A stretch of 64,000 nt of DNA from the sequence record PP856017.1; one strand, 5' to 3'. Position 1 is the first letter of the stretch; every line of letters starts with the position of its first letter. The notes beneath the pieces are model-generated. The model saw only the letters and a list, made by a program, of their open reading frames with translations, had not been told where the DNA came from and did no database searches. The position numbers were made by a program, and so were the translations under genes. Positions 1 through 64,000 of this stretch are shown here, in pieces.

Positions 1-29
1 TCTCGGAGTTCAACGAATGTTGGGTCCAT
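1..29 (-). CDS. 5' end of next gene (partial, MDPTFVELR...); by synteny possibly phiKZ gp123-like non-virion RNAP subunit
   Basis: ATG at 29 preceded by GGAG SD on minus strand; runs off window; identity from position only. Confidence 0.35.
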
Positions 30-48
30 GCATTCTCCAAGAGTTATT

Positions 49-1197
49 TCAATTTGAAAACAAGCTTTTCAACGCAACGATGGCTGCCCCCGCACCCATC
101 AGAACGGTGGGAATGAATTTCCACATCTCACTACTGTCCTTCCTTACAGTACTTCTTTCTTCGTAAAAGTCCTTTGTTCTGATCTGCTCAATCTTGGTCT
201 GATGGTCCTCGCGGGCATATCTTCGATTGAGTTCGTTTTCGAAATGCCTGGTTCGACGTTCTTCTTCATCTAGCTGATTCTGCAGAATCAGATTACGCCT
301 CTCCAGATCCAGTTTTTCTCGGTCTTGTTCCGACTTCGCCAGGCTTGATTCTGCCGTGACTTTCTTTCCTTGCAGGTCCAGATGTTTCAGTTCATAACTG
401 AGTTCAACTTCATGCTCAGGTGCAGTACGAGCCTCGGCGAAAGACTTATACAACCACTTTGCATCTGGCATCGACTCAGGTGGGATATAGTCGACGATGT
501 CCTGAATGGGATCGTTCGATGTCTCCATATACCCCCGATACTTCAGATATACGCCATCCCTCTTCAGCGCATTCTTGACAGCATCGATCCGCACAGTCTT
601 CCCAAGTAGCCGCATATACCTGGGTCCAATCCTTTCATGATTGTCGATAATCTCGACTGCCAGACCATTCTCACCCAGGGTCCTCGTCCCCTTAGGTTGT
701 CTGGTCATCGCCTCGAAACAGAACGGATGGAGCGGTATATCATCTTGCTTGGTCGATAAGATTATATCTTGCTCGACCAAGTAGATGGTTCCACCGTTAT
801 CCTTCATGTCCATCGGCGCTATTTCATAATCATACTTCAGGGCTAGGCCATGAGTTTGGTCACGATAAGATCCCAGGAACAGCTTCTCGAACTGACGAAG
901 ATCTTCACTCTTAGGTCCTTCATGACTTATTAGTTTATCCCGAGCAGAATGCTTGACATTATCAGAGAGATACAGTTCTTGACGAACTATGAATGCTTGA
1001 CTAATGCGAGACTGCCTGCTGGGAACATCCAGCACAAAGCCGTTGCGAAAACCCAACTTAATCGTCCTGCCCGAATAGTTGAGGAACTTTGTGTGAATGG
1101 ATACATCGCAGCTTTCATTAACTGAATGCTGGTGGGACGGTGACTCTTTTAGTGGAACCGACAAGAAAGCCGGAACCAATTCCCGGTCAGAATCCAT
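49..1197 (-). CDS. Conserved phiKZ-like hypothetical protein (gp122-like position), coiled-coil with C-terminal hydrophobic tail
   Basis: 382-aa ORF downstream of capsid; E/R/K-rich coiled-coil then FIPTVLMGAGAAIVALKSLF. Confidence 0.7.
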   Translation of the reverse strand: MDSDRELVPAFLSVPLKESPSHQHSVNESCDVSIHTKFLNYSGRTIKLGFRNGFVLDVPSRQSRISQAFIVRQELYLSDNVKHSARDKLISHEGPKSEDLRQFEKLFLGSYRDQTHGLALKYDYEIAPMDMKDNGGTIYLVEQDIILSTKQDDIPLHPFCFEAMTRQPKGTRTLGENGLAVEIIDNHERIGPRYMRLLGKTVRIDAVKNALKRDGVYLKYRGYMETSNDPIQDIVDYIPPESMPDAKWLYKSFAEARTAPEHEVELSYELKHLDLQGKKVTAESSLAKSEQDREKLDLERRNLILQNQLDEEERRTRHFENELNRRYAREDHQTKIEQIRTKDFYEERSTVRKDSSEMWKFIPTVLMGAGAAIVALKSLFSN

Positions 1198-1340
1198 CTT
1201 TTTACGGTCCTACGTTAATGGGCAAATCATCTTAAAATCGTATAAGCAATTATCTAAAACAGTTTGCTTATTCTTCTCAACTTCGGATTAATGATATATT
1301 TGTATAATTCCATTGAATCCGAAATTTGACGGCATAAGTA

Positions 1341-1374
1341 GAATACTCCCTAGGCTTTCGCCTAGGGAGTATTC
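1341..1374 (-). terminator. Hairpin downstream of capsid gene
   Basis: 15-bp perfect stem GAATACTCCCTAGGC/GCCTAGGGAGTATTC, GAAA loop on minus strand. Confidence 0.8.
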
Positions 1375-1457
1375 ATCACCTATGATCGATTAATGGACCC
1401 GAAGGTCCACGCTTCTTTCGTTAGGGATAAGCCTTAACGTACCGAAGTACGCCGGGC

Positions 1458-3719
1458 TCAGCTACCCGACCCGTCCGTACCACCGGTGCCGCCGTCGGTG
1501 GGTTCGAGAAAGGCCGTAGCGTTGGTGACCTCGACACCAAGCGTAGCGCGCATCGAGAGTGCTTCCTGGAGGTTGGTGACCGTGATCACGCCGAGGATCG
1601 GGCACAGCGGGATGTGGCGGAACGACGGGTGAACGATCAGTTCACGCGAGTGGCTGGTACGCGACAGGTTCAGCGCCGCGACGACTTCCGGCTTGTTCAG
1701 CATCATGCCGTGGTCGAGCGGGTGCGGAACGCCCGGGTTGTTGCTCGGGTAGCCCAGCGCGATGAAGATCTTGCCACGCACGCGCAGGTCGGGCGTCCAT
1801 GCCTTCTCGTACGAGAAGTCCGGGCCCATCGTACGCGTATCGCCTTCGACCATCAGGTACTGCGTCAGCACCATGTCGGTACCCAGCTTGACGACCGGAA
1901 GTTGTGCTTCCGTGCCTTCGAGCAGGTTGGCGGCCGCTTGCCAGTTCGACAGCTGCCACAGCTTGTACGCGACGATCTTGCAGGTGTCGGTCAGGATCGC
2001 CGTGATGTCCGAGTAGCGCTCGTGTTGAGCGGTCGTCGTGACGGCTTGCAGCAGGTCGATCGAGACTTCTTGCAGCACCGGTTCGATCAGGTACGACGAG
2101 ATGCCCATGATCTCCGGCTGACGGCCGATGATGTCCGAGCGCTTCGCGTACTGACGCAGCGAGTCGACTTCCGACAGCAGTTGCGTCACAGCCAGGTTCG
2201 ACTGACGGACCTTGCACAGGTACGACAGTGCAGCTGCGTGCAGTGCGTCTTGCGCATCGCCGTTCGTGATCGGACGTTGCACCGACAGCGGGCTGCCGAG
2301 CGAGACGCCGTAGATCTGGCGATACGTGTTGAAGTCAGCCAGCTGGCCGAGTTCACGCAAGTTCGAGTTCACGCGACGAGCGTCGATGTCCACGCCGATG
2401 ATCTGGCCGCTTTGCAGCAGCGTCACCATCGCAGCTTGACCTGCGTCCGTCACGGACAGCGACGTACCAGCCGCGTTCTTGATCGTGTTGACGACGATCG
2501 AGCCCGAGATGATTTCGTACGACGAGTCCTGCAGGTTGATGTCGCCGCGCACCGAGAACGACAGCCATGCCGTGTTCGCGTTTTCGCCTTGGAAGGCGGT
2601 CAGCAGCGTCGAAGCCGAGCCGTTGAACAGCGTCGTGTTCGGACCCACCACGGCCGAATCGGTCGTGAATTGCAGATCCATACGGCGCGTTTGGCCTTGC
2701 AGCGCTTCCGTGAACTGGTTCAGCGGGCTGTTGGTCGTGTCGAAACGGACCACTTCCTTCTTGCTGCCGTCGGCGTTCGAGAACACGACGTACACGCCCT
2801 TGAGCACAGCACCCGGGTCCAGCGCGTCGGTCTGATCCAGCACGCCCTTGGCCAGCTGCGTGTCGGTCAGCGCCAGGCGGAACAGCGAAGCGCGGTAGTT
2901 CGTCTTCAGCGGCGCCGTCTGGATCGTTTCACCTTCGTCGGTCACAGCCGCGTACGGTGCGACGAGCGTCGGATCGACGAACGCGTCGGTCGTCTGCGTG
3001 CGAACGACCGGGATGATCTTCAGCGTGTCGTTCTTCAGGATCGTCGAGTCGATTTCCGCATTGACGATGTTCTTGCGGTTGTAGTCGGTCAGACGCTGTT
3101 CGAGTTCGAAGCGAACTTGATCGTACACGGAAATCAGCGGGATTTCCATTTCGATCGCGTACTGGTCCGGCGACAGGTTCACCGTCTTGTAGAACATTTC
3201 GCCGAAGCGGTTCTGCGTGGCGGTGGCGAGCGCGAAAGCTGCCGTGAAGTTCAGCGTTTCGTCGTTCGGCTTCGTGTCGTACGCTTCCAGCGAGCGCTTG
3301 CCGAGCTTTGCCGGGTCCAGACCGCTGTTGTCCGGGATGAAGACTTCCATCGCGTTGCGGCCCTTCAGGTTCTTCAACTCGGCACGGCGTGCGAGCGATT
3401 CCTTCGGGTTCATCGCCGAGGCGAGTGCGAACGTGACAGCTTCGCGCTGCACATCGCTGACCTTGACGCCGAGCTTGGCGCCGTCCATCTTGAAGAAGGA
3501 CTCGACGCTGGCCATCACGCCGTCGAGCATGCCGCGCGCGGCTTGTTCGATGTCCGGGGAGAACGATTCGTTCGAGACGAGTGCCCGGCCGAGTTCGGCG
3601 TCGGGGCGAAGGGTGCCTTCTTTACGAAGGCTTTCGACCATGGCAAATGCGGCGCCAGCCACATTCACATGTTCCTGGTCCGCACGCTTTGCGAACTTCG
3701 AAGTGGAAACGAAAGACAT
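1458..3719 (-). CDS. Major capsid protein (phiKZ gp120-like)
   Basis: 753 aa, extreme codon bias, GAGG SD, propeptide with S-x-E site (RSLE/AYD ~aa145), next to DnaB as in phiKZ. Confidence 0.9.
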   Translation of the reverse strand: MSFVSTSKFAKRADQEHVNVAGAAFAMVESLRKEGTLRPDAELGRALVSNESFSPDIEQAARGMLDGVMASVESFFKMDGAKLGVKVSDVQREAVTFALASAMNPKESLARRAELKNLKGRNAMEVFIPDNSGLDPAKLGKRSLEAYDTKPNDETLNFTAAFALATATQNRFGEMFYKTVNLSPDQYAIEMEIPLISVYDQVRFELEQRLTDYNRKNIVNAEIDSTILKNDTLKIIPVVRTQTTDAFVDPTLVAPYAAVTDEGETIQTAPLKTNYRASLFRLALTDTQLAKGVLDQTDALDPGAVLKGVYVVFSNADGSKKEVVRFDTTNSPLNQFTEALQGQTRRMDLQFTTDSAVVGPNTTLFNGSASTLLTAFQGENANTAWLSFSVRGDINLQDSSYEIISGSIVVNTIKNAAGTSLSVTDAGQAAMVTLLQSGQIIGVDIDARRVNSNLRELGQLADFNTYRQIYGVSLGSPLSVQRPITNGDAQDALHAAALSYLCKVRQSNLAVTQLLSEVDSLRQYAKRSDIIGRQPEIMGISSYLIEPVLQEVSIDLLQAVTTTAQHERYSDITAILTDTCKIVAYKLWQLSNWQAAANLLEGTEAQLPVVKLGTDMVLTQYLMVEGDTRTMGPDFSYEKAWTPDLRVRGKIFIALGYPSNNPGVPHPLDHGMMLNKPEVVAALNLSRTSHSRELIVHPSFRHIPLCPILGVITVTNLQEALSMRATLGVEVTNATAFLEPTDGGTGGTDGSGS

Positions 3720-3831
3720 GTTGGATTACCTCTTATTCCTAGGAAAAAGGTTTTCTGACGAAAACTGCGATCTTGTACAAAACCGGTTTTGGCAGTGATT
3801 ACCACCAAATTATTGAGACGATGTTGAGTTT

Positions 3832-4473
3832 TTATTTCAAGAGATCCAGTTCGGTGAGATACCACTCGAACCAGTTCGTCTTATGCACCACGTTCAAGTC
3901 GTAGTACATTTGCAGCTTCTCGATCACAGAACGCAGGATCGCGAGACGCAGCTCTTCTTTGCGGTTGAAAATCGCCGGCGAAAGAATTCCCTGATTGAGG
4001 GCCACAACAATCAGTTTGTTCGATGCCGAATAAACGCTATAAGATTGATGAAGATCAACCTTGTTGTTTGCGTCTTGCTTCAGGTGGTCCAGAACATACT
4101 GTTCCACCAGCTTGCCACTGTAAACCTTGTTGTCGGCCAATTCCGACATCTGGTTCTTCGCATACGTATCTGCGTCAGTTCCGTTCCGGCTCACTCCCGA
4201 ATCTTCCGGGAAGTACCAGGTGTAACCGAGGCTCTTGGTATACTTCTGGTTACGATCCGTAACATGCGGGATCGTACCATTAGTCCAGAAGATGGACAAA
4301 CCATCTCCGGAGAAACTGTCGAGCGCAACCAGCTGCTCTTGCGTGAACCACTGACGCATCAGCGAGAAGTTGACGACATCTTCGGGTTTGCCTTTTTTGG
4401 CAAGTTGCTTGTAAGCCCAGTCCGGGATCACGACAACCTGTTCGCCAGGCCGTGTGTTCATGAATACGGTCAT
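3832..4473 (-). CDS. Virion-associated protein (phiKZ gp119-like position)
   Basis: ORF between capsid and helicase; likely start MTVFMN at 4473. Confidence 0.7.
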   Translation of the reverse strand: MTVFMNTRPGEQVVVIPDWAYKQLAKKGKPEDVVNFSLMRQWFTQEQLVALDSFSGDGLSIFWTNGTIPHVTDRNQKYTKSLGYTWYFPEDSGVSRNGTDADTYAKNQMSELADNKVYSGKLVEQYVLDHLKQDANNKVDLHQSYSVYSASNKLIVVALNQGILSPAIFNRKEELRLAILRSVIEKLQMYYDLNVVHKTNWFEWYLTELDLLK

Positions 4474-4570
4474 GAGATCGCCTTTATCCGGTATGAAAAT
4501 AAAATAAAAAACTTGCCCGTTCTTATTTGAACGCTGCAACAGAAAACCGACTAACTGCAGGTCTGGAACA

Positions 4571-6094
4571 ATGACCCCAAGACTACTACTTCTCAAGATC
4601 GTCACGCTCCTGCACCTCGAATCTCAAATCGAGGGCGATTCTGCGCGATCGTCCGACCTAGCCTCAGAGCTACTCGCTACGGTCAAAATCCCTGAGGCCG
4701 ACGTGGGCCTCATAGACAGTGAACGAGAGATCATTGGCTCGCTCTACAACATATGTCGCAAACTCGCCAACGCCACGCCGGGCGATGAAATGGATAAGTC
4801 GGACCTCCTTCAGGAAGTCCGTTTGCATTGCGGCACAGAGATCGATTTGTACGAATCCTTTAAGGAAGGAATCGTCCTCGAACTATCACAAGATGGTCTC
4901 AAAAAGCGCGTCAGTCACATCCGTAAAGAACTGAAAGGTTATCTTCATTACGAAGGTACCAAGAAGAAGATTATGGATACGGCCCATGCGCTTCGTTTCA
5001 AAGAGAATTCGATTGAGGATATGGATGCGTATCTTCGCGAATTCTCAACGAACATCGAGTCGTCGCTCAGTAAGTCCAACAAGAAAGATGAAGCCATTCT
5101 CGGCGCTATCGATATGTCGGATAAAGAGACTGTCGTCAAAGCTGCCTGTGCAGTAGCTGACGAGCAGAGCGGTGCAGGCAAGCTTAAGTTTCACCTGCAA
5201 GATCTGAACGACATGTTAAATGGCGGTCAGCGTCGTGGAGAGTTTCTCTGTACATCGGCGTTGCCTCACAACAACAAGACGGGTTTCTCGCTGGATTGCT
5301 TTGCAGGTGTTGCAATCAACAACGATCCGTACCTGTTTGACGCCAAGAAAAAGCCTTTGCTTCTGCGCATCTCGTTCGAAGATGACGTGGAAATGAATTT
5401 CAACCACCTCTACAAGCATTTCTGGGAACAGGAATATGGCGAGGTGGCTGTGATGACTGGCAAATCGGAAGACGACATCGCTCAGTACGTCATGGACAAG
5501 TTGACTGCGCGCGGCTGGCATGTCCGGTTGTACAAAGTCGATCCTTCGATGTGGTCGATCTTTGACCTCTTTGCTTTCGTGCGTGAACTGGAAGCAGAAG
5601 GCTATGAGATCGCCATGTGTATGCTGGACTACATGCGTAAGATGCCGACGACGGGTTGTGTGCAGGGGGTGGCTGGTGCCGACATTCGCGACATGGCGCG
5701 TCGTTGCCGTAACTTCTTCAACGCACGTAAGATCGCATTCTTCACACCTCACCAGGTTTCCACGCAAGCTAAGGAAATCCAGCGTAGTGTGCCGAAGGAC
5801 TTCGTCAAGATGTTGCCGGGTGGTGGTTACTACGATGGTTGTAAGAGTCTGGATGCGGAAATCGATATCGAACTCTTCCAGCACATCGAAAAGCACAATG
5901 GTCATTCGTATCTGACCTTGCAACGCGGCAAGCATCGCGGGGCTCCTGTGCTGCCTGACGATCAGAAATACCTTGTCTATCAGTTCTACGACATCGGTGG
6001 CATTCCTCCTGACATTGGAGGAGAGCGTACTGGTCTTCGTAAGGTGGGCGGCAAGCGTGCTTCGGAAGCAGAAACCGACTTCGACTGGCTGTAA
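4571..6094 (+). CDS. dnaB: DnaB-like replicative helicase (phiKZ gp118-like)
   Basis: deviant Walker A SALPHNNKT, Walker B MLDYM, PHQ motif, RGKHRG arginine-finger region. Confidence 0.9.
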   Translation: MTPRLLLLKIVTLLHLESQIEGDSARSSDLASELLATVKIPEADVGLIDSEREIIGSLYNICRKLANATPGDEMDKSDLLQEVRLHCGTEIDLYESFKEGIVLELSQDGLKKRVSHIRKELKGYLHYEGTKKKIMDTAHALRFKENSIEDMDAYLREFSTNIESSLSKSNKKDEAILGAIDMSDKETVVKAACAVADEQSGAGKLKFHLQDLNDMLNGGQRRGEFLCTSALPHNNKTGFSLDCFAGVAINNDPYLFDAKKKPLLLRISFEDDVEMNFNHLYKHFWEQEYGEVAVMTGKSEDDIAQYVMDKLTARGWHVRLYKVDPSMWSIFDLFAFVRELEAEGYEIAMCMLDYMRKMPTTGCVQGVAGADIRDMARRCRNFFNARKIAFFTPHQVSTQAKEIQRSVPKDFVKMLPGGGYYDGCKSLDAEIDIELFQHIEKHNGHSYLTLQRGKHRGAPVLPDDQKYLVYQFYDIGGIPPDIGGERTGLRKVGGKRASEAETDFDWL

Positions 6095-6110
6095 AAAAGC
6101 AAAAAAAATA

Positions 6111-6145
6111 AGAGTCCCTACTCCCGCAAGGGAGTAGGGTGCTCT
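6111..6145. terminator. Bidirectional terminator between convergent genes
   Basis: CCCTACTCCC-GCAA-GGGAGTAGGG with flanking A-tract. Confidence 0.8.
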
Positions 6146-6148
6146 GGC

Positions 6149-7141
6149 TTATGCTGCCGGATTTCGAATCAACCGAACACCGTTAGCACCGACACCGGAT
6201 CTGAGGAGACCTTTGACTTCTACGACGATCTCTTTATCGATGATCGGACCATGTTCGCCAACAGCCAGAAAACGTTCAAGATAATACTGTTCCAGAAGCG
6301 CCAGGATAAAATCCTTACCAGCACCTGACTTCTTCATGGCTTCCTGAACGATATACTGCTGCCCTCGATCGGCATTATACCAGATCGCCTCAACCAGACA
6401 CTGGCTCGCACTGTCATCGTTATAACGTAACGCGTTAAAACAAAGAATTGCGAACTCGTGTTCTTTACGACGCCGTTCGTTCTTTTCTTCCTGTCGTTTT
6501 GACACAACAGATTCCGCAGGCGCCAGAGGAGGTTCAGCTGGTTCTTCCTTAACCATGGGCTCGACGGGTTCTGGAGGTAGTTCCGGTACAGTTTCACCAC
6601 GCCATTCAATGATGTCGGCAGGATCGTAGTGGGACTCATCTGGCAATACGTTCGAGTAAATACTCTCGGCTGTATTTTCTTTCCTCCAGAAGCTTTGAGG
6701 AAAGTCATCCAAAAAAGGATTAGCGTCCGGATTCAGAAAACGTTTTCTCGAACGATAGCGAGCCTGATACATCATGATCCTTGACAGGATTTCAGGATAC
6801 AGCGCGAACTGCCCTCCACGATAAGCATATGCTCCGGTAGTGTAAAACACTTTCTTTCGGAACATCTGCTTGAATTCATTCTGGTAACTGACGTCCTTAC
6901 TGTTTCGAACGATGTTGCCATGTGCTCGGTCGATGGCGTCTTCCAGGCTTCGGAAGAGATACTTTTTATTGTTCGCCAACCACAGGACACCGAAGATAGC
7001 TTCCCGCAAATTCGACACTCCGGTCTCAATGACCTTAACGAATTCGATTGCGGTTTTGTGAATGGTTTCCTGATCAGGACGAATCTTCGAATTCTCTTCC
7101 TGAAACACTTCGTCATCAAGGTAATCTGTTTTTTCCATGTT
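6149..7141 (-). CDS. Hypothetical protein, two helical domains with Pro/Glu-rich linker
   Basis: ORF with AAGAGG SD before MEKTDY. Confidence 0.75.
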   Translation of the reverse strand, partial: NMEKTDYLDDEVFQEENSKIRPDQETIHKTAIEFVKVIETGVSNLREAIFGVLWLANNKKYLFRSLEDAIDRAHGNIVRNSKDVSYQNEFKQMFRKKVFYTTGAYAYRGGQFALYPEILSRIMMYQARYRSRKRFLNPDANPFLDDFPQSFWRKENTAESIYSNVLPDESHYDPADIIEWRGETVPELPPEPVEPMVKEEPAEPPLAPAESVVSKRQEEKNERRRKEHEFAILCFNALRYNDDSASQCLVEAIWYNADRGQQYIVQEAMKKSGAGKDFILALLEQYYLERFLAVGEHGPIIDKEIVVEVKGLLRSGVGANGVRLIRNPAA

Positions 7142-7172
7142 GTTCCTCTTAGCCCATTGTAAAAAAATAATA

Positions 7173-7208
7173 ATCATAGACAGATGCCCGAAGGCATCTG
7201 TCTATGAT
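7173..7208 (-). terminator. Terminator closing winged-helix gene array
   Basis: 16-bp stem, UUCG loop on minus strand, followed by TATTATTTTTTT. Confidence 0.85.
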
Positions 7209-7216
7209 CAGAAAGG

Positions 7217-7408
7217 TTAACTGCCTTTAACTTTGTTACGCTGCATCAAGCTAATCATCCGTTTGTAGACTTCGACGAAGGTAAAACGATACCCTGCTTT
7301 AGCCAAAGCGTTTTCCACATCTTCGGCTGGAGTCAAGATACCGTTCTTCTCCATCGTTTCCAGGATGATCTTCTCGATCTTGAACTCATCGAGATCACTC
7401 TGATGCAT
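7217..7408 (-). CDS. Small winged-helix-like protein
   Basis: 63 aa, GAGGT SD, EVYKRMISLMQRNKV helix pattern. Confidence 0.6.
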   Translation of the reverse strand: MHQSDLDEFKIEKIILETMEKNGILTPAEDVENALAKAGYRFTFVEVYKRMISLMQRNKVKGS

Positions 7409-7796
7409 CTTTCACCTCAGCGGACGCCGACACCGCCGGTTCGACAGGCACCATGTACTCACCGATCAATTCCATCATGCTGTCGGTCAGAACGTAGCCC
7501 TTCTTTGTGGGATGAGCCACGCCGTCCACATGCAACTCCACCAGCAGGTTGCTGATATTCAGCTGGGGCATGAAGACCTTGCCCTGGTTGAGAGCCTTCA
7601 GAAGCAGGTTCTCGTTGATCGGTTTGTTACCGCCCTTGTACAGCGTACGGACGATGAAGCCGGAAGCCGTGATGTTCGCGTGGCCGCCGAATTCAATTGC
7701 CGCGAGAGAACCGATCGATTCTTCGGAACGAAAGCATGCTGCCGCCATGGTCTGAATACGCTTAAAGCCCTTGGCGTTTCTGTCGATTTTTAACAT
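7395..7796 (-). CDS. Winged-helix-like protein (start uncertain, 7796 or 7748)
   Basis: ISNLLVELHVDGVAHPTKKGYVLT recognition helix + wing. Confidence 0.65.
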   Translation of the reverse strand: MLKIDRNAKGFKRIQTMAAACFRSEESIGSLAAIEFGGHANITASGFIVRTLYKGGNKPINENLLLKALNQGKVFMPQLNISNLLVELHVDGVAHPTKKGYVLTDSMMELIGEYMVPVEPAVSASAEVKDASE

Positions 7797-8124
7797 TTTT
7801 AAGTGTAGCCTCCAAAATAAGTTCTCGCATTTCTGCCGAGAGTTTGAACATGCCGCCGTGAAGTGATACCACCACACCATGTTCAGTCAAAAACCGTAAC
7901 GTCTTTTTCACGTTGTAGTCGGTCGCGCTTGTAATTTTGCCACGACGCAAGTCAATGGCTACCTGGATGAAGTTCTGGGGTTGCTCAGGATCGAGCAACA
8001 ACCTTTTAATCACCAAGGCATGCAGCCCGCCCTGAGGATTATCCACTGCCGTTGAAAGCGCGACGAGTTCACGCACGGCCAAGTCCCACCTGTTTAACTT
8101 AGGTTTTTCTTTCAGGGCAGGCAT
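7762..8124 (-). CDS. Winged-helix-like protein
   Basis: AGGAG SD; VKKTLRFLTEHGVVVSLHGGMFKLS. Confidence 0.7.
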   Translation of the reverse strand: MPALKEKPKLNRWDLAVRELVALSTAVDNPQGGLHALVIKRLLLDPEQPQNFIQVAIDLRRGKITSATDYNVKKTLRFLTEHGVVVSLHGGMFKLSAEMRELILEATLKNVKNRQKRQGL

Positions 8125-8132
8125 GACAACTC

Positions 8133-8480
8133 CTAGTGGCGAATAGCCTTGCTTGCATGACTTGTGACCGATTCCAGCACGATCAGCATGTCTGAATGCA
8201 AACGATACATGACCAGAGGAATTTCCGTGTGAGTCGAAAGAATCCCCTGGTTGGCGAGTTCGATGCAGGCGTTCTGAACCATCTGAATCGTGTGCTCGCT
8301 TTCGGTCTTATAGATCAGAGACGTCAGCATTGCCGGTGAACGGGTGGCGGGTGTACCCGATGCACTCGACAGATACAGACAGTGAACAATGCGAGTCTTC
8401 GCGTCCCAACCTTCATGGGGGGCTTCGGAGATGATCTTCTCAGCCATCTGGGTACGCCACATGCTTTTTGCTGTGAACAT
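8133..8480 (-). CDS. Winged-helix-like protein
   Basis: AGGA SD; VQNACIELANQGILST...MYRLH. Confidence 0.7.
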   Translation of the reverse strand: MFTAKSMWRTQMAEKIISEAPHEGWDAKTRIVHCLYLSSASGTPATRSPAMLTSLIYKTESEHTIQMVQNACIELANQGILSTHTEIPLVMYRLHSDMLIVLESVTSHASKAIRH

Positions 8481-8483
8481 TTC

Positions 8484-9041
8484 TCAGTCCTTATAAAAGA
8501 TTTCTTGTTTCTCGATCTCGCCGAGGAGAATTGCAGCTTCCTCGCGAGAGAGCCGGACGCCGCCGCAGTAAACTTCCTTGATATCAGGATAGTTTTCTAG
8601 CAGCCAGGGAACATGCTTGTTGAACTGCGCCAGATCTTGAAGAGTGATCTCGTTGCCCTTGATCTTGACATTAGCTTCCAGGAACGACGTACTTTCAATT
8701 ACGCGTCCTTTCACGCTCTTACTCATCAGCTTCGCGAACTCGATGGTGAATTGATAAAAGGTCGGGCGATTAACCACTGCCGCGCCAGACGGTTGCCAGA
8801 TTTTAATAATCCCAGCTTCGACGAGATCCTGTATAGCAATTTCGATTTCCGTCGTCGAATACTTCTGACCCGTCATCGTCAAACGGCCAAACAAATTGCC
8901 TTGCTCGCGCCCATTCGGCAATGAGGTAGCACTCGCTACATCTTTGACTACTGCTTCTTCAACCGACTGAGGCTGATAGACCGGATCGGAAGCAACAGTG
9001 GCGAGTTTACGGATGAGTTCGTGTGTATCAGATTCATTCAT
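8484..9041 (-). CDS. Winged-helix-like protein with C-terminal extra domain
   Basis: AGGAG SD; IEIAIQDLVEAGIIKIW...FYQFT. Confidence 0.7.
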   Translation of the reverse strand: MNESDTHELIRKLATVASDPVYQPQSVEEAVVKDVASATSLPNGREQGNLFGRLTMTGQKYSTTEIEIAIQDLVEAGIIKIWQPSGAAVVNRPTFYQFTIEFAKLMSKSVKGRVIESTSFLEANVKIKGNEITLQDLAQFNKHVPWLLENYPDIKEVYCGGVRLSREEAAILLGEIEKQEIFYKD

Positions 9042-9090
9042 TTTAGCTCCTGAAAAGGAATTGTAAAGTTTACAGCAGGTATTCACGACA

Positions 9091-9110
9091 GTTATATATG
9101 TCTGAAATAA
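9091..9110 (-). promoter_or_regulatory. Putative phage early (virion RNAP) promoter
   Basis: TTATTTCAGACATATATAAC matches the recurrent TTTCA-N2/3-ATATATWAC motif, similar to phiKZ TATATTAC. Confidence 0.6.
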
Positions 9111-9120
9111 AATGCATAGT

Positions 9121-9152
9121 CATACCACTCTGGCTCACGCCAGAGTGGTATG
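9121..9152 (-). terminator. Intergenic hairpin
   Basis: 14-bp stem CATACCACTCTGGC/GCCAGAGTGGTATG. Confidence 0.75.
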
Positions 9153-9159
9153 GTAGCGC

Positions 9160-9480
9160 TTATGCAGCAATTTTAAAATTACAAATACGGTCGATCTCCA
9201 GCCTCGTCCTCAAACGCAGACGCGACTCCTTATGCAAGCGAACGTGATTGATGGAGAAGATCCGGCGCTCGACCAGATATCCTTCCGGAACCACGAAGCG
9301 GCTCTTCAGGTAACCCCGTTTTTCGAGATTCTCCAACTCTTCCATGAGACCATCTGCGTGCAATTTCCCCATTGCATCGCGAATCATGTCGGATGAAGTT
9401 TTCTCAACCCCGTAAGGTGCTTTGAGAAGATCCAGAATCAGTTCTTCACGCACCGTTAATTTTTGCTGGTCCAGTTCCAT
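9160..9480 (-). CDS. Winged-helix-like protein
   Basis: LMEELENLEKRGYLKSRF...RRIFSIN. Confidence 0.75.
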   Translation of the reverse strand: MELDQQKLTVREELILDLLKAPYGVEKTSSDMIRDAMGKLHADGLMEELENLEKRGYLKSRFVVPEGYLVERRIFSINHVRLHKESRLRLRTRLEIDRICNFKIAA

Positions 9481-9506
9481 TTTCTAAGGTCTCGTAATAG
9501 TTCTTG

Positions 9507-9683
9507 TTAGACCCGTGCGGTGTTGTTCATCGACTTCTGTTCTCCGTGCCTGTTGCGACTCGTGAGACCATTGGGATGAACAGCCGTTTTGTCGGACTGT
9601 TTGACGTCCTGCATTTCTGCAGAACTGAGATCGGATTCGGATTTGAAGCCGTTTCCTTTTGTGGTGCCGTTACCTGGTGACAT
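9507..9683 (-). CDS. Small hypothetical protein
   Basis: MSPGNG... 58 aa with GAGGA SD. Confidence 0.45.
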   Translation of the reverse strand: MSPGNGTTKGNGFKSESDLSSAEMQDVKQSDKTAVHPNGLTSRNRHGEQKSMNNTARV

Positions 9684-9740
9684 TTTATTACCCGTCCTCT
9701 TACTGTGAAAAACCACAGGATCAGACGAAAAAAAATAGTA

Positions 9741-9762
9741 GTCCGCCCTCGAAAGAGCGGAC
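9741..9762 (-). terminator. Terminator
   Basis: GTCCG..CTC-GAAA-GAGCGGAC with T-tract on minus strand. Confidence 0.6.
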
Positions 9763-9769
9763 CCTCTAT

Positions 9770-9931
9770 TTATTTCTTTTTGCCCTTATTTTTGATCTCA
9801 CCAGTGGTGATCTTTTTATCTTCATCCATCAGCTTGCGAGCCTGATCTTCCGTCATGTGATGACGTTCAGCGATGTCTTTGTCGTGAGCAGCTGCTCTGA
9901 AAAGACGACGCTGTTTCTCGTTGTACGGCAT
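9770..9931 (-). CDS. 53-aa basic protein absent from ORF track (MPYNEKQRRLFRAAAHDKDIAERHHMTEDQARKLMDEDKKITTGEIKNKGKKK)
   Basis: manual translation; AGGAG SD; fills intergenic gap. Confidence 0.75.
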   Translation of the reverse strand: MPYNEKQRRLFRAAAHDKDIAERHHMTEDQARKLMDEDKKITTGEIKNKGKKK

Positions 9932-10026
9932 GATGTTTACTCCTGACTAGAATTTCATCAATTTCCATTAAGGAGATTTTCCTGCTTGCTGAACTATCCA
10001 TCGGCGAATCGACGGCATGTCTTTCT

Positions 10027-10254
10027 CTACTTCCTCCAGAGTAGCTTTGTGGATTTTTTCCGTATTAAAAGGTAAGCATCTTTTTGTTCTTGAGATACGA
10101 TGCTTAAAACTGCATCCGCCGTACCCTTATAGTTAAGAATACAGTTTAATGAGTAATCTTCCCACTTACGGCTGATGTGGTTATAAAAATACTTCCCGTC
10201 CTCAATGTTAGTAAATCTAACAATCAAGTAATAGAATCCTAACCCATTGATCAT
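10027..10254 (-). CDS. AT-rich small hypothetical protein
   Basis: 75 aa, GGAGG SD. Confidence 0.6.
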   Translation of the reverse strand: MINGLGFYYLIVRFTNIEDGKYFYNHISRKWEDYSLNCILNYKGTADAVLSIVSQEQKDAYLLIRKKSTKLLWRK

Positions 10255-10361
10255 TCAGCCTCCCTTAATTGTAAGGCATGATACCTCCTCAAGAAAAGAT
10301 GTGACCAGCGAACCCCCTTTACTGGTCACGAAAAACCCGGCCTGAGGTGCCGGGTAACCAA

Positions 10362-11402
10362 TTACTGCTGCTCGCCGTCCGGACCCGGATAGATGTCTTG
10401 CTTGACCGACGGGGCGTTACGCTGGCGAATGAAATTCTTCACACGCTGCTCGAATTTCAGACCCGCATTTTCTTGATGCGTTTCATACAGATAATCGACG
10501 AGCGCGGAAACAATCGCACTCATTTTCGCATCACGATCCGGATCATCCGCCGGGATATTCAGCATGTTCGGATTGATGTAGTGCTGAACTGCTGCACGGA
10601 TGAAGTAATGCGATTCATCCTCAACGCCCTTGTGCTGAATTTCCTGGAGCACGCCCATCACGCTGCCGCGTTCGGCCTGCATGTCTTCGTAGGCGATCCG
10701 CGGAACCAGATTCTTTTCGACCACCCGGACAGTTGCCCCCACGCACTGCTGCTGGAACAACGCTTCCCACGGTTCAGCTTTGACGGCTGTCTCGTATTCC
10801 TCATCGTTCCAGGTAACAGGAATACCCAGTACCCGAAGCTTGTCGCAGATGATGCCGCACAACGCCGACTTGCCTACGCCGGTACGACCTTGCACGACGA
10901 CGCGGATATCGCCGCCGTTCAGGTAATCGCGCGGAAAACCCGCATGTCCCAGAACTGCCAGAACCCATGCGACCGCGCCATCCCACATAACTTTCGCGTT
11001 CTTCGTGTCGTAATGACCGTACTGATTCGCGTAGTACGGGTGATACTGGTCGTAGCGCTGTACATCCTTGATGAAGTTTTGCTTGAGTGCGAACGATTCG
11101 AATGCTTTCGTGTCATCCACAATAACGTCCGGACCCATCTGAACCAGGCCGACCTGCCAACCATACGGCTCGACTTTCACACGGAATTCCTTGCACAATT
11201 CCCGCGCCTGACGGACAGCTTCGGCTTCCGTCGTGCAATCGCGAGAATGCATTGCCATGCCGTTTTCATGCCGGAGGTAGATACCGTAGCCATCGGTATC
11301 TGCGTCGGCACCATCGAACTGAACTTCGACAGAACCCTGCTCCAGTTCCTTGAACGGAGCGACTTGAATTGCGATGACTTTGCCCAAATCTTTGTTCGAC
11401 AT
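10362..11402 (-). CDS. Mosaic hypothetical protein with internal P-loop
   Basis: IRVVVQGRTGVGKS Walker A after a beta-strand; no clear Walker B domain. Confidence 0.7.
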   Translation of the reverse strand: MSNKDLGKVIAIQVAPFKELEQGSVEVQFDGADADTDGYGIYLRHENGMAMHSRDCTTEAEAVRQARELCKEFRVKVEPYGWQVGLVQMGPDVIVDDTKAFESFALKQNFIKDVQRYDQYHPYYANQYGHYDTKNAKVMWDGAVAWVLAVLGHAGFPRDYLNGGDIRVVVQGRTGVGKSALCGIICDKLRVLGIPVTWNDEEYETAVKAEPWEALFQQQCVGATVRVVEKNLVPRIAYEDMQAERGSVMGVLQEIQHKGVEDESHYFIRAAVQHYINPNMLNIPADDPDRDAKMSAIVSALVDYLYETHQENAGLKFEQRVKNFIRQRNAPSVKQDIYPGPDGEQQ

Positions 11403-11436
11403 TGCTAATACCTTTTAAAAAGAGAGGAACATAGAG

Positions 11437-11465
11437 CTACACAGATGCCAATGGCATCTGTGTAG
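11437..11465 (-). terminator. Intergenic hairpin
   Basis: 13-bp stem CTACACAGATGCC/GGCATCTGTGTAG. Confidence 0.7.
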
Positions 11466-11480
11466 TCTGGTGTTACGACC

Positions 11481-12770
11481 TTAGTCGTTGGTTTGCGTCT
11501 TCTTGCTACGGCTGGTCTTACGTTTCGGCATCTGCGAGACGCCTTCGTGACGAGCTACCGTCTTTTCGGGAGTCTTGCTGATGACCGTACGCTTTGCAGC
11601 CGCCTTCGGACCGGCCGGCTTCTTGACGACCGTCTTCGTTTTGGTGGCCGAACCACCGTCGGTCAGACAGTTCACCTTGTAGCCGAACTTCTCGGCAATC
11701 ACCACCGCCTGACGCTGGTTCAGTCGGGAAGACAGCGTCGGGTTCTTGATGCCGATCTCGCTGGCGGCGCGAAGAACGACAGCTTCCGTATCAGCCGGCA
11801 CTTCTGCATGCTGGCTCATCGCACGCGCCAGTAGTTCCAGACGCATCGTCTTCGGGATGTCGATGGTCGGTTGCGTCTTACCCTTGCTCAGACGTTTGAT
11901 GGCCTGACCGAGAGCTGAACTCGGATCGATGCCGCGTTTTTGCGCGACACCCGTCAGACTCATTCCCGACAGATCGAGAGAAGAGATCGTCGTGATACCA
12001 CCCGAACTTGCGGACGACGAACCCGACACACCCAGAGACGACAGAGACACGCTGGGACCCGACGCCATCGTTGAACTACCCGAAGTCTCGGCGTAGTCCT
12101 CGAAGCCCGTCTGAGCCGTTTTGAGGGCTTCTGCGAACGTTCCCTGCTGACCTTGCACCAGTCGGATCGTATCCTTGAAGATAACGATCACGACCATGCC
12201 GCGCGGACCGAGTTCCATGTACTGGATGCGGTCGACTTTTTCCGGCTCGAAGTTCGCCGCGCCTTCTTCGATGCGGATGATTTCTTCACTTTTCGTGTTG
12301 TAGCCGCACCACACGCTCTTGCGGGCGACCATGTGCAGGCCGTCGGTCTGCGATGCCTTAGGATCCGGATCGCGAGTCGTGATGTCATGCTCGACGACGA
12401 GACGTCGCTTCCAGTACGAAACCGGTTCTTCGATCGGCGTATTGCTGCCTTCTGCCGGTTCACGCTGGACCGAACGTACGGTCGGCGGGAAGACTTCCGA
12501 GACCATGCGACCATGGATGAGGTCGAACATCGTCTGGTAATGCGGCTCTTGAGCCGAGCGCGCTTGTCCGGTGAAGACGACGGGCTCGTTCGTGTTGAAC
12601 GAAATTGCGTACTGCAGAACCGGCAGATCGCCGTCGACGCGACTGATGGTCGTGGAAATTTTGAGACCCTGTTTCAGGCAGGCTGCGGACAGATGTTGTT
12701 GCATCGACAGGACAGTCGCGAATTGTGCATTGACTTCCGGGTTCGCTTGATTTTTTTCGAGGCTTTTCAA
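11481..12770 (-). CDS. Multidomain protein with Ser/Gly linker, IF2_N-like domain and Lys-rich tail
   Basis: TTG start with GGAG SD; strong codon bias; MRLELLARAM...IGIKNPTLSSRLNQRQAVVIAEKFGYKV. Confidence 0.7.
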   Translation of the reverse strand: MKSLEKNQANPEVNAQFATVLSMQQHLSAACLKQGLKISTTISRVDGDLPVLQYAISFNTNEPVVFTGQARSAQEPHYQTMFDLIHGRMVSEVFPPTVRSVQREPAEGSNTPIEEPVSYWKRRLVVEHDITTRDPDPKASQTDGLHMVARKSVWCGYNTKSEEIIRIEEGAANFEPEKVDRIQYMELGPRGMVVIVIFKDTIRLVQGQQGTFAEALKTAQTGFEDYAETSGSSTMASGPSVSLSSLGVSGSSSASSGGITTISSLDLSGMSLTGVAQKRGIDPSSALGQAIKRLSKGKTQPTIDIPKTMRLELLARAMSQHAEVPADTEAVVLRAASEIGIKNPTLSSRLNQRQAVVIAEKFGYKVNCLTDGGSATKTKTVVKKPAGPKAAAKRTVISKTPEKTVARHEGVSQMPKRKTSRSKKTQTND

Positions 12771-12772
12771 AA

Positions 12773-13123
12773 TTATCTCCGCTTGGAGTTATGTGATTGA
12801 TACGAGAGGTCATTCAGTTGAATAAACCTCTCGCGATATTCGGATTCCGAAAGGATCTCCGATTGACCATCTTCACAGAGAACGATATAATCGCCCTCTC
12901 TGCAGACTTGAATGTTGTCGCGCTCAAACTCGAACGTGATCTCGGTCATCCGAGTACGCACGTGTCGCGCACCGACTGCTTTTTGTAGAAAGACGAAAGG
13001 GAGCTCGTCGGGATAGCCCCTGTAACGAATTGCGTAATACTTCAACGTTTCCTTCTTAACGTGAGCGTACTTCAGCAACTCGTCTTCTTCTCTCCGCGTA
13101 AGTCTACTTTCGTTGTCCATCAT
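12773..13123 (-). CDS. Hypothetical protein with GDYIV-type phage motif
   Basis: REGDYIVLCEDGQSEILSESEYRERF; GGGAG SD before MMDN. Confidence 0.65.
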   Translation of the reverse strand: MMDNESRLTRREEDELLKYAHVKKETLKYYAIRYRGYPDELPFVFLQKAVGARHVRTRMTEITFEFERDNIQVCREGDYIVLCEDGQSEILSESEYRERFIQLNDLSYQSHNSKRR

Positions 13124-13365
13124 TCTCCCTTCAAAGTCGGGACGGTTTGGTATTTTGCCAGGTCCTTTACGTACACAAGGATCTGGTCGTTGAGGCCGTG
13201 CAGGTAATACATCAGAAAGACTGTACACACGAACACGATTGCGCCGAGAGCACTGACTCGCTTCCGGTAAAAGAGCTCATTGCAGAACATGATGAGGCTG
13301 GTTATCAATAACAACCCGAGGGCCAGGATGGCGAGTGTGGCTTGCATTTTCAGATTTCCTTCCAA
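13120..13365 (-). CDS. Small two-TM membrane protein
   Basis: two hydrophobic segments; first gene after early-promoter motif. Confidence 0.65.
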   Translation of the reverse strand: MEGNLKMQATLAILALGLLLITSLIMFCNELFYRKRVSALGAIVFVCTVFLMYYLHGLNDQILVYVKDLAKYQTVPTLKGE

Positions 13366-13430
13366 CGTTTATTATCGTTCACAACTATTAAAAGACCCGA
13401 TTGCATTTTACATTGATGCTTATCACGTAG

Positions 13431-13450
13431 GTAATATATCTCCAAGTTAA
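13431..13450 (-). promoter_or_regulatory. Putative early promoter
   Basis: exact ATATATTAC core on minus strand. Confidence 0.65.
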
Positions 13451-13493
13451 TCTATAAACAATAAACACACGAGGAGCCGAAGCCCCTCGCATG

Positions 13494-14504
13494 TCAGAAC
13501 AGATCTTCAGAGAACAACGGTACGACACAGACACGGAAGCCTTTCCCCGTCTCGTCATTTTGGCGGATGATTCCACCCATGCGTGCTTCAATGGGTTGAA
13601 ACATTTTATCGCCATTTGCTGCAATGCCGACGGACATCTCGGGCGTATCCACGATCATCCTGTTATCGATGGCCATGAGCATCGCCCGATACCGCGTGAC
13701 AAAGTTGCCGTGGTTCGTCAGAAAACCCTGTACGATCAAATCGTGACTCCGCCCTGCAATCGCATCCTGGAATTCCTTGGACTGCAGAATGTGATGATGG
13801 CGGTGCGGACGCTCGACGTACCAGACCACATCATCGAGGTAATTCGCAGCGGCGATCGGATACTCGTTTTCCTGATCGATCGTTTCCTCGACTGCACGAA
13901 CAATAGCTGTGCCGTAGTTCTTGAGTAGCTGAAAGTTCGTCGAACTGAAAATCGCATTGCGCATTTTACGCACCGTCTCGAAGTCATCTTCGTCCGGATT
14001 GCATTCGAAGACGACGACGTTCAAGGATGCATCGATGACTGAAGAAGCCCACGTCGATGGCGTCTTGATCATTTTTCGCGGACCCAGAATGCAGGCAATG
14101 ATCGGAATGTCGCCGTTCCAGAATACACTGATGGCAATCACATCCATTCCAAATAGTTCATTGGGTACGATGTCGGACCACGGAGTACCGTCGAGTAGCG
14201 TAAACGACATGCCACGCTTCTGGGGATTTTCCAGAAGGAACTGCTTGACGTAAATGATCGAACGACGACAGAGCAGTTCGGTCGTCTGCGGGTTCATATC
14301 CGTGATGGGCGACGAGAGCCCCGGCAGTCGATACACACGACGACCTGACGTGTAGAACCGATAAATCAGTTCGTTGATCTTCGGACCCAGACCGTTATTG
14401 CCATTCGCATTAGCCGCCCAATGCCCTGCAAACCCCGCCGGATAGCGGAAGTTAGTCTTCTTGACGATCCCGTTTAGCAGGACGGTTGATTTGTTGTTCG
14501 ACAT
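13494..14504 (-). CDS. Hypothetical protein; C-terminal conserved phage domain (RHH..QGFLT..G.F..R..A..PLFSEDL)
   Basis: 336-aa ORF; recognisable C-terminal motif series. Confidence 0.7.
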   Translation of the reverse strand: MSNNKSTVLLNGIVKKTNFRYPAGFAGHWAANANGNNGLGPKINELIYRFYTSGRRVYRLPGLSSPITDMNPQTTELLCRRSIIYVKQFLLENPQKRGMSFTLLDGTPWSDIVPNELFGMDVIAISVFWNGDIPIIACILGPRKMIKTPSTWASSVIDASLNVVVFECNPDEDDFETVRKMRNAIFSSTNFQLLKNYGTAIVRAVEETIDQENEYPIAAANYLDDVVWYVERPHRHHHILQSKEFQDAIAGRSHDLIVQGFLTNHGNFVTRYRAMLMAIDNRMIVDTPEMSVGIAANGDKMFQPIEARMGGIIRQNDETGKGFRVCVVPLFSEDLF

Positions 14505-14982
14505 GAGGAGTATGCTTCCTGTTGTGAACCTTGCACCATGCTTCGAACGCGATTTGTGCGGCGAACGCGTACTTGCCGGTGCCAGCTTCTTTTGTCAAAG
14601 AGCAGCGACCACTCATCGCAGCTTCGAATTCTTCGTGACTCTTGGGATCGTTCGGGTTGTACGGAATCAAACCCAGACGGTTCACCATGTCGTGGACGAA
14701 ATCCACGAATTCGGGTTCCGGCCAGCCACGCCCTTTTGCCACGTCGATGAGGATGTTCTGACTCCACTTCCATCCCATCAGATATGCCATGGCGAAGTAG
14801 TTTTCCGCCTGAGGGTTGTTGTCGTCTTCTTCGACCACGTGTCCGCCATTAAAGCGAACCGCGACTACGCAGAGGTTTGCGAACTCGTACATGAAGCGTT
14901 GCTTATCTTCATCCGACAAAGCCGGGTTATTCGAGTTCAGTTTTGCTTCTTTAAATTTCACTTTCGTCTCCCGACAAAGCAA
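14452..14982 (-). CDS. Hypothetical protein (likely GTG start at 14961)
   Basis: ORF downstream of hairpin 14989-15013; GGAG SD before 14961. Confidence 0.65.
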   Translation of the reverse strand: MLCRETKVKFKEAKLNSNNPALSDEDKQRFMYEFANLCVVAVRFNGGHVVEEDDNNPQAENYFAMAYLMGWKWSQNILIDVAKGRGWPEPEFVDFVHDMVNRLGLIPYNPNDPKSHEEFEAAMSGRCSLTKEAGTGKYAFAAQIAFEAWCKVHNRKHTPHVEQQINRPAKRDRQED

Positions 14983-15029
14983 AAAAAATGGTGAGGGATC
15001 TCCCCCCTCACCACAAACGCGCCTCGCTC

Positions 15030-16442
15030 TTAGGCGCGGAGGAATGCGTTCATTGCGTAGAACTTCAGAGACGAATCGAAGATCTGCGAAATGGTGCCGA
15101 TCTTCCAGCGGTCTTCTGCCGGAATCTTTGCGATGAATTCAGCATCGCTCGGATGAGCACCCGCAGCCGACAGGGAATCGGCGATGAAGCGGCTGTTGAA
15201 CTTTTCGCGATGCGGATGCAATGCGACCAGATCCATCGTTTCCGTCAACGACGAAATGATCGAACGGCTCCAGCATTCCAGCGGCGTCGGCAGATTGCTG
15301 TCGTCGCGCAGGTCATCCAGATCCTGGAAGCCCACGTCGAGAAGTTCTTCTTCGTTCGTCACGATCTCGAAGTTTTCCGGCACTTCGATGCCGATGAACA
15401 TTGCGAGGTGAACCTTCTCGACATCGCCGGAGGCGTAATCGAGGAAGAAGCAGGTGCGTTGATGCAGCCATTGTTCCGGCGACATCATGCCGTCTTGCGC
15501 GCCCTTGCAGATCAGATCGACGATGTCTTGCGTGGCGTACGTGCCGTTGTCGTAGACGCGCATTTCGACTTCTTCACGCCCTTCACGGAACACGTTGTTC
15601 AGGATGCCCGTCCAAAAGCCTTCACACAACATGCGGCCAGTGAACTGCGTAAGCATCGCGCGCGTACCGAACGTATCCGTGATTTCGTACTTCGACTGGA
15701 TTGACAGAAAGTCGATCGGGTTGATGTGGCCGCCAACGCCAATCGAACAACCCAGCGCCAGCCGTTCTTCACCCACGCCCTTGCCGCGCTGATACACGAA
15801 GATCTTGATTTTGCCGTTCACGCGCTTGTAGAACACGATGTACGGCAGCAGCTGGATGTAACGGGTGTCCTTCTCACACCAGCCGCGACGGATGAAGTTC
15901 AGCGCCAGGTAAATGCTTTCGTTCAGTTCGTTCGGACGGACTTCGCCTTCCGGAACGCTGAGCATCTTGTCGAGGAAGTCGCGGGCTGCGATGGCGAGCA
16001 CTTGTTCGACCGGCTTTTCCTGACCTTCGGCTGACGACACGTAATCGGAATACGACGGCAGCCGTCCGAAGTCATGTTCCTTGAAGAGGTCGTGCTCGAC
16101 GCCCGGTTGCTCGTCGACCATCAGTGGGATCTGATCGTACATGAGTAGCGTGCCGAATTTCGGAACAGCCGCGATGTCGTCGAGGATCTGTTCGCCGAAC
16201 TGATTGGCAAAGCCCAGACTCACCTGGCCGCCGATCGGTGTGATGACTGCGTTTTCGTCGTCGCGCATGGAAGCTGCGCGCTGAATTGCTTCGATGCTCA
16301 CGGGAAAGAGCGGAGCGTACGCCCGTGCCGACATCGGAGGCGTAGCCGATCCGTCGGTGAGGTCGTCTTGTTGATTCGTTGCGGGGGTAATCAGAACACG
16401 GGTAGCTTGTTCTGCGTCATTCAGTTGTTCTTGGAGAGACAT
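15030..16442 (-). CDS. NUDIX-family hydrolase with N- and C-terminal extensions
   Basis: QLLPY..YQR..GEERL..SIGVGGHIN, REGREEV Nudix-box-like, KVHL. Confidence 0.75.
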   Translation of the reverse strand: MSLQEQLNDAEQATRVLITPATNQQDDLTDGSATPPMSARAYAPLFPVSIEAIQRAASMRDDENAVITPIGGQVSLGFANQFGEQILDDIAAVPKFGTLLMYDQIPLMVDEQPGVEHDLFKEHDFGRLPSYSDYVSSAEGQEKPVEQVLAIAARDFLDKMLSVPEGEVRPNELNESIYLALNFIRRGWCEKDTRYIQLLPYIVFYKRVNGKIKIFVYQRGKGVGEERLALGCSIGVGGHINPIDFLSIQSKYEITDTFGTRAMLTQFTGRMLCEGFWTGILNNVFREGREEVEMRVYDNGTYATQDIVDLICKGAQDGMMSPEQWLHQRTCFFLDYASGDVEKVHLAMFIGIEVPENFEIVTNEEELLDVGFQDLDDLRDDSNLPTPLECWSRSIISSLTETMDLVALHPHREKFNSRFIADSLSAAGAHPSDAEFIAKIPAEDRWKIGTISQIFDSSLKFYAMNAFLRA

Positions 16443-16553
16443 GAAAAATCCTTGTAGAAAAAGTACTACCGGTTAGGTCAGAACATCCGGTTTCGTGATA
16501 AAAAATAAATTGAGTCGAGATGCCCAAAGGCATCCCGATCTCATTGTCAAAGG

Positions 16554-17138
16554 TTACGTCTTGGGGAATTCCACGCGTTCCCCACGCTGCTTCTTCGCCA
16601 GATACATCCGGAAGTCGGTGATCTGTCGGGAAATACGATCACGAAGCTGTTGCGTCTGGCCATAATTCACTGCAATGGCCGTAATCGCATTCACCAGCTT
16701 GGCAAAATCATTGTCGAAACGTCTGTCTGCAAATGACGCACGCATCTTCACAACACCATCATCTTCGCTGACCTGATTGTCAACGCCGTAACGCATTTGC
16801 ATTGCTTTCCCGCTCGTAGCGGCAGCCATGTCATATCCGTCACGCCACTGCTTTTGCGTCAGGTCATACAAGTCGACAGCACTGATCAACACGACGATGT
16901 CGGGATCCATGGGTCGCTTGTTGATGATTTCCTTGGTATGGTCGCTAAAGACCATGTGCTTGTTATCCATGTAGGATCGCAGCACTTCGTTATCAGTCAC
17001 CAGCTGCTGGTAGTATTTTTCATTACCAGCCGCGTCTGCCCTGATCTGTGCAATCACTCGTTTATGTTGTTTGTGGACGATAATGCCCAGTATTACAAAA
17101 ACGAGGATGATTCCTCCAAGCATCAGTCCATATGGCAT
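16554..17138 (-). CDS. N-terminally membrane-anchored protein
   Basis: GLMLGGIILVFVILGIIV followed by HKQHKR. Confidence 0.7.
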   Translation of the reverse strand: MPYGLMLGGIILVFVILGIIVHKQHKRVIAQIRADAAGNEKYYQQLVTDNEVLRSYMDNKHMVFSDHTKEIINKRPMDPDIVVLISAVDLYDLTQKQWRDGYDMAAATSGKAMQMRYGVDNQVSEDDGVVKMRASFADRRFDNDFAKLVNAITAIAVNYGQTQQLRDRISRQITDFRMYLAKKQRGERVEFPKT

Positions 17139-17171
17139 TTTCTAATCTCCATTCAAAGAAAAACATACCCA

Positions 17172-17197
17172 CAGGATGAGGCACGTGCCTCATCCTG
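17172..17197 (-). terminator. Intergenic hairpin
   Basis: 11-bp stem CAGGATGAGGC/GCCTCATCCTG followed by TATGTTTT. Confidence 0.75.
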
Positions 17198-17210
17198 AGA
17201 GAAGTCTTGT

Positions 17211-17633
17211 TTACTTCTTCTTCGCGACCTTTTCCAACTTGGTCACGCCCGTCACAACGCCGGAGCGGATTTCGTCGGATTGCATCTTGATGAGGATGCG
17301 ATTGCTGCCAGTGACAGGCGGCAAAATGATGACCTTCTTCCAGCCATCTGTTTCCAGGAGTTCGCGAATGATGTTCGCCACCAGCCGGTCATCCTTGTCG
17401 TCCACCCGATCAAATACATCGATCTCGTGTTCCTTTCCGACGTACCAGCTGAGCTCGCCGATAGTCGGATCGTAGGAATAGTTACCGAGCTTCATCGCTT
17501 TGGCGAAGAGACCGATGAACACATCCTTGACTTCCTGTTCCGTCTTGAAAATCCGGAACGGCTTACCGGTGAATTCGGTAAGTTCCTTCTTTAATTGGTT
17601 TTTAGCTGCATCGAGCGAGTTCATGTCGAACAT
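17211..17633 (-). CDS. Hypothetical protein
   Basis: 140 aa, GAGG SD. Confidence 0.7.
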   Translation of the reverse strand: MFDMNSLDAAKNQLKKELTEFTGKPFRIFKTEQEVKDVFIGLFAKAMKLGNYSYDPTIGELSWYVGKEHEIDVFDRVDDKDDRLVANIIRELLETDGWKKVIILPPVTGSNRILIKMQSDEIRSGVVTGVTKLEKVAKKK

Positions 17634-17644
17634 CCTTTTTCCTC

Positions 17645-18106
17645 TTACTTCTTGATGTGAATGTGTTTGTAAGGATGATACGGCCGCGGCGTCCCGCCAT
17701 TTTCTTCCAGGATCCGCCGCGCAACATCGAGATAGATCTGACGATCCGATTCGGACAGATCATCCACCGTATGACCAACGATGGTTCCCTTATCATGATC
17801 GAACTGCACCAGTTGGTCGGCATATGCTTTCACTGCCTCGTCCAGCGGGTAGAAAACCTTTTCCGGCTCGACACAGATGCGTTCGAAGTCCGGATAATTC
17901 GGCACATAGTTCTTACCGATCTTGCACAGCAGGTCATACGCAGCAGCACGATACATGTCTTTGTCTTGCTGCGTAAGGTTCTCGAAATCCTTGATTCCGA
18001 TGAGGTGCAGATTGAAGTCGCGACGAACGTTCTGTTCGGCGGCTTTCTGAATAGCTTCGTCGAGCGGATAAAACACTTCTTCGATGAGCATGATTTGCCC
18101 TGGCAT
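17645..18106 (-). CDS. Protein with tandem ~60-aa internal duplication
   Basis: two VFYPLDEA...L..D..Y..A..L units; GAGGAG SD. Confidence 0.75.
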   Translation of the reverse strand: MPGQIMLIEEVFYPLDEAIQKAAEQNVRRDFNLHLIGIKDFENLTQQDKDMYRAAAYDLLCKIGKNYVPNYPDFERICVEPEKVFYPLDEAVKAYADQLVQFDHDKGTIVGHTVDDLSESDRQIYLDVARRILEENGGTPRPYHPYKHIHIKK

Positions 18107-18196
18107 TAGTTCTCTCCTCAATTTTAAAAGGTGTGGCGGTACAAAATAAAAAGCCCCGCTATGAAAAATAACGGGGCCCATCTCAGCCTTTCCTAA

Positions 18197-18565
18197 TTAC
18201 TGGAAGGCGTGTTGTTGGAATCTACGATCAGGAGGAGTCGGCAAATTATGCATTGCCACTTCCCAACGCCTGCTGCGAACATCCGGTAAGAACAACGAGC
18301 GTTTTTCGTAATACTGATTTTTCCAGTGATCCAGTTTGGCTATATCCTCCCAGCCATACTCGATCTTCGGAGCAGAAAATGTTTGCGGTCTATCCGGATC
18401 ACTGCCATTGGTGAGATCCACTTCGCTGACAAACGCGTAGGGTGCACCACAACAAGGACAGAACAAGGATTGACGCCCTAGTCCTTCGAAGTCATTATCG
18501 CTGGCTCTTACCGTCCAATAATGTCCGTTATCGCAGAGGTACTCTGTGTAACCTTCGTAAGACAT
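18197..18565 (-). CDS. Putative Zn-binding protein
   Basis: LCDNGH...CPCCG motifs; GAGGAG SD. Confidence 0.7.
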   Translation of the reverse strand: MSYEGYTEYLCDNGHYWTVRASDNDFEGLGRQSLFCPCCGAPYAFVSEVDLTNGSDPDRPQTFSAPKIEYGWEDIAKLDHWKNQYYEKRSLFLPDVRSRRWEVAMHNLPTPPDRRFQQHAFQ

Positions 18566-18608
18566 TTCTAAGCTCCTCTATCTGGATAGTGAACTACCCA
18601 GACTCTCG

Positions 18609-18965
18609 TTAAATGAAATTATTACAAGGCGAATACTCCATGGATCCTGCCGTAAAACGGTCAGGATAAACTTCAGTGTTACTCGAACCACGAAACCCCG
18701 AATAAGTTCGAGACTTTAACGCGAAGACTTCTTCCCTGGTCAGGGGATTACCATGCGCATCCATCTCTGCATGGATCTGGAAACGACGGAATGCCTCGTC
18801 AGCTTCTTTCTTGACTTCTTCTGCCGCAATGAGTCCGCGGCTTTCAGCTGTCAGTTTGTAAAGATATCCGCCAGGCTGTGCTGATTGCCAGCGTTCGCTT
18901 TCTTGGGCAAACCGAAGCCGGAAACGATCGATTGCTTCCTGGCGTTTTTGTTCCTTAGTCTTCAT
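18609..18965 (-). CDS. Hypothetical protein
   Basis: ORF in operon. Confidence 0.6.
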   Translation of the reverse strand: MKTKEQKRQEAIDRFRLRFAQESERWQSAQPGGYLYKLTAESRGLIAAEEVKKEADEAFRRFQIHAEMDAHGNPLTREEVFALKSRTYSGFRGSSNTEVYPDRFTAGSMEYSPCNNFI

Positions 18966-19044
18966 TTTAAAAGGTAGTCCTTTCAAACGTTCAAGATATG
19001 ACAGGTTATCCCTGTCATATCAGCTATTTCTGATTCTACTTCTA

Positions 19045-19551
19045 TCATGACGCAGTTGCGAAGGTTTTGCGACTGATCGGAAAAGAATGCCACGTCGGTT
19101 CCGGTGTGACGGGTTCCGCATCTTTCCGTTCCTTCTGGGTTTTCGCTTCGAAAGATCCGTCCGGGTATTTACCCGGAATACGATCGGGATACAATCGTTT
19201 CAGTCGCTGAATGAACTGACGAGCATGCCATTCAGTAATGAAGATAAAATTCATTGCCTCCGGCCACACTGGGATGGCATTGAGTTCGGCCTTGTTCATG
19301 GACGTATCGATACCAACGTCAGCGAAATGATAACTGACAACTTCGTCGGTATGTTTACGACCAACAACCACTTTGCCTTCGAACCATTCGTAAAACTCAC
19401 CGAACGGCCGATCACGGTCATCTTCGTAAGCGTATGGAACCGTCACGAAGATCTTGACAATTTCCTCCGACATCGTGAAACCGTTAACGTAGAAAAGCTT
19501 GGCGCCTTTTTTCACGTCTTCAATCTTGGCACGACCAGCTTTAGTTGCCAT
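19045..19551 (-). CDS. Hypothetical protein
   Basis: GGAGG SD before MATKAG. Confidence 0.65.
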   Translation of the reverse strand: MATKAGRAKIEDVKKGAKLFYVNGFTMSEEIVKIFVTVPYAYEDDRDRPFGEFYEWFEGKVVVGRKHTDEVVSYHFADVGIDTSMNKAELNAIPVWPEAMNFIFITEWHARQFIQRLKRLYPDRIPGKYPDGSFEAKTQKERKDAEPVTPEPTWHSFPISRKTFATAS

Positions 19552-19789
19552 TGCTGTTGCCCTCCGTAGTACCATTCGTTTTGTGAACGAATGCGTTGTA
19601 CTGATCAACCAGCAGTTTGATCGGACCCGGTTTATCCGACAAGCCCTTTTCATCGAGGCTGTGGATCACCATAAGTTCACGAATGAGGTGGCCCGGTCCC
19701 ATCAAGGCGCGAAGCAGATCCCCCAGTGCTTCTGCGTCCACTTCCACCTTCAAACGTTCTTCAACTGCGGTTGGGCTATTTTCCGACAT
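19541..19789 (-). CDS. Hypothetical protein
   Basis: AAGGAG SD before MSENSP. Confidence 0.65.
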   Translation of the reverse strand: MSENSPTAVEERLKVEVDAEALGDLLRALMGPGHLIRELMVIHSLDEKGLSDKPGPIKLLVDQYNAFVHKTNGTTEGNSNGN

Positions 19790-19800
19790 TATTTTCTCCT

Positions 19801-20088
19801 TTAACGGGGCTGAAAAGCGGCCCACTTATTGTCTTCGCCGAGCCGATAAAACGTGTCCAGCTTTTCGCCGGAATACGTTTCGACTTCCTTGACATTCGGA
19901 TCGATTTTTTCAAATACCTCGATACAGCCGACCATGTCGCAGCAGTCATGCTCGCGCATAATGACTCGCCCTACACGACGCGTGAAGTCGTAATCGAGAC
20001 TCAAGACACAACACATGAAACGAGTGTCGTAGAGTTTGTCGAGATCGCTGTCAGACAACGGCGTCAGGAGACTATTTCTGCTTGTCAT
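19801..20088 (-). CDS. Hypothetical protein (Cys-containing)
   Basis: GGAG SD. Confidence 0.65.
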   Translation of the reverse strand: MTSRNSLLTPLSDSDLDKLYDTRFMCCVLSLDYDFTRRVGRVIMREHDCCDMVGCIEVFEKIDPNVKEVETYSGEKLDTFYRLGEDNKWAAFQPR

Positions 20089-20112
20089 ACATTACTCCAT
20101 TGTAAAAAAGTT

Positions 20113-21456
20113 TTACCAGTCCAGAGACGCCGACAATTCTTCGCTCTGTTTGCGATCCATTTCCGCTTCTTCCTTCTCCACATGTCGCAGAGTCATGAAG
20201 AGTCGGTCGGGATACTTCTGCATGAACTTCACCATCTTCTTCACGTTGATCGCGTAGAAGCTGTCGTGATTCATCGTCACGGGATTGAACACCGAGACGA
20301 AACGACCGAACCCGACGACCTTCATGTGGTGATGGAACTTCGAATCGTCGATCCACTTGGCCTTGTGATCGGCCGCGATCCCCAGTCGTTGCTGGATTGC
20401 TGAAAGCAAACGCCCCGTTGAACCAAACAAGGTTTCACCCTTATTCAGTTTCGGCATCGTGAACCCTTCTTCACGAATGTATTCGACGATCAGCTGATGC
20501 GACTGCTGACTCAGCAGACCCAGATCGATCGGTTCGTATTCCGGATGATCGTCGCGCAAGTCCACTTTACCATCGCCACGCTTGACGATCTTCCAGACAT
20601 GATGCATGTTGTACTGGCGAGGCTCGTCTTTCAGGATAGCGCTGCCAGGAACACCAGGCTTGATTTCCTTCATCACCAGCAGGTAATTACGAGCACCAAT
20701 CACGACGATATGATCGACTGTGAACTCGTTATTGCCGAGATGGTCCTTGTGCTCCGGATTAACGCGCACAACCGTGCCTTCCGGGAAGTGAGCCGGACCA
20801 TACTTGATATCGCATTCGGTATCACCATGCCGGCCGTATCGATCCTGATAGCTGATCAGCTGGTACGGATAGTCTTCTTCGAACTTGTACCGATAAGGCA
20901 ACTCAGCATGAATGCGGCCGGTCGGATCTTCCAGCGACCAGATTTCCTCGCTGTCAATCTGTTCCTTCAGAATCACCCAGCCATCGGAGCTTACCCAGTT
21001 TCCGAATCGCTGTTCGACGAACGTACGATGGAAACGCGGATTTGATACAACTTGACTCCAGTATTCCTGAGGATCAATGATGGACGACCGCATCCAGTTG
21101 CTGAGTTGCTTTTCGAAGTAGACGATGTTCTTCGTTTCCCGCATCGTGGCATTCAGCTGGCGGACGGCTCGCCTGAAATCGATCGGGTACGAAGTCGAAA
21201 ACTTCTTCTGCAAACAACGCAATACCTTCAGGCCCATCCGCATGTACCTGATGTTTGCTTTGACGGTATTTGCCGTCGCTTCAGTCATCACGCCTTCGAT
21301 CAACGCAGGCGGAAGTCCCATACCGGAGTGGATCATCTTCTTCAACCGGTCTTCGAAATCAAGCGCTTCGCGAATCGGCTTGGTTTCGTCAGATACCGGA
21401 AAACCAATACCGGTCGAATTGACAGCAAGTTCTTCGATCAGCTTGTTCTTATCCAT
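20113..21456 (-). CDS. Mosaic multidomain hypothetical protein
   Basis: GAGGT SD before MDKNKL. Confidence 0.7.
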   Translation of the reverse strand: MDKNKLIEELAVNSTGIGFPVSDETKPIREALDFEDRLKKMIHSGMGLPPALIEGVMTEATANTVKANIRYMRMGLKVLRCLQKKFSTSYPIDFRRAVRQLNATMRETKNIVYFEKQLSNWMRSSIIDPQEYWSQVVSNPRFHRTFVEQRFGNWVSSDGWVILKEQIDSEEIWSLEDPTGRIHAELPYRYKFEEDYPYQLISYQDRYGRHGDTECDIKYGPAHFPEGTVVRVNPEHKDHLGNNEFTVDHIVVIGARNYLLVMKEIKPGVPGSAILKDEPRQYNMHHVWKIVKRGDGKVDLRDDHPEYEPIDLGLLSQQSHQLIVEYIREEGFTMPKLNKGETLFGSTGRLLSAIQQRLGIAADHKAKWIDDSKFHHHMKVVGFGRFVSVFNPVTMNHDSFYAINVKKMVKFMQKYPDRLFMTLRHVEKEEAEMDRKQSEELSASLDW

Positions 21457-21463
21457 CTTTACC

Positions 21464-21889
21464 TCATTTTGAAAGTTTGCTTTCGAGCCACTTCTTGTTG
21501 AGTGCCTCGGCGTGTGCCGCATCGTGATAACGTGCGATCGAGATATTCGGCGAATCTTTTACATCTTCGTAAAAGTCCAACATGAACACTTTCTCCAACT
21601 CTTCGTCCGTTGAAGGACGAGTCGTATGGATGTTCAGATCGACGACAATAAAACCTAGTGCGCCTTTCGTTATGAACTTTCCCTCATGCACGTCAAGCGA
21701 TCCTGCCACCACACCGATAAACCGGCCGGTGTCCTTCTCAAACACCGAGATGTTACACAGTCTCGGCATCGTCTGCATGGCATGCTCCGGCTGGTACAGC
21801 GGATTTGAGGGGCGGCGGGAATCCGCGTTTTCCACTCGACTCCGAGCACGATCCGACAACTTCAGAGTAATCCGTTCTTTCGACATCAT
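21464..21889 (-). CDS. Hypothetical protein
   Basis: AGAGGA SD before MMSKER; overlaps 3' end of queC-like gene. Confidence 0.6.
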   Translation of the reverse strand: MMSKERITLKLSDRARSRVENADSRRPSNPLYQPEHAMQTMPRLCNISVFEKDTGRFIGVVAGSLDVHEGKFITKGALGFIVVDLNIHTTRPSTDEELEKVFMLDFYEDVKDSPNISIARYHDAAHAEALNKKWLESKLSK

Positions 21890-22613
21890 GTTCCTCTGTA
21901 TGCTTTTTGGAAGTTTCCAGATCCGCAAGCCGTTCCTTAATTGCGTCCTGGAGCGAGCGTTCCTTTCGACGTTCCCAGATGAAGACGGTTTTAGCCATAG
22001 TCTCGCATGCAGGACAGTCTTCACACGCGATTGTCTTGCCGGTAGACAGGACTCTCGGTAATTCACAGATCCACAACTCCGGAATAATCTCCAGAGGCAT
22101 GTCGGCCAGGATCCGATCCTTCGTTACATACATCAAAGGAAACTCCATCGGGATAGGTGTCATCCGTGTGAAGCTTGAAGTATGCTGCCACGCAAGCGCC
22201 AAATCACCCAAATGCATGGCTATCTGGTCTCCCATCACAATACCCATACAGACCTTGGAATGCACTTCACCGTCAGCAGCGAATTGAATACCGAATTGCC
22301 AAACTGGAGCCTGACCGAATGCAAGATCAGGAACTTTGTTATTCCAACTGGACGTATAGCCATCGTGACTGGTACGTTTTGCTTCGAAACAATCGCCCAG
22401 ATCGACGATCGTATCCGTCAGAACTTTATTGCCAGTCTTCTTCTCGAAGAACGCAATGATCTTCTTGCGTGCCGCAAGCTCCATCGGAATCTTGTCCTGG
22501 GACTGGGTCGCCTTGATGTAACAGGTGTGGACATCGCCCTGTTCCAGTTGTTTCCAGAGCATGTATGAGGAGTCCATACCGCCAGAGAAGACCAGAAGAG
22601 GATGTTTGCTCAT
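21753..22613 (-). CDS. queC: QueC-like PP-loop ATPase (7-cyano-7-deazaguanine synthase family)
   Basis: FSGGMDS PP-loop; WIC...CEDCPAC Zn motif. Confidence 0.75.
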   Translation of the reverse strand: MSKHPLLVFSGGMDSSYMLWKQLEQGDVHTCYIKATQSQDKIPMELAARKKIIAFFEKKTGNKVLTDTIVDLGDCFEAKRTSHDGYTSSWNNKVPDLAFGQAPVWQFGIQFAADGEVHSKVCMGIVMGDQIAMHLGDLALAWQHTSSFTRMTPIPMEFPLMYVTKDRILADMPLEIIPELWICELPRVLSTGKTIACEDCPACETMAKTVFIWERRKERSLQDAIKERLADLETSKKHTEEHDVERTDYSEVVGSCSESSGKRGFPPPLKSAVPAGACHADDAETV

Positions 22614-22614
22614 G

Positions 22615-23223
22615 TTACTCGTCCTCCTTCTTGTTGTCCTCGAATTCGCTAAACGAATCGAGTGTCATGAAAGTACCGACATCGGCGTCCTTTCGGATTC
22701 CTTCATACCACTCTGCGCCGTCGACCGGTTTCAGAGCAGGATGATCTTCGTCCGGAGGAACAACGCCGAACGACAGGCTGCCATCCGGATTCATCTGGCA
22801 GTCGATTGCGATCGGAGGACCGAGTTTCTTCAGCATTTCCATGCCAGCTTCACTGATCGTCGGCGCCATACCCATGCGTTGTTCCATTTCGCGAGCACGC
22901 ATTTCCGCCGGAATGAACATGAGTACCTGCGACGTCAGTGTGCGGTTAATATCGGGCATACGACCAATTCTCGAAGGACCCGGCGAAACAACCAACACCA
23001 TGTCGCGCGACCCAGCATCTTTCGATGCTTCTGCCAGCCGCTCTTCGATGTCTTTCGGCAAAGCCGGCGCGACCAGATCTTCCATGATTTCGTGAGTCAG
23101 ACGCCCACGTTCCTGCATGTTCAACTGCTCGCTCTTCACGAGACCTTCCAATGCATCGACTGCGTCACTACCCAATACGTCACGCAGTTGCTTTTCCATC
23201 TTGTCCATTTCGTTTCCCTTCAT
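22615..23223 (-). CDS. Hypothetical acidic protein
   Basis: ORF in operon (alternative start 23208). Confidence 0.65.
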   Translation of the reverse strand: MKGNEMDKMEKQLRDVLGSDAVDALEGLVKSEQLNMQERGRLTHEIMEDLVAPALPKDIEERLAEASKDAGSRDMVLVVSPGPSRIGRMPDINRTLTSQVLMFIPAEMRAREMEQRMGMAPTISEAGMEMLKKLGPPIAIDCQMNPDGSLSFGVVPPDEDHPALKPVDGAEWYEGIRKDADVGTFMTLDSFSEFEDNKKEDE

Positions 23224-23669
23224 TTTAAAAGTGACGTCAACATGTGGACGGCGTATTTATCGCCGGCCATGATTTCACATGTTGCACGGAGAGCCTCGAC
23301 ATTACATGCATGTTCGAGTGCGATTTGTTCTTCGTCAAGGTGCATCTGACGATACTTCATCTTGCCGCGGATAAGACGGTAATGCGGAAACAGCTCTTCC
23401 TTACAGTGCCTCAGAACGGTAAGGATATCGCGCGCCGGATCGCTCTCCTGGAAAAGCTTTTCGATCAAGCTGCGATTTTCATCAGTCAGTGGCAACAGCA
23501 ACAGATCACGACATACCGCCATGCGAATAAACTCATAACGAGCGTGAACAGCTGCCACGCTGATGCCATAATCCTTGCCGACACGGGCAAAACCCTTCTC
23601 CTCGAAAACGATCTTCTCGAAGATTTCGAAATAGTTGTTCAGGTTTTCCAATGTCTGCATGACGATCAC
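23220..23669 (-). CDS. Hypothetical helical protein
   Basis: ORF with 4-nt overlaps to neighbours. Confidence 0.65.
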   Translation of the reverse strand: MIVMQTLENLNNYFEIFEKIVFEEKGFARVGKDYGISVAAVHARYEFIRMAVCRDLLLLPLTDENRSLIEKLFQESDPARDILTVLRHCKEELFPHYRLIRGKMKYRQMHLDEEQIALEHACNVEALRATCEIMAGDKYAVHMLTSLLK

Positions 23670-23860
23670 CGATTTAGATGTGAGACGAGTGCCTCTGCGT
23701 CGGTCTGAGAATACACCACTGCGATCTGATCTCCGTCAGGATCGACAATCTCGAATTGCTCTACTTCCTTGAGTTCATCGACGGTGACTGGATTACCATC
23801 TCCGTGCTCGAAATAATGAACGTCAACGGCGTCTTCCTCAATCTTAGCCCATTTATACAT
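23666..23860 (-). CDS. Small hypothetical protein
   Basis: GAGGAG SD. Confidence 0.65.
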   Translation of the reverse strand: MYKWAKIEEDAVDVHYFEHGDGNPVTVDELKEVEQFEIVDPDGDQIAVVYSQTDAEALVSHLNR

Positions 23861-23914
23861 TTCTTACTCCTCAGTTTTAAAAGCAAACACAGGGGACCGA
23901 AGTCCCCCATGTCT

Positions 23915-24553
23915 TCAGTAACGCCACGGTCTTTGCGGATAATTCTGCGCTTGCCTATACGCATAGTCCGGGCGCACATATGGGTCGACGTAACCTTGCG
24001 GATAACCGCGAGGATACGGACGCACTGCGGGTTGGATCACCACTTGCGTGGGACCATAGTACTGCTGAACCATCCGCGGAGGCGGAGGTGCGTAGTACAC
24101 CGGTGCCGGAGAACGAACCAGATGTGGGGGTTCCGGCGGAGGCGCATACGCGTATTGCTGAGGTAGAGGCGGAGGCTGATCTGCATCAACTTCTGCCACC
24201 TGGTTGGGATCGTAACCCGGTAACGGTGCAGGAGCATCGGAATACACATACTTCTGCGATTGCAACGGGGTCTGCGGCTGTTGCTGTTGCTGCTGGTCAT
24301 ACTGCTGCGCGAAATGCTGCGCATCGTAATCCCCGCGTTGAATCCAGCCATTGCGGAAAGCACGTGCACGATCAGACATGGGATTGTCCGGATCTTCAGC
24401 ACGGTTGTCCGCATTACGTGTCCAGTCATCGGCGGTAATCTGCCGAGGCTGTCCATTTGCGTCCGGTACGCTATAGGCGTAGAACGGACCATCAGCAAAT
24501 GCCGAAGCACTTGCCGCCATCAACAACAGGCATACAGCGATACGTGTTTTCAT
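23915..24553 (-). CDS. Secreted Pro/Tyr/Gln-rich protein
   Basis: Sec signal MKTRIAVCLLLMAASASAFA-D; YAPPP repeats. Confidence 0.75.
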   Translation of the reverse strand: MKTRIAVCLLLMAASASAFADGPFYAYSVPDANGQPRQITADDWTRNADNRAEDPDNPMSDRARAFRNGWIQRGDYDAQHFAQQYDQQQQQQPQTPLQSQKYVYSDAPAPLPGYDPNQVAEVDADQPPPLPQQYAYAPPPEPPHLVRSPAPVYYAPPPPRMVQQYYGPTQVVIQPAVRPYPRGYPQGYVDPYVRPDYAYRQAQNYPQRPWRY

Positions 24554-24579
24554 TTTTGTACCCCGGTTTTAAAAAGGTT

Positions 24580-25137
24580 TTACTTCTGCTTCGGAAACAG
24601 ATAGAACACAGCCAGCAGCCGGACATCTTTGTCGAGTTTAATCGACTCGTTACCCAGCATCAAACGTGAAGCGTTGTCAAACCCGCGACTGCATGCCGAG
24701 ATATAGTCGTCCATCGACATAATCATCGTGCCAAAGCACTCAGTCGTTCGGATCACATCGTCGTCGTTGTCGCCTGCGAAATTCAGCGGGCAGACTTTCT
24801 GATCGATGGGATCGGAGTCGGTATGAATCGGGCAGATCCAGTTGCTACCCCGTTGATCCTGAATCACCATGAAAGCGGTGAGTTCACGGATCTTTTTGGT
24901 ATCGTGGTCCAGATACTCCAGGTACCTTCCCTCATCACGACACTTGAGGATATCCTCATAGATCGTGGAGAAAGTATCGGAGTCCGCGATCACCTTCCCG
25001 AAGAAGATCAGCGGATTCTGGTAAGGCTCCGGGTCTTCCTTAGTGAGAAGAGAATTCTTCCACGGGAGTGCGCCGGCGGTTGTTACGGGTTTGTCTTCGT
25101 TATTCGAAGGTTTATTGACGACAGGATTCATAATCAC
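24580..25137 (-). CDS. Hypothetical protein
   Basis: 185 aa downstream of early-promoter motif. Confidence 0.65.
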   Translation of the reverse strand: MIMNPVVNKPSNNEDKPVTTAGALPWKNSLLTKEDPEPYQNPLIFFGKVIADSDTFSTIYEDILKCRDEGRYLEYLDHDTKKIRELTAFMVIQDQRGSNWICPIHTDSDPIDQKVCPLNFAGDNDDDVIRTTECFGTMIMSMDDYISACSRGFDNASRLMLGNESIKLDKDVRLLAVFYLFPKQK

Positions 25138-25252
25138 TCACCTGTTAATTATTGTAAAAACGGACTGCCTATTCTGGCAGGCTTTTCCCCCCAACTTGAA
25201 ACATTATCGCAGACGAGTTAGTTTTACTCGCTTGTCTACACAACTTCGAGGA

Positions 25253-25273
25253 AATAATATATTCGTGAATAAA
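25253..25273 (-). promoter_or_regulatory. Putative early promoter
   Basis: ATTTATTCACGAATATATTAT on minus strand. Confidence 0.5.
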
Positions 25274-25344
25274 TATACAGCGAACATAATCCCAGGAACC
25301 CTTTCGGGCCCCTGAGATTATTTTTTCGTAGTCCTTCTTCCTAC

Positions 25345-25788
25345 TTACGCAGCGGGCGGCGGCGTACCAGCTGCCGGTTGATCCGGAGTCTGGGGTGCAG
25401 CTGCAACAGGCGGCGCAGCGGCCGGTGTAGCAGCGGTGCTTGTAGCCGATGTCGATAACGACGCCAATGTGGCTACAGCAGAAGCAGCAGCTTGTGCATC
25501 CGATGCCGACGTAGTCAATGTATCGAGATGTTTCTGTTTGATCAGGCGAGATGCCGCACCGACAAACGAGACGATCGCGATGATGCGCGTCAGCAGGGGA
25601 GGAGCACTGGCGCCGGTCAACAGACCTGACTGGAGAGCCAGGTTGTAGAGATCCGGTGCCGCGCCAACGATGGCGAAGAACCACACTGAGTACATCGTGT
25701 AGAACTTACGCCATTCGGCGACGAGTTCGAGACCGACCTTATTCAGGCCTGCTTCGATCTTGTCTCCGAGTGCGGAGAAAAAGCTCAT
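25345..25788 (-). CDS. Putative holin-like membrane protein with Ala/Pro tail
   Basis: LVAEWRKFYTMYSVWFFAIVG; two hydrophobic segments; GAGG SD. Confidence 0.55.
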   Translation of the reverse strand: MSFFSALGDKIEAGLNKVGLELVAEWRKFYTMYSVWFFAIVGAAPDLYNLALQSGLLTGASAPPLLTRIIAIVSFVGAASRLIKQKHLDTLTTSASDAQAAASAVATLASLSTSATSTAATPAAAPPVAAAPQTPDQPAAGTPPPAA

Positions 25789-25795
25789 GATTGCC

Positions 25796-26278
25796 TCACT
25801 TGATTTGAAACGTTTTACTTCCATCACCTGCTTCCAGAGGAGGCAGAACCTCCCACTGAACAAACAAGTCCCGTAGCTTCGCCCAGTCGACACACGGCTT
25901 CTCGTTGGAACCCATCTTCAATGGGATACCAGCGTTCGCGTCATCGACATAGACGGTTGCGTAAATCTTCGGGGAGTTCGACCACTTTTCCTGTTCAGGA
26001 TTTTCGTTGATCCCCCAGAAGTTCACATTGTTTTTGTTGCAATAGACCACAGCTTCGTGAAGCTTGTCGTCCGATCGCATGGTAATGAGAATGAGCTTGA
26101 CACCTACCTTGCTCAGTTCTTGCAGGACTTCAATAGCCCCTGGGTTCGGTTTGCCGACGTAGGGAAAATCGTTCTCTACGATCGTGCCATCAAAGTCGAT
26201 GCCGAATACCGTCTTCTCAAACTTCTTGACGGTAGCCTCATCGTCTTTCGTAATCTCGTTCGTGTTAAGCCACGGCAT
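25796..26278 (-). CDS. HAD-superfamily hydrolase (BT0820-like)
   Basis: DFDGTIV, LILITMR, KIYATVYVDD. Confidence 0.85.
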   Translation of the reverse strand: MPWLNTNEITKDDEATVKKFEKTVFGIDFDGTIVENDFPYVGKPNPGAIEVLQELSKVGVKLILITMRSDDKLHEAVVYCNKNNVNFWGINENPEQEKWSNSPKIYATVYVDDANAGIPLKMGSNEKPCVDWAKLRDLFVQWEVLPPLEAGDGSKTFQIK

Positions 26279-26331
26279 ATCTCATACCCTGTTAATTGTC
26301 ACAAGATCAGCCAAAAAAAAATATATAGGAC

Positions 26332-26363
26332 ATAGAATGGAGGGCCGAAGCCCTCCATTCTAT
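26332..26363 (-). terminator. Terminator
   Basis: 14-bp stem, UUCG loop, T9 tract on minus strand. Confidence 0.85.
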
Positions 26364-26370
26364 ACTGCAG

Positions 26371-26841
26371 TTATTCCTGAGTGATCAGGACATACTCCCA
26401 CTTATCGGCATTGGGGATACACCGGTCCTCTGCCTTCTTGTACGCCGACGCTTGATCCCAGAGGGACGACTGCTCGATCAAGGTATGAACGATCGTGCAT
26501 GCAGTACCGATCTTGTCGAGTTCTTCCTTCGACAAAACACGGATCAGCTTGTTCTTCGAATCCCAGGACTTGTGAATGATCTCCTGAGCTTCTTCCAGGA
26601 TTTCCTGGATTCCAACAGATTCGAAATTCTTCAGAAGCTCCAGACCCACGAACATCCGGATCTTAAGCGTGATACGATCTCCGATGTTGGCGAAACCATC
26701 GCGATATGCGAGCAGCCGGAAATAGCTGTTCAGCGTCATCGTAATCGAGTCGTCTTCGGAATACTCGAACTTCTTGGCTGAGTATTCAACCGTAGCTACT
26801 TGAGGACGGAAGCCTTTGCGGGTCACTTGAGTTTTTGCCAT
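26371..26841 (-). CDS. Helical hypothetical protein
   Basis: ORF; LSKEELDKIG motif. Confidence 0.65.
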   Translation of the reverse strand: MAKTQVTRKGFRPQVATVEYSAKKFEYSEDDSITMTLNSYFRLLAYRDGFANIGDRITLKIRMFVGLELLKNFESVGIQEILEEAQEIIHKSWDSKNKLIRVLSKEELDKIGTACTIVHTLIEQSSLWDQASAYKKAEDRCIPNADKWEYVLITQE

Positions 26842-26851
26842 GTTGTTGTCT

Positions 26852-27736
26852 TTACTTCGTTTTGAAAAGGGATACAACGTTTTGGGGTTTCGGGCGGACC
26901 TTCAATTCGGGGATTGCGATGAGTTCCGATCTCAGAACCTTTTTCGCCCACTCATAGACTTTACCGGTGGTGCGACGATAGGAAACAGGAATTGCCACAT
27001 CTGCGACATGCGAATACGCCATAGCGCACTCGCAATAGAACTGTTCGTCAAGCATGCCGTAGAACTTGGCGAGCTTTTCGGGATCCTGGAAACAGCCAAG
27101 CATCTCTGCCTGATGAATGCTGCCGATTACGCGGTCCAGTTCAGCCCTGCTGAACAGGTTCATCGGAGGATCTTCCAGAGAACCGATTTGATCCGTCACG
27201 CAGACCAGACGATTGCGTTGAGTGATGACCATCTGTATCAGATAGTCAAGCACCTGCAGACCTTCATAACACAGGCGCTGAGGAATCGGCGTCTGACTAA
27301 ACATCGCGTTCGCGTTGAAATATGCGAACATCGACAGCTTGGTCATGACCTTTTGTGTCGTCTGATTGAGGGCCTGGACGAATTCGATATCCGTCTTGTG
27401 TTCCTGTACTTCCCGGATGTTCTCCTGCAACAGACGTCCCATCGCGCCGCGGGCAATTGCCAGTTGTTCGATTTCCAGCAACCAGCCCGGCAGAACCTGT
27501 GTCGGGTAAATCGCAACACCGTCGAAACCAAGCTTGCGGTGTTCGATCAGGCCGTCTTCGCCAGCCTTTACCGCTTCAAGCTTAGGAGGTACAGTCTCAC
27601 TACCTGCCAGCCATTCATATACGCGAATGGAGTTAGATGGCAAACGGAACTTGCCATCGAAGTCCGCAATACAGCCTTCAATGCTTGGAAGAACATATTC
27701 TTGTTGTCCGAGATTAATTGTCAAAGGGCGGTTCAT
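26852..27736 (-). CDS. Helical hypothetical protein
   Basis: 294 aa; FSRAELDRVIG motif. Confidence 0.7.
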   Translation of the reverse strand: MNRPLTINLGQQEYVLPSIEGCIADFDGKFRLPSNSIRVYEWLAGSETVPPKLEAVKAGEDGLIEHRKLGFDGVAIYPTQVLPGWLLEIEQLAIARGAMGRLLQENIREVQEHKTDIEFVQALNQTTQKVMTKLSMFAYFNANAMFSQTPIPQRLCYEGLQVLDYLIQMVITQRNRLVCVTDQIGSLEDPPMNLFSRAELDRVIGSIHQAEMLGCFQDPEKLAKFYGMLDEQFYCECAMAYSHVADVAIPVSYRRTTGKVYEWAKKVLRSELIAIPELKVRPKPQNVVSLFKTK

Positions 27737-28270
27737 TTAATAGCTCCGGTTTGATAGCCGTTCAGCCATCACTGCGTTTTTCGGAAAATCGTTGAGGTCA
27801 TCGAAATGACTCTCATGGACTTCGACTCTGAAAGTGAAGTCATTGATCTTGGTAACTTCGGTCACTGCGGAGAGATCGCTCGTGTAGTAAGGATCGTCTT
27901 CTTTACCACGAGGCAGCTGATGAGGCTCGAAGTAATAGCAAGCGCCTTCCAGGCAATCAATAACCTCGTTACCACATGTCATAACGAGGTCTCTAAGTCT
28001 ATCTCGGTCCAGATGCGAGAGATGGTATCGGCCGATACCGTATTCCTGAATGATCCCGAACGACAGATCTTCAAGCATCTCTCTACTAACAGCTTGCGAT
28101 CGAGGAAACATCGCGCACGCATTGACTACTTCTTCAATGAATGCGTAGAACGTTAACGCTCTCAAGAATCGATAGTATTCAGGCCAAGGGGCTCGCTTGG
28201 CTTGTTCAATCTCTTCTTCGTAGGCGATGAAGCTTCTTTTCAGCCGGACGATAAAGGTCAGATTGGCCAT
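27737..28270 (-). CDS. Hypothetical protein
   Basis: 177-aa ORF. Confidence 0.65.
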   Translation of the reverse strand: MANLTFIVRLKRSFIAYEEEIEQAKRAPWPEYYRFLRALTFYAFIEEVVNACAMFPRSQAVSREMLEDLSFGIIQEYGIGRYHLSHLDRDRLRDLVMTCGNEVIDCLEGACYYFEPHQLPRGKEDDPYYTSDLSAVTEVTKINDFTFRVEVHESHFDDLNDFPKNAVMAERLSNRSY

Positions 28271-28679
28271 GGTTCCTTATTGGATGTGTTACCACAATTG
28301 CAAAATTGGAACGTGAGACTGGGATGACTTTTGGAATCTCCCTGGTCTCTCTTAGGTATTCGTAGAAATGTGTGTCGGTAAACATCTCCACAATGGATTC
28401 GCAAATAGCAAACAGGACGCCCTGGATCTTCACATACGGTTCGTCCAACTCGAAGATGTAGTCATCGACTATTTCCTGATGATGCAACACGCCGAGCAAG
28501 TATTCTATTTCGTTGAGGATTTCCCGAGCCTCTTTAGGACTTCTGGCATCCTCGGTCAGGAATCTCACGATTTCCTGCAACAACCTTTTCTGGTCGACTG
28601 ACGCAAACATCCCTGAAGGATCATTGTGCTTCAGATATCGATCCAGATTGAAGATGACGCCAAATCGATATTTCGCCAT
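28206..28679 (-). CDS. Hypothetical protein
   Basis: AGGT SD; 157 aa. Confidence 0.65.
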   Translation of the reverse strand: MAKYRFGVIFNLDRYLKHNDPSGMFASVDQKRLLQEIVRFLTEDARSPKEAREILNEIEYLLGVLHHQEIVDDYIFELDEPYVKIQGVLFAICESIVEMFTDTHFYEYLRETREIPKVIPVSRSNFAIVVTHPIRNHGQSDLYRPAEKKLHRLRRRD

Positions 28680-28694
28680 AATTACCTAATTGAA

Positions 28695-28845
28695 AAAGAT
28701 CCCAGCCCAGACCCGAAGGCCTGGGACTGGGCGACACTAATAACACAGACGAGATCAACGGCTAAATCGGATCACCTACCCATGCCATTAGTCCCGAGAG
28801 AATAGCCCCGAGACGAGGAGATGTCTCTGGAGATGAGGACTATTC
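28695..28845 (-). ncRNA. Candidate small structured RNA / leader
   Basis: early-promoter motif upstream, 5' stem-loops, C(UUCG)G terminator + U5 at 3' end, only an 8-codon ORF noticed inside. Confidence 0.45.
28701..28731 (-). terminator. Intrinsic terminator
   Basis: CCCAGTCCCAGGCC-TTCG-GGTCTGGGCTGGG-ATCTTTTT. Confidence 0.85.
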
Positions 28846-28851
28846 AATTAA

Positions 28852-28870
28852 GTAATATATCGGTGAAACG
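28852..28870 (-). promoter_or_regulatory. Putative early promoter
   Basis: CGTTTCACCGATATATTAC. Confidence 0.7.
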
Positions 28871-28872
28871 AA

Positions 28873-30159
28873 TTACACCGCGGCCTTGGGGAATACGATT
28901 GCCGGATGCGATTCGTAGTACACTTGCAGATTGTTGCTGTTGAAATCCTCGACACGCTCCAGCGTCGGATCGACGATGATCCGGCACGGCTTCATCGGGG
29001 TGCGTTCCAGCATCTTCGCCACACCTTCCTTCTGGTTGTGGTAGATGTGGTAGTCGCCCATGAAGTGCGTGTATTCCCACGGCACCATGCCCGTGATTTC
29101 TGCAAGCAGATGTGCCAGCAACGAATACATGCCGACGTTGAAAACCGTGCCAAGCGGCACGTCTTGCGAACGAGCGAAGCATGCGAGCGACAGCTTACGC
29201 GGAACGAAACCATCGCGGCCCTTGATACCGCCCAGCAGTTCTTCACCAGCGCCGGTGATTTCCAGATGCGAATCGTCGCCGAGGTTGTATTGCAGACCGA
29301 CTTGTTCTGTCGGTCGCGCCCAGCCTTTTTCGACGAGGTACTGGTTACCCAGCAACTTCAGATACGATTCGAGGGCCTCATGGGTAAGGCCGCGCATGCC
29401 GTTGAAGACTTCTTCGACCTTCGGCTGGAACTCGTCGACCTGATCCAGGAAGTAACGCAGGATTTCGAAATCCGACATCGGAGCCGAGTTGACTTGCCAC
29501 ATCGAATGGCACGGTGCCAGCGACATACGACCAGCATCGGCATTTGCCGAAGGCGACATCGACGTGTCCGGCAGCAGACCCGCATGCCACACGTTCACGA
29601 CCAGACGACGGCTGTCCGGATTGTTCTTCAGTTCGTTGACAATGTATGCCAACTGATCGACGCCGCCCGAGCCGCCTTGTTCGAACGGTTTCGTCTTTTC
29701 GGCCAGGAACTTCTTGAAAGTTTCCACAGCCTGAACCGTCGTTCGAGCGAATTGGGTTTGCGCAGCTTCTTGTGCGTAACCCATTTCGTTGTCGATCATG
29801 ACGAGCAGTTTTGCTTCGTCTTCCGGTGTCAGTTCGCGCAAACCCGATGACCAGTTGCGCCACTGCTCACCGTACATCGGACCGATCGTATTCGATTCCG
29901 GACCAGCCCATGCCGACCAGATCTTGTTGTCGCGATCTTCCAGCCAGTCCACCGAGATGATGCCCTTGAGCATCCATTCCAGTTCTTCTGCGATCTTCTT
30001 GTACGCCACCTTGCGAACGGTCGGGATCGGCCAGATGCCATGACGCAGCGAGAACTTCATCATCCCACCGAACTTCGAGGTTGTTCCCGTACCGGTGCGG
30101 TCCGTCTTCACATCACCAGTCGTGGTGATGTCCTTCAGCACGTCTTGATATTGTTTCAT
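28873..30159 (-). CDS. thyA: Thymidylate synthase with two large insertions
   Basis: DRTGTGT, GPMYGEQWR, DSRR, LAPCH, RSQDVPLG..FN, GDYHIY. Confidence 0.95.
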   Translation of the reverse strand: MKQYQDVLKDITTTGDVKTDRTGTGTTSKFGGMMKFSLRHGIWPIPTVRKVAYKKIAEELEWMLKGIISVDWLEDRDNKIWSAWAGPESNTIGPMYGEQWRNWSSGLRELTPEDEAKLLVMIDNEMGYAQEAAQTQFARTTVQAVETFKKFLAEKTKPFEQGGSGGVDQLAYIVNELKNNPDSRRLVVNVWHAGLLPDTSMSPSANADAGRMSLAPCHSMWQVNSAPMSDFEILRYFLDQVDEFQPKVEEVFNGMRGLTHEALESYLKLLGNQYLVEKGWARPTEQVGLQYNLGDDSHLEITGAGEELLGGIKGRDGFVPRKLSLACFARSQDVPLGTVFNVGMYSLLAHLLAEITGMVPWEYTHFMGDYHIYHNQKEGVAKMLERTPMKPCRIIVDPTLERVEDFNSNNLQVYYESHPAIVFPKAAV

Positions 30160-30221
30160 CGTTTTCTCTTAAAAAGGCCAAAAAAAAATACCACCAGTAT
30201 ATCGGTGGTACGGGTTAAGTT

Positions 30222-30602
30222 TTACACCCTGATTTCCATGACGGATAACGGGGTACCGCGTGAGACTTCCAGCCAGTTTGGCATCGGAATGCAACTGATC
30301 TGTTCCAGATACTTTTTGAAGTACTGCATGGCTTCTTCAACTCTTAGCAGATACGGAAAAATGTCTGCTGGGAGCTTACCTAATCTTTCCCTGATGTCGA
30401 GTTCAATGTCGTCCAGGAAATCACACAGGACATAATCGAAATCGTCACCATTGGCAACGTCGTGATCGAGCAACTGCTCAATGAGATCATTACATAATTC
30501 GTGATAGTCGTACTCTACGAAGATGGGTTGTTCCTCAGTGAGGAGTCGCCTGATTCTTTTCTTTTCGTAAGAGTTACCGACGAGGTAACGGGCTTCTGGC
30601 AT
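30222..30602 (-). CDS. Hypothetical protein
   Basis: 126-aa ORF. Confidence 0.65.
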   Translation of the reverse strand: MPEARYLVGNSYEKKRIRRLLTEEQPIFVEYDYHELCNDLIEQLLDHDVANGDDFDYVLCDFLDDIELDIRERLGKLPADIFPYLLRVEEAMQYFKKYLEQISCIPMPNWLEVSRGTPLSVMEIRV

Positions 30603-30952
30603 CGTCTTACCAAAGCAAAGAGTGATAGGGGTGAGGCGTTGTGAAATTGATACTCGCCCAACTTGTCTAAAAGTTCGAACTGTTCCAGCTGTCTGTAAAT
30701 CTGTTTAACCAGTTTCGCAAGCTTCCGTAGAATCTTGTTAGCCTTTTCAAAAGTATAGCCTTGTGCATAAAGTGAGTGTCTAGCGCCAATCAAGAAGTTC
30801 CTTAAAATTTTGGAACGCTTGGTGACCCCGAACTCTATCGAAATTCTCAGGTGGTCATAACTACTTTCCAAAAGTTTAAAGAACCGCTTCTTAAAGCGGA
30901 CAAGTTTTGGGTCTGGCCGTTTAAAGCCGAAGATTAGAAAATTTGTATCCAT
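30515..30952 (-). CDS. AT-rich basic hypothetical protein
   Basis: first ORF after early promoter; 3' end overlaps next gene by 88 nt. Confidence 0.5.
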   Translation of the reverse strand: MDTNFLIFGFKRPDPKLVRFKKRFFKLLESSYDHLRISIEFGVTKRSKILRNFLIGARHSLYAQGYTFEKANKILRKLAKLVKQIYRQLEQFELLDKLGEYQFHNASPLSLFALVRRCQKPVTSSVTLTKRKESGDSSLRNNPSS

Positions 30953-30996
30953 GCATCCAATGAAAGGTTGATATGAAATCAACTTACAACAAAGTT

Positions 30997-31019
30997 GTAA
31001 TATATGCCTGAGTGAAAAT
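30997..31019 (-). promoter_or_regulatory. Putative early promoter
   Basis: ATTTTCACTCAGGCATATATTAC. Confidence 0.65.
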
Positions 31020-31043
31020 AGAATTAAATGCGGACATAACGCT

Positions 31044-31068
31044 ACCAGGAGGCACGAAGCCTCCTGGT
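31044..31068 (-). terminator. Intergenic hairpin
   Basis: 10-bp stem ACCAGGAGGC/GCCTCCTGGT. Confidence 0.7.
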
Positions 31069-31195
31069 GCGCTCACTCAAGCCTGACTAGCAGGTTACTT
31101 CACGAACAACCACGGGCAGCACATTTCCCACCATGCTTGCATCGCGATACCGTACGCCAAGGAAATCTGAGCCGGTAACCACATTTCGATCTCCT

Positions 31196-31483
31196 TTACG
31201 AGATAAGGTAACGGGGACCCAGAAGGTCATGACACTGACTGGGCGTGAACTTGAGGATCACGTGGGCCAGCCAGTATGCATGCGTGTACCAGGAGTCCGA
31301 ATGCGATTTCTCGCCTTCGACGTATTCCTTGTACTCGTTTTCCAGGATCTCCGAACTCAGTACCTCGATGAGCGTATGACGCTGAGTCGGACCACCATTC
31401 GTCAGAAACCCAGCATCTGCCAGGTAATGAGCTTGGTCGCCCAGACTCAGTGCCGCGAACTCCTCTTTACTGAGAACTTTCAC
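31196..31483 (-). CDS. Hypothetical protein
   Basis: GTG start, AAGGAG SD. Confidence 0.65.
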   Translation of the reverse strand: MKVLSKEEFAALSLGDQAHYLADAGFLTNGGPTQRHTLIEVLSSEILENEYKEYVEGEKSHSDSWYTHAYWLAHVILKFTPSQCHDLLGPRYLIS

Positions 31484-31492
31484 GGCAACTCC

Positions 31493-32779
31493 TTACGCCT
31501 TGGCCAGGTCCGTTTCGCCGACGATGTTGGCGTACTGGTCGTTGGTCATCTGGAAGATGACGCGAGCGATGTACAGCGCCTGCGTGATCTTCTCGCCTTC
31601 GTCCAGTGTGTCGTTCAGGTTCTTGTACGGCTCGGCGAGAATGCCCGAATTCAGAACCTGCTTCACGAACGGCCATTCCGCCGGATCGGCGATCTTGCGT
31701 TCGACTGCGGCCAGGTACACACCCTTGTCTTCGTTCGACAGTTCTTCGAACACCGATGCCGCAAGCACGACCGTACCCAGTTCAGCAGCACGTTGTTCAT
31801 CGCGAGCGACAAACTCGGTGGGATCGATGCCGTATTGGGCGTCGCCCTGCGGAGTTTCGAGCAACGGCTCCAGCGGACCACCAGCATCCGTCAGACTCGG
31901 TTCTTCAACCGCCGCATCGAATGCTTGCTGCACCGCCGGGGTTTCGACCGGTTGTTCGACTTCCGATGCCGGGTTCGCCGGAACGAGTTCGAGCGGAGCA
32001 TCGTCGATACGGATCACCGGCGAGCTTGCGCCGCGCGCCTTCTTGTCCTTCTTGCTGCTGTTGCCTTGCTGGCTGTTGAACTTGTCGCCCAGAGCTTGCA
32101 GGCCGGCCGCCACGAAATTCGTGAACTGCCCGTCGTCGAACGTGATCTTCGGGTTGAACGCGAGTGCCGGCAGGTTGATCTTGATCTTGTTCAGGATTTC
32201 CTGCTGCAGACGATCCGGACCGATGAAATCGGCGAGTTCGACCACCGGCGAGACGATCGTGAACGAGAACGCTTGATCTGCGTCGCTACCTTCCTTCAGC
32301 CACAGCTTGCCTTTGATGCCCGGAACCTTCGGACCAGCCTGCACGCCGCGGATCGCGTTGAAGAACACGAGATTGCCGAGCGGCACCTGGATCGATTCGA
32401 CGAGCGGCTTGTTGCGGCCGTGCGAAACCGACGAGTAGTCGACACGGTTCGTGTTCAGTTGCAGCAGGTTGCGGAACAACGTGACCAGCTGGCTTTCCGA
32501 CGGGAGCGACGGTGCTTCGGCGATGCCGTAGTGGTTCTTGAACGAGTCGCTGTTGACGAGCGAGGACAGAGCTTGTGCCAGCTTCGTGGTCAGTTCCTTG
32601 ACGTTCTTGCGATGCTTCTTCAGTTCCGCGAGATTGCGGTGCAGACGCCAGTAGGCGACATCACCGTTCGGAAGCTTGACAGCACCCGAGGGCAAGTCGG
32701 CCGAGAGTGTGTTGAAGATCTTCGGCAGCGGCAGGAACTGGATGGTCTGGCCTTCGACGGCGCGTTGGAGTTTGCTCAT
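31493..32779 (-). CDS. Probably abundant two-domain protein of unknown function
   Basis: 428 aa, capsid-like codon bias, acidic Pro-rich linker. Confidence 0.8.
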   Translation of the reverse strand: MSKLQRAVEGQTIQFLPLPKIFNTLSADLPSGAVKLPNGDVAYWRLHRNLAELKKHRKNVKELTTKLAQALSSLVNSDSFKNHYGIAEAPSLPSESQLVTLFRNLLQLNTNRVDYSSVSHGRNKPLVESIQVPLGNLVFFNAIRGVQAGPKVPGIKGKLWLKEGSDADQAFSFTIVSPVVELADFIGPDRLQQEILNKIKINLPALAFNPKITFDDGQFTNFVAAGLQALGDKFNSQQGNSSKKDKKARGASSPVIRIDDAPLELVPANPASEVEQPVETPAVQQAFDAAVEEPSLTDAGGPLEPLLETPQGDAQYGIDPTEFVARDEQRAAELGTVVLAASVFEELSNEDKGVYLAAVERKIADPAEWPFVKQVLNSGILAEPYKNLNDTLDEGEKITQALYIARVIFQMTNDQYANIVGETDLAKA

Positions 32780-32881
32780 GATGTTTCTCTTGAGTGAGAT
32801 TTTTGAAAGTCCCAGGATTGGGCGCGGTTAAAGTCTGGATACGCTCAGACAGCTTTTCCAGCTAAAGTGGATCGTTTTAAG

Positions 32882-32977
32882 TCAGCACGGGAAACACATG
32901 CGTATCATGCCAAACCATAACGGACATGCAGTAGAAAATAACATTGCGATGTGTACGTAGTATTCCCAATTCTTCAT
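32882..32977 (-). CDS. Possible 31-aa hydrophobic peptide (MKNWEYYVHIAMLFSTACPLWFGMIRMCFPC)
   Basis: manual translation, GAGG SD, TATG just upstream. Confidence 0.3.
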   Translation of the reverse strand: MKNWEYYVHIAMLFSTACPLWFGMIRMCFPC

Positions 32978-33028
32978 GATCGCCTCATAGATGTGTGGGG
33001 ACAGGGGCATCGCGCCCCCGTCTTTTTG

Positions 33029-33442
33029 TTATAGCGAATGATACAGATGCACGGCCCAGTACATGATCTTTCTCTTCCACCACGGGGTACCGAGTACCTT
33101 CATGGCTTTCTCGAAGATCTTGTCAACTTCTGCTTGCGTGATCTTCAGAACCGGATTATCTCCGTTCTTTGTCAGCGTCAGAGTAGTACACAAATAATCG
33201 TGCGTTACTGCTGCCTGACCGTACTCACCCCATGGCGGGAAGATCGCCCACAGAAGACGCGGGACCGTGGCGCCATCCGTGAAGAATCCCTGGGGAACAG
33301 TGACGAACTTTTGGTCTGTGACGTCGCCGATGTAAAACGTGAACACATCATCGGTAAACCACATATCTTTATTTTTGAGTTTCGACTGGGCGCCGGAATA
33401 ACGAATCCCGACTTCCTGATCGAAAGACCCCGTAGATGCCAT
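33029..33442 (-). CDS. DUF1353-family protein
   Basis: VPQGFFTDGATVP..W...AAVTHDYLC..VDKIF..AM. Confidence 0.85.
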   Translation of the reverse strand: MASTGSFDQEVGIRYSGAQSKLKNKDMWFTDDVFTFYIGDVTDQKFVTVPQGFFTDGATVPRLLWAIFPPWGEYGQAAVTHDYLCTTLTLTKNGDNPVLKITQAEVDKIFEKAMKVLGTPWWKRKIMYWAVHLYHSL

Positions 33443-33479
33443 ACTCTCTTCCTTGGCAGTTAAACCAAATGATCATAAA

Positions 33480-33505
33480 CTAGAGAGGGCTTTCGCCCTC
33501 TCTAG
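33480..33505 (-). terminator. Intergenic hairpin
   Basis: 11-bp stem, GAAA loop on minus strand. Confidence 0.75.
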
Positions 33506-33523
33506 TCTACGTTTCGTTACTGA

Positions 33524-34195
33524 TTACGACTGCGGAAGCGTGATCTCCGCCGGAACGGCAGGAAGATCTGCAGCCGTTGCTGCTTTGGTGACAGCATCCT
33601 TCAACGTCCACCCAGCACCCAGGAAGCCAAGATACGCTTCGTAGGCTGCATCCGACAACGACACAATCTGTGCCGGAGTGCACATGTGGGTTACGTTCTC
33701 CCAGTCACGGAACGGCATGACCGGATCCGTGGTTCCCTGGGTGGTCAGTGCATCCGCGCGGATGCGGGCGCTGGCGATGTTACCACGATCGCCATCACGC
33801 AATTGCACGTGACCCGGAGTGTCGCTGAATGCGAACTGAAAACCCTTTTGCAGGGCAGCATCCAGCTTGTTGTTGATGTCGTCCATCATGGCTGATTTGG
33901 TGGAAGCCAGATTCGCCGCCACTTCGTCAGCCGTGAAAGAACGCACAACCCATGCTTGCGACCACACGCCGTTCGCGAAAGCAGGATCGCCTTCGGTTAC
34001 GACATCGCCGGCCGGCTGCGCCACGTCTGCGACGGGGAAGTAGCCGAGGGTTGCGAGATAGTCCGAATCGCATTCGTCCGGGAACGAAGTATTCGGGTTG
34101 TCGGTGCGAACCTGACTCAGATAAACCGGGTAAGTGTTCGCTTGACCTTCTGCGCCGACTTTGATCAGGCGCGTTGCTTGGGTGACAGTCGTCAT
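33524..34195 (-). CDS. Tail-fibre assembly/chaperone protein (DUF4376-like C-terminus)
   Basis: directly downstream of fibre; W.V..T..E, FRDWEN, LKDAVTKA motifs. Confidence 0.75.
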   Translation of the reverse strand: MTTVTQATRLIKVGAEGQANTYPVYLSQVRTDNPNTSFPDECDSDYLATLGYFPVADVAQPAGDVVTEGDPAFANGVWSQAWVVRSFTADEVAANLASTKSAMMDDINNKLDAALQKGFQFAFSDTPGHVQLRDGDRGNIASARIRADALTTQGTTDPVMPFRDWENVTHMCTPAQIVSLSDAAYEAYLGFLGAGWTLKDAVTKAATAADLPAVPAEITLPQS

Positions 34196-34210
34196 GTCTA
34201 TTAGCTCCTA

Positions 34211-37200
34211 TTAGTTCGGAACCGAACCGACCCACTCCGTGCCGTCCCACTGCAGGACGATGGTGGTGGTGCTGTTGGTGAAAGGAGGCGCCGAACCGTC
34301 GAACCAGCGGATCGAGCCCGAAGGCAAGTTCCACGTGAACGCACCAACCTTACCGTACACCTTGATGACGACGGTCGTACCGTGCGATGCATCGGGCGGG
34401 TTGGTAATGTTGATGGTCGTTGCAGCCGTGTTCTGGATGCGGAAGATACGAGCCAACGAGAGGTCGACCGTACCCACGCCACCGGTGATGGTAACGTCCA
34501 TCGCTTTGAGCGTGTACGTATCCATTGCTTTCCAGGCGCCATTGACCAACTGATACGTACCGTTATCAGTAGGCAATGCATTCACGACGTCGGGCAGGTT
34601 CGCCCAACCAGTGTCCGTGTAACCTTGGAACTTACCGGTTTGTGCAGGTGCATTCAGGTTACCACCACCGATGTGGCCCAGCGAGGCCCACGTTGCCGTG
34701 TCGGTCTTGGTAAAGAATTCCTGCGTGTTGCTGTTGTAGAAGTAATCACCAACGCGACCATCTTGAGCTTGCGGATTGCGCTGAAGCACGATCCACAGCG
34801 TGCCAGTAGCACCGGTCGGACCAATAGGACCGACGGTACCTTGCAGACCACGCAGACCCTGATCGCCCTTCGGACCCTGCGCACCGACAACGTGTCCGAG
34901 GTTAAACCATTGGGACGTTGCCGACAACCAGATGTAGCAGTTGTAGGTGCCGGGAGTGCTGGAATCAGGAATCGCGTAGCCCGTACCAACAACACCCGTT
35001 GCAGGCAACGAAGCTTCGTCAGCGACGGTGCCGATGATCGAGATCGCCGGACCCGTATCGCCAACCGGACCTTGTTCGCCTTCAGGACCTTGCGGACCCG
35101 TGGTCAGGGTGATGTAGTCGTTGATGGTTGCGCCGGGGCTGAGCTTGCCGGCTGCGATGGCGTCCTGGACTGCAGAAGCGCCGGTAGGACCGATGAGCGA
35201 GGCGAGCCACTGGGCTTCCGTACCCACAAATCCGCTATCGACCGCGACTTGGTATGCGCTTTCGCCAGCTGCGCCAGTGTTACCTGTGTCACCTTTATCC
35301 CCTTTCTCACCTTGAGGACCTTGTGCGACAGGGCCTGCATCCACCCACGTGGTACCGTTGTTGATGAAGATGTGACCACCCGCCGTAGCCACTTGCGAGA
35401 GCGTGCCCGCCGGGAGTGCGCCCGAGTTTGCGAAGTCGCCGATGTAGGCAAGGCTCGTGCCAGTAGCACCCGTGTTACCGGTGTCGCCCTTGTCACCCTT
35501 GACGCCTTGTTCACCCTGACTGCCGGTGTCGCCTTTATCGCCCTTCGGACCAACAAGCGAAGCCAGCCATTGTGCTTGAGTACCGACAAAACCGTTCCCA
35601 ACCGCAACGGTGTATGCCGAATCCCCATTCAGGCCCTTGAGTGACGTGAGCCACGCGGTAACATCACCGACGAAGCCGTTGTCCACAGCAATCTGGTAAG
35701 CGGACTCACCAGCTGCTCCGGTATTACCGGTATCACCCTTGAAACCTTGGGGACCTTGCACGCCGATCGGACCGTTGTCGACCCAGCCGTTCGTAGCATC
35801 CCACAGATAGATGTGTTCGGTGTCTTGAGTGGTAGCCGAAGCGCCCGTATGCGTACCCGTCGGCAGCGCAGCAGCATTCGCAAACGATCCGAGGAACGTG
35901 AAGCTTACGCCATCTGCACCCTTCAGGCTTGCGAGCCATTCGGATTGGGAACCACTGAAACCAGCAGCTTGAGCGAGTTCATACGCGCTCTTGCCATCGG
36001 TACCATTGGTGCCGTTCGTACCAGCCGTACCACGCCACTGCCCCATGTTGACGAATTGCGCCATCGCGGAGTTGTAGACGTAGATGAAGCCACCGATTTC
36101 GTAGGCGTCGCCATTGGCGTTACCAGTCGACGGCAATGCGCCAGTGTTCGCGACCGAACCCTTTGCATTGACCGGCGAACCAACATCGCCCTTGTCGCCC
36201 TTCGCACCAGCAGGACCGGTGAAATCGCCTTGATCGACGAACTGTGCGCCATCCCACGTCCAGAAATGACCGCTGATGGAGTACGTATCGCCGACTTGCT
36301 GGCTGGTGGACGGAAGCGCCGCCGTGTTAGCGAGTACGCCCTTGGCAGTCATCGGTTTGCCAGCAGGACCTTGCGGACCCGTGGTACCTTGAGCGCCAGT
36401 GTCGCCCTTCGGACCGACGTTGTTGCCGAGATTCACCCACTGGCTATTGATCCACACGTGGAAATCGTAGCCGTCGGTGTCGTTGCCGACCAGATAACCA
36501 TGGTTGTTGGTGCCGGTAGCCGGCAGATCACCAACCGTTGCCACCGTACCGTCTGCGACGAACGAGATCGCCGTATCACCCTTCAGACCTTGAGGGCCCG
36601 TGATGTACGTAACGAACTTGTCGATGGTGTCGATGTCCGGATGTTGCGAACGGACAACGTCCCATGCCGACGGACCAGTCGCACCGGTAGCGCCGGTCGG
36701 ACCAACCGGGCCTTGAAGACCTTGTTGGCCTTGCAGCTGCCAGTCCGCACCGTTCCAGACGTACATCACCGTACCGATCAGCCACGCATCGCCATTGCGA
36801 TGAGCACCGACAGGCAGGTAGTCCGTGGAAGGCAGTTGGCCGAGCACCGTGATGCCCGAACCGTCTTGACCCGGAACGCCCTGGAAGTCACCCATGTCGG
36901 TCCATTCACCGTTCAGGTTCATCCAGATGTGCGTACCCACCATGAAGTAATCGGCTTGTTCGAAGCCGCTCACATCAGGCAGATCTGCGGAGGTTGCTAC
37001 CGAGCCGACCAGATGACCCAGCACCGCATTCGTACCAGCAGTGCCCGTATCACCCTTGTCGCCCTTGGCTCCCTTCAACGATGCCAACCATGCGTTCACG
37101 TCGCCGACAAAGCCGGCAGTAACCGCATCCTGATACGCCGAAGTACCATGCAACGACAAAAGCCATGCGGCTTCATCGCCAACGAAACCACCGTCGACAG

Positions 37201-38191
37201 CCACTTGGTAAGCCGACTTACCGTCAGCACCAGCCGTACCCGTGTCTCCCTTCGCACCAACAAGCGAAGCCAGCCACTGGGTGAGCGTGCCACCATAGCC
37301 TTGAGCCACGGCATCTTGATACGCGGAATTACCCGTCGCACCGGTGTTACCCGTGTTACCCGTATCGCCTTTGGCGCCTTTGAGAACGACGCCGGCCGGC
37401 CACACACCAGCGGCTTTCGGGCCGTAGAACGTGAACGTTGCGGGATCGTAAGCGAAGTCACCGTTCACGCCGGTACCAGCTGCCGGAGCGCCAGCGGTGG
37501 TCAGAACCGTGTTACCGTTCGTACCAGCCGTACCGGTATTACCGGTATCACCCTTTGCACCCTTGAGTACCACACCTGCAGGCCATGCGCCTGCTGCCTT
37601 CGGACCATAAATGGTCGATGCGGCTGCGTCGAATGCGAGGTCGCCGTTGTTACCAACGCCTGCGGCCGGAGCGCCTGTGGTCGCGATGATGGTGTGGCCG
37701 TCAGCACCAGCTGCGCCGGTGTTGCCAGTATCACCTTTGTCGCCTTTGGCGCCTTGCAGGCTGGTCAACCAGGCATTGATGTCGCCGGAGAAACCAGCGG
37801 CAACAGCTGCCTGATAAGCACTTTGACCGGTAGCACCGGTATCGCCTTTGGTACCCGTGTCGCCCTTATCGCCTTTCGCTCCTTGGAGCGATGCGACGAA
37901 CTGGGCTTCCGTACCGACGAAGCCAGTATCGAGTGCCGACTGGTAAGCGGACTTCCCGTTTGCACCCACGAGACTTGCGAGCCATTGAGTTTGCGTGCCG
38001 CTGTAACCAGCGTCCACTGCAACCTCGTAAGCTGACTTGCCATCGGCTCCGACCTGATCGAGCGAAACTTTCTGGCTGCTGGTCTGACCGACCACGTGAA
38101 CTTCGATGTACGAGTTCGCGAGATCGATTTCACCAGTCAAAGGGTCGAGCTGGAGGATGGTTTTCCCCAACACATCTGCGGAATCCGTCAT
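34211..38191 (-). CDS. Collagen-like long tail fibre
   Basis: 1326 aa; Gly-X-Y runs interrupted by repeated SAY and LP..W modules; beta-rich C-terminal head. Confidence 0.85.
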   Translation of the reverse strand: MTDSADVLGKTILQLDPLTGEIDLANSYIEVHVVGQTSSQKVSLDQVGADGKSAYEVAVDAGYSGTQTQWLASLVGANGKSAYQSALDTGFVGTEAQFVASLQGAKGDKGDTGTKGDTGATGQSAYQAAVAAGFSGDINAWLTSLQGAKGDKGDTGNTGAAGADGHTIIATTGAPAAGVGNNGDLAFDAAASTIYGPKAAGAWPAGVVLKGAKGDTGNTGTAGTNGNTVLTTAGAPAAGTGVNGDFAYDPATFTFYGPKAAGVWPAGVVLKGAKGDTGNTGNTGATGNSAYQDAVAQGYGGTLTQWLASLVGAKGDTGTAGADGKSAYQVAVDGGFVGDEAAWLLSLHGTSAYQDAVTAGFVGDVNAWLASLKGAKGDKGDTGTAGTNAVLGHLVGSVATSADLPDVSGFEQADYFMVGTHIWMNLNGEWTDMGDFQGVPGQDGSGITVLGQLPSTDYLPVGAHRNGDAWLIGTVMYVWNGADWQLQGQQGLQGPVGPTGATGATGPSAWDVVRSQHPDIDTIDKFVTYITGPQGLKGDTAISFVADGTVATVGDLPATGTNNHGYLVGNDTDGYDFHVWINSQWVNLGNNVGPKGDTGAQGTTGPQGPAGKPMTAKGVLANTAALPSTSQQVGDTYSISGHFWTWDGAQFVDQGDFTGPAGAKGDKGDVGSPVNAKGSVANTGALPSTGNANGDAYEIGGFIYVYNSAMAQFVNMGQWRGTAGTNGTNGTDGKSAYELAQAAGFSGSQSEWLASLKGADGVSFTFLGSFANAAALPTGTHTGASATTQDTEHIYLWDATNGWVDNGPIGVQGPQGFKGDTGNTGAAGESAYQIAVDNGFVGDVTAWLTSLKGLNGDSAYTVAVGNGFVGTQAQWLASLVGPKGDKGDTGSQGEQGVKGDKGDTGNTGATGTSLAYIGDFANSGALPAGTLSQVATAGGHIFINNGTTWVDAGPVAQGPQGEKGDKGDTGNTGAAGESAYQVAVDSGFVGTEAQWLASLIGPTGASAVQDAIAAGKLSPGATINDYITLTTGPQGPEGEQGPVGDTGPAISIIGTVADEASLPATGVVGTGYAIPDSSTPGTYNCYIWLSATSQWFNLGHVVGAQGPKGDQGLRGLQGTVGPIGPTGATGTLWIVLQRNPQAQDGRVGDYFYNSNTQEFFTKTDTATWASLGHIGGGNLNAPAQTGKFQGYTDTGWANLPDVVNALPTDNGTYQLVNGAWKAMDTYTLKAMDVTITGGVGTVDLSLARIFRIQNTAATTINITNPPDASHGTTVVIKVYGKVGAFTWNLPSGSIRWFDGSAPPFTNSTTTIVLQWDGTEWVGSVPN

Positions 38192-38243
38192 GGATTACTC
38201 CCTGTTCCTGTAAAAAATTACCTATCGATTGCGAAAAAAAATA

Positions 38244-39302
38244 CTACGCGTAGACTCGCGGAACACCCGCCGCGCTAGCGCGATAACTTCCGTCACCAAC
38301 CAGACGCACGTTTTCAGGCATGCCTGATTGATAGTTGACCTTCAGGGTGTAAGTGCCCGGCAGCCAAGCGAGAGACGTTGTTTTAAACGTGATCGGATAT
38401 TCGCTAGCACCCGGCTGGAAAGCCGTGTTCTCAATGTCATCTGCAGTCAGGTGCAGATTCAGAGCAGCGTTGATCTGATCGAGTATGCTGTATACCGTGA
38501 AAGGCTGGTTGGGCACCGTCACCGAGGGAATGTTTCCGTCTGTGAACTGGTCATTGATCGTGCTCGGGCTGACGCGAGTGATATACAACCACTGATCCAC
38601 ATACCCTTGTCGATGCGCATAAACATAGACTCGGGTATTGCGTCCGGCAGGAGCGACTGACACCGGTTCGATATCACCAAAATCGAAGTCAATCATCTCT
38701 TGCCAACTCACGGCGTTATCGTGGTTGGCAATGCTCGTCAGCTGCGCTTTTTGGTCTGCCTGGATGTCGGTTGCCGAGAGGAAACCAAACAACAGGTAAT
38801 TCGGATACAACAGATTTTTCTTACCGCCGCCCAGGACATTGATGTAACGCCACCCTGTCCAGATCTTCGAAGTAGGCTTTGCGGTGATGATAAAATCATC
38901 ATCCATTGTTGTGTACTCGGTATTTTCGAGATCGTTTTGTGTCAGCCGGACTCCCAGCTGATTGTTGATCGCGTCGAGTATGTCGTACGTTTTGAAAGGG
39001 ATGGCCAGCGGCTGAATGATGGAATCATCCTGCACGCGCAGCGCGGCGAGTGGAATCCGGTGATACAAGAATCCCGTCTCTCGCGGCTCCAGACGATAGT
39101 CGAACTTCGAGTTGACCACCGCGGAGATATACGAGTTTGGATCGTCTTCGATGTCTGGTCGCTGATCCAGTTCCATAGGGGTACCGAATGTCACCATGGG
39201 AGGTGGCAGTTTGTACTTATTGGTAACGTAGACCAGATCACAGAGGATGTCTGTTTCCGGACGATCGAAGTCGTATGTCAGGATGAACTGGAAGATCGAC
39301 AT
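38244..39302 (-). CDS. Virion structural protein with duplicated domain (fibre-adjacent)
   Basis: two PF..Y.ILD.IN..L...LT..D.EN...I..K.TS..W..G units. Confidence 0.75.
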   Translation of the reverse strand: MSIFQFILTYDFDRPETDILCDLVYVTNKYKLPPPMVTFGTPMELDQRPDIEDDPNSYISAVVNSKFDYRLEPRETGFLYHRIPLAALRVQDDSIIQPLAIPFKTYDILDAINNQLGVRLTQNDLENTEYTTMDDDFIITAKPTSKIWTGWRYINVLGGGKKNLLYPNYLLFGFLSATDIQADQKAQLTSIANHDNAVSWQEMIDFDFGDIEPVSVAPAGRNTRVYVYAHRQGYVDQWLYITRVSPSTINDQFTDGNIPSVTVPNQPFTVYSILDQINAALNLHLTADDIENTAFQPGASEYPITFKTTSLAWLPGTYTLKVNYQSGMPENVRLVGDGSYRASAAGVPRVYA

Positions 39303-39370
39303 ATGACTCCGTTCAGGGGTTGAAAAAACAAAAAAATAATACTTGGCTCAAACGATTAACCGCAAACATA

Positions 39371-39396
39371 CTATCAGGACCCTAGGGTCCTGATAG
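39371..39396. terminator. Perfect 26-bp palindrome/hairpin
   Basis: CTATCAGGACCCTAGGGTCCTGATAG. Confidence 0.75.
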
Positions 39397-39407
39397 CAGT
39401 TTATGGC

Positions 39408-39710
39408 TTAACGCTTGGTTGCCGGACGCGGATTGGCGAGGCCGCCGTACGAGTACAGATGGGTCGGATCGATACCAGCCATCTTGGCGTGGTGGAACAA
39501 TTCCTCGATCACTTCCGGCGTCATCTTGGGTGCGATGTTGCGACCCTTGAAGAAGAACGAGATCGTGATCGGGTTGTTCGCGCCTTCCTTCTTCCAGCTA
39601 CCGACGATGGCGCCATGTTCGCCGTGCTTGGCCGCTTCCGCTCCGAATGCGACTTCGAAGTGGTTGGTACGATTGTCGTTGCCCATGATTTTATTGATCA
39701 GCTTTTTCAT
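39408..39710 (-). CDS. Small hypothetical protein
   Basis: AAGGA SD; codon bias. Confidence 0.7.
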   Translation of the reverse strand: MKKLINKIMGNDNRTNHFEVAFGAEAAKHGEHGAIVGSWKKEGANNPITISFFFKGRNIAPKMTPEVIEELFHHAKMAGIDPTHLYSYGGLANPRPATKR

Positions 39711-39767
39711 TTCGGTTTTCCTTTTGATGCATTTTAAAAGTAGGGGCCGAAGCCCCCGGTTTACTAC

Positions 39768-40163
39768 TTACTGCTTCATCCAATCCGGAATGTTCTCCGG
39801 ATCGGCGTAGTACTGCTGCTGCGGAAAGCCCTTCGGCGTGGCATGCCAGCCAAGCTTTTCGGGTTCTTTCTGAAACGGATCGATCTCGCGTTCGATATCC
39901 ACGAACTTAAGAACTTCCGCATCATCCACAGCACGAAACACAGGAATCCATTCTTCCGTCTCGCGGATGTAGGTCCATTGCGTTTCGCCAAGCCCATCGA
40001 CCAGTTTGTCCATGGTCTCTTCCAGATGCGAATCCTGGATGGGCACGTCCTTTCCCTCGTGACGGAACAACAAGCACGGAGAATCGCGCAGATACAACTT
40101 ACTGTTGATATCGGCGAGTGTATAGATTTCGCCATTGCGCGGACGGATCAGATTCTTTTCCAT
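39768..40163 (-). CDS. Hypothetical protein
   Basis: 131-aa ORF. Confidence 0.65.
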   Translation of the reverse strand: MEKNLIRPRNGEIYTLADINSKLYLRDSPCLLFRHEGKDVPIQDSHLEETMDKLVDGLGETQWTYIRETEEWIPVFRAVDDAEVLKFVDIEREIDPFQKEPEKLGWHATPKGFPQQQYYADPENIPDWMKQ

Positions 40164-40227
40164 GATGCGTAATTCTCCTAAAAAGGTTTTGAGCGGGAAC
40201 GAAATGTTCCCATTTTGGTCAAGCTGT

Positions 40228-40707
40228 TTACATCCCGTACTTCACGAGGAAGTCGTCGAACTTCGAGTAGAAAGTCGAACGCTCCATGATTTCGCCATGA
40301 AAGGCGCGCGGCGAAATACGTGCGTCGACATCGACCTTGAATGCCTGAAGCATAACTTCGGCAATCATCGGCTCGATACGTTGGACGAAATTGCGATTAT
40401 AATCCGCCTCGAAACCAAAGTGATTCAGAATCGTCAGATACGTATTGACATCTTCGGCTGAATCGAATCGGCCGAGATGGAAACGTTCTTCATGACACTG
40501 GCTGCGAAACCGATGCGACATCACCCAGTTATTCACCTTCACGATAACTTTCGGAGCACCTAGTCGTTCATCATTCATGATGATGAAAGGATTCCATCGC
40601 AAATCAACAACGCCGTTTTCTGCGCCGGTGAAGAACGACATCGACTTCAGAACTTCACCGCCGTATTCCACGACGACGATAGGTTTCTTGCTCATTCCAT
40701 ACTCCAT
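40228..40707 (-). CDS. Hypothetical protein
   Basis: 159 aa downstream of early-promoter motif. Confidence 0.65.
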   Translation of the reverse strand: MEYGMSKKPIVVVEYGGEVLKSMSFFTGAENGVVDLRWNPFIIMNDERLGAPKVIVKVNNWVMSHRFRSQCHEERFHLGRFDSAEDVNTYLTILNHFGFEADYNRNFVQRIEPMIAEVMLQAFKVDVDARISPRAFHGEIMERSTFYSKFDDFLVKYGM

Positions 40708-40749
40708 TGTAGAAGGAAGTCAAAGCCTTTGATGGGCTTTATCCATTTC

Positions 40750-40770
40750 GTTATATATTACTGAAATAAT
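40750..40770 (-). promoter_or_regulatory. Putative early promoter
   Basis: ATTATTTCAGTAATATATAAC. Confidence 0.6.
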
Positions 40771-40785
40771 CTAAAAGCAGACATA

Positions 40786-40816
40786 GACGAGGATAGGGCT
40801 TTCGCCCTATCCTGTC
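40786..40816 (-). terminator. Hairpin ending virion block transcript
   Basis: GGATAGGGC/GCCCTATCC, GAAA loop on minus strand. Confidence 0.75.
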
Positions 40817-40823
40817 CTCTCGT

Positions 40824-42206
40824 TTATTCCAAACCGACCAGACCAGCCTGATTGGGTTCGTCAGCACGTACGAAGATCACGAGTGCAATGAATGAACGAA
40901 ATCCGTTAGCCAACAGACCTTGTCCATTCATCTTCGTATTGATGTGTGCCTTCAGCAGTTTGCCGTTTACCTCTTTCACATCACCTTCATTCAAGAACAT
41001 GATCTTCACGCTCAAGCCAGGTTTGATGAGAGTCGGATCAGCGTTCTCCCATTCCAGCGTGTAGTAATGACCCTGACTACGCGCAAGACGGGAAGTTGCC
41101 AGATACGGGTTAGCAGTAATTGCTTCAGGTGACATACGAACATTGTTCTTGCCGTTACCGGCTTGTTCGCCAACGAACTCACTGTTGTTCTGACTGCGTC
41201 GAACCAGTGCGGTGTTGTTGCTATCCTTGGAGAAGCCCTGAACGATCTGATTAGCGTCTGCAAACATGACACCGTTACCAGCATTGTCCTGGATCTGACT
41301 CTTGTCAGATTGAATCTTCTTGTTACCCGTTGACAGAATGGTCGTGATGCCATTCTGAGTCAGGTAAGTCTTTTCGACCTGGGGATAGCGTTTCGCAGGA
41401 ACAGAGATGATGATGAACTTTTCTTTCGCATCATCGAAGCCTGCTGTGTCGTAAGGCGGGTAGACATGCCACACCCGATCATGGACATACTGCGCCATGC
41501 CAGATGGGAATACACCGCCTGCCTTTTTGTGTACGTAGTCAGCCAGATCAGAAAGCATCACGCCGTGGTCAACTACCACCTGCGCCAACTTGTCGGTTGA
41601 GGCCGACGGATGCATATCCACACCCAGCAGCTTCAGATCGTCATCGAGATCGAGCAGGCTGCAGTGATGCGTGATTGCATTCTTGATTACATCTGCCGTG
41701 GTCGTGTTGGTGTGGTTGCCACCTACCGTTACCTTGGAGACGTCATCGAGTAACTTGGGCTTAAGCTGAATGTCGACCGACACAAAATCCATCAGGTTCT
41801 GTACCGTCGAGCTTAAGTTTTCCGTGTTGTTGTCTTCCGACATGAAAGGACGAGCCTTCGGGTCGATAGACACATTGAACGTTTCGACTGTGACCGATCC
41901 AGCTGCATCGGACTTGTCGTAGCTTGTGGGATTCAGGAGTTCCGTTTTCAGGATGAATTCCAAACTCCCACGAGCCGGATAGATCTTCGTGGACCAATCA
42001 CCCAACATCATGACCACACGAATCATCTTCACAGCGCCGAAGTTCAATTCGAAGTCAGCATGCTCGTCCAGATCTGTGATCTTGATCACGTCGTACGTTG
42101 CAGAACCTACTTTGAACTGACCAGTGTAACTGTAGTAATTGGGGGTGAAGCTGGACGTCAAGACTCGTTGAATCTCAAAGTCCAGCGGGGTGCTATCGAT
42201 AATCAT
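40824..42206 (-). CDS. Virion protein, baseplate/hub-like (phiKZ gp101-like position)
   Basis: 460 aa; synteny; W.NAD..LIKPG..V motif. Confidence 0.7.
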   Translation of the reverse strand: MIIDSTPLDFEIQRVLTSSFTPNYYSYTGQFKVGSATYDVIKITDLDEHADFELNFGAVKMIRVVMMLGDWSTKIYPARGSLEFILKTELLNPTSYDKSDAAGSVTVETFNVSIDPKARPFMSEDNNTENLSSTVQNLMDFVSVDIQLKPKLLDDVSKVTVGGNHTNTTTADVIKNAITHHCSLLDLDDDLKLLGVDMHPSASTDKLAQVVVDHGVMLSDLADYVHKKAGGVFPSGMAQYVHDRVWHVYPPYDTAGFDDAKEKFIIISVPAKRYPQVEKTYLTQNGITTILSTGNKKIQSDKSQIQDNAGNGVMFADANQIVQGFSKDSNNTALVRRSQNNSEFVGEQAGNGKNNVRMSPEAITANPYLATSRLARSQGHYYTLEWENADPTLIKPGLSVKIMFLNEGDVKEVNGKLLKAHINTKMNGQGLLANGFRSFIALVIFVRADEPNQAGLVGLE

Positions 42207-42907
42207 TGAACGCGACCATGAATGCCATTACGGTCCATGTACGACAGGAAGATGTCGCGCATGGTCGGACGTTCCGGCAACTTCTTCTCTTCTTGCTGAG
42301 TGACGGGTTTGGCGTCCACGACAGGATTGGGAGAATAGCGGTTGCGAACAGTGTACTGATCGCTTTTGATTTTGCCGCGGTTCTTGACACGGTTGTCCAC
42401 AGCTTCGAACATTTTGTGCAAGTCGACGATCTCACGCTGCACGCCTTCAGGAATGAATGTGCGAGCGAACTCTTCGCCATACTCGTGACCAGCGTACTGA
42501 TACACGGCTTCAGCGAATTCGTCGATCTGGACCAGGTCTTCGAACGGCACATTGTGATTGAACACAGTGTTCTGAATCCGCCGAGCCCAATCGAACGTAT
42601 AGTCCTGACAGATCTCGTAGATTGCCTTGGTGTCATCACGCTTGATGATGCTTACCATCGTGTGTTCGTGATAGTACTCCACCATCTGCGCAATGGTGAT
42701 GTATACGGGAGCGAGTTGCTTCATCAGCTCCCGGTCAACGTTTTGGTTACCCGAAGTGGGCAGGCCATAGCGTTCAAGATACGCCGTACCGTAACGAGCG
42801 ATACGAGGCACCTTGCAATACCAGACCCGCCCCCAGATCGGATACCGAGGATCATCCATCGGGATGCTACTCGGGTTAGGTGGGCGTTTCTTTTCTTGTT
42901 GGGTCAT
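42203..42907 (-). CDS. Conserved protein (phiKZ gp100-like position)
   Basis: synteny, coupled overlaps. Confidence 0.65.
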   Translation of the reverse strand: MTQQEKKRPPNPSSIPMDDPRYPIWGRVWYCKVPRIARYGTAYLERYGLPTSGNQNVDRELMKQLAPVYITIAQMVEYYHEHTMVSIIKRDDTKAIYEICQDYTFDWARRIQNTVFNHNVPFEDLVQIDEFAEAVYQYAGHEYGEEFARTFIPEGVQREIVDLHKMFEAVDNRVKNRGKIKSDQYTVRNRYSPNPVVDAKPVTQQEEKKLPERPTMRDIFLSYMDRNGIHGRVQ

Positions 42908-44253
42908 AGCCTTCTGAGATTGTATTTGATCAACACCAGGAGCAGAGGAATGTAATAGAACCGTTCCACATGTCCCCAGTTGAGGATGTCTTCACACAGT
43001 TTCAGAATATCGCGCGCGGCGATAATTTTAAAGTCGATGTAATTCAACAACAGACTTTCGAGCAAAGACAGATTCGTGTTGTCCCGTGTATAGAACGCAC
43101 TGGAGAGGACGTAGCCGTCCAGCATGTTCACGGGTTTGATGAGAGGCTGCGTGCCCACTGTGCCATCCGACGGAGGCGGAGGAGCTACGTAAGGCGGCAT
43201 TGTCGAGACAATGTTCACCGGCAACACAGGCTTCTGGATTTCTTTGGCCATCATGAAATCCACGTTGGTCTTCGCATCAAGCGGATACACCACCTGACCG
43301 ATTCCCGTATAACGCATGGAACCCATGAGGCCCGAGCGATGGAAGTTCACGCGAGAGGTCACACCAGTTTTGGTGTAGATCATCTTCATGAGCTTCGCAT
43401 CGCGATTGGCAATCATCGTCCACAGACTCAACGCCGTGATCGCACCATCGTCACCGATGTTCAATTCACGGATCGACTGGATATGAACGTCGTCGAAAGA
43501 ATTCATGATCGACTTGACGAAATCCACGATGCCATGGTCGTACGTCGGTACGTCCTGCATGGGAACGACGATCGTCATGAATTCACGACTGAAGTACTGG
43601 TTGAAGTATAACTGGATCGTATCGTACCAGTACTCGGTGAGTTTCTTGCTGTTGTGGTAATCTTCTTCGACAAGCAGAGGATTCTGCAGATTCAGCAGGA
43701 AATCCTTGACGAAGTAATACGTCACCAGCGTCTTCTGATCCAGGTCGTAGATACGCGCCGGATCGTTGATCGCAATCAGCTGATACTCAACCGTGTGGGC
43801 GGTATCGACGAAGATCTGCATGGCCTGGACTTTCGTGATCTTGAAAAGACCTTCACGTCCATCAGCCACACCAGCACGGAACATGTCTCCTTCCTGAGGA
43901 ACCAGGAAAGGATAGATATTCGACATACCTTGCAGCGTCATTTCGTTGGTGCCAGGATCTTGAGAGACTTGCGTCAAATCCTGAGTCACCTTGAACTCCA
44001 TCGACCAGATGCGCCGGTATCCCTGAAGTACCGCTGGCAAGGAACCATCTTGGCCTTTGAGTTCACTGTTCTTGTCGAGGATTTGTGAGTAGTAATCTAC
44101 CACCCACGGCGAACCCTCGATATAAGCCAGCAGATCGCTCTGCGGCGTATAGGTCGTGTCAATGACCGCCGTCTTCACACCCGGCTTGAACGGACGAACA
44201 ATATCCGGCCTCGGGTTAGTAGGGGCTGAGTCAGTATCTGTCCAAAGTGGCAT
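42904..44253 (-). CDS. Virion structural protein (phiKZ gp99-like position)
   Basis: 449 aa; W.V.YYSQ, P..GDMF.A, ERFYY.P motifs. Confidence 0.75.
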   Translation of the reverse strand: MPLWTDTDSAPTNPRPDIVRPFKPGVKTAVIDTTYTPQSDLLAYIEGSPWVVDYYSQILDKNSELKGQDGSLPAVLQGYRRIWSMEFKVTQDLTQVSQDPGTNEMTLQGMSNIYPFLVPQEGDMFRAGVADGREGLFKITKVQAMQIFVDTAHTVEYQLIAINDPARIYDLDQKTLVTYYFVKDFLLNLQNPLLVEEDYHNSKKLTEYWYDTIQLYFNQYFSREFMTIVVPMQDVPTYDHGIVDFVKSIMNSFDDVHIQSIRELNIGDDGAITALSLWTMIANRDAKLMKMIYTKTGVTSRVNFHRSGLMGSMRYTGIGQVVYPLDAKTNVDFMMAKEIQKPVLPVNIVSTMPPYVAPPPPSDGTVGTQPLIKPVNMLDGYVLSSAFYTRDNTNLSLLESLLLNYIDFKIIAARDILKLCEDILNWGHVERFYYIPLLLVLIKYNLRRL

Positions 44254-44261
44254 TGCGTCCT

Positions 44262-45818
44262 CTATTTCTTCGTAATTTCGTAAACGCCATTAACCGTCGC
44301 AAACTGCACAGTCTTCATGGCTCGATTGATGGTTCGTCCCTTCAGACACTCTGCGAACTTGTCGTAAGCGGCAGGCGTCAAACCGTTGGCGATGATCTGA
44401 TCGCACGGACGGTAGGGAGCCGAAGTTGTCGGACTGATGTAGCCCACAATCTGGTCGAATGCGCAACGCTGAGCACGCAGGCGAGCTTTGGCGTCTTCCG
44501 TGATGTACGTCAGGTCCGTCGTTACTGCAATGCGGACATGATAGTACTTACGCTTGTTCAGAGGCTTCGTACTCCAGACGTTCAGGTTTTCATCCACTCG
44601 AATCCACGAAGGATCCATGAGCAGACGTCCCATGTAGAGGGAAACCGTCACAGCCGAGTTACGCGGCTGGGTCACGTACTGAGCTTCAGATGCAATGAAC
44701 TGCTTCATGCAGTCACTGAATTTGAACCCGTATGCATCCTGTTCCAGATCTGCCAAATTCATGAGCAGGTTCGGTTGACCTTCCGGCTCGTCACCAACCA
44801 GAACGAGAGTCGTCACCATTCGCATCGTCCTGTCAGGAACGTTACGCGGCATGAACTCATCGAAGGTCGGAAAGTAACGGCCCGGGAAATCACGATAGAC
44901 CTGAGCAACATTGTTCATCGACTCGAATGACTTCAGATGAGCCATCGACCAGGTACGCGATTGTTGATGATCCTGCAGGCGCTGGAAGCCTTCTTCGTTA
45001 CGATACTTCTTACCCAGGATTTGATTGTGAATCACGATCGGGTACATGAAGTGAACCGCCTTCGGCTTCTCGTAACGGAGTACATACGGGATTTCAACTT
45101 CCCACACGTCCGTCTCATCTTTACGCTGACCGAAGTCAGGTTCAGAGCCGATGTCAAAGTAGCCGATGCAACGCATCTGGGTTTCTTTGAAAACACCCAA
45201 CGTGTTCTTGCCGACCTGATCGGTCAAAAGACCGTAGCGTGGGTTGACCCACTTGTTAAAGAAGGTCTCAAAGTCGTCACCATAGCCATCCACAGCCTCT
45301 GTAAGACGATGGATCTCCTTAAGGATGACCATGTATGCCTCAGGCATGGAAAACGAGTACTGAAGCGTATGAAGCCACGTATCTTCACGATTCGGGATCT
45401 TCATGATCATGTAATCGTACCACCGACGAGCGTCGGTTTTGTTCTTGGCACGATAATGGATCGTGAATTTCATCTCCACACTGGCATAAATCGGACGCAT
45501 CTCGATTTCGAGATCGCGATTCAGAAAGAGCGGAATCTGTTCGGGTTGCTTGGTTACCATGGCGGGCAACCAGTCATTCACGTAGTTCTCCGTGATCTCG
45601 ATAAAGATCTTGTCAGTCGTCGGAAAACGAACGCTTTCGTATTTGTTGGAAATGTAACCGTGTGGCTGAGCGACCGTATCCGAATAACCCGGATAGTTGA
45701 TGTTCATGGTGGGAGGCAAACCCATGCGGTCGATCAGAATCTCCTGGACTGTCGCCACGGCAATAGCACGACTAACCGATTGATCGGACTCCAGGATAGG
45801 ACGTTCTACTTTAGGCAT
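44262..45818 (-). CDS. Virion structural protein (phiKZ gp98-like position)
   Basis: 518 aa; synteny. Confidence 0.7.
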   Translation of the reverse strand: MPKVERPILESDQSVSRAIAVATVQEILIDRMGLPPTMNINYPGYSDTVAQPHGYISNKYESVRFPTTDKIFIEITENYVNDWLPAMVTKQPEQIPLFLNRDLEIEMRPIYASVEMKFTIHYRAKNKTDARRWYDYMIMKIPNREDTWLHTLQYSFSMPEAYMVILKEIHRLTEAVDGYGDDFETFFNKWVNPRYGLLTDQVGKNTLGVFKETQMRCIGYFDIGSEPDFGQRKDETDVWEVEIPYVLRYEKPKAVHFMYPIVIHNQILGKKYRNEEGFQRLQDHQQSRTWSMAHLKSFESMNNVAQVYRDFPGRYFPTFDEFMPRNVPDRTMRMVTTLVLVGDEPEGQPNLLMNLADLEQDAYGFKFSDCMKQFIASEAQYVTQPRNSAVTVSLYMGRLLMDPSWIRVDENLNVWSTKPLNKRKYYHVRIAVTTDLTYITEDAKARLRAQRCAFDQIVGYISPTTSAPYRPCDQIIANGLTPAAYDKFAECLKGRTINRAMKTVQFATVNGVYEITKK

Positions 45819-45852
45819 AATTGTACCGTGTTAGTTCTAAGTCAAAAGATGG

Positions 45853-46269
45853 TCATTCATTTCGACGCATGTATTCAGGCAGATCAGGAAACGGCAAGAT
45901 CTTTCCCTTCAATTCGTGAGAGCAGTCTGACAGAAAGAACACTTCTCCAGGCTTCGCGCCATTACATCCTACCCACGTATGGCAGAGCGTGCATTTGAAA
46001 TCGTGTTCGTCTTCCGGATGCTTCTCGTTAAACGTACACCAGCAATCATCTCCTGGTTTATGACTGCTACAGAAGTGGCCGGTCTTGGTTACGACACTCG
46101 GACCAAAGACGGGGTTGTTCACGTCTCCATTCCATGTCCAGTTCTGTCCCGGACCACCACCCTTAAGTGTTACCTGATGCGATGTCTCGCACCCCTGACA
46201 CCAGTACATCAAACCACTGCGGCCGTAGCCATCGGCCCAGCTGCGCAGTTTTGAAGAAAGCAGTCCCAT
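45853..46269 (-). CDS. DUF6527-like Cys/His-rich protein
   Basis: WCQGC..H, WTWNGD..PVFGPSV, CH..FLSDC.H pattern. Confidence 0.7.
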   Translation of the reverse strand: MGLLSSKLRSWADGYGRSGLMYWCQGCETSHQVTLKGGGPGQNWTWNGDVNNPVFGPSVVTKTGHFCSSHKPGDDCWCTFNEKHPEDEHDFKCTLCHTWVGCNGAKPGEVFFLSDCSHELKGKILPFPDLPEYMRRNE

Positions 46270-46304
46270 GATCTTCTCAATAAAGATTAACCAAAGGATC
46301 AACA

Positions 46305-46332
46305 CTACCAGTAGCCTTGCGGCTACTGGTAG
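46305..46332 (-). terminator. Hairpin
   Basis: 12-bp stem, GCAA loop on minus strand. Confidence 0.75.
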
Positions 46333-46349
46333 AGGATCTTGCGTTTGCT

Positions 46350-46610
46350 TTAGTCGTCGCCGCGTGTGCGTTCACGGAAAGAACTGTGGCCGTTCATGCG
46401 AGCTTTCAGGTCCGAATTGCGACCATCATGAATCAGCTTGCGTGCAGTACCACGAACTGCATCGCCTACAGCACCGGCTGCCACTTTCACCGTGCCTTTG
46501 GCGAGTTCCTTGACGTTGTTCACGTCGTCTTTGACAGACTGCTTGGCGCCTTCCCAGGAGCTCAGGGAAACCTGGCTCTTGCGCGGCTTGTCGATTTGAT
46601 AGAAGCCCAT
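46350..46610 (-). CDS. Small putative internal head protein
   Basis: 86 aa, S-W-E site then amphipathic helix. Confidence 0.55.
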   Translation of the reverse strand: MGFYQIDKPRKSQVSLSSWEGAKQSVKDDVNNVKELAKGTVKVAAGAVGDAVRGTARKLIHDGRNSDLKARMNGHSSFRERTRGDD

Positions 46611-46612
46611 GA

Positions 46613-47923
46613 TCAGTGTCCGTGTTTCTTCAGTTCAACGTGGTTACCGTTCGTGCTATTGAAATGCAGAACGTACGTCGAGAGGTTGATGAACCCGTTG
46701 ACCACCTGGTCCACGAGACCGAAGTACATCAAGCCCGGCTGATCCATCGTCTTCTGGAAGAACTTCAGATCGTACATCATGAAGTCACGTTCAGCCTTCT
46801 TGTCCTTCGAGGAGAACAGATTGGCGCCGTGCTGCTTGATCTTGGCTTCCACCGCTTTGACGAAAGCTTCCTTGTCGCGCTGGTATTGTTCGATCTTCTC
46901 AGTGACTTTCTCGATCTGCATATTCAGGAACTGAATGTTCTCGATCAGCTTATCGGGGTTTGCGAAGTCGCCATCCAACACAGCGAATTTAGCGTAGTTG
47001 ACAACGCCTTCGACTTTCGTCTTGGCAATGCGCAACTCGTCAACCCACTTCAGATTGGCCTTCATCACATCGTCTTCTTTGTCGCCATACTTCGGCGGCT
47101 CGGGCATCTGGATGGTCACGAACGTGTTATCGCCGAATTCTTCCGACGCATACACTTTCATGTTGCCGTTCTTGCCACGGGTAGCGGCGAGAATCTTACC
47201 GTCGTGCGTTTCGGGGAACGCGATGGGCATCGGTTTGCTCGATTGCGAATCTCCGATGATGCTTTCCTTAGCCGACTTGTTCATCTCAGCCTGCGCGGAA
47301 AACACTTTGATCAATTCGCTACCGATCTTCGCCAGATAGGTACCATTCATGATCCCTTCGTGCGTGCAGATAGGCTTGAGGATTTCAGGTTTGGACAGGT
47401 CGACCTTGACGAAGAAACCATCTGCGCCACGCTGATACGGAGCGGTCTTCTTCTCTTCGTCAGTGAGGGATTCCACCTTCTCCTTGACTTCCTCTGCCTT
47501 TTGTTTGAGTTCAGCAGTCTTCTCTTCACGGTCCTTGTTGCGACCGAAGATCCGCTTGATCAAACCCCACACCCACTGGAATGCCTTCTTGATCGCATTG
47601 ATGATCGACATGAAGACATTCTTGACACCTTCGCCGAAGCCTTCCAGCGCCACCTGACTCAGGTCATGGGGAGCATAGGCTTGCAGATCAGGCATCACCT
47701 TATTCGATGCATAGCCGATTCGTCCCATTCGCAAGAACGATTCAACCGAATGCTGGACGAGTTTGTAAGCCGTCTCATCGAGTCCCTTGTCGCCGTCAGC
47801 CATCAAGTCCTGTGTTTCCGTCAACGACTCCAGGGACAAAATTGCTGTTTCGACTTTCTCGTTATCGTGAGCATACGCCTGGAGGTCCAATTCCAGATCG
47901 TCGGCATAGCGGTTTGCGCTCAT
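46613..47923 (-). CDS. Internal head protein (phiKZ gp93-97 family paralog)
   Basis: acidic propeptide, SLE/SVE/ALE sites, I..AIKK..W..F..IFG motif. Confidence 0.8.
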   Translation of the reverse strand: MSANRYADDLELDLQAYAHDNEKVETAILSLESLTETQDLMADGDKGLDETAYKLVQHSVESFLRMGRIGYASNKVMPDLQAYAPHDLSQVALEGFGEGVKNVFMSIINAIKKAFQWVWGLIKRIFGRNKDREEKTAELKQKAEEVKEKVESLTDEEKKTAPYQRGADGFFVKVDLSKPEILKPICTHEGIMNGTYLAKIGSELIKVFSAQAEMNKSAKESIIGDSQSSKPMPIAFPETHDGKILAATRGKNGNMKVYASEEFGDNTFVTIQMPEPPKYGDKEDDVMKANLKWVDELRIAKTKVEGVVNYAKFAVLDGDFANPDKLIENIQFLNMQIEKVTEKIEQYQRDKEAFVKAVEAKIKQHGANLFSSKDKKAERDFMMYDLKFFQKTMDQPGLMYFGLVDQVVNGFINLSTYVLHFNSTNGNHVELKKHGH

Positions 47924-47952
47924 CGGTTTACCATTAAGTAGACGTCATAAGA

Positions 47953-47984
47953 GATACTCAAGGGGCCGAAGCCCCCTGAGTATC
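47953..47984 (-). terminator. Hairpin
   Basis: GATACTCA.GGGGC-CGAA-GCCCC.TGAGTATC. Confidence 0.75.
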
Positions 47985-48030
47985 CCGTTTGACAGACCTA
48001 AGTCAGTCTACCTGCATCAGGCGCGGAAGC

Positions 48031-49344
48031 TTATTCCTTGCCCGAGTACTGGCGTGCCGACAGTTCGGCGTACTGCAGAGCCGAGCTCATCGCGCGGATC
48101 GAGTGCGATGCGTACGACGCCGCCGGCTCGTCCATCAGCTTGCGGAAGATCGTCGCGTTTGCCTTGGCCACCTTTTCGTTGGTGTCCTTGCTTTCGCCCG
48201 CGTCCTTGCCGGCGCCGGTCATGTACTTCTCGACCTTGGCGATGAACTTCGACTTGTTGTCGTTCACAGCCGTCAGGCCTTGCTTGTACGAGGCGACTTC
48301 GCCAGCGAACTTCTCGACGGCTTCCGCGAAACCGCGGATTTCGTCGACGCCCAGCGTCTTCAGCGACTTGCCTTCTTCCTTCTTCTCGCTCAGGCTGACC
48401 GAGCCCGCCTTGATCTTGCCGGCGAATTCGGTTGCGCCCTTCGCGTCAGCGGATTCCGACTTCGGCATCGCCAGGTAGACGACGCTTTCGCCCGGGAAGC
48501 GCGAGGTCACGAACACTGCGACGTCGCTTTCCGCCGTCACGCGCTTCGCGGTGCCTGCGTCGGCCGGCTTCAGGCCGTACGATGCCGGTGCCGGCGTGAT
48601 CAGGTCGCTCAGACCGATGTCGTTCACCTTGCCGTACTTGTCGGTCAGGTCCTTCTGCGCCTTGAACAGCGCCGCGCCTTCCTTGCCGAGTTCTTGCAGG
48701 TTGGCCGCCGAGACCGGCTGACCGTTCACGCGCACGGCGTTGAACAGCGAACCGTTTTCGATGTTGGCTTCTTCCGGCTGACCGCTCAGCTTCGTGGTCG
48801 ATTCCTTCAGCTTCTGCGCACGGCGCTGGAGGTTCTCGGCCGCGCCGAAGATCTTGTTGAAGAAGTTGCGGACCCACTCGATCGACTTCTTGATCGCGTC
48901 GACGATCGCCTGCCAGATCTTCTTGGCGGACAGTTCGAGGGCTTCGACCGTGGCCTTGCCCAGCGCGGCGCGGTTGTTGCGCGACTTGAACGACTCGCTC
49001 GACGGGATGCCGAGCTGCTTGTACGTCACGCCGATCTTCGCGACCTTGAGCAGTGCTTCGACGGACGTTTCGATGATCTCGGCCGTGTTCTCGTCGATGC
49101 CTTCGCCTTCGTTCGCTTCCGCGACTTGTTCAGCGATGGTTTCCAGGCCGTCGGCTGCCACGGCAGCTGCGTCGATCTGCGTGTTGCCCGTGTTGATCGC
49201 GGCTTCGTCGGCGTTGATTTCCGACACGGCGCTCGCCAGGGTGTTGGTTTCGTCCGGAGCGATTGCGTCTGCGCCGGTCATGGTGTCAGCAGCGTCGAAG
49301 TTTTCGTTCGAGTGCAGGATGCCCGATTGGGGAAGGAAAGACAT
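48031..49344 (-). CDS. Major internal head protein (phiKZ gp93-97 family paralog)
   Basis: capsid-like codon bias; SNE/GLE/SSE/ALE sites; IWQAIVDAIKKSIEWVRNFFNKIFG. Confidence 0.85.
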   Translation of the reverse strand: MSFLPQSGILHSNENFDAADTMTGADAIAPDETNTLASAVSEINADEAAINTGNTQIDAAAVAADGLETIAEQVAEANEGEGIDENTAEIIETSVEALLKVAKIGVTYKQLGIPSSESFKSRNNRAALGKATVEALELSAKKIWQAIVDAIKKSIEWVRNFFNKIFGAAENLQRRAQKLKESTTKLSGQPEEANIENGSLFNAVRVNGQPVSAANLQELGKEGAALFKAQKDLTDKYGKVNDIGLSDLITPAPASYGLKPADAGTAKRVTAESDVAVFVTSRFPGESVVYLAMPKSESADAKGATEFAGKIKAGSVSLSEKKEEGKSLKTLGVDEIRGFAEAVEKFAGEVASYKQGLTAVNDNKSKFIAKVEKYMTGAGKDAGESKDTNEKVAKANATIFRKLMDEPAASYASHSIRAMSSALQYAELSARQYSGKE

Positions 49345-49478
49345 GTTGGATTACTCCATTGCAATGAAGAGGTTACTAAGAGGCCCTTAGTTTAAAACAC
49401 CTACTCGCGTAGGATCCGGAAAAACGTGCATTCTAAACTATATGCCTAAAACACACGCTTTAGTTTCTCACCAAACGA

Positions 49479-50060
49479 TTAAGAGCCGAAAAACACGCGA
49501 AGCGTGAACAGCATGTCACTGATACCGTCACGCTGACCCAGCCACGTACGCAAGAAGTCCCGGATGAGAACGGGTTCGTTGCGATAGTTTACGAGATATT
49601 CGCGAGTCGCGACGCCAATCGTCCAGGCATTGTGTTTGCCGATCGTGCAAGTGTCGAGGTAAATCGACGGATGATACTTGCGGAACCCGGTATACACGTA
49701 ACAGACCGTCTCGTCAACGAAACGATTCTGCATCGTGTCAAAATATGGGTTTTGTTTTTGTTTTTCGATCCAGTCATTGATCGTAAGCGTACCGAACGCA
49801 CGAAGACCGGCCACATAGAGACGCTCGCGAAAAGCGTGGTCCCGTTTGAGGATGTCCTCGTGCTTCGTGGTCTCTTTCCAGATCTCTTCGATTTCCTGGT
49901 TAGGCGCCATGTCGGTGTCTTCAGGCTCCAGGCTGATGCGTCGCATCGCCGTACCTATAAGATCCACCTGAATGGGCTGACCCACCTGAGCCTTGCGGTA
50001 CTCGATGGGTGCACCCAGAAAACCATTCGGATAGAGCTTCAACCCACCGAAGATTTTCAT
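49479..50060 (-). CDS. Conserved protein (phiKZ gp91-like position)
   Basis: start MKIFGG coupled to upstream stop. Confidence 0.65.
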   Translation of the reverse strand: MKIFGGLKLYPNGFLGAPIEYRKAQVGQPIQVDLIGTAMRRISLEPEDTDMAPNQEIEEIWKETTKHEDILKRDHAFRERLYVAGLRAFGTLTINDWIEKQKQNPYFDTMQNRFVDETVCYVYTGFRKYHPSIYLDTCTIGKHNAWTIGVATREYLVNYRNEPVLIRDFLRTWLGQRDGISDMLFTLRVFFGS

Positions 50061-50950
50061 TACTGCATCTCCTCTTCGGCCTTGTTGATTTTGTAAATCA
50101 ACCCTTCCGACTTGTCGCGCAGGATTTTGATTTCCTTCTCGACTTGCGGGTTGGACTTGCCGGCATGCGCTTCTTCCAGGAGCAGGATGCGCGACTGGAT
50201 GCGGCGGAGGTCTTCCTGCGCTTCCTTGTAACGCCATGCCTGGAATTCAGCGATCCACTTGCCGATGTGGAAGAACGGGTTCAGGCTGACCGGGATGAAG
50301 CCCAGTTTGAACGGGTCCATCTTCAGCCGGCCGAACAGCGCGTTGTTGTCGTCGCTGTCCACGTCGACCTTCACGTTCGGGATGTCGTCGAACTTCTTCT
50401 TGAAACCGTCGTCCGACAACGATGCGAGAACTTCCAGGAAGTACGGGAAACGAGCCTCGATCCAGGCAGCTTCGCCCTTCGTGAGGTTGTCCTTCTGGTA
50501 GTCTTCGTACATGCCGATAGCGTCGGTCTCGTACACCGTGACAGCCTCGATGAACTTGCGGATAAAGCGGTTCAGAAACGCCGCATTGTCCACCATTTGC
50601 ATCATGACTGCCGAGCGATGGTCGATCGTCTGCTGCGACACCGTTTCGGGCATCGACTTGTGGATTTCCTGAGCCAGGATATCCAGGTTCTTCTGAACCT
50701 TATGGATGCGATCCTTCAGGTCTTCGATGGTCGACGCGTTGCGTCCCAGACGGAATGCTTCGCGATACCGCTCATCGTAACCGATGACCACTTCCGACTT
50801 CGGCTTGATCGTTTTGAATGCCGCCGAGGCTGTACCGACGATGGGAACGACTTTGGTGCTCAGGTCTTGCTGAACCACGTCCAGCGAGTTGAGCACCTCG
50901 TCCTTACTCGTCACACCCTTGAGCGACTTGACGTATGCGTTGATGTTCAT
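50060..50950 (-). CDS. Head/inner-body protein (phiKZ gp90-like)
   Basis: start MNINAY; DPFKLGFIP..NPFFHIG..IAE motif. Confidence 0.75.
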   Translation of the reverse strand: MNINAYVKSLKGVTSKDEVLNSLDVVQQDLSTKVVPIVGTASAAFKTIKPKSEVVIGYDERYREAFRLGRNASTIEDLKDRIHKVQKNLDILAQEIHKSMPETVSQQTIDHRSAVMMQMVDNAAFLNRFIRKFIEAVTVYETDAIGMYEDYQKDNLTKGEAAWIEARFPYFLEVLASLSDDGFKKKFDDIPNVKVDVDSDDNNALFGRLKMDPFKLGFIPVSLNPFFHIGKWIAEFQAWRYKEAQEDLRRIQSRILLLEEAHAGKSNPQVEKEIKILRDKSEGLIYKINKAEEEMQ

Positions 50951-50967
50951 GTTGGCGCGCCTTGCAG

Positions 50968-52065
50968 TTAGAAGCTCGGAGCGTTGCCGAGCTGGTATGC
51001 TTTCAGAATATCGGTGATCGAGGCACCTTCCTTCTGGTTGGACGCCTTGCATTCACGGATCGACAGATCGGACACCGACGGAATGCCGGTCGTGTAGAAC
51101 TGCACACGGTCGTATTCCGGATCCATGACTGCCACGATGAACAGACCCGTCGCGTCGAACAACTTCTGACGTGCCTTGAAGTTGCTGAACTTGTCGTTCA
51201 TCATGAGCTCGACCTTCTTGATGGTTTCCGTGGTGGTCACCATGAGGTTGGTCGAATTCGCAACCGACGGGTTCAACGACAGCAGGCCGGCGAAACGGTT
51301 GTTGCGACGTTGGTTCGAAAGAGCCGTGTAGACGCCGGACTTGTCCGACATCAGGTTCTTCTTGTGCTCTTTCACCAGGTCACGTGCCGTGAGCAGATCG
51401 ACCAGATTGATCTGACCGCTACGGTACTTGATCCAGCGCGTGGATACGTCGTTGTCCACATGGCCCGTCGAGAGCAGCTTCGCGACGAGATCCGGCACCA
51501 TCGTCGATGCTTGCAGACGGATCATGATCGGCAGCGTGCCCTTGTTGCCACCGGCAGAGATCTGAACTTCCAGAATCTTGCCAACGGACAGATTGCTCGC
51601 TTCTTTGATCACTTCGACCGAACGCCCCACCAAACCGCCCGGTTCGGAGATCTCGTTCGCACCGCCCAGCAGTTCCGTCGCTTCGTTCGAAACGGTGAAA
51701 CGCGGCAGACGATGTTTGAAGCTTTCGTTGGACATGCTCCAGATTGCACCGGCCGTATCGATCGCACTGTCCTTCGGCGAACGATTCGGGTTGAGTTTGT
51801 CCAGGTGGCGGGCAACGGCGATGTTGTCGATGGTGGCCTGGAGCATGTTCCAGGACAGCAGATAGTATGCCGAAAAAGCCGAATGCAGTGACTGGGTCAC
51901 TGTGGGCGTATTTTCGTTGAAGAGCACACTGGAGTCGACGATCATCAACGGCTCGACACGCGACGGACGGGTGTAATCGACGTACGAATCGGCAGTGCCC
52001 GAACGCAGTGCATCGATTACCTTGCCAGCCGTAACCAGGCCGGCTTCTCCAAGCTTTTCAAGCAT
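50968..52065 (-). CDS. Head/inner-body protein (phiKZ gp89-like)
   Basis: RVEP..VD, SAYYL, SNES site; synteny. Confidence 0.75.
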   Translation of the reverse strand: MLEKLGEAGLVTAGKVIDALRSGTADSYVDYTRPSRVEPLMIVDSSVLFNENTPTVTQSLHSAFSAYYLLSWNMLQATIDNIAVARHLDKLNPNRSPKDSAIDTAGAIWSMSNESFKHRLPRFTVSNEATELLGGANEISEPGGLVGRSVEVIKEASNLSVGKILEVQISAGGNKGTLPIMIRLQASTMVPDLVAKLLSTGHVDNDVSTRWIKYRSGQINLVDLLTARDLVKEHKKNLMSDKSGVYTALSNQRRNNRFAGLLSLNPSVANSTNLMVTTTETIKKVELMMNDKFSNFKARQKLFDATGLFIVAVMDPEYDRVQFYTTGIPSVSDLSIRECKASNQKEGASITDILKAYQLGNAPSF

Positions 52066-52097
52066 GATTTCATTCCTCGGGATAACAGGACTTTAAA

Positions 52098-53366
52098 GTG
52101 GATAACAGATTAGATCTCACGATTGACCAGATCTATTCACTCGGTAAGAACGGGTCTGAGACCTTGCAGGCCGGGCTGGACCGAGTGTATAACTCGACCC
52201 CGCTCGGTCCGCTGCCGAGTAATATGGTCAACACGATTTACGGTATTAACCACCGACAGACTCAGCTGGCTTTGCCTTTCAACCGCGACAATTATGGTTT
52301 GACATTTTTTACGCGGCCACGGATGAACCTGACCACGAACAATCTTCGTTTTGTTAGGCAAATGTATCCGTTGTTGAACACGGAGCCAAGGTCTATTCAG
52401 CGGATTATTCGCTGCCTGCTGGATCCCTCACTGGCATATCCAGACACGCAGTATACCAACATCCAACCTGTCAAATCGCCCTATGTGGACGATTTGAATA
52501 TGTTTATTCCACTGCTGTCAAACCTTTGTCTGACAATTTCCGGCTGGCCTGATTTCGTCGTAGATACTCATACGACGCCCGAGGGACATTACCGGGAATC
52601 GCACAGCATGGTCGACAGCAGTGTAGAAATTAAAAACACATACGAATTGTCGGCGTCCTTTCGGAACATACCGAATAATCCGGTCACATTATTGTTTTAT
52701 TTCTGGATCTTCTACGCATCGAAGGTCTTCGAAGGTGAAATGATTCCGTACGGTTCTTCGCTGTACGAAAATGAGATCGATTACAACACGCGAATCTATC
52801 GCCTGGTTCTGGATCCAACCAAGCGTTACGTCCAGCACATCCTGTCGACTGGAGCGGCTTTCCCCCTCAATGCTCCTGTTGGTGCGTTGGGTAACTTCGA
52901 CCACGATCAGCCCTTCAATGAATCAGGGGACAACGTCAACATCCGCTTCCAATGTATCGGAATGGATTACAACGATCCGATCCAGATTCAGGAGTTTAAC
53001 GCAGCTGTTGCGATCATGAATCCTGGCATGGACGACGCATACCGTGACCAGTATTACATCAAGATTCCTTACCAGGTCCTCTCGTTCTTTAACATGCGCG
53101 GTTATCCTCGCATCGAAAAGAGCACGATGGAACTGGAGTGGTATGTGTCTTATGCCATGTTCCAGTCGTACGCTACTCAGTTGGCAGACTTCTCGAACAT
53201 TGCTGGGGTACGCAACCAGACGTTCCTGCAATATATTTCCGCATCTGATTCGTCTAATTATAAGCAAGCATTGGACAATCTGGATACCCAGAATCCGAAT
53301 CAGTCGTTTAACGGTGGCATCATCCAGACCCCCGTCAATGGCGACAGTGGTTCATCACAGACTTAA
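52098..53366 (+). CDS. Virion protein, tube/baseplate-like (phiKZ gp88-like)
   Basis: GINHR, G.TFFTRP..NL, EIDYNTRIYRLVLD motifs; GTG start. Confidence 0.75.
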   Translation: MDNRLDLTIDQIYSLGKNGSETLQAGLDRVYNSTPLGPLPSNMVNTIYGINHRQTQLALPFNRDNYGLTFFTRPRMNLTTNNLRFVRQMYPLLNTEPRSIQRIIRCLLDPSLAYPDTQYTNIQPVKSPYVDDLNMFIPLLSNLCLTISGWPDFVVDTHTTPEGHYRESHSMVDSSVEIKNTYELSASFRNIPNNPVTLLFYFWIFYASKVFEGEMIPYGSSLYENEIDYNTRIYRLVLDPTKRYVQHILSTGAAFPLNAPVGALGNFDHDQPFNESGDNVNIRFQCIGMDYNDPIQIQEFNAAVAIMNPGMDDAYRDQYYIKIPYQVLSFFNMRGYPRIEKSTMELEWYVSYAMFQSYATQLADFSNIAGVRNQTFLQYISASDSSNYKQALDNLDTQNPNQSFNGGIIQTPVNGDSGSSQT

Positions 53367-53380
53367 ATTGGAGCCAGTTA

Positions 53381-56299
53381 ATGGGCACTATCCGTGACTT
53401 CATGGACGACGCGCTGGCCGCGTCGTATGACCCCAGCGGTCAATTCCGGGCTGCGATGCGAACGGTTACATCGATTATGAATGGAGAGATTGACGATATC
53501 TCTCCTGCCAATCCGGTGGTACTGTCGCTCGAAGTCCAGGCAGCACTCATTGCAGCGTTCACCGAGAACATGCAATCGGAAACGCGGCGGCTGTTGCAGG
53601 TAGCGGCCCTCACCCCCGAGGATCTCTATCCGCATATGGCGGACGTCCACTTCACCAACATCTTCAATCTGCCGGCAAGCACGACGTTCACACTGATTCT
53701 GGATAAGAAGGAAATCCTGAATGCGATGGTGCCCGTGCCCGGCACGATGTCGAGTAAGGTGACGATTCCTCGTGATTCGTACTTCACGATCTCGGATTAC
53801 GTCTTCGGTATTCACTATCCGATCGACATTATCCAGATGGTACACGGCGGCATTCGTGTTTCGTACGACACGAGCGAGCTCACCAAGCTTCAGGCGCTGT
53901 CGACCAACATCCTGAAGACGCGCGAAGTTCAGCGCGACGGCGTGACGTATCTGGCGATCGACATCGAGGTGTTTCAGTTCAACATCACGAGCAAGACGCC
54001 GACCGTTACGCAAGGTACGACTTTCAGCTACAACGTGGCGATCACGGATCTGTACTACGCGACTCGTGTTTACATCACGAACGCTGATGGTTCGATCAGT
54101 GAGATCCCGGTCACCTACAGCACAAAGATCTACGACCCGCTGAATCCGTGCGCGGTGGTGCAGTTGCTCGATGGAGTGGTGAACGTTTCCATTCCTCAGA
54201 TCTACATCAACAACCAGCAAGTGCTGGGTCAGTTGCGCATCGATGTCTACACGACGAAGGGTCCGCTTCAAACCGATTTCTCCAGCTATTCGATCGGCTC
54301 GATCGGATATCGCTTCAGAGACCTCGATAAGACGGCGGATACGACGTATACGGCCCCGATGCAGCAATTGGATACCTGTACCATACTCGGCGAACAACCG
54401 GTCTCTGGCGGGGCTCTGGGCATGTCGTTCGATGAACTGCGTGCTGCGGTGATTGCTGATGCAATTGGCGATCCGACTCTGCCTATCACGCCAGCTCAGA
54501 TCCAGAATTTCATCACGCGTCTGGGTTACGATGTGATCAAGAACACCGACATCGTCACCGACCGTGTGTTTCTGGGTACGAAGAACATGCCTGACCCGAC
54601 GGATCCGACGTTGCTGACAGCTGCGAATGCTTCTATCGAAACGATGAATGCAGCGTTCACGGATCTGATCGGCAATTCGGCTGTCATCGACAACACAGCG
54701 GATTCGAATTCCATCACGCTTAAGCCTTCGGCTATTTACCAGCTGGTAGACGGCATGCTTCAGTTGGTGGACGATTCGGTCCTCGCTTCGATCAATGCAA
54801 TGCGCAGCGATCTGAAGGCAACTTACGTGACGAATGGGAACTTCCTCTATTCGCCGTATTACTACGTGCTGGATAAGAGCAACAACCAGTTCCGTCTTGC
54901 GCCTTACTACCTCGACAACCCCACGGTTGAGTCGCAGACATTCGTCGACGACAACGAAGGTACGCTCTTGCAGGTCAACACCAACGGCTACACGCTGGTG
55001 AAGACCGATACGGGCTACAAGCTCCAACTCACAGTCAAGTCCAACGACGACTACAAGGCTTTGCAGGACACGGATGTTCAGTGTCTGCTGGGCTTCACGT
55101 CGCCGACTGAAGAAGACCCGTGCTGGCTGATGGGTACACTCTTCGGAACGGATCCGACCAGCAAGGAACGGATCTGGGAATTCGACCTCACGAGCCAGTT
55201 TGCCATGGACGTGAACGATCGGATTGATTTCCGTAACTTCAAGATGTACGACACGACCAACAAGACGATCTATTCGGATCTCTTGCAGGACTTCACGGTT
55301 ATCTATGCGACGCAATCGCAAATGGGTAACCTGTTTGTGCCGGGACTGATCGACGCACTGCTGCCGCGTTATCTGACGGGCATGAACAGCAAGGCTATCT
55401 GCCAGGAAACCCTCTCGTTGCAGTTTGGTCAGGCTCTGTCGAATCTTTGGGCTCGTGCTCGTTCGGTTGCTTCCACGATCGAATACGAAACGTACCCGAC
55501 CGATCAGATCTTGCGCTATCCGGACGATGTGTATAAGGTCGATCCAGCTACCAACAGCCAGATCTTCATGGTTGATGGTAAACCCACTCGTATTCTGCTT
55601 CATGCGAAGGGAGATCCTCAACTGGATGCAGATGGTAACCAGCAGATCCAGTATCCGGCAGGTTCCATCGTCTACGACTACACGCAAACGCCTCCGGCGC
55701 CTATCGTGAAGAATGTTCGTTACCTGAAACACCGGTTCGAACTGTTCCTGATCGAAGGTGTGTATGCGTTCAGTAACGACGACATCGCTATCGCCTATCG
55801 CAACACTGTCGCTCAGACAGTGGCTTCGTGGGTGACGACGGACATGGTGGCGGTTCAGAAGGCTTCGATGGACAAGACGAATGTCTACTTCTATCCGAAG
55901 ACCATCTTTGGCACCATCGAGGTGACGGTCGCTGACGGCATCATCCAGCAGATCTCGGCAGGTCAGCGTTTCGACGTGGCTCTGACTGTATCGAAAGAAG
56001 TCTATCAAAACGACGTGCTTCGTGCACAACTGGAAACTCAGACGACGACAACCATCGCCACTTATCTGAAGAACCAGACGCTGGCAAACAGCGACATCGT
56101 TGAGAATCTGCGCATTGCGTATGGTGACGATGTGATGGATGCTCAAGTATCGCTCTTTGGCGATTCTGCGAACATCCCTGTCATGCAGTTGGTGAATCCG
56201 GTTCACTGTTGCGGTATTCGTAAACGCCTGGTTTCTCGTGATGACGATAAACTGGTCGTGGAAGAAGACATCAACGTGACCTTCTCGATGATCCAGTAA
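53381..56299 (+). CDS. Baseplate wedge-like protein (phiKZ gp87-like)
   Basis: 972 aa; NP.V..LE, LY.HM.D, GG....F.ELR motifs; synteny. Confidence 0.8.
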   Translation: MGTIRDFMDDALAASYDPSGQFRAAMRTVTSIMNGEIDDISPANPVVLSLEVQAALIAAFTENMQSETRRLLQVAALTPEDLYPHMADVHFTNIFNLPASTTFTLILDKKEILNAMVPVPGTMSSKVTIPRDSYFTISDYVFGIHYPIDIIQMVHGGIRVSYDTSELTKLQALSTNILKTREVQRDGVTYLAIDIEVFQFNITSKTPTVTQGTTFSYNVAITDLYYATRVYITNADGSISEIPVTYSTKIYDPLNPCAVVQLLDGVVNVSIPQIYINNQQVLGQLRIDVYTTKGPLQTDFSSYSIGSIGYRFRDLDKTADTTYTAPMQQLDTCTILGEQPVSGGALGMSFDELRAAVIADAIGDPTLPITPAQIQNFITRLGYDVIKNTDIVTDRVFLGTKNMPDPTDPTLLTAANASIETMNAAFTDLIGNSAVIDNTADSNSITLKPSAIYQLVDGMLQLVDDSVLASINAMRSDLKATYVTNGNFLYSPYYYVLDKSNNQFRLAPYYLDNPTVESQTFVDDNEGTLLQVNTNGYTLVKTDTGYKLQLTVKSNDDYKALQDTDVQCLLGFTSPTEEDPCWLMGTLFGTDPTSKERIWEFDLTSQFAMDVNDRIDFRNFKMYDTTNKTIYSDLLQDFTVIYATQSQMGNLFVPGLIDALLPRYLTGMNSKAICQETLSLQFGQALSNLWARARSVASTIEYETYPTDQILRYPDDVYKVDPATNSQIFMVDGKPTRILLHAKGDPQLDADGNQQIQYPAGSIVYDYTQTPPAPIVKNVRYLKHRFELFLIEGVYAFSNDDIAIAYRNTVAQTVASWVTTDMVAVQKASMDKTNVYFYPKTIFGTIEVTVADGIIQQISAGQRFDVALTVSKEVYQNDVLRAQLETQTTTTIATYLKNQTLANSDIVENLRIAYGDDVMDAQVSLFGDSANIPVMQLVNPVHCCGIRKRLVSRDDDKLVVEEDINVTFSMIQ

Positions 56300-56309
56300 C
56301 ATAGCGAAT

Positions 56310-56343
56310 CATACACACCTGGGCTTACGCCCAGGTGTGTATG
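56310..56343. terminator. Bidirectional hairpin between convergent genes
   Basis: 15-bp stem CATACACACCTGGGC/GCCCAGGTGTGTATG. Confidence 0.8.
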
Positions 56344-56352
56344 CTCTTTCGT

Positions 56353-58170
56353 TTATTCTTTCTGACCAGTGATGATCTTCAAGGCTTTCTGCGCTTCTTC
56401 GTGTGACATGGTCACCGACGGCGCGTTTTCGTCGTCATCGTCCGAACCACCGAAGGAAACCTTCAGATGTTTGACGGAAACGAACGGCAGCATGTGCTGG
56501 TTGACCTGCGACTCACGAGCTTCTTTGCTCAGCTCCGACAGATCGTCCACAAGCTCTTCCAACGAAGGCGGAACCTGCTCTTTCACCTTGTTGTAAAGCG
56601 TCACGATGCTGGCTGCGTTTTTGCGCAGCGTATTGACGACATCAGCGGCGTTCTTGGTGACTTCCGTGTAAACACGGGAGATTTCCGAATACACACGCAT
56701 CAGGCCTGCATAATCTTCGGTCAGCATACGCTGAAGCCCGATGATCGTATTCATGTTTTCTTTTTGAGCATACTTCGCAGCACGCTCTTCGTTCGACATC
56801 TCAGGGGTGATTTTGAAGTCACCGCCTTTGACTGCCTTCTGATAATCTTCGGCTTTCTTCTCCAGTTGCTGGAGAATAGGCTGGGACTTCTTCAGAAGTT
56901 CGATGAAGGTGATCATGCCGCGCCAGTCCACTTCCTTCAGACGACGAACGCCCATCTGGTAACCGGTAAGCAGTTCTTCCAGGTCGTTGAAGTTAGGCTC
57001 GTTCGAACCAGCATCATGAATGCTGTCGCGAAGAGTCTGTGCCCATTCACCAACCGAATTGAAAGTCTTGGAACCGATCTTGAAAGTAGCCAGGTCGCCA
57101 CCAGAAACATCAGCAACCGTTTTCAGGAGAGCCTGCTCTTTCACATTTGCGAAGAGATGCGCGGTATGACCGTAATCCGAGAAGCCGGAACTCATCTCTT
57201 TGCCGATGCTGAATGCTTCTTCCAGCGCCTGCAGACGGGAAAGCATCAGATGGCTGTAGCTGTTGAAACCTTCGAACGAATGGGTGATGAGACTCATTGC
57301 GTCGCTACGTTCGAGTGCGAAAACAACCCGTGCGTACCGGCTCGGCTTTCTCATGTATTCCAGTACTTGCGAACCACCTTCGAGTCCGGTCAGAACGTCG
57401 ATCAGATTGATTTTCAGGAAGTGTTCATGCTTCGGCTGAGGATCGATCTTAACGTTGTCCAACAGATCCGGAATTTCGTCCATGATCTGTTTCTGAAGCG
57501 GTTCCGGCAACGATGAGTTGCGGATCATTTCATGACTGATCGCATTGGGCATGCGAACGTTAAGCGTCTTGCCATGAGCATCGCGAACGGTTTTGGATGT
57601 GCGTTCGAGGACCTTTTCCTGCTGGTCCACTTTCTTTTCAGACTCGCGAATGCCCTGCTCCACTTTGTCGAGTGAAGCACCACCGCCGCTGGACGAACCG
57701 CCCGTACCGCCGAACATCCAGTTGATGAACTTGTAGATGATGGCTGCGAGGAAAGCAGCAGCAGCTGCAATCACGACCCACATCTGAGTGGAGATTGACT
57801 CCAGGCTCGGATGATAGCCGACGCCGGAAATGACTTCGGTGAAACCGTTGGGTTTCACGAATGATTCCATATCTGGCACCAGTTCAAGCAGTTCATAAGC
57901 CATACCGCGACTCATGCCTTTGGCCTTCATCATGCGATCATGGAAATCGACCAGGCGATTGATGTAGGCTTCAGTGGAGATGATCAGATCGATATCGTCC
58001 TTCATGTCCGGGAGTTCGTTGGCGAGCTCCGGTTGTTTGAAGTAATCGACGTCGGGCATTTCAAAACCACTGTTGGGACCACCCTCAGCTGCAGACTTCA
58101 TGGCTGCAGCGCGGATGTCCTCGGTATCGTTGAACTTGTCCCACGTGAAAAGTGAATCACCGTGCATCAT
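56353..58170 (-). CDS. Internal head protein with TM segment (phiKZ gp86-like position)
   Basis: SLE site followed by MWVVIAAAAAFLAAIIYKFINWMFGG. Confidence 0.75.
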   Translation of the reverse strand: MMHGDSLFTWDKFNDTEDIRAAAMKSAAEGGPNSGFEMPDVDYFKQPELANELPDMKDDIDLIISTEAYINRLVDFHDRMMKAKGMSRGMAYELLELVPDMESFVKPNGFTEVISGVGYHPSLESISTQMWVVIAAAAAFLAAIIYKFINWMFGGTGGSSSGGGASLDKVEQGIRESEKKVDQQEKVLERTSKTVRDAHGKTLNVRMPNAISHEMIRNSSLPEPLQKQIMDEIPDLLDNVKIDPQPKHEHFLKINLIDVLTGLEGGSQVLEYMRKPSRYARVVFALERSDAMSLITHSFEGFNSYSHLMLSRLQALEEAFSIGKEMSSGFSDYGHTAHLFANVKEQALLKTVADVSGGDLATFKIGSKTFNSVGEWAQTLRDSIHDAGSNEPNFNDLEELLTGYQMGVRRLKEVDWRGMITFIELLKKSQPILQQLEKKAEDYQKAVKGGDFKITPEMSNEERAAKYAQKENMNTIIGLQRMLTEDYAGLMRVYSEISRVYTEVTKNAADVVNTLRKNAASIVTLYNKVKEQVPPSLEELVDDLSELSKEARESQVNQHMLPFVSVKHLKVSFGGSDDDDENAPSVTMSHEEAQKALKIITGQKE

Positions 58171-58181
58171 GGCGAATCACC

Positions 58182-58658
58182 TCAGGTGAGCGAGATCTTG
58201 TTGCTGTCGCGAAGCTTGCTGATGAGCAGGTTCGCCAGTTGCAACACGCGAGCGGCGCCCATGCCCGTTGCCTTGATCGCTTCCCAGACTTCGACCGGCA
58301 TGACCGGAGCGAGTCCCAATGCGGTTGCCAGAAAGTCGAATTCCGGGTTGGCATTGTAGTCGCACGCATCGCCGTTCAGGATACGGCTGCGCAACAGGAA
58401 CATCATCTTGGCCGCGTCCACAGCACACGGTACGTCGATGAGCAGTTCCTCGTTCAGGAACGACACCGTACGCGCCACGTTGCCAGCATGCGCATCTGCG
58501 AAGACGGTAACCGGATTCAGTTCGTGACCGTACTTCGGGATGAGGTGATTGCCGATTGCCATGCCCACGAGCACGGGCAGGATCAAACGGCGGTTCACGG
58601 TGTCCGGGAGCATCAATGCTGCTTTGCCCGCGAACTCTTGAATTTCGAGATTCTGCAT
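58182..58658 (-). CDS. Conserved protein (phiKZ gp85-like position)
   Basis: 158 aa; synteny. Confidence 0.65.
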   Translation of the reverse strand: MQNLEIQEFAGKAALMLPDTVNRRLILPVLVGMAIGNHLIPKYGHELNPVTVFADAHAGNVARTVSFLNEELLIDVPCAVDAAKMMFLLRSRILNGDACDYNANPEFDFLATALGLAPVMPVEVWEAIKATGMGAARVLQLANLLISKLRDSNKISLT

Positions 58659-58674
58659 GATGGGTTACCTGTTG

Positions 58675-59985
58675 TTAGGCGTTGCGGAATTTGTTGGCGT
58701 AATAGAAGAGCTTGTTCGATGCCATCTCTTCCAGGCTTTGTTGGAATTCGATCTGCTTGCGCTTGTTGACGCCCGACGGAATCAGGTAGTCGTAGACCAG
58801 GCCCACCAACTGGGTGTGATCCTTGAATTTTTTGTTGGTCTCATCGATGATGTCGATGTCCTGACGGATACGTGCCGAATCTTCCTTCGGCAGAGTCGGA
58901 TCCTTCAGTTCTTCAACCAGCTGGTTGCGAATGCGCGTGAAGCGCGCACCTGCCTTGTCGTACCAGTCGTGATGGCTGTCGGCCAGCAGAAGACCTGCGA
59001 GCAGGGCAAACGTCGTGTATGCTCCGTAAAGCTGACCGGTCGCGATCTCGAACACGCCCAAGGCCAGCACTGCCAGCTTGACGAATTCCAGGAAGAAATA
59101 ACCCGCCCAACCGCGACGATAGATCGTGCCCTTGTACATCTTGTCCAGAGCCGTGACGAGGTCCTTGCCCGCACCATGACGCGTAGCGAACTGATCCGAC
59201 AGAGCTTCGAAGCTGTTGATGTCGTAGCCTTCCACACCTGACTGGCTACGGTTCTTGCGTGCCAGGTTCGTGATGATGACCGTGTACACCGTCGTGTTGT
59301 TCTTGTTGCTCAGATCGGTTGCATCGACGTTCTGCAAGGAGAGCATTTCGCCAGCTTCCTTGATGATCATTTCGCGTCGACCATGATCTTGCGTACCGTC
59401 GAGTTCACGCGCGAGCGTGATGAGGATCTGGTTGGTCGTGCGGAAACGGATCAGGTGTTCATAGAACGACCAGACGTGACCGACTTCGTGCAGGATGATC
59501 GCTGAGATTTCCGGGCTCGAATATTCACGGCCATCGAAGATCTTGTACAGCAGACCCTTGTTGCCGTAGATCATCGGCGCGTTCAGATACATCTTGATTG
59601 GCGGCAGATCCGCGAGGTAGCCGTCTACCCAGCTGGCGTTGGGATCCAGGAATGCGCGCACTTCTTTGTCCTGGCTCTTACGGATGTCTGCAAGACTGCG
59701 CTTGGAGAGCGTGGTGTCTTTCCAGCCGTAGCCTTCCAGCAGCGGGCTGTTCTTGTCGATGTGCGGGGGTTCCGTCATCATCGGCATATCAGCGACAGTG
59801 ATGTCGAAGCTGATATTGGTGTTGTCTTTGATGCATTTTGCGACTGCGATTTCGAGCTCGGTGCGAGCATTACCGTCGCTGCTGGTACGGTACTTGTCGA
59901 TGATCGCCGTCATCTCGCGGTGAAAGCGATCGTTCTGGAACGCGATGCTCTCCGGCGAGTAGATGGGGTTGATGGTGTGGAACAT
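58675..59985 (-). CDS. Virion protein with HEXXH metallopeptidase-like motif and TM hairpin (phiKZ gp84-like position)
   Basis: IILHEVGH; EALSDQFATRHG..L..AL.K; hydrophobic hairpin. Confidence 0.7.
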   Translation of the reverse strand: MFHTINPIYSPESIAFQNDRFHREMTAIIDKYRTSSDGNARTELEIAVAKCIKDNTNISFDITVADMPMMTEPPHIDKNSPLLEGYGWKDTTLSKRSLADIRKSQDKEVRAFLDPNASWVDGYLADLPPIKMYLNAPMIYGNKGLLYKIFDGREYSSPEISAIILHEVGHVWSFYEHLIRFRTTNQILITLARELDGTQDHGRREMIIKEAGEMLSLQNVDATDLSNKNNTTVYTVIITNLARKNRSQSGVEGYDINSFEALSDQFATRHGAGKDLVTALDKMYKGTIYRRGWAGYFFLEFVKLAVLALGVFEIATGQLYGAYTTFALLAGLLLADSHHDWYDKAGARFTRIRNQLVEELKDPTLPKEDSARIRQDIDIIDETNKKFKDHTQLVGLVYDYLIPSGVNKRKQIEFQQSLEEMASNKLFYYANKFRNA

Positions 59986-60079
59986 TTGGCCGACCTTTTG
60001 TCAACGGTAATTAAAAATCAGACGACACAATGATGTGCCCGAAATTGTCCTATGCCTCATAAAAAAGGTGCGAAACCGC

Positions 60080-62170
60080 ATGGATAATATTCTGCTACTC
60101 AATAAGAGAAATAAAACAGCAGTTTACCCTAGTGATCTGCTGGTCATAGACATTGATAGAACGTGTCCTATCCTCGGAAATCCTGAACCGATGAAGGACC
60201 ATAGTGACGAAGAACGAACTCGCGTCATCGAAGTGTTTCGTCGTCATTTTGAAAAAGAGTACGCTCTTGGCGGCTCATTAACCAAAAGAATACATGAACT
60301 TGCAGACCTGGTTCGCTCTGGTAAGCGGATCGGTCTTCGCTGCTGGTGCCACCCTAAACCGTGTCACGGCAACATCATCATTTCTAAGATCAAAGAACTC
60401 CTGGAAGGTAAAATGTCTGAAGCGCCTAATAAACCGAACAAAGAGTTTTTGCAATATCCTTTTAACCCGGTTGATATCGACTATACGGAATGTCGTTTCG
60501 CTATTCACATGCCGCGGCGTGGGGATAATGGGATCGATCTCCACATGGTCAAGGAAATCATCCACTTCAAAGACGGGACCGTTAAGCCCTGGATCAAGTA
60601 CGTGCCGAACTACCAGACCAAGTTCTGGACGACGCGCCCTCATCTGCGCAAGGGTAACTACGCCCACAAACAGAAGAAGGAATGGGAAAGCCTCGACAAT
60701 CTCGTCGAAGGTCAGGCCACTGCTTCTGATCTGCCGTTTGCAGTCGCCCGCGCACTCGACCAGATGCGTCTGGCTGGCCGCTGGTTCGATCTGAAGGATT
60801 CGCCTTATCTATACGGCGTGGATATTCCTTCAACGGTGCAGTTGAAACACGACTACACTGTTCGCATGAACGGTAAACCCGACACGCCATTTGTAACGGC
60901 CTATTCCGATACTGAAACGAACATGCTCGGTATCGAAGATGGTGCGAGCAAACACATCATCATGCAGTCGCTATTCCACGAGGATGGCAGGCTCTACACG
61001 GTGATCCTGAAAGACTTCCTCAAGACACTACCGGGTAACACCGAGAAGGCCCTGAGGGACCTCTATGACGAACACATGCCCCAACAGGGTAAGGACATCG
61101 TCAAAGAGTGGGAGATCGACATCGTTGATCAACCAATCGACATTGTGAAGGCCATTCTGAAACGGTGTCATTCATGGCAGCCTGACTTCCTGTCGTTCTG
61201 GAACATGATCTTCGACTTGGACAAGATGATCGAATGCGTTGAAGACGCAGGTTATCGAGTCGAAGATATCTTCTGCGATCCGCGTCTGCCGCGTGAATTG
61301 CGCTATGCTTTCCTCAAGCGCGCGAATCCGAGCAAGACGTCTGCGTCGGGTCGACTGATGACCAAGAAGCCGGCTGATCAATGGCATACCTTCTTCTGTC
61401 CTGCATCGTTTTACATCATCGACCAGATGGCGACTTATCGTTTTATTCGTAAGTCGAAACAGCTGGAGAAGAGTTACGGTCTGGACGACATTCTGGGCAA
61501 AGAACTCGAAGGTCTGGGTAAGCTCAAACATAAACCTGCTGAAGGTCTGTCCAAAGCTGAATTCCACATCTTCATGCAGCAGAAGTATCCTGGCGAATAC
61601 GTGATCTATCACATCTGGGATGCGGTCTGTATGCACCTGCTAACGTTAAAGACGAAGGACTTGTCATTCTCGTTGCCAGGCACGACTGAGTTCTCGGACT
61701 TTACGAGTTTCGAGTCTGAGCCGAAACGCTATATTCACAAATTCCACTTCTACGCGTTGGAGAAACACAACTGCGTAACTGGTGTGTCAAGTAAAGCACT
61801 GGTGCAAGAATTTGACGAGATGACTATTTCCACCAAAGGTCACATCGTTACTCTTGAACCTCACTTGACGGTGGATTCTGGGATGAAGATCTTCAATGAT
61901 TATCCCGGAATGCAAACGAACTTCTACGGCCATAATGCTGACTTGGACGTTAAGTCCAGTTATCCATACGGCCAATGGGTTTTCAACATGTCGCGTCAAA
62001 CGACTGTTCGTGAACTCGTTGAGATCGAAGGTGTGCGAGATCATACTCGACGCATCCAAGGTCTTAACATCTCAGGTGGACGCAGTAATGCGGTTGAATT
62101 CTGTACTGAGATCTTCGGTCTTCCGAGCCTCGCTGAACTCGACAAAATCTACGATCAAGCAAATCAGTAA
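60080..62170 (+). CDS. DUF4326-like domain fused to family-B DNA polymerase exonuclease/motif A subunit (phiKZ gp82-like)
   Basis: N-term LGNP..LRCWCHPKPCHG; Exo I SDTETN, Exo II FWNMIFD, Exo III YHIWD, motif A DVKSSYP; no motifs B/C. Confidence 0.85.
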   Translation: MDNILLLNKRNKTAVYPSDLLVIDIDRTCPILGNPEPMKDHSDEERTRVIEVFRRHFEKEYALGGSLTKRIHELADLVRSGKRIGLRCWCHPKPCHGNIIISKIKELLEGKMSEAPNKPNKEFLQYPFNPVDIDYTECRFAIHMPRRGDNGIDLHMVKEIIHFKDGTVKPWIKYVPNYQTKFWTTRPHLRKGNYAHKQKKEWESLDNLVEGQATASDLPFAVARALDQMRLAGRWFDLKDSPYLYGVDIPSTVQLKHDYTVRMNGKPDTPFVTAYSDTETNMLGIEDGASKHIIMQSLFHEDGRLYTVILKDFLKTLPGNTEKALRDLYDEHMPQQGKDIVKEWEIDIVDQPIDIVKAILKRCHSWQPDFLSFWNMIFDLDKMIECVEDAGYRVEDIFCDPRLPRELRYAFLKRANPSKTSASGRLMTKKPADQWHTFFCPASFYIIDQMATYRFIRKSKQLEKSYGLDDILGKELEGLGKLKHKPAEGLSKAEFHIFMQQKYPGEYVIYHIWDAVCMHLLTLKTKDLSFSLPGTTEFSDFTSFESEPKRYIHKFHFYALEKHNCVTGVSSKALVQEFDEMTISTKGHIVTLEPHLTVDSGMKIFNDYPGMQTNFYGHNADLDVKSSYPYGQWVFNMSRQTTVRELVEIEGVRDHTRRIQGLNISGGRSNAVEFCTEIFGLPSLAELDKIYDQANQ

Positions 62171-62171
62171 G

Positions 62172-62213
62172 CATAGGTCCCTACTCCTGCCTTTCGGCAG
62201 GAGTAGGTCTATG
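62172..62213. terminator. Bidirectional hairpin between convergent genes
   Basis: 12-bp core stem CCTACTCCTGCC/GGCAGGAGTAGG. Confidence 0.8.
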
Positions 62214-62218
62214 TCCAT

Positions 62219-62908
62219 CTACGAAGGAACTAATTCAAGACAAGGCCGCCACACATACACGTTCGATTGGGCATTGTAACTAACATTGCCGCTACCTGTG
62301 ATATTAGTCCCACCCCGAAAAGCAACAGCATTAGTTCCAGGAGAACTGTAAGTATTGGCGCAAAAACTGTTTGATTGAGAACTAAAACCAAGATCGCTTG
62401 GCAAGTAAGGATTATCGATCTTTGGTCCAGTATAGGTCGTAATGGCGGGTTCGGAAACGATCGGATAAAACAAATCATTCCACTCGCAACCTGTCAAAAC
62501 CGCCGGATCGTTGCCTGAATAAACTGGCGTCGGATTATCGCCAGTAGAAATGAGGCGGATAATGAAAGTCTGACCACCAATTACAATCTTAGCGGTCTGA
62601 TTTATCCATCCAGCAGACGTCGGGGACGATACCTGAGTAGTGCCGGAACCAAAAACGGCACCCCGATTAAATATGCTTTGCCAATTCAGATTTTGACGAT
62701 AAGGAAGTTTTGCAACATATAGTTCTTTTTCCTTATACATGAAATGCAACCACGGACTCGTCGTATTTATTGCCGTGCCTGTCGATAATCCAATGCTAGA
62801 TGATAGTTGAGTGCCACTTACCAGACTGGAAGTAGGAACTTCCCCAAGAAAAGTCGATGAAAAATCACCCTGTGGTTTCTTTTGTCCTAATAAGAAAGAT
62901 TCTAACAT
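62219..62908 (-). CDS. Virion fibre-tip-type protein (phiKZ gp131-like family)
   Basis: FLGEVP..L.SG..L...IGL..G...N...WL.F...LYVAK.P...W..I..G, EWN.L, WRP.LE; AT-rich. Confidence 0.75.
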   Translation of the reverse strand: MLESFLLGQKKPQGDFSSTFLGEVPTSSLVSGTQLSSSIGLSTGTAINTTSPWLHFMYKEKELYVAKLPYRQNLNWQSIFNRGAVFGSGTTQVSSPTSAGWINQTAKIVIGGQTFIIRLISTGDNPTPVYSGNDPAVLTGCEWNDLFYPIVSEPAITTYTGPKIDNPYLPSDLGFSSQSNSFCANTYSSPGTNAVAFRGGTNITGSGNVSYNAQSNVYVWRPCLELVPS

Positions 62909-62936
62909 TCTTTTCCCTAGTAATTCTCACTATACA

Positions 62937-63497
62937 CTACCAAATACCATAACCAGATGGCATGGAACCGAAGTACTGCGGAGTATCAGGGATCGTAACA
63001 ATCGAAGCTCCAACACTACCATGAGGACTTGATGCACCAGCCCAGAATGTCGTTACGCCAGCTAGATAGGTATTCATGTTCAACTGGGCCAATGCCACAT
63101 TGTTCCTGAAGAACTGAATCAGACGAGCATCTAGATCGACAGCAAAAGCAACCGTATCACCTGTCGCGTATGATCCGTAACTAAATCGGCTATTGGCTCC
63201 GTAGATCACCTGCGATCCTGAACCATACCACAACAGTTCACCAGCACTTGTCCACGGATCATTGAAAGTTGTACTTTGAGAAACCAGTCCAATCAGAGGC
63301 GTAAAGCTACTTTCTGATTGAGTGATTACAGCTTCAAAATACCATTTGCCAGAACTACGTGAAGCAGTACTGAATGCACAGCCTCCGAGATTACCGAGGT
63401 TCGCGGTGCGATTGTTATTTGATAAAGCAACAGCGCTGCTTTTCATTGCAGGATTAAACGTACTCCCTGCAACGCTAACCTTCTTTTTCAAAAGCAT
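62937..63497 (-). CDS. SPRY/B30.2-like lectin-domain protein
   Basis: SSGKWYFEA, IGL, GDTVAFAVDLD...FFRN; AT-rich. Confidence 0.8.
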   Translation of the reverse strand: MLLKKKVSVAGSTFNPAMKSSAVALSNNNRTANLGNLGGCAFSTASRSSGKWYFEAVITQSESSFTPLIGLVSQSTTFNDPWTSAGELLWYGSGSQVIYGANSRFSYGSYATGDTVAFAVDLDARLIQFFRNNVALAQLNMNTYLAGVTTFWAGASSPHGSVGASIVTIPDTPQYFGSMPSGYGIW

Positions 63498-63546
63498 TCC
63501 CTCTTGCATAATGAGGCCTAATTAGAAGTTCAGTGTCATAGGATTC

Positions 63547-63572
63547 CGTACTAGGGCGCAAGCCCTAGTACG
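63547..63572 (-). terminator. Hairpin
   Basis: 11-bp stem CGTACTAGGGC/GCCCTAGTACG. Confidence 0.7.
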
Positions 63573-63578
63573 AGGTCC

Positions 63579-64000
63579 TTAGTTGATGTGTTGAATCAAA
63601 CTGGCCACCGATTGCTTCACTGCATCCAGATCACGGGTTGCGTCAACCGTGTAGAGCGGACCCATTTCGTGATAGGAACGCTGCTGGAATTGTATTCGGA
63701 AGTTCTGAACGAGATTCTGGAAGAATTCGTCAGGCTTCGATTCGAACGCATCCTTAACGCCGCCCGTTGCCGTAACGCGTTCTTCGACACGCGCTTTTGA
63801 AGTAGCCGCGTCGATGTCCAGGAAGATCGTCGCGTACTGTGAGATCTGCTGATACAGCCAGGCGCGTTTGCTCTGATCGTAATTCACCAGGATGTTGGGC
63901 AGATTCAGATGGTAATCGAACATCTGATCACAGAGCTTCTTGGGGATGCCCTGGGTGTAGTGCTGGTATACCCACGTCGTATCGTTCCAGCGGTCACTGA
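63579..64000 (-). CDS. tmk: Thymidylate kinase, 3' part (start beyond window)
   Basis: SDRWNDTTWVYQ, IFLDID, FESKPDEFF motifs. Confidence 0.8.
   Translation of the reverse strand, partial: SDRWNDTTWVYQHYTQGIPKKLCDQMFDYHLNLPNILVNYDQSKRAWLYQQISQYATIFLDIDAATSKARVEERVTATGGVKDAFESKPDEFFQNLVQNFRIQFQQRSYHEMGPLYTVDATRDLDAVKQSVASLIQHIN

Follow-up and report, generated by a model that had tools for sequence, protein, structure and literature searches.

A predicted early operon of divergent winged-helix paralogues beside the DnaB-type helicase gene of a Burkholderia jumbo phage

Introduction

The jumbo phage vB_BgluM-SURPRISE13 (S13) infects the rice pathogen Burkholderia glumae. In the window analyzed here, a stretch of 64,000 nucleotides from record PP856017.1, six consecutive minus-strand genes (gp135 to gp130) are annotated as hypothetical throughout. 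An earlier note had read them as a tandem array of six divergent winged-helix proteins, five of them in one early transcription unit, and the six genes do lie where it had placed them. Are these small proteins really related winged helices, are they transcribed together, and what might they do for the phage?

Results

Gene layout

All features described here lie on the minus strand. The first gene, gp135 (9160-9480; 106 aa), encodes a winged helix plus a basic C-terminal helix. It is followed by gp134 (8484-9041; 185 aa; family B), gp133 (8133-8480; 115 aa; family C, neutral pI), the basic paralogue gp132 (7762-8124; 120 aa; family D), the paralogue gp131 (7395-7796; 133 aa; family E), and gp130 (7217-7408; 63 aa; family F), the last gene of the operon. 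gp131 overlaps gp132 by 35 nt and gp130 overlaps gp131 by 14 nt. A programmed frameshift at the gp132/gp131 overlap was considered and rejected, because the gp132 homologs of most relatives (132-133 aa) extend further into the overlap and gp131 has a conserved start of its own; its N-terminus, MLKIDRN..., is kept in all relatives.

The transcription unit

Early promoters of the phiKZ type are ascribed to the virion RNA polymerase. A promoter-like site of this type was found at 9082-9116, with the core TATATAAC at 9091-9098, the early-promoter motif to which the earlier note had pointed. This 35-nt site matches the published phiKZ-like N1M2/OBP consensus (PMC7058600, PMC7598289) at 30 positions, which is the best score in the window; shuffled windows reached a maximum of 23-26. 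The motif TATATWAC occurs six times in the window versus 0.71 times expected, and its five minus-strand sites are all intergenic and co-directional with the downstream genes. TATATTAC also precedes gp235, the putative nuclear-shell gene, by 103 nt. The hallmark of phiKZ-type early promoters, an AT-rich motif that is conserved ahead of operons and has a TATATTAC-like core, is present, and the promoter-like site is kept in the relatives of S13.

The site is followed by a conserved 5' leader (9042-9081) that contains the palindrome TGTAAA-N-TTTACA (9062-9074) and a ribosome-binding site. The leader is almost invariant in 9 of 10 aligned relatives, while the protein of the first gene is only 30-39% identical between S13 and its relatives. 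The palindrome was rejected as a repeated operator or regulon signal, since it occurs as a single copy in the window, and a search for repeated operator-like sites found none. On the 3' side of gp135, a hairpin with a 14-bp perfect stem and a 4-nt loop, followed by a T-rich tract (9121-9152), occupies the same place in 12/12 relatives. The stem sequences differ among them, which implies compensatory changes (judged by eye). The hairpin is likely a terminator or insulator placed before the operon promoter, and gp135 would form a separate transcription unit because it is located upstream of both the conserved hairpin and the promoter. At the other end, an intrinsic terminator (7171-7210) closes the operon with an 18-bp stem, a 4-nt loop, and a T run; the terminator proposed earlier at 7173-7208 is a perfect 16-nt inverted repeat inside this stem. 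A strong hairpin with a T run stands directly 3' of the last array gene in 11/11 relatives. The prediction that gp134 to gp130 form one tightly packed operon, from a phiKZ-type early promoter to an intrinsic terminator, is well supported. The conserved promoter, 5' UTR, gene packing, and terminator agree with the earlier proposal of one early transcription unit of five genes.

The recognition-helix/wing motif

The winged-helix reading had started from a motif at the recognition helix and wing. As literally written, h-x3-L-x2-L-x3-G-h-h, it fits three of the six proteins, but the 10-mers quoted in its support obey h-x2-L-x3-G-h-h. This form, followed by [FY]-x-[LIF], is carried by 5/6 array proteins and by 0/51 annotated proteins outside the array (13,087 residues); when the six sequences were shuffled 5000 times, the number of carriers did not exceed two. 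The motif is real and specific. The exception is gp130, earlier listed as the sixth and weakest carrier, which fails at the proposed site (N for G, and no [FY]-x-[LI] after it). Profile alignment instead puts its residues 12-25 plus YRF in motif register, weakly (P 0.009-0.018). The label "divergent" is correct, since all-against-all BLASTP of the six array proteins found nothing and the six genes share no DNA-level repeats.

The winged-helix fold

AlphaFold2 (AF2) models cover gp134 and gp135, and the winged-helix fold of gp131-gp133 rests on homology to gp134. The gp134 model (pLDDT 85.5) has winged-helix topology, with DSSP elements H27-36, H47-56, H63-75, E79-82, and E95-98. An N-terminal helix, the winged helix-turn-helix (wHTH), and a long helix (residues 1-116) are followed by a ββαββα C-terminal domain (about 121-180), for which no Pfam match and no credible PDB sequence match were found. 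The Foldseek matches of gp134 in the PDB include TFIIE, RTP, Pex/PadR, TcaR/MarR, SSV1 F-93, and Fur, with TM scores by target of 0.48-0.59 against small winged helices. For the gp135 model (pLDDT 75; H10-20, E26-28, H29-35, H45-54, E58-63, E72-77, H79-101), the Foldseek matches are led by LmrR, Pex and PadR, TFIIE, and RTP (prob 1.0, TM 0.5-0.57). Both models have the wHTH topology H1-(β1)-H2-H3-β2-wing-β3. Nearly all of their best 50 Foldseek matches are winged-helix proteins, mostly at prob 0.9-1.0, with modest E-values of 1e-3 to 1e-1. A 104-aa protein of phage RSL2 in BFVD superposes on the gp134 model with TM 0.73. The annotated family-C gene ORF122 has the same length as this protein, a match of length only.

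Sequence searches agree with this fold when families are pooled. Searches of the six proteins against Pfam, PHROGs, NCBIfam, and PADLOC returned nothing beyond sub-threshold matches and family-specific PHROGs without a known function. No S13 array protein alone passes any Pfam, NCBIfam, or PDB-sequence threshold, and shallow single-family profiles found nothing meaningful among PDB sequences. Weak Pfam matches across the gp135 family are mainly to winged-helix families. When a superfamily profile was compared with the PDB, nearly all of the best 50 matches were winged-helix proteins (best E 0.003, AdcR). An exhaustive profile search retrieved 69 cluster representatives at E <= 0.001 among 1.84 billion, several of which match TrmB, Penicillinase_R, PadR, MarR_2, HTH_45, Rrf2, and MCM4_WHD (E 1e-5 to 1e-16). 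The PadR match of a retrieved representative is at 1.4e-16; the MarR_2 match is confined to a distant 578-aa representative (P0053). Members of the array families carry no functional name in the records and sources consulted. gp131, gp132, gp133, and gp134 are a lineage-restricted family within the winged-helix superfamily, one that appears new at the sequence level and known in its fold. The winged-helix prediction for all six proteins therefore stands for gp134 and gp135 by AF2 and Foldseek and for gp131-gp133 by homology, and is reduced to weak profile similarity for gp130.

Paralogy among the array proteins

Profile-profile comparison (hhalign) linked families C and D (prob 53%, P 1.4e-4, 88 columns), D and E (prob 55%, P 1.2e-4), and D and the relatives' family G (prob 82%, P 1e-5). 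The merged C/D/E/G profile matched the N-domain of gp134 with prob 88% and P 3.4e-6, versus 0.75 for the reversed control. Alignments among gp131-gp134 are in register across 75-99 columns, and the controls (gp136, gp137, reversed alignments, and ten RP31 proteins) gave P >= 0.019. Bridging sequences were also found. For example, in one relative (L013) a B-like protein also matches the C HMM (1.7e-4) and an E-like protein matches the D HMM (7e-6), and several metagenomic representatives match the D, E, and G HMMs jointly. Among 984 six-frame ORFs (about 111 kb of the genome), the family HMMs match only gp131-gp134. These comparisons indicate that gp134, gp133, gp132, and gp131 are true paralogues with a common build of N-terminal helix, wHTH, and C-terminal helix, and the paralogy extends to families G and B2 of the relatives.

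The other two proteins fall short. Against the paralogue profiles, gp135 gave P 0.011-0.026, which is not significant after multiple testing; the conserved N-terminal helix is missing from it, and its rate of evolution is 2-3 times lower. It is probably an independent PadR-like winged helix, and not demonstrably a paralogue. For gp130 the values were 0.009-0.018 (controls 0.18-0.95), again not significant after multiple testing. Its profile alignment has two alternative registers, and 63 aa leave no room for a complete wHTH and its flanking helices. The idea of an anciently duplicated and diversified panel is thus upheld for gp131-gp134, by hhalign (P 1e-4 to 3e-6), bridging HMM matches, and the exhaustive search, and the six-member paralogous array is not: there are four proven paralogues rather than six, because gp135 is not demonstrably paralogous and the similarity of gp130 is weak.

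Charge and candidates for DNA binding

The gp132 family has a pI of 9.5-10.2 in 8/8 members and a basic tail. Its near-invariant ATDYN[VI][KR]K belongs to a stretch aligned with the beginning of the recognition helix of gp134. In addition, gp132 has a weak match to a PHROG "transcriptional regulator" (E 0.014). These features make gp132 the best candidate for DNA binding. The pI of gp135 is 7.9-9.5. Basic residues are scarce or absent in the recognition helices of gp131, gp133, gp134, and gp135, and the net charge across the H2-H3-wing segments ranges from 0 to -4. This is atypical for DNA-binding wHTH proteins.

Distribution and evolution of the array

A tblastn search with gp134, gp132, and gp135 against 50,697 phage genomes matched only 11 records, all of the Chiangmaivirus type. 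A word-indexed search with the gp134 family among 5.8 billion proteins gave five matches, all close relatives, and a scan of metagenome contigs with the gp132 family found no relative. As far as these searches reach, the array seems to occur only in Chiangmaivirus-like phages. Sought in related jumbo phages, as the earlier note had proposed, it was found in these relatives in variable copy number. An older origin was also considered and rejected: the syntenic slot behind DnaB holds unrelated proteins in RP31 and large opposite-strand genes in FLC9, and two IMG/VR contigs with 65% DnaB identity contain no array.

Within the lineage, gp135 is present in all relatives, is invariably the first gene of the locus, and is 75-98% identical among close relatives. 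B-type genes number 1-4 copies per relative, and gp130 is present in 5/9 array loci compared. Families B, C, D, and G are only 30-54% identical between phages whose DnaB proteins are 89-91% identical, and single genes are swapped as cassettes between phages. In some relatives, array domains are fused so that a single protein contains 2 to 5 winged helices. The whole-gene dN/dS of 0.1-0.5 shows that the genes are real and evolve under purifying selection; at that resolution, no positive selection is apparent. Near-identical copies are found in FLC6, which infects Burkholderia, and FLC4-5C, which infects Ralstonia. The array adjoins divDNAB in every relative with enough sequence. This helicase gene is convergent to the array, with terminators between them and, in S13, also a variable gene.

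Discussion

The array proteins are most likely dimeric nucleic-acid-binding regulators. Jumbo phages commonly encode wHTH transcription factors of their own (PMC7824862). In the mechanism proposed here, gp134-gp130 would be made within minutes of infection from the phiKZ-type early promoter, and the array proteins would bind nucleic acid as homo- or heterodimers. DNA would be contacted by gp135 and by the basic gp132 (pI about 10, with ATDYN[VI][KR]K), and the paralogues gp131, gp133, and gp134, which are neutral or acidic, may serve as partner or specificity subunits. Because relatives fuse 2 to 5 winged helices into single chains, the separate proteins of S13 most likely act together on one target; jointly they could constitute a modular regulator that acts on phage or host gene expression in the early-to-middle period. 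We give this whole explanation, an early operon of winged-helix paralogues whose products are dimeric nucleic-acid binders forming a modular early-to-middle regulator, a probability of about one half. The earlier note had suggested host-transcription takeover, genome coating, or decoys as possible roles; nothing favors coating or decoys over those of an ordinary regulator or adaptor.

The same observations can be read in other ways. The proteins may bind protein and work as winged-helix adaptors in the style of TFIIE/TFE or Rpc34, docking on the phage multisubunit RNA polymerase (RNAP) or on the host RNAP to alter promoter use, with no specific DNA binding of their own. This is possible but on balance unlikely. 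The Foldseek matches of both models include TFIIE, TFE-alpha, and a Pol III subunit, most paralogues have acidic or neutral recognition helices, and tandem fusions of 2-5 winged helices suit an adaptor; the TFIIE matches, however, are generic (gp134 TM 0.35, high rmsd) and do not rank above PadR, MarR, or RTP. In the array locus of one relative (L020), a protein significantly matches the RNA polymerase alpha-CTD domain (E 3.1e-8), but this neighbor is seen in one contig only. The RNAPs of phiKZ-like phages have no sigma factor (PMC7824862), and the array carriers RSL2 and RSF1 need the host RNAP (they are rifampicin-sensitive), whereas RP12 and RP31 are independent of it and the syntenic site of RP31 is occupied by unrelated genes. 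That correlation compares two phages with two, at a DnaB identity of only 40%. A stronger version, in which the array and its fused forms are TFIIE/TFE-like initiation or specificity factors that serve the lineage's sigma-less RNAPs or capture the host RNAP, is improbable; capture of the host RNAP would explain why RSL2 and RSF1 need it, unlike other phiKZ-like phages.

A panel for host interaction or counter-defense, in which fast-evolving paralogues use the winged helix as a scaffold to bind proteins or nucleic-acid mimics and so neutralize variable host nucleoid proteins, sensors, or defense regulators, seems rather unlikely. Predicted early expression, 1 to 4 B-type copies, cassette exchange of single genes, and the 30-54% identity of B, C, D, and G despite a DnaB identity of 89-91% would fit it, as would the position in a lineage-specific variable island beside DnaB, which holds unrelated genes in RP31 and no array in L014 and L015. 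Against this, whole-gene dN/dS (0.1-0.5) shows no positive selection at that resolution, the PADLOC and other family searches gave no match, known anti-defense proteins are absent from the structural matches, and divergence is independent of host genus, as the copies in FLC6 and FLC4-5C illustrate. A link to replication, with RTP-like contrahelicases or DnaD-like helicase organizers acting with the adjacent DnaB-like helicase, is very doubtful. B. subtilis RTP, which has the same wHTH-plus-long-C-helix build, is a leading Foldseek match of both models, and the constant neighborhood of divDNAB invites the idea. Yet RTP scores only equal those of PadR and MarR, the weak DnaD_N and DciA Pfam matches of family members are non-significant, the helicase gene is convergent and insulated by terminators (and by a variable gene in S13), and unrelated genes fill the same slot in RP31. 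Chance resemblance of a motif among unrelated small ORFs would account for the lack of pairwise BLAST similarity and for single-family profiles that find nothing in PDB sequences; it is next to negligible, and effectively refuted for gp131-gp135, by the motif statistics, the profile-profile links with reversed and neighboring-gene controls, the bridging sequences, the structure predictions, the conserved gene order, and purifying selection.

In sum, this study assigns a fold and a family to "hypothetical" array genes of S13 and to the related genes of about a dozen Chiangmaivirus-like jumbo phages, which are under development as biocontrol agents against Burkholderia glumae and Ralstonia. The predicted early operon, with its promoter, leader, five genes, and terminator, offers a handle on the first minutes of infection in this lineage. 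In this very narrow family, gene duplication, cassette exchange, and the joining of domains into multi-winged-helix chains form a clean natural series. We argue from this series that the paralogues act together, and it may be an entry point to promoter recognition for phiKZ-type RNA polymerases. If the proteins turn out to be ordinary repressors or nucleoid binders, the result would be a useful annotation and no surprise.

Comparison with known systems

Like the short PadR subfamily (LmrR, Pex, Rv3488; PF03551), which has about 105-120 aa and a wHTH with a single long C-terminal helix, array proteins carry a PadR-like H3/wing signature (L-x2-L-x3-G-h-h, wing, Y-x-L-T); PadR proteins are the best Foldseek matches of gp135 and among the best of gp134. 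Unlike PadR, the six S13 proteins and 33 aligned relatives have no PadR HMM match, gp131-gp134 have an extra conserved N-terminal helix, most array recognition helices are non-basic, and the array consists of tandem paralogues or fusions rather than a single autoregulated gene. The MarR family (TcaR, SlyA, AdcR, HucR) also has a wHTH flanked by N- and C-terminal helices, which in MarR form the dimer interface. Many gp134 Foldseek matches belong to this family, and AdcR is the best PDB sequence match of the superfamily profile (E 0.003). The array proteins differ from MarR in being shorter, with one helix per side instead of two or three, in having no MarR HMM match (PF01047/PF12802) among the S13 proteins, and in showing no evident ligand pocket.

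B. subtilis RTP shares a winged helix with a long C-terminal helix in about 120 aa, and ranks second among the Foldseek matches of gp134 and within the best 25 of gp135; a DnaB-type helicase gene also neighbors the array. The array, whose gene context is convergent and insulated, differs in having no detected sequence relationship to RTP and no Ter-like repeats. TFIIE, archaeal TFE, and Pol III Rpc34 offer a precedent for several winged helices that jointly form an RNAP adaptor, much as relatives fuse 2-5 domains. The TM of 0.35 for gp134, with no zinc ribbon or other defining element, may reflect the generic fold. Among jumbo phages, transcription factors are encoded by 92%, with 1-15 per genome and mostly HTH or wHTH in type (Iyer et al. 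2021, PMC7824862). That survey, whose main text makes no mention of RSL2, describes an expansion of a single type, the Myb-type HTH factors of Bacillus phage G. Compared with such expansions, the array is a single contiguous early operon, as predicted here, whose members undergo fission and fusion between relatives.

Genomic context and distribution of the array

The window is 100% identical to PP856017.1 (227,647 bp), the genome of Burkholderia phage vB_BgluM-SURPRISE13 (S13), with window positions equal to record positions minus 124,000. S13 is a phiKZ-like jumbo phage for which a nuclear-shell protein and PhuZ have been predicted (PMC11898562). The array comprises six minus-strand genes, SURPRISE13_135 to _130, whose products the record names only 'hypothetical protein': gp135 (9160-9480, 106 aa), gp134 (8484-9041, 185 aa), gp133 (8133-8480, 115 aa), gp132 (7762-8124, 120 aa), gp131 (7395-7796, 133 aa), and gp130 (7217-7408, 63 aa), the S13 members of families A to F, respectively. 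The ORF list holds longer forms of gp134 and gp131; their annotated starts fit N-termini conserved among relatives. Two conserved genes precede gp135, namely gp136 (9507-9683, 58 aa) and gp137 (9770-9931, 53 aa, with its own terminator at 9740-9763); their dN/dS is 0.03-0.22, and family matches were sought for both and none was found. On the other side, gp129 (6149-7138) is highly variable or replaced among relatives (176-339 aa) and showed no family match. The DnaB-like helicase begins at 4703 (+) in the record (463 aa), and the ORF from 4571 encodes 507 aa. The longer product aligns along its whole length (residues 1-507) with helicases of relatives that are likewise 507 aa long, at 88-91% identity, so the true start probably lies upstream of the annotated one, and 4571-4702 would be missing from the annotation.

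Among phages, array homologs were found only in the Chiangmaivirus-type RSL2, RSF1, FLC4-4C, FLC4-5C, FLC4-11C, FLC6, FLC8, and RsoM3USA, and further in a handful of uncultivated contigs. Two gp132-type genes are hidden by annotation: one lies in an annotation gap of RSL2 (L002:5310-5705, -; record about 124957-125352), and the RSF1 homolog (L007:5069-5422) is covered only in part by ORF129. The order is fixed: family A, a hairpin and promoter, one to four B-type genes per genome (B, B2, B3, B4), C, D, E, G, in some phages F, and a terminator. Family G is an additional family of the relatives that S13 does not possess. On one side of the array lies the major-capsid/DnaB block, on the other the next conserved genes. 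Phages with a 40-65% identical DnaB carry other genes at this position, indicating a lineage-specific variable slot that the array fills.

Between phages with 89-91% identical DnaB, protein identity is 76-87% for A, 60-78% for E, 44-54% for D, about 40% for C, and 30-39% for B. Pairwise dN/dS values (0.03-0.23 for gp137, gp136, and A; 0.10-0.47 for E; about 0.13-0.5 for B, C, and D) indicate purifying selection on all families, which constrains B, C, and D less strongly. The genes are also mosaic. For example, RSF1 and a Logan contig (L009) share 85% identity in B and 40% in C, and RSL2 and FLC4-5C share 91% in C and 49% in B, indicating that single array genes are exchanged between phages as cassettes.

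Fold of the array proteins

Structure models were built for gp134, using an alignment of 33 array members, and for the outlier gp135, using a separate alignment. The predicted topology is a winged helix in both. The gp134 model (mean pLDDT 85.5) contains H3-18, H27-36, H47-56, H63-75, E79-82, E95-98, and H100-116, followed by a ββαββα unit (124-178); this C-terminal domain was searched for matches and none was found. The gp135 model (mean pLDDT 75) contains H10-20, E26-28, H29-35, H45-54, E58-63, E72-77, and H79-101. In Foldseek searches against the PDB, gp134 matched TFIIE, Bacillus subtilis RTP, Pex/PadR, TcaR and other MarR proteins, SSV1 F-93, and Fur, and gp135 matched LmrR, Pex, Rv3488, PadR, TFIIE/TFE, and RTP. 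These matches were almost only winged-helix proteins, with probabilities of 0.9-1.0, TM scores of 0.48-0.59 on small targets, and modest E-values (1e-3 to 1e-1). An independently predicted BFVD model of a 104-aa RSL2 protein, by annotated length alone a candidate for the family-C ORF122, superposed on the gp134 N-terminal domain with a TM score of 0.73.

Sequence profiles led to the same fold. The 33-member profile retrieved 69 of 1.84 billion cluster representatives at E <= 0.001, several with significant Pfam matches to TrmB, Penicillinase_R, PadR (1.4e-16), MarR_2, HTH_45, Rrf2, HTH_Crp_2, TFIIE_beta, or MCM4_WHD. Against PDB sequences, its top 50 hits were almost exclusively winged-helix proteins (best E 0.003, AdcR). 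Searched singly against Pfam, NCBIfam, and PADLOC, the S13 array proteins reached no curated threshold. The array family is a sequence orphan within a known fold.

Common descent of gp131 to gp134

The earlier note had proposed a shared recognition-helix and wing motif in all six proteins. As written there (h-x3-L-x2-L-x3-G-h-h), the pattern fits three proteins only, but the 10-mers it quoted follow h-x2-L-x3-G-h-h. In that form, with [FY]-x-[LIF] within 3-22 residues, the motif is present in five of the six array proteins. The other annotated proteins encoded in the first 46 kb, 51 in number with 13,087 residues, all lack it, and no more than two carriers arose in any of 5000 shufflings of the array proteins. 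The site suggested in gp130 does not fit.

Pairwise BLAST among the six proteins detected no similarity, and no DNA repeats are shared among the six genes; any relationship must therefore be old. Family alignments from nine genomes were compared with hhalign, and linked D to G (82% probability, P 1e-5, 97 columns), D to E (55%, P 1.2e-4, 75 columns), and C to D (53%, P 1.4e-4, 88 columns). A merged C/D/E/G alignment matched the gp134 N-terminal domain (88%, P 3.4e-6, 99 columns) and B2 (57%, P 1e-4, 98 columns), and one common register held throughout. Controls with the neighbors gp136 and gp137, reversed alignments, and ten RP31 proteins gave P >= 0.019. For gp135 (P 0.011-0.026) and gp130 (P 0.009-0.018) the link to the array families is not significant. 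Bridging sequences exist as well: in contig L013 the D HMM picks up an E-like protein (7e-6) and the C HMM a B-like one (1.7e-4). From the set of B, D, E, and G HMMs, many metagenomic representatives match two or three (1e-4 to 1e-7). A MAFFT alignment of the 33 members is collinear: it opens with an N-terminal helix bearing the signature L-N-K...L-A, continues into the Y-x-L-T wing, and closes with the helix after it. Among 984 six-frame ORFs from about 111 kb of the genome, only the four array genes gp131-gp134 matched the family HMMs.

Instead of separate winged-helix genes, distant relatives have fused chains of 304-941 aa with two to at least five winged-helix domains, often ending in a gp134-type C-domain. 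Contig L013 encodes 452 aa (8938-10293, -) with two winged helices and this C-domain; L019 encodes 941 aa (8001-10826) with at least five and 304 aa (10862-11776) with two, both with the C-domain; L020 encodes 604 aa (2906-4720) with four; and L024 encodes fusions of 594 aa (8001-9785) and 252 aa. An A-type gene precedes the array in L013, L019, and L024, and the array adjoins divDNAB, the DnaB-like helicase gene, in L019, L020, and L024. By Rosetta-stone logic, these natural fusions suggest that the paralogs act together.

Transcription unit

The window contains six TATATWAC motifs where 0.71 are expected, and all five minus-strand copies are intergenic and directed at downstream genes. One promoter-like core lies between gp135 and gp134 (9091-9098, -). 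The same core recurs at record 226351-226358 (-), 103 nt ahead of gp235; this putative nuclear-shell gene would be expected to be early, judging by phiKZ-like phages. Further early-promoter-like copies, all intergenic and co-directional on the minus strand, lie upstream of gp141 (13431-13438), gp160 (25245-25279), the gp165 block (28852-28859), gp168 (30997-31004), and gp177 (40750-40757); the last of these is overlapped by a copy on the plus strand, at 40750-40761. The 35 nt at 9082-9116 agree at 30 positions with the consensus of predicted promoters of the phiKZ-like phages N1M2 and OBP, for which the phiKZ core is given as TATATTAC (PMC7058600). The window contains no better match, and 23-26 positions are reached after shuffling. 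In transcript-profiled phages, AT-rich motifs upstream of early operons are a confirmed early promoter consensus, attributed to the virion RNA polymerase (PMC7598289). From sequence, transcription of the gp134-gp130 unit would thus start here and be early.

A hairpin with a perfect 14-bp stem and T-rich tail (9121-9152) directly follows gp135 and probably insulates the operon from that gene. It occupies the same place in all relatives examined with differing stem sequences, indicating compensatory changes. The promoter and 40-nt leader (9042-9081, -) are nearly invariant in close relatives, and the protein of the first gene is 30-39% identical. The leader holds a palindrome, TGTAAA-N-TTTACA (9062-9074; 7+1+7 in RSL2); with no second copy in the window, it gives no sign of a regulon. 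The genes gp134-gp130 are tightly packed, with gaps of 3 and 8 nt and overlaps of 35 nt (gp132/gp131, 7762-7796) and 14 nt (gp131/gp130, 7395-7408); all relatives conserve the gp131 N-terminus encoded within the 35-nt overlap, suggesting translational coupling. The unit ends at a terminator with an 18-bp stem (7171-7210), and every relative examined has an equivalent 3' of its last array gene. A second terminator after gp129 (6116-6139, -) belongs to the sequence family of the array-end terminator found where family G is last.

Possible function

The array thus encodes a family of small winged-helix proteins whose flanking helices are MarR/PadR/RTP-like; its operon is conserved and preceded by an early-type promoter. 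Shortly after infection, the products would bind nucleic acid as dimers held together by these helices. The best DNA-binding candidate would be gp132: the pI is 9.5-10.2 in all members of its family, its tail is basic, and a near-invariant ATDYN[VI][KR]K occupies the segment aligned with the beginning of the recognition helix of gp134. Also basic is gp135 (pI 7.9-9.5), above all in its highly basic C-terminal helix. In gp131, gp133, and gp134, which are neutral to acidic, the recognition helix is almost without basic residues; these proteins may be partner or adaptor subunits, not independent DNA binders. Genome coating and decoy activity, both raised in the earlier note, gain no support.

An alternative is that the proteins are RNA polymerase adaptors of the TFIIE/TFE kind, in keeping with the TFIIE/TFE structures among the Foldseek matches and the tandem winged-helix fusions of relatives. 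The array locus beside the helicase gene in L020 (Logan SRR31751386) also encodes a 184-aa protein (1795-2349, +) with a significant match to the alpha-CTD domain of RNA polymerase (PF03118, E 3.1e-8, residues 124-171), hinting at a connection between the locus and this enzyme. Rifampicin gives another hint: RSL2 and RSF1 are sensitive and RP12 and RP31 resistant (PMC5468394), and RP31 carries no array at the syntenic site. We nevertheless regard an adaptor role as rather unlikely. The behavior of the array as a variable island would suit host interaction or counter-defense, to which we give a still smaller chance, and a part in replication, suggested by the similarity to RTP and the DnaB neighborhood, appears quite improbable. 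Early nucleic-acid binding by cooperating paralogs is the reading we prefer.

Comparison with known systems

In architecture the array proteins resemble PadR and MarR, but neither HMM is matched, and the family should therefore not be filed under either. Transcription factors of HTH/wHTH type are common in jumbo phage genomes, with a median of 2 and up to 15, and such factors are already known to have expanded in particular lineages (PMC7824862). In sum, the array is a new sequence-orphan family of known fold and known role class, unusual mainly as one contiguous, putatively early operon of paralogs that split and fuse among relatives.
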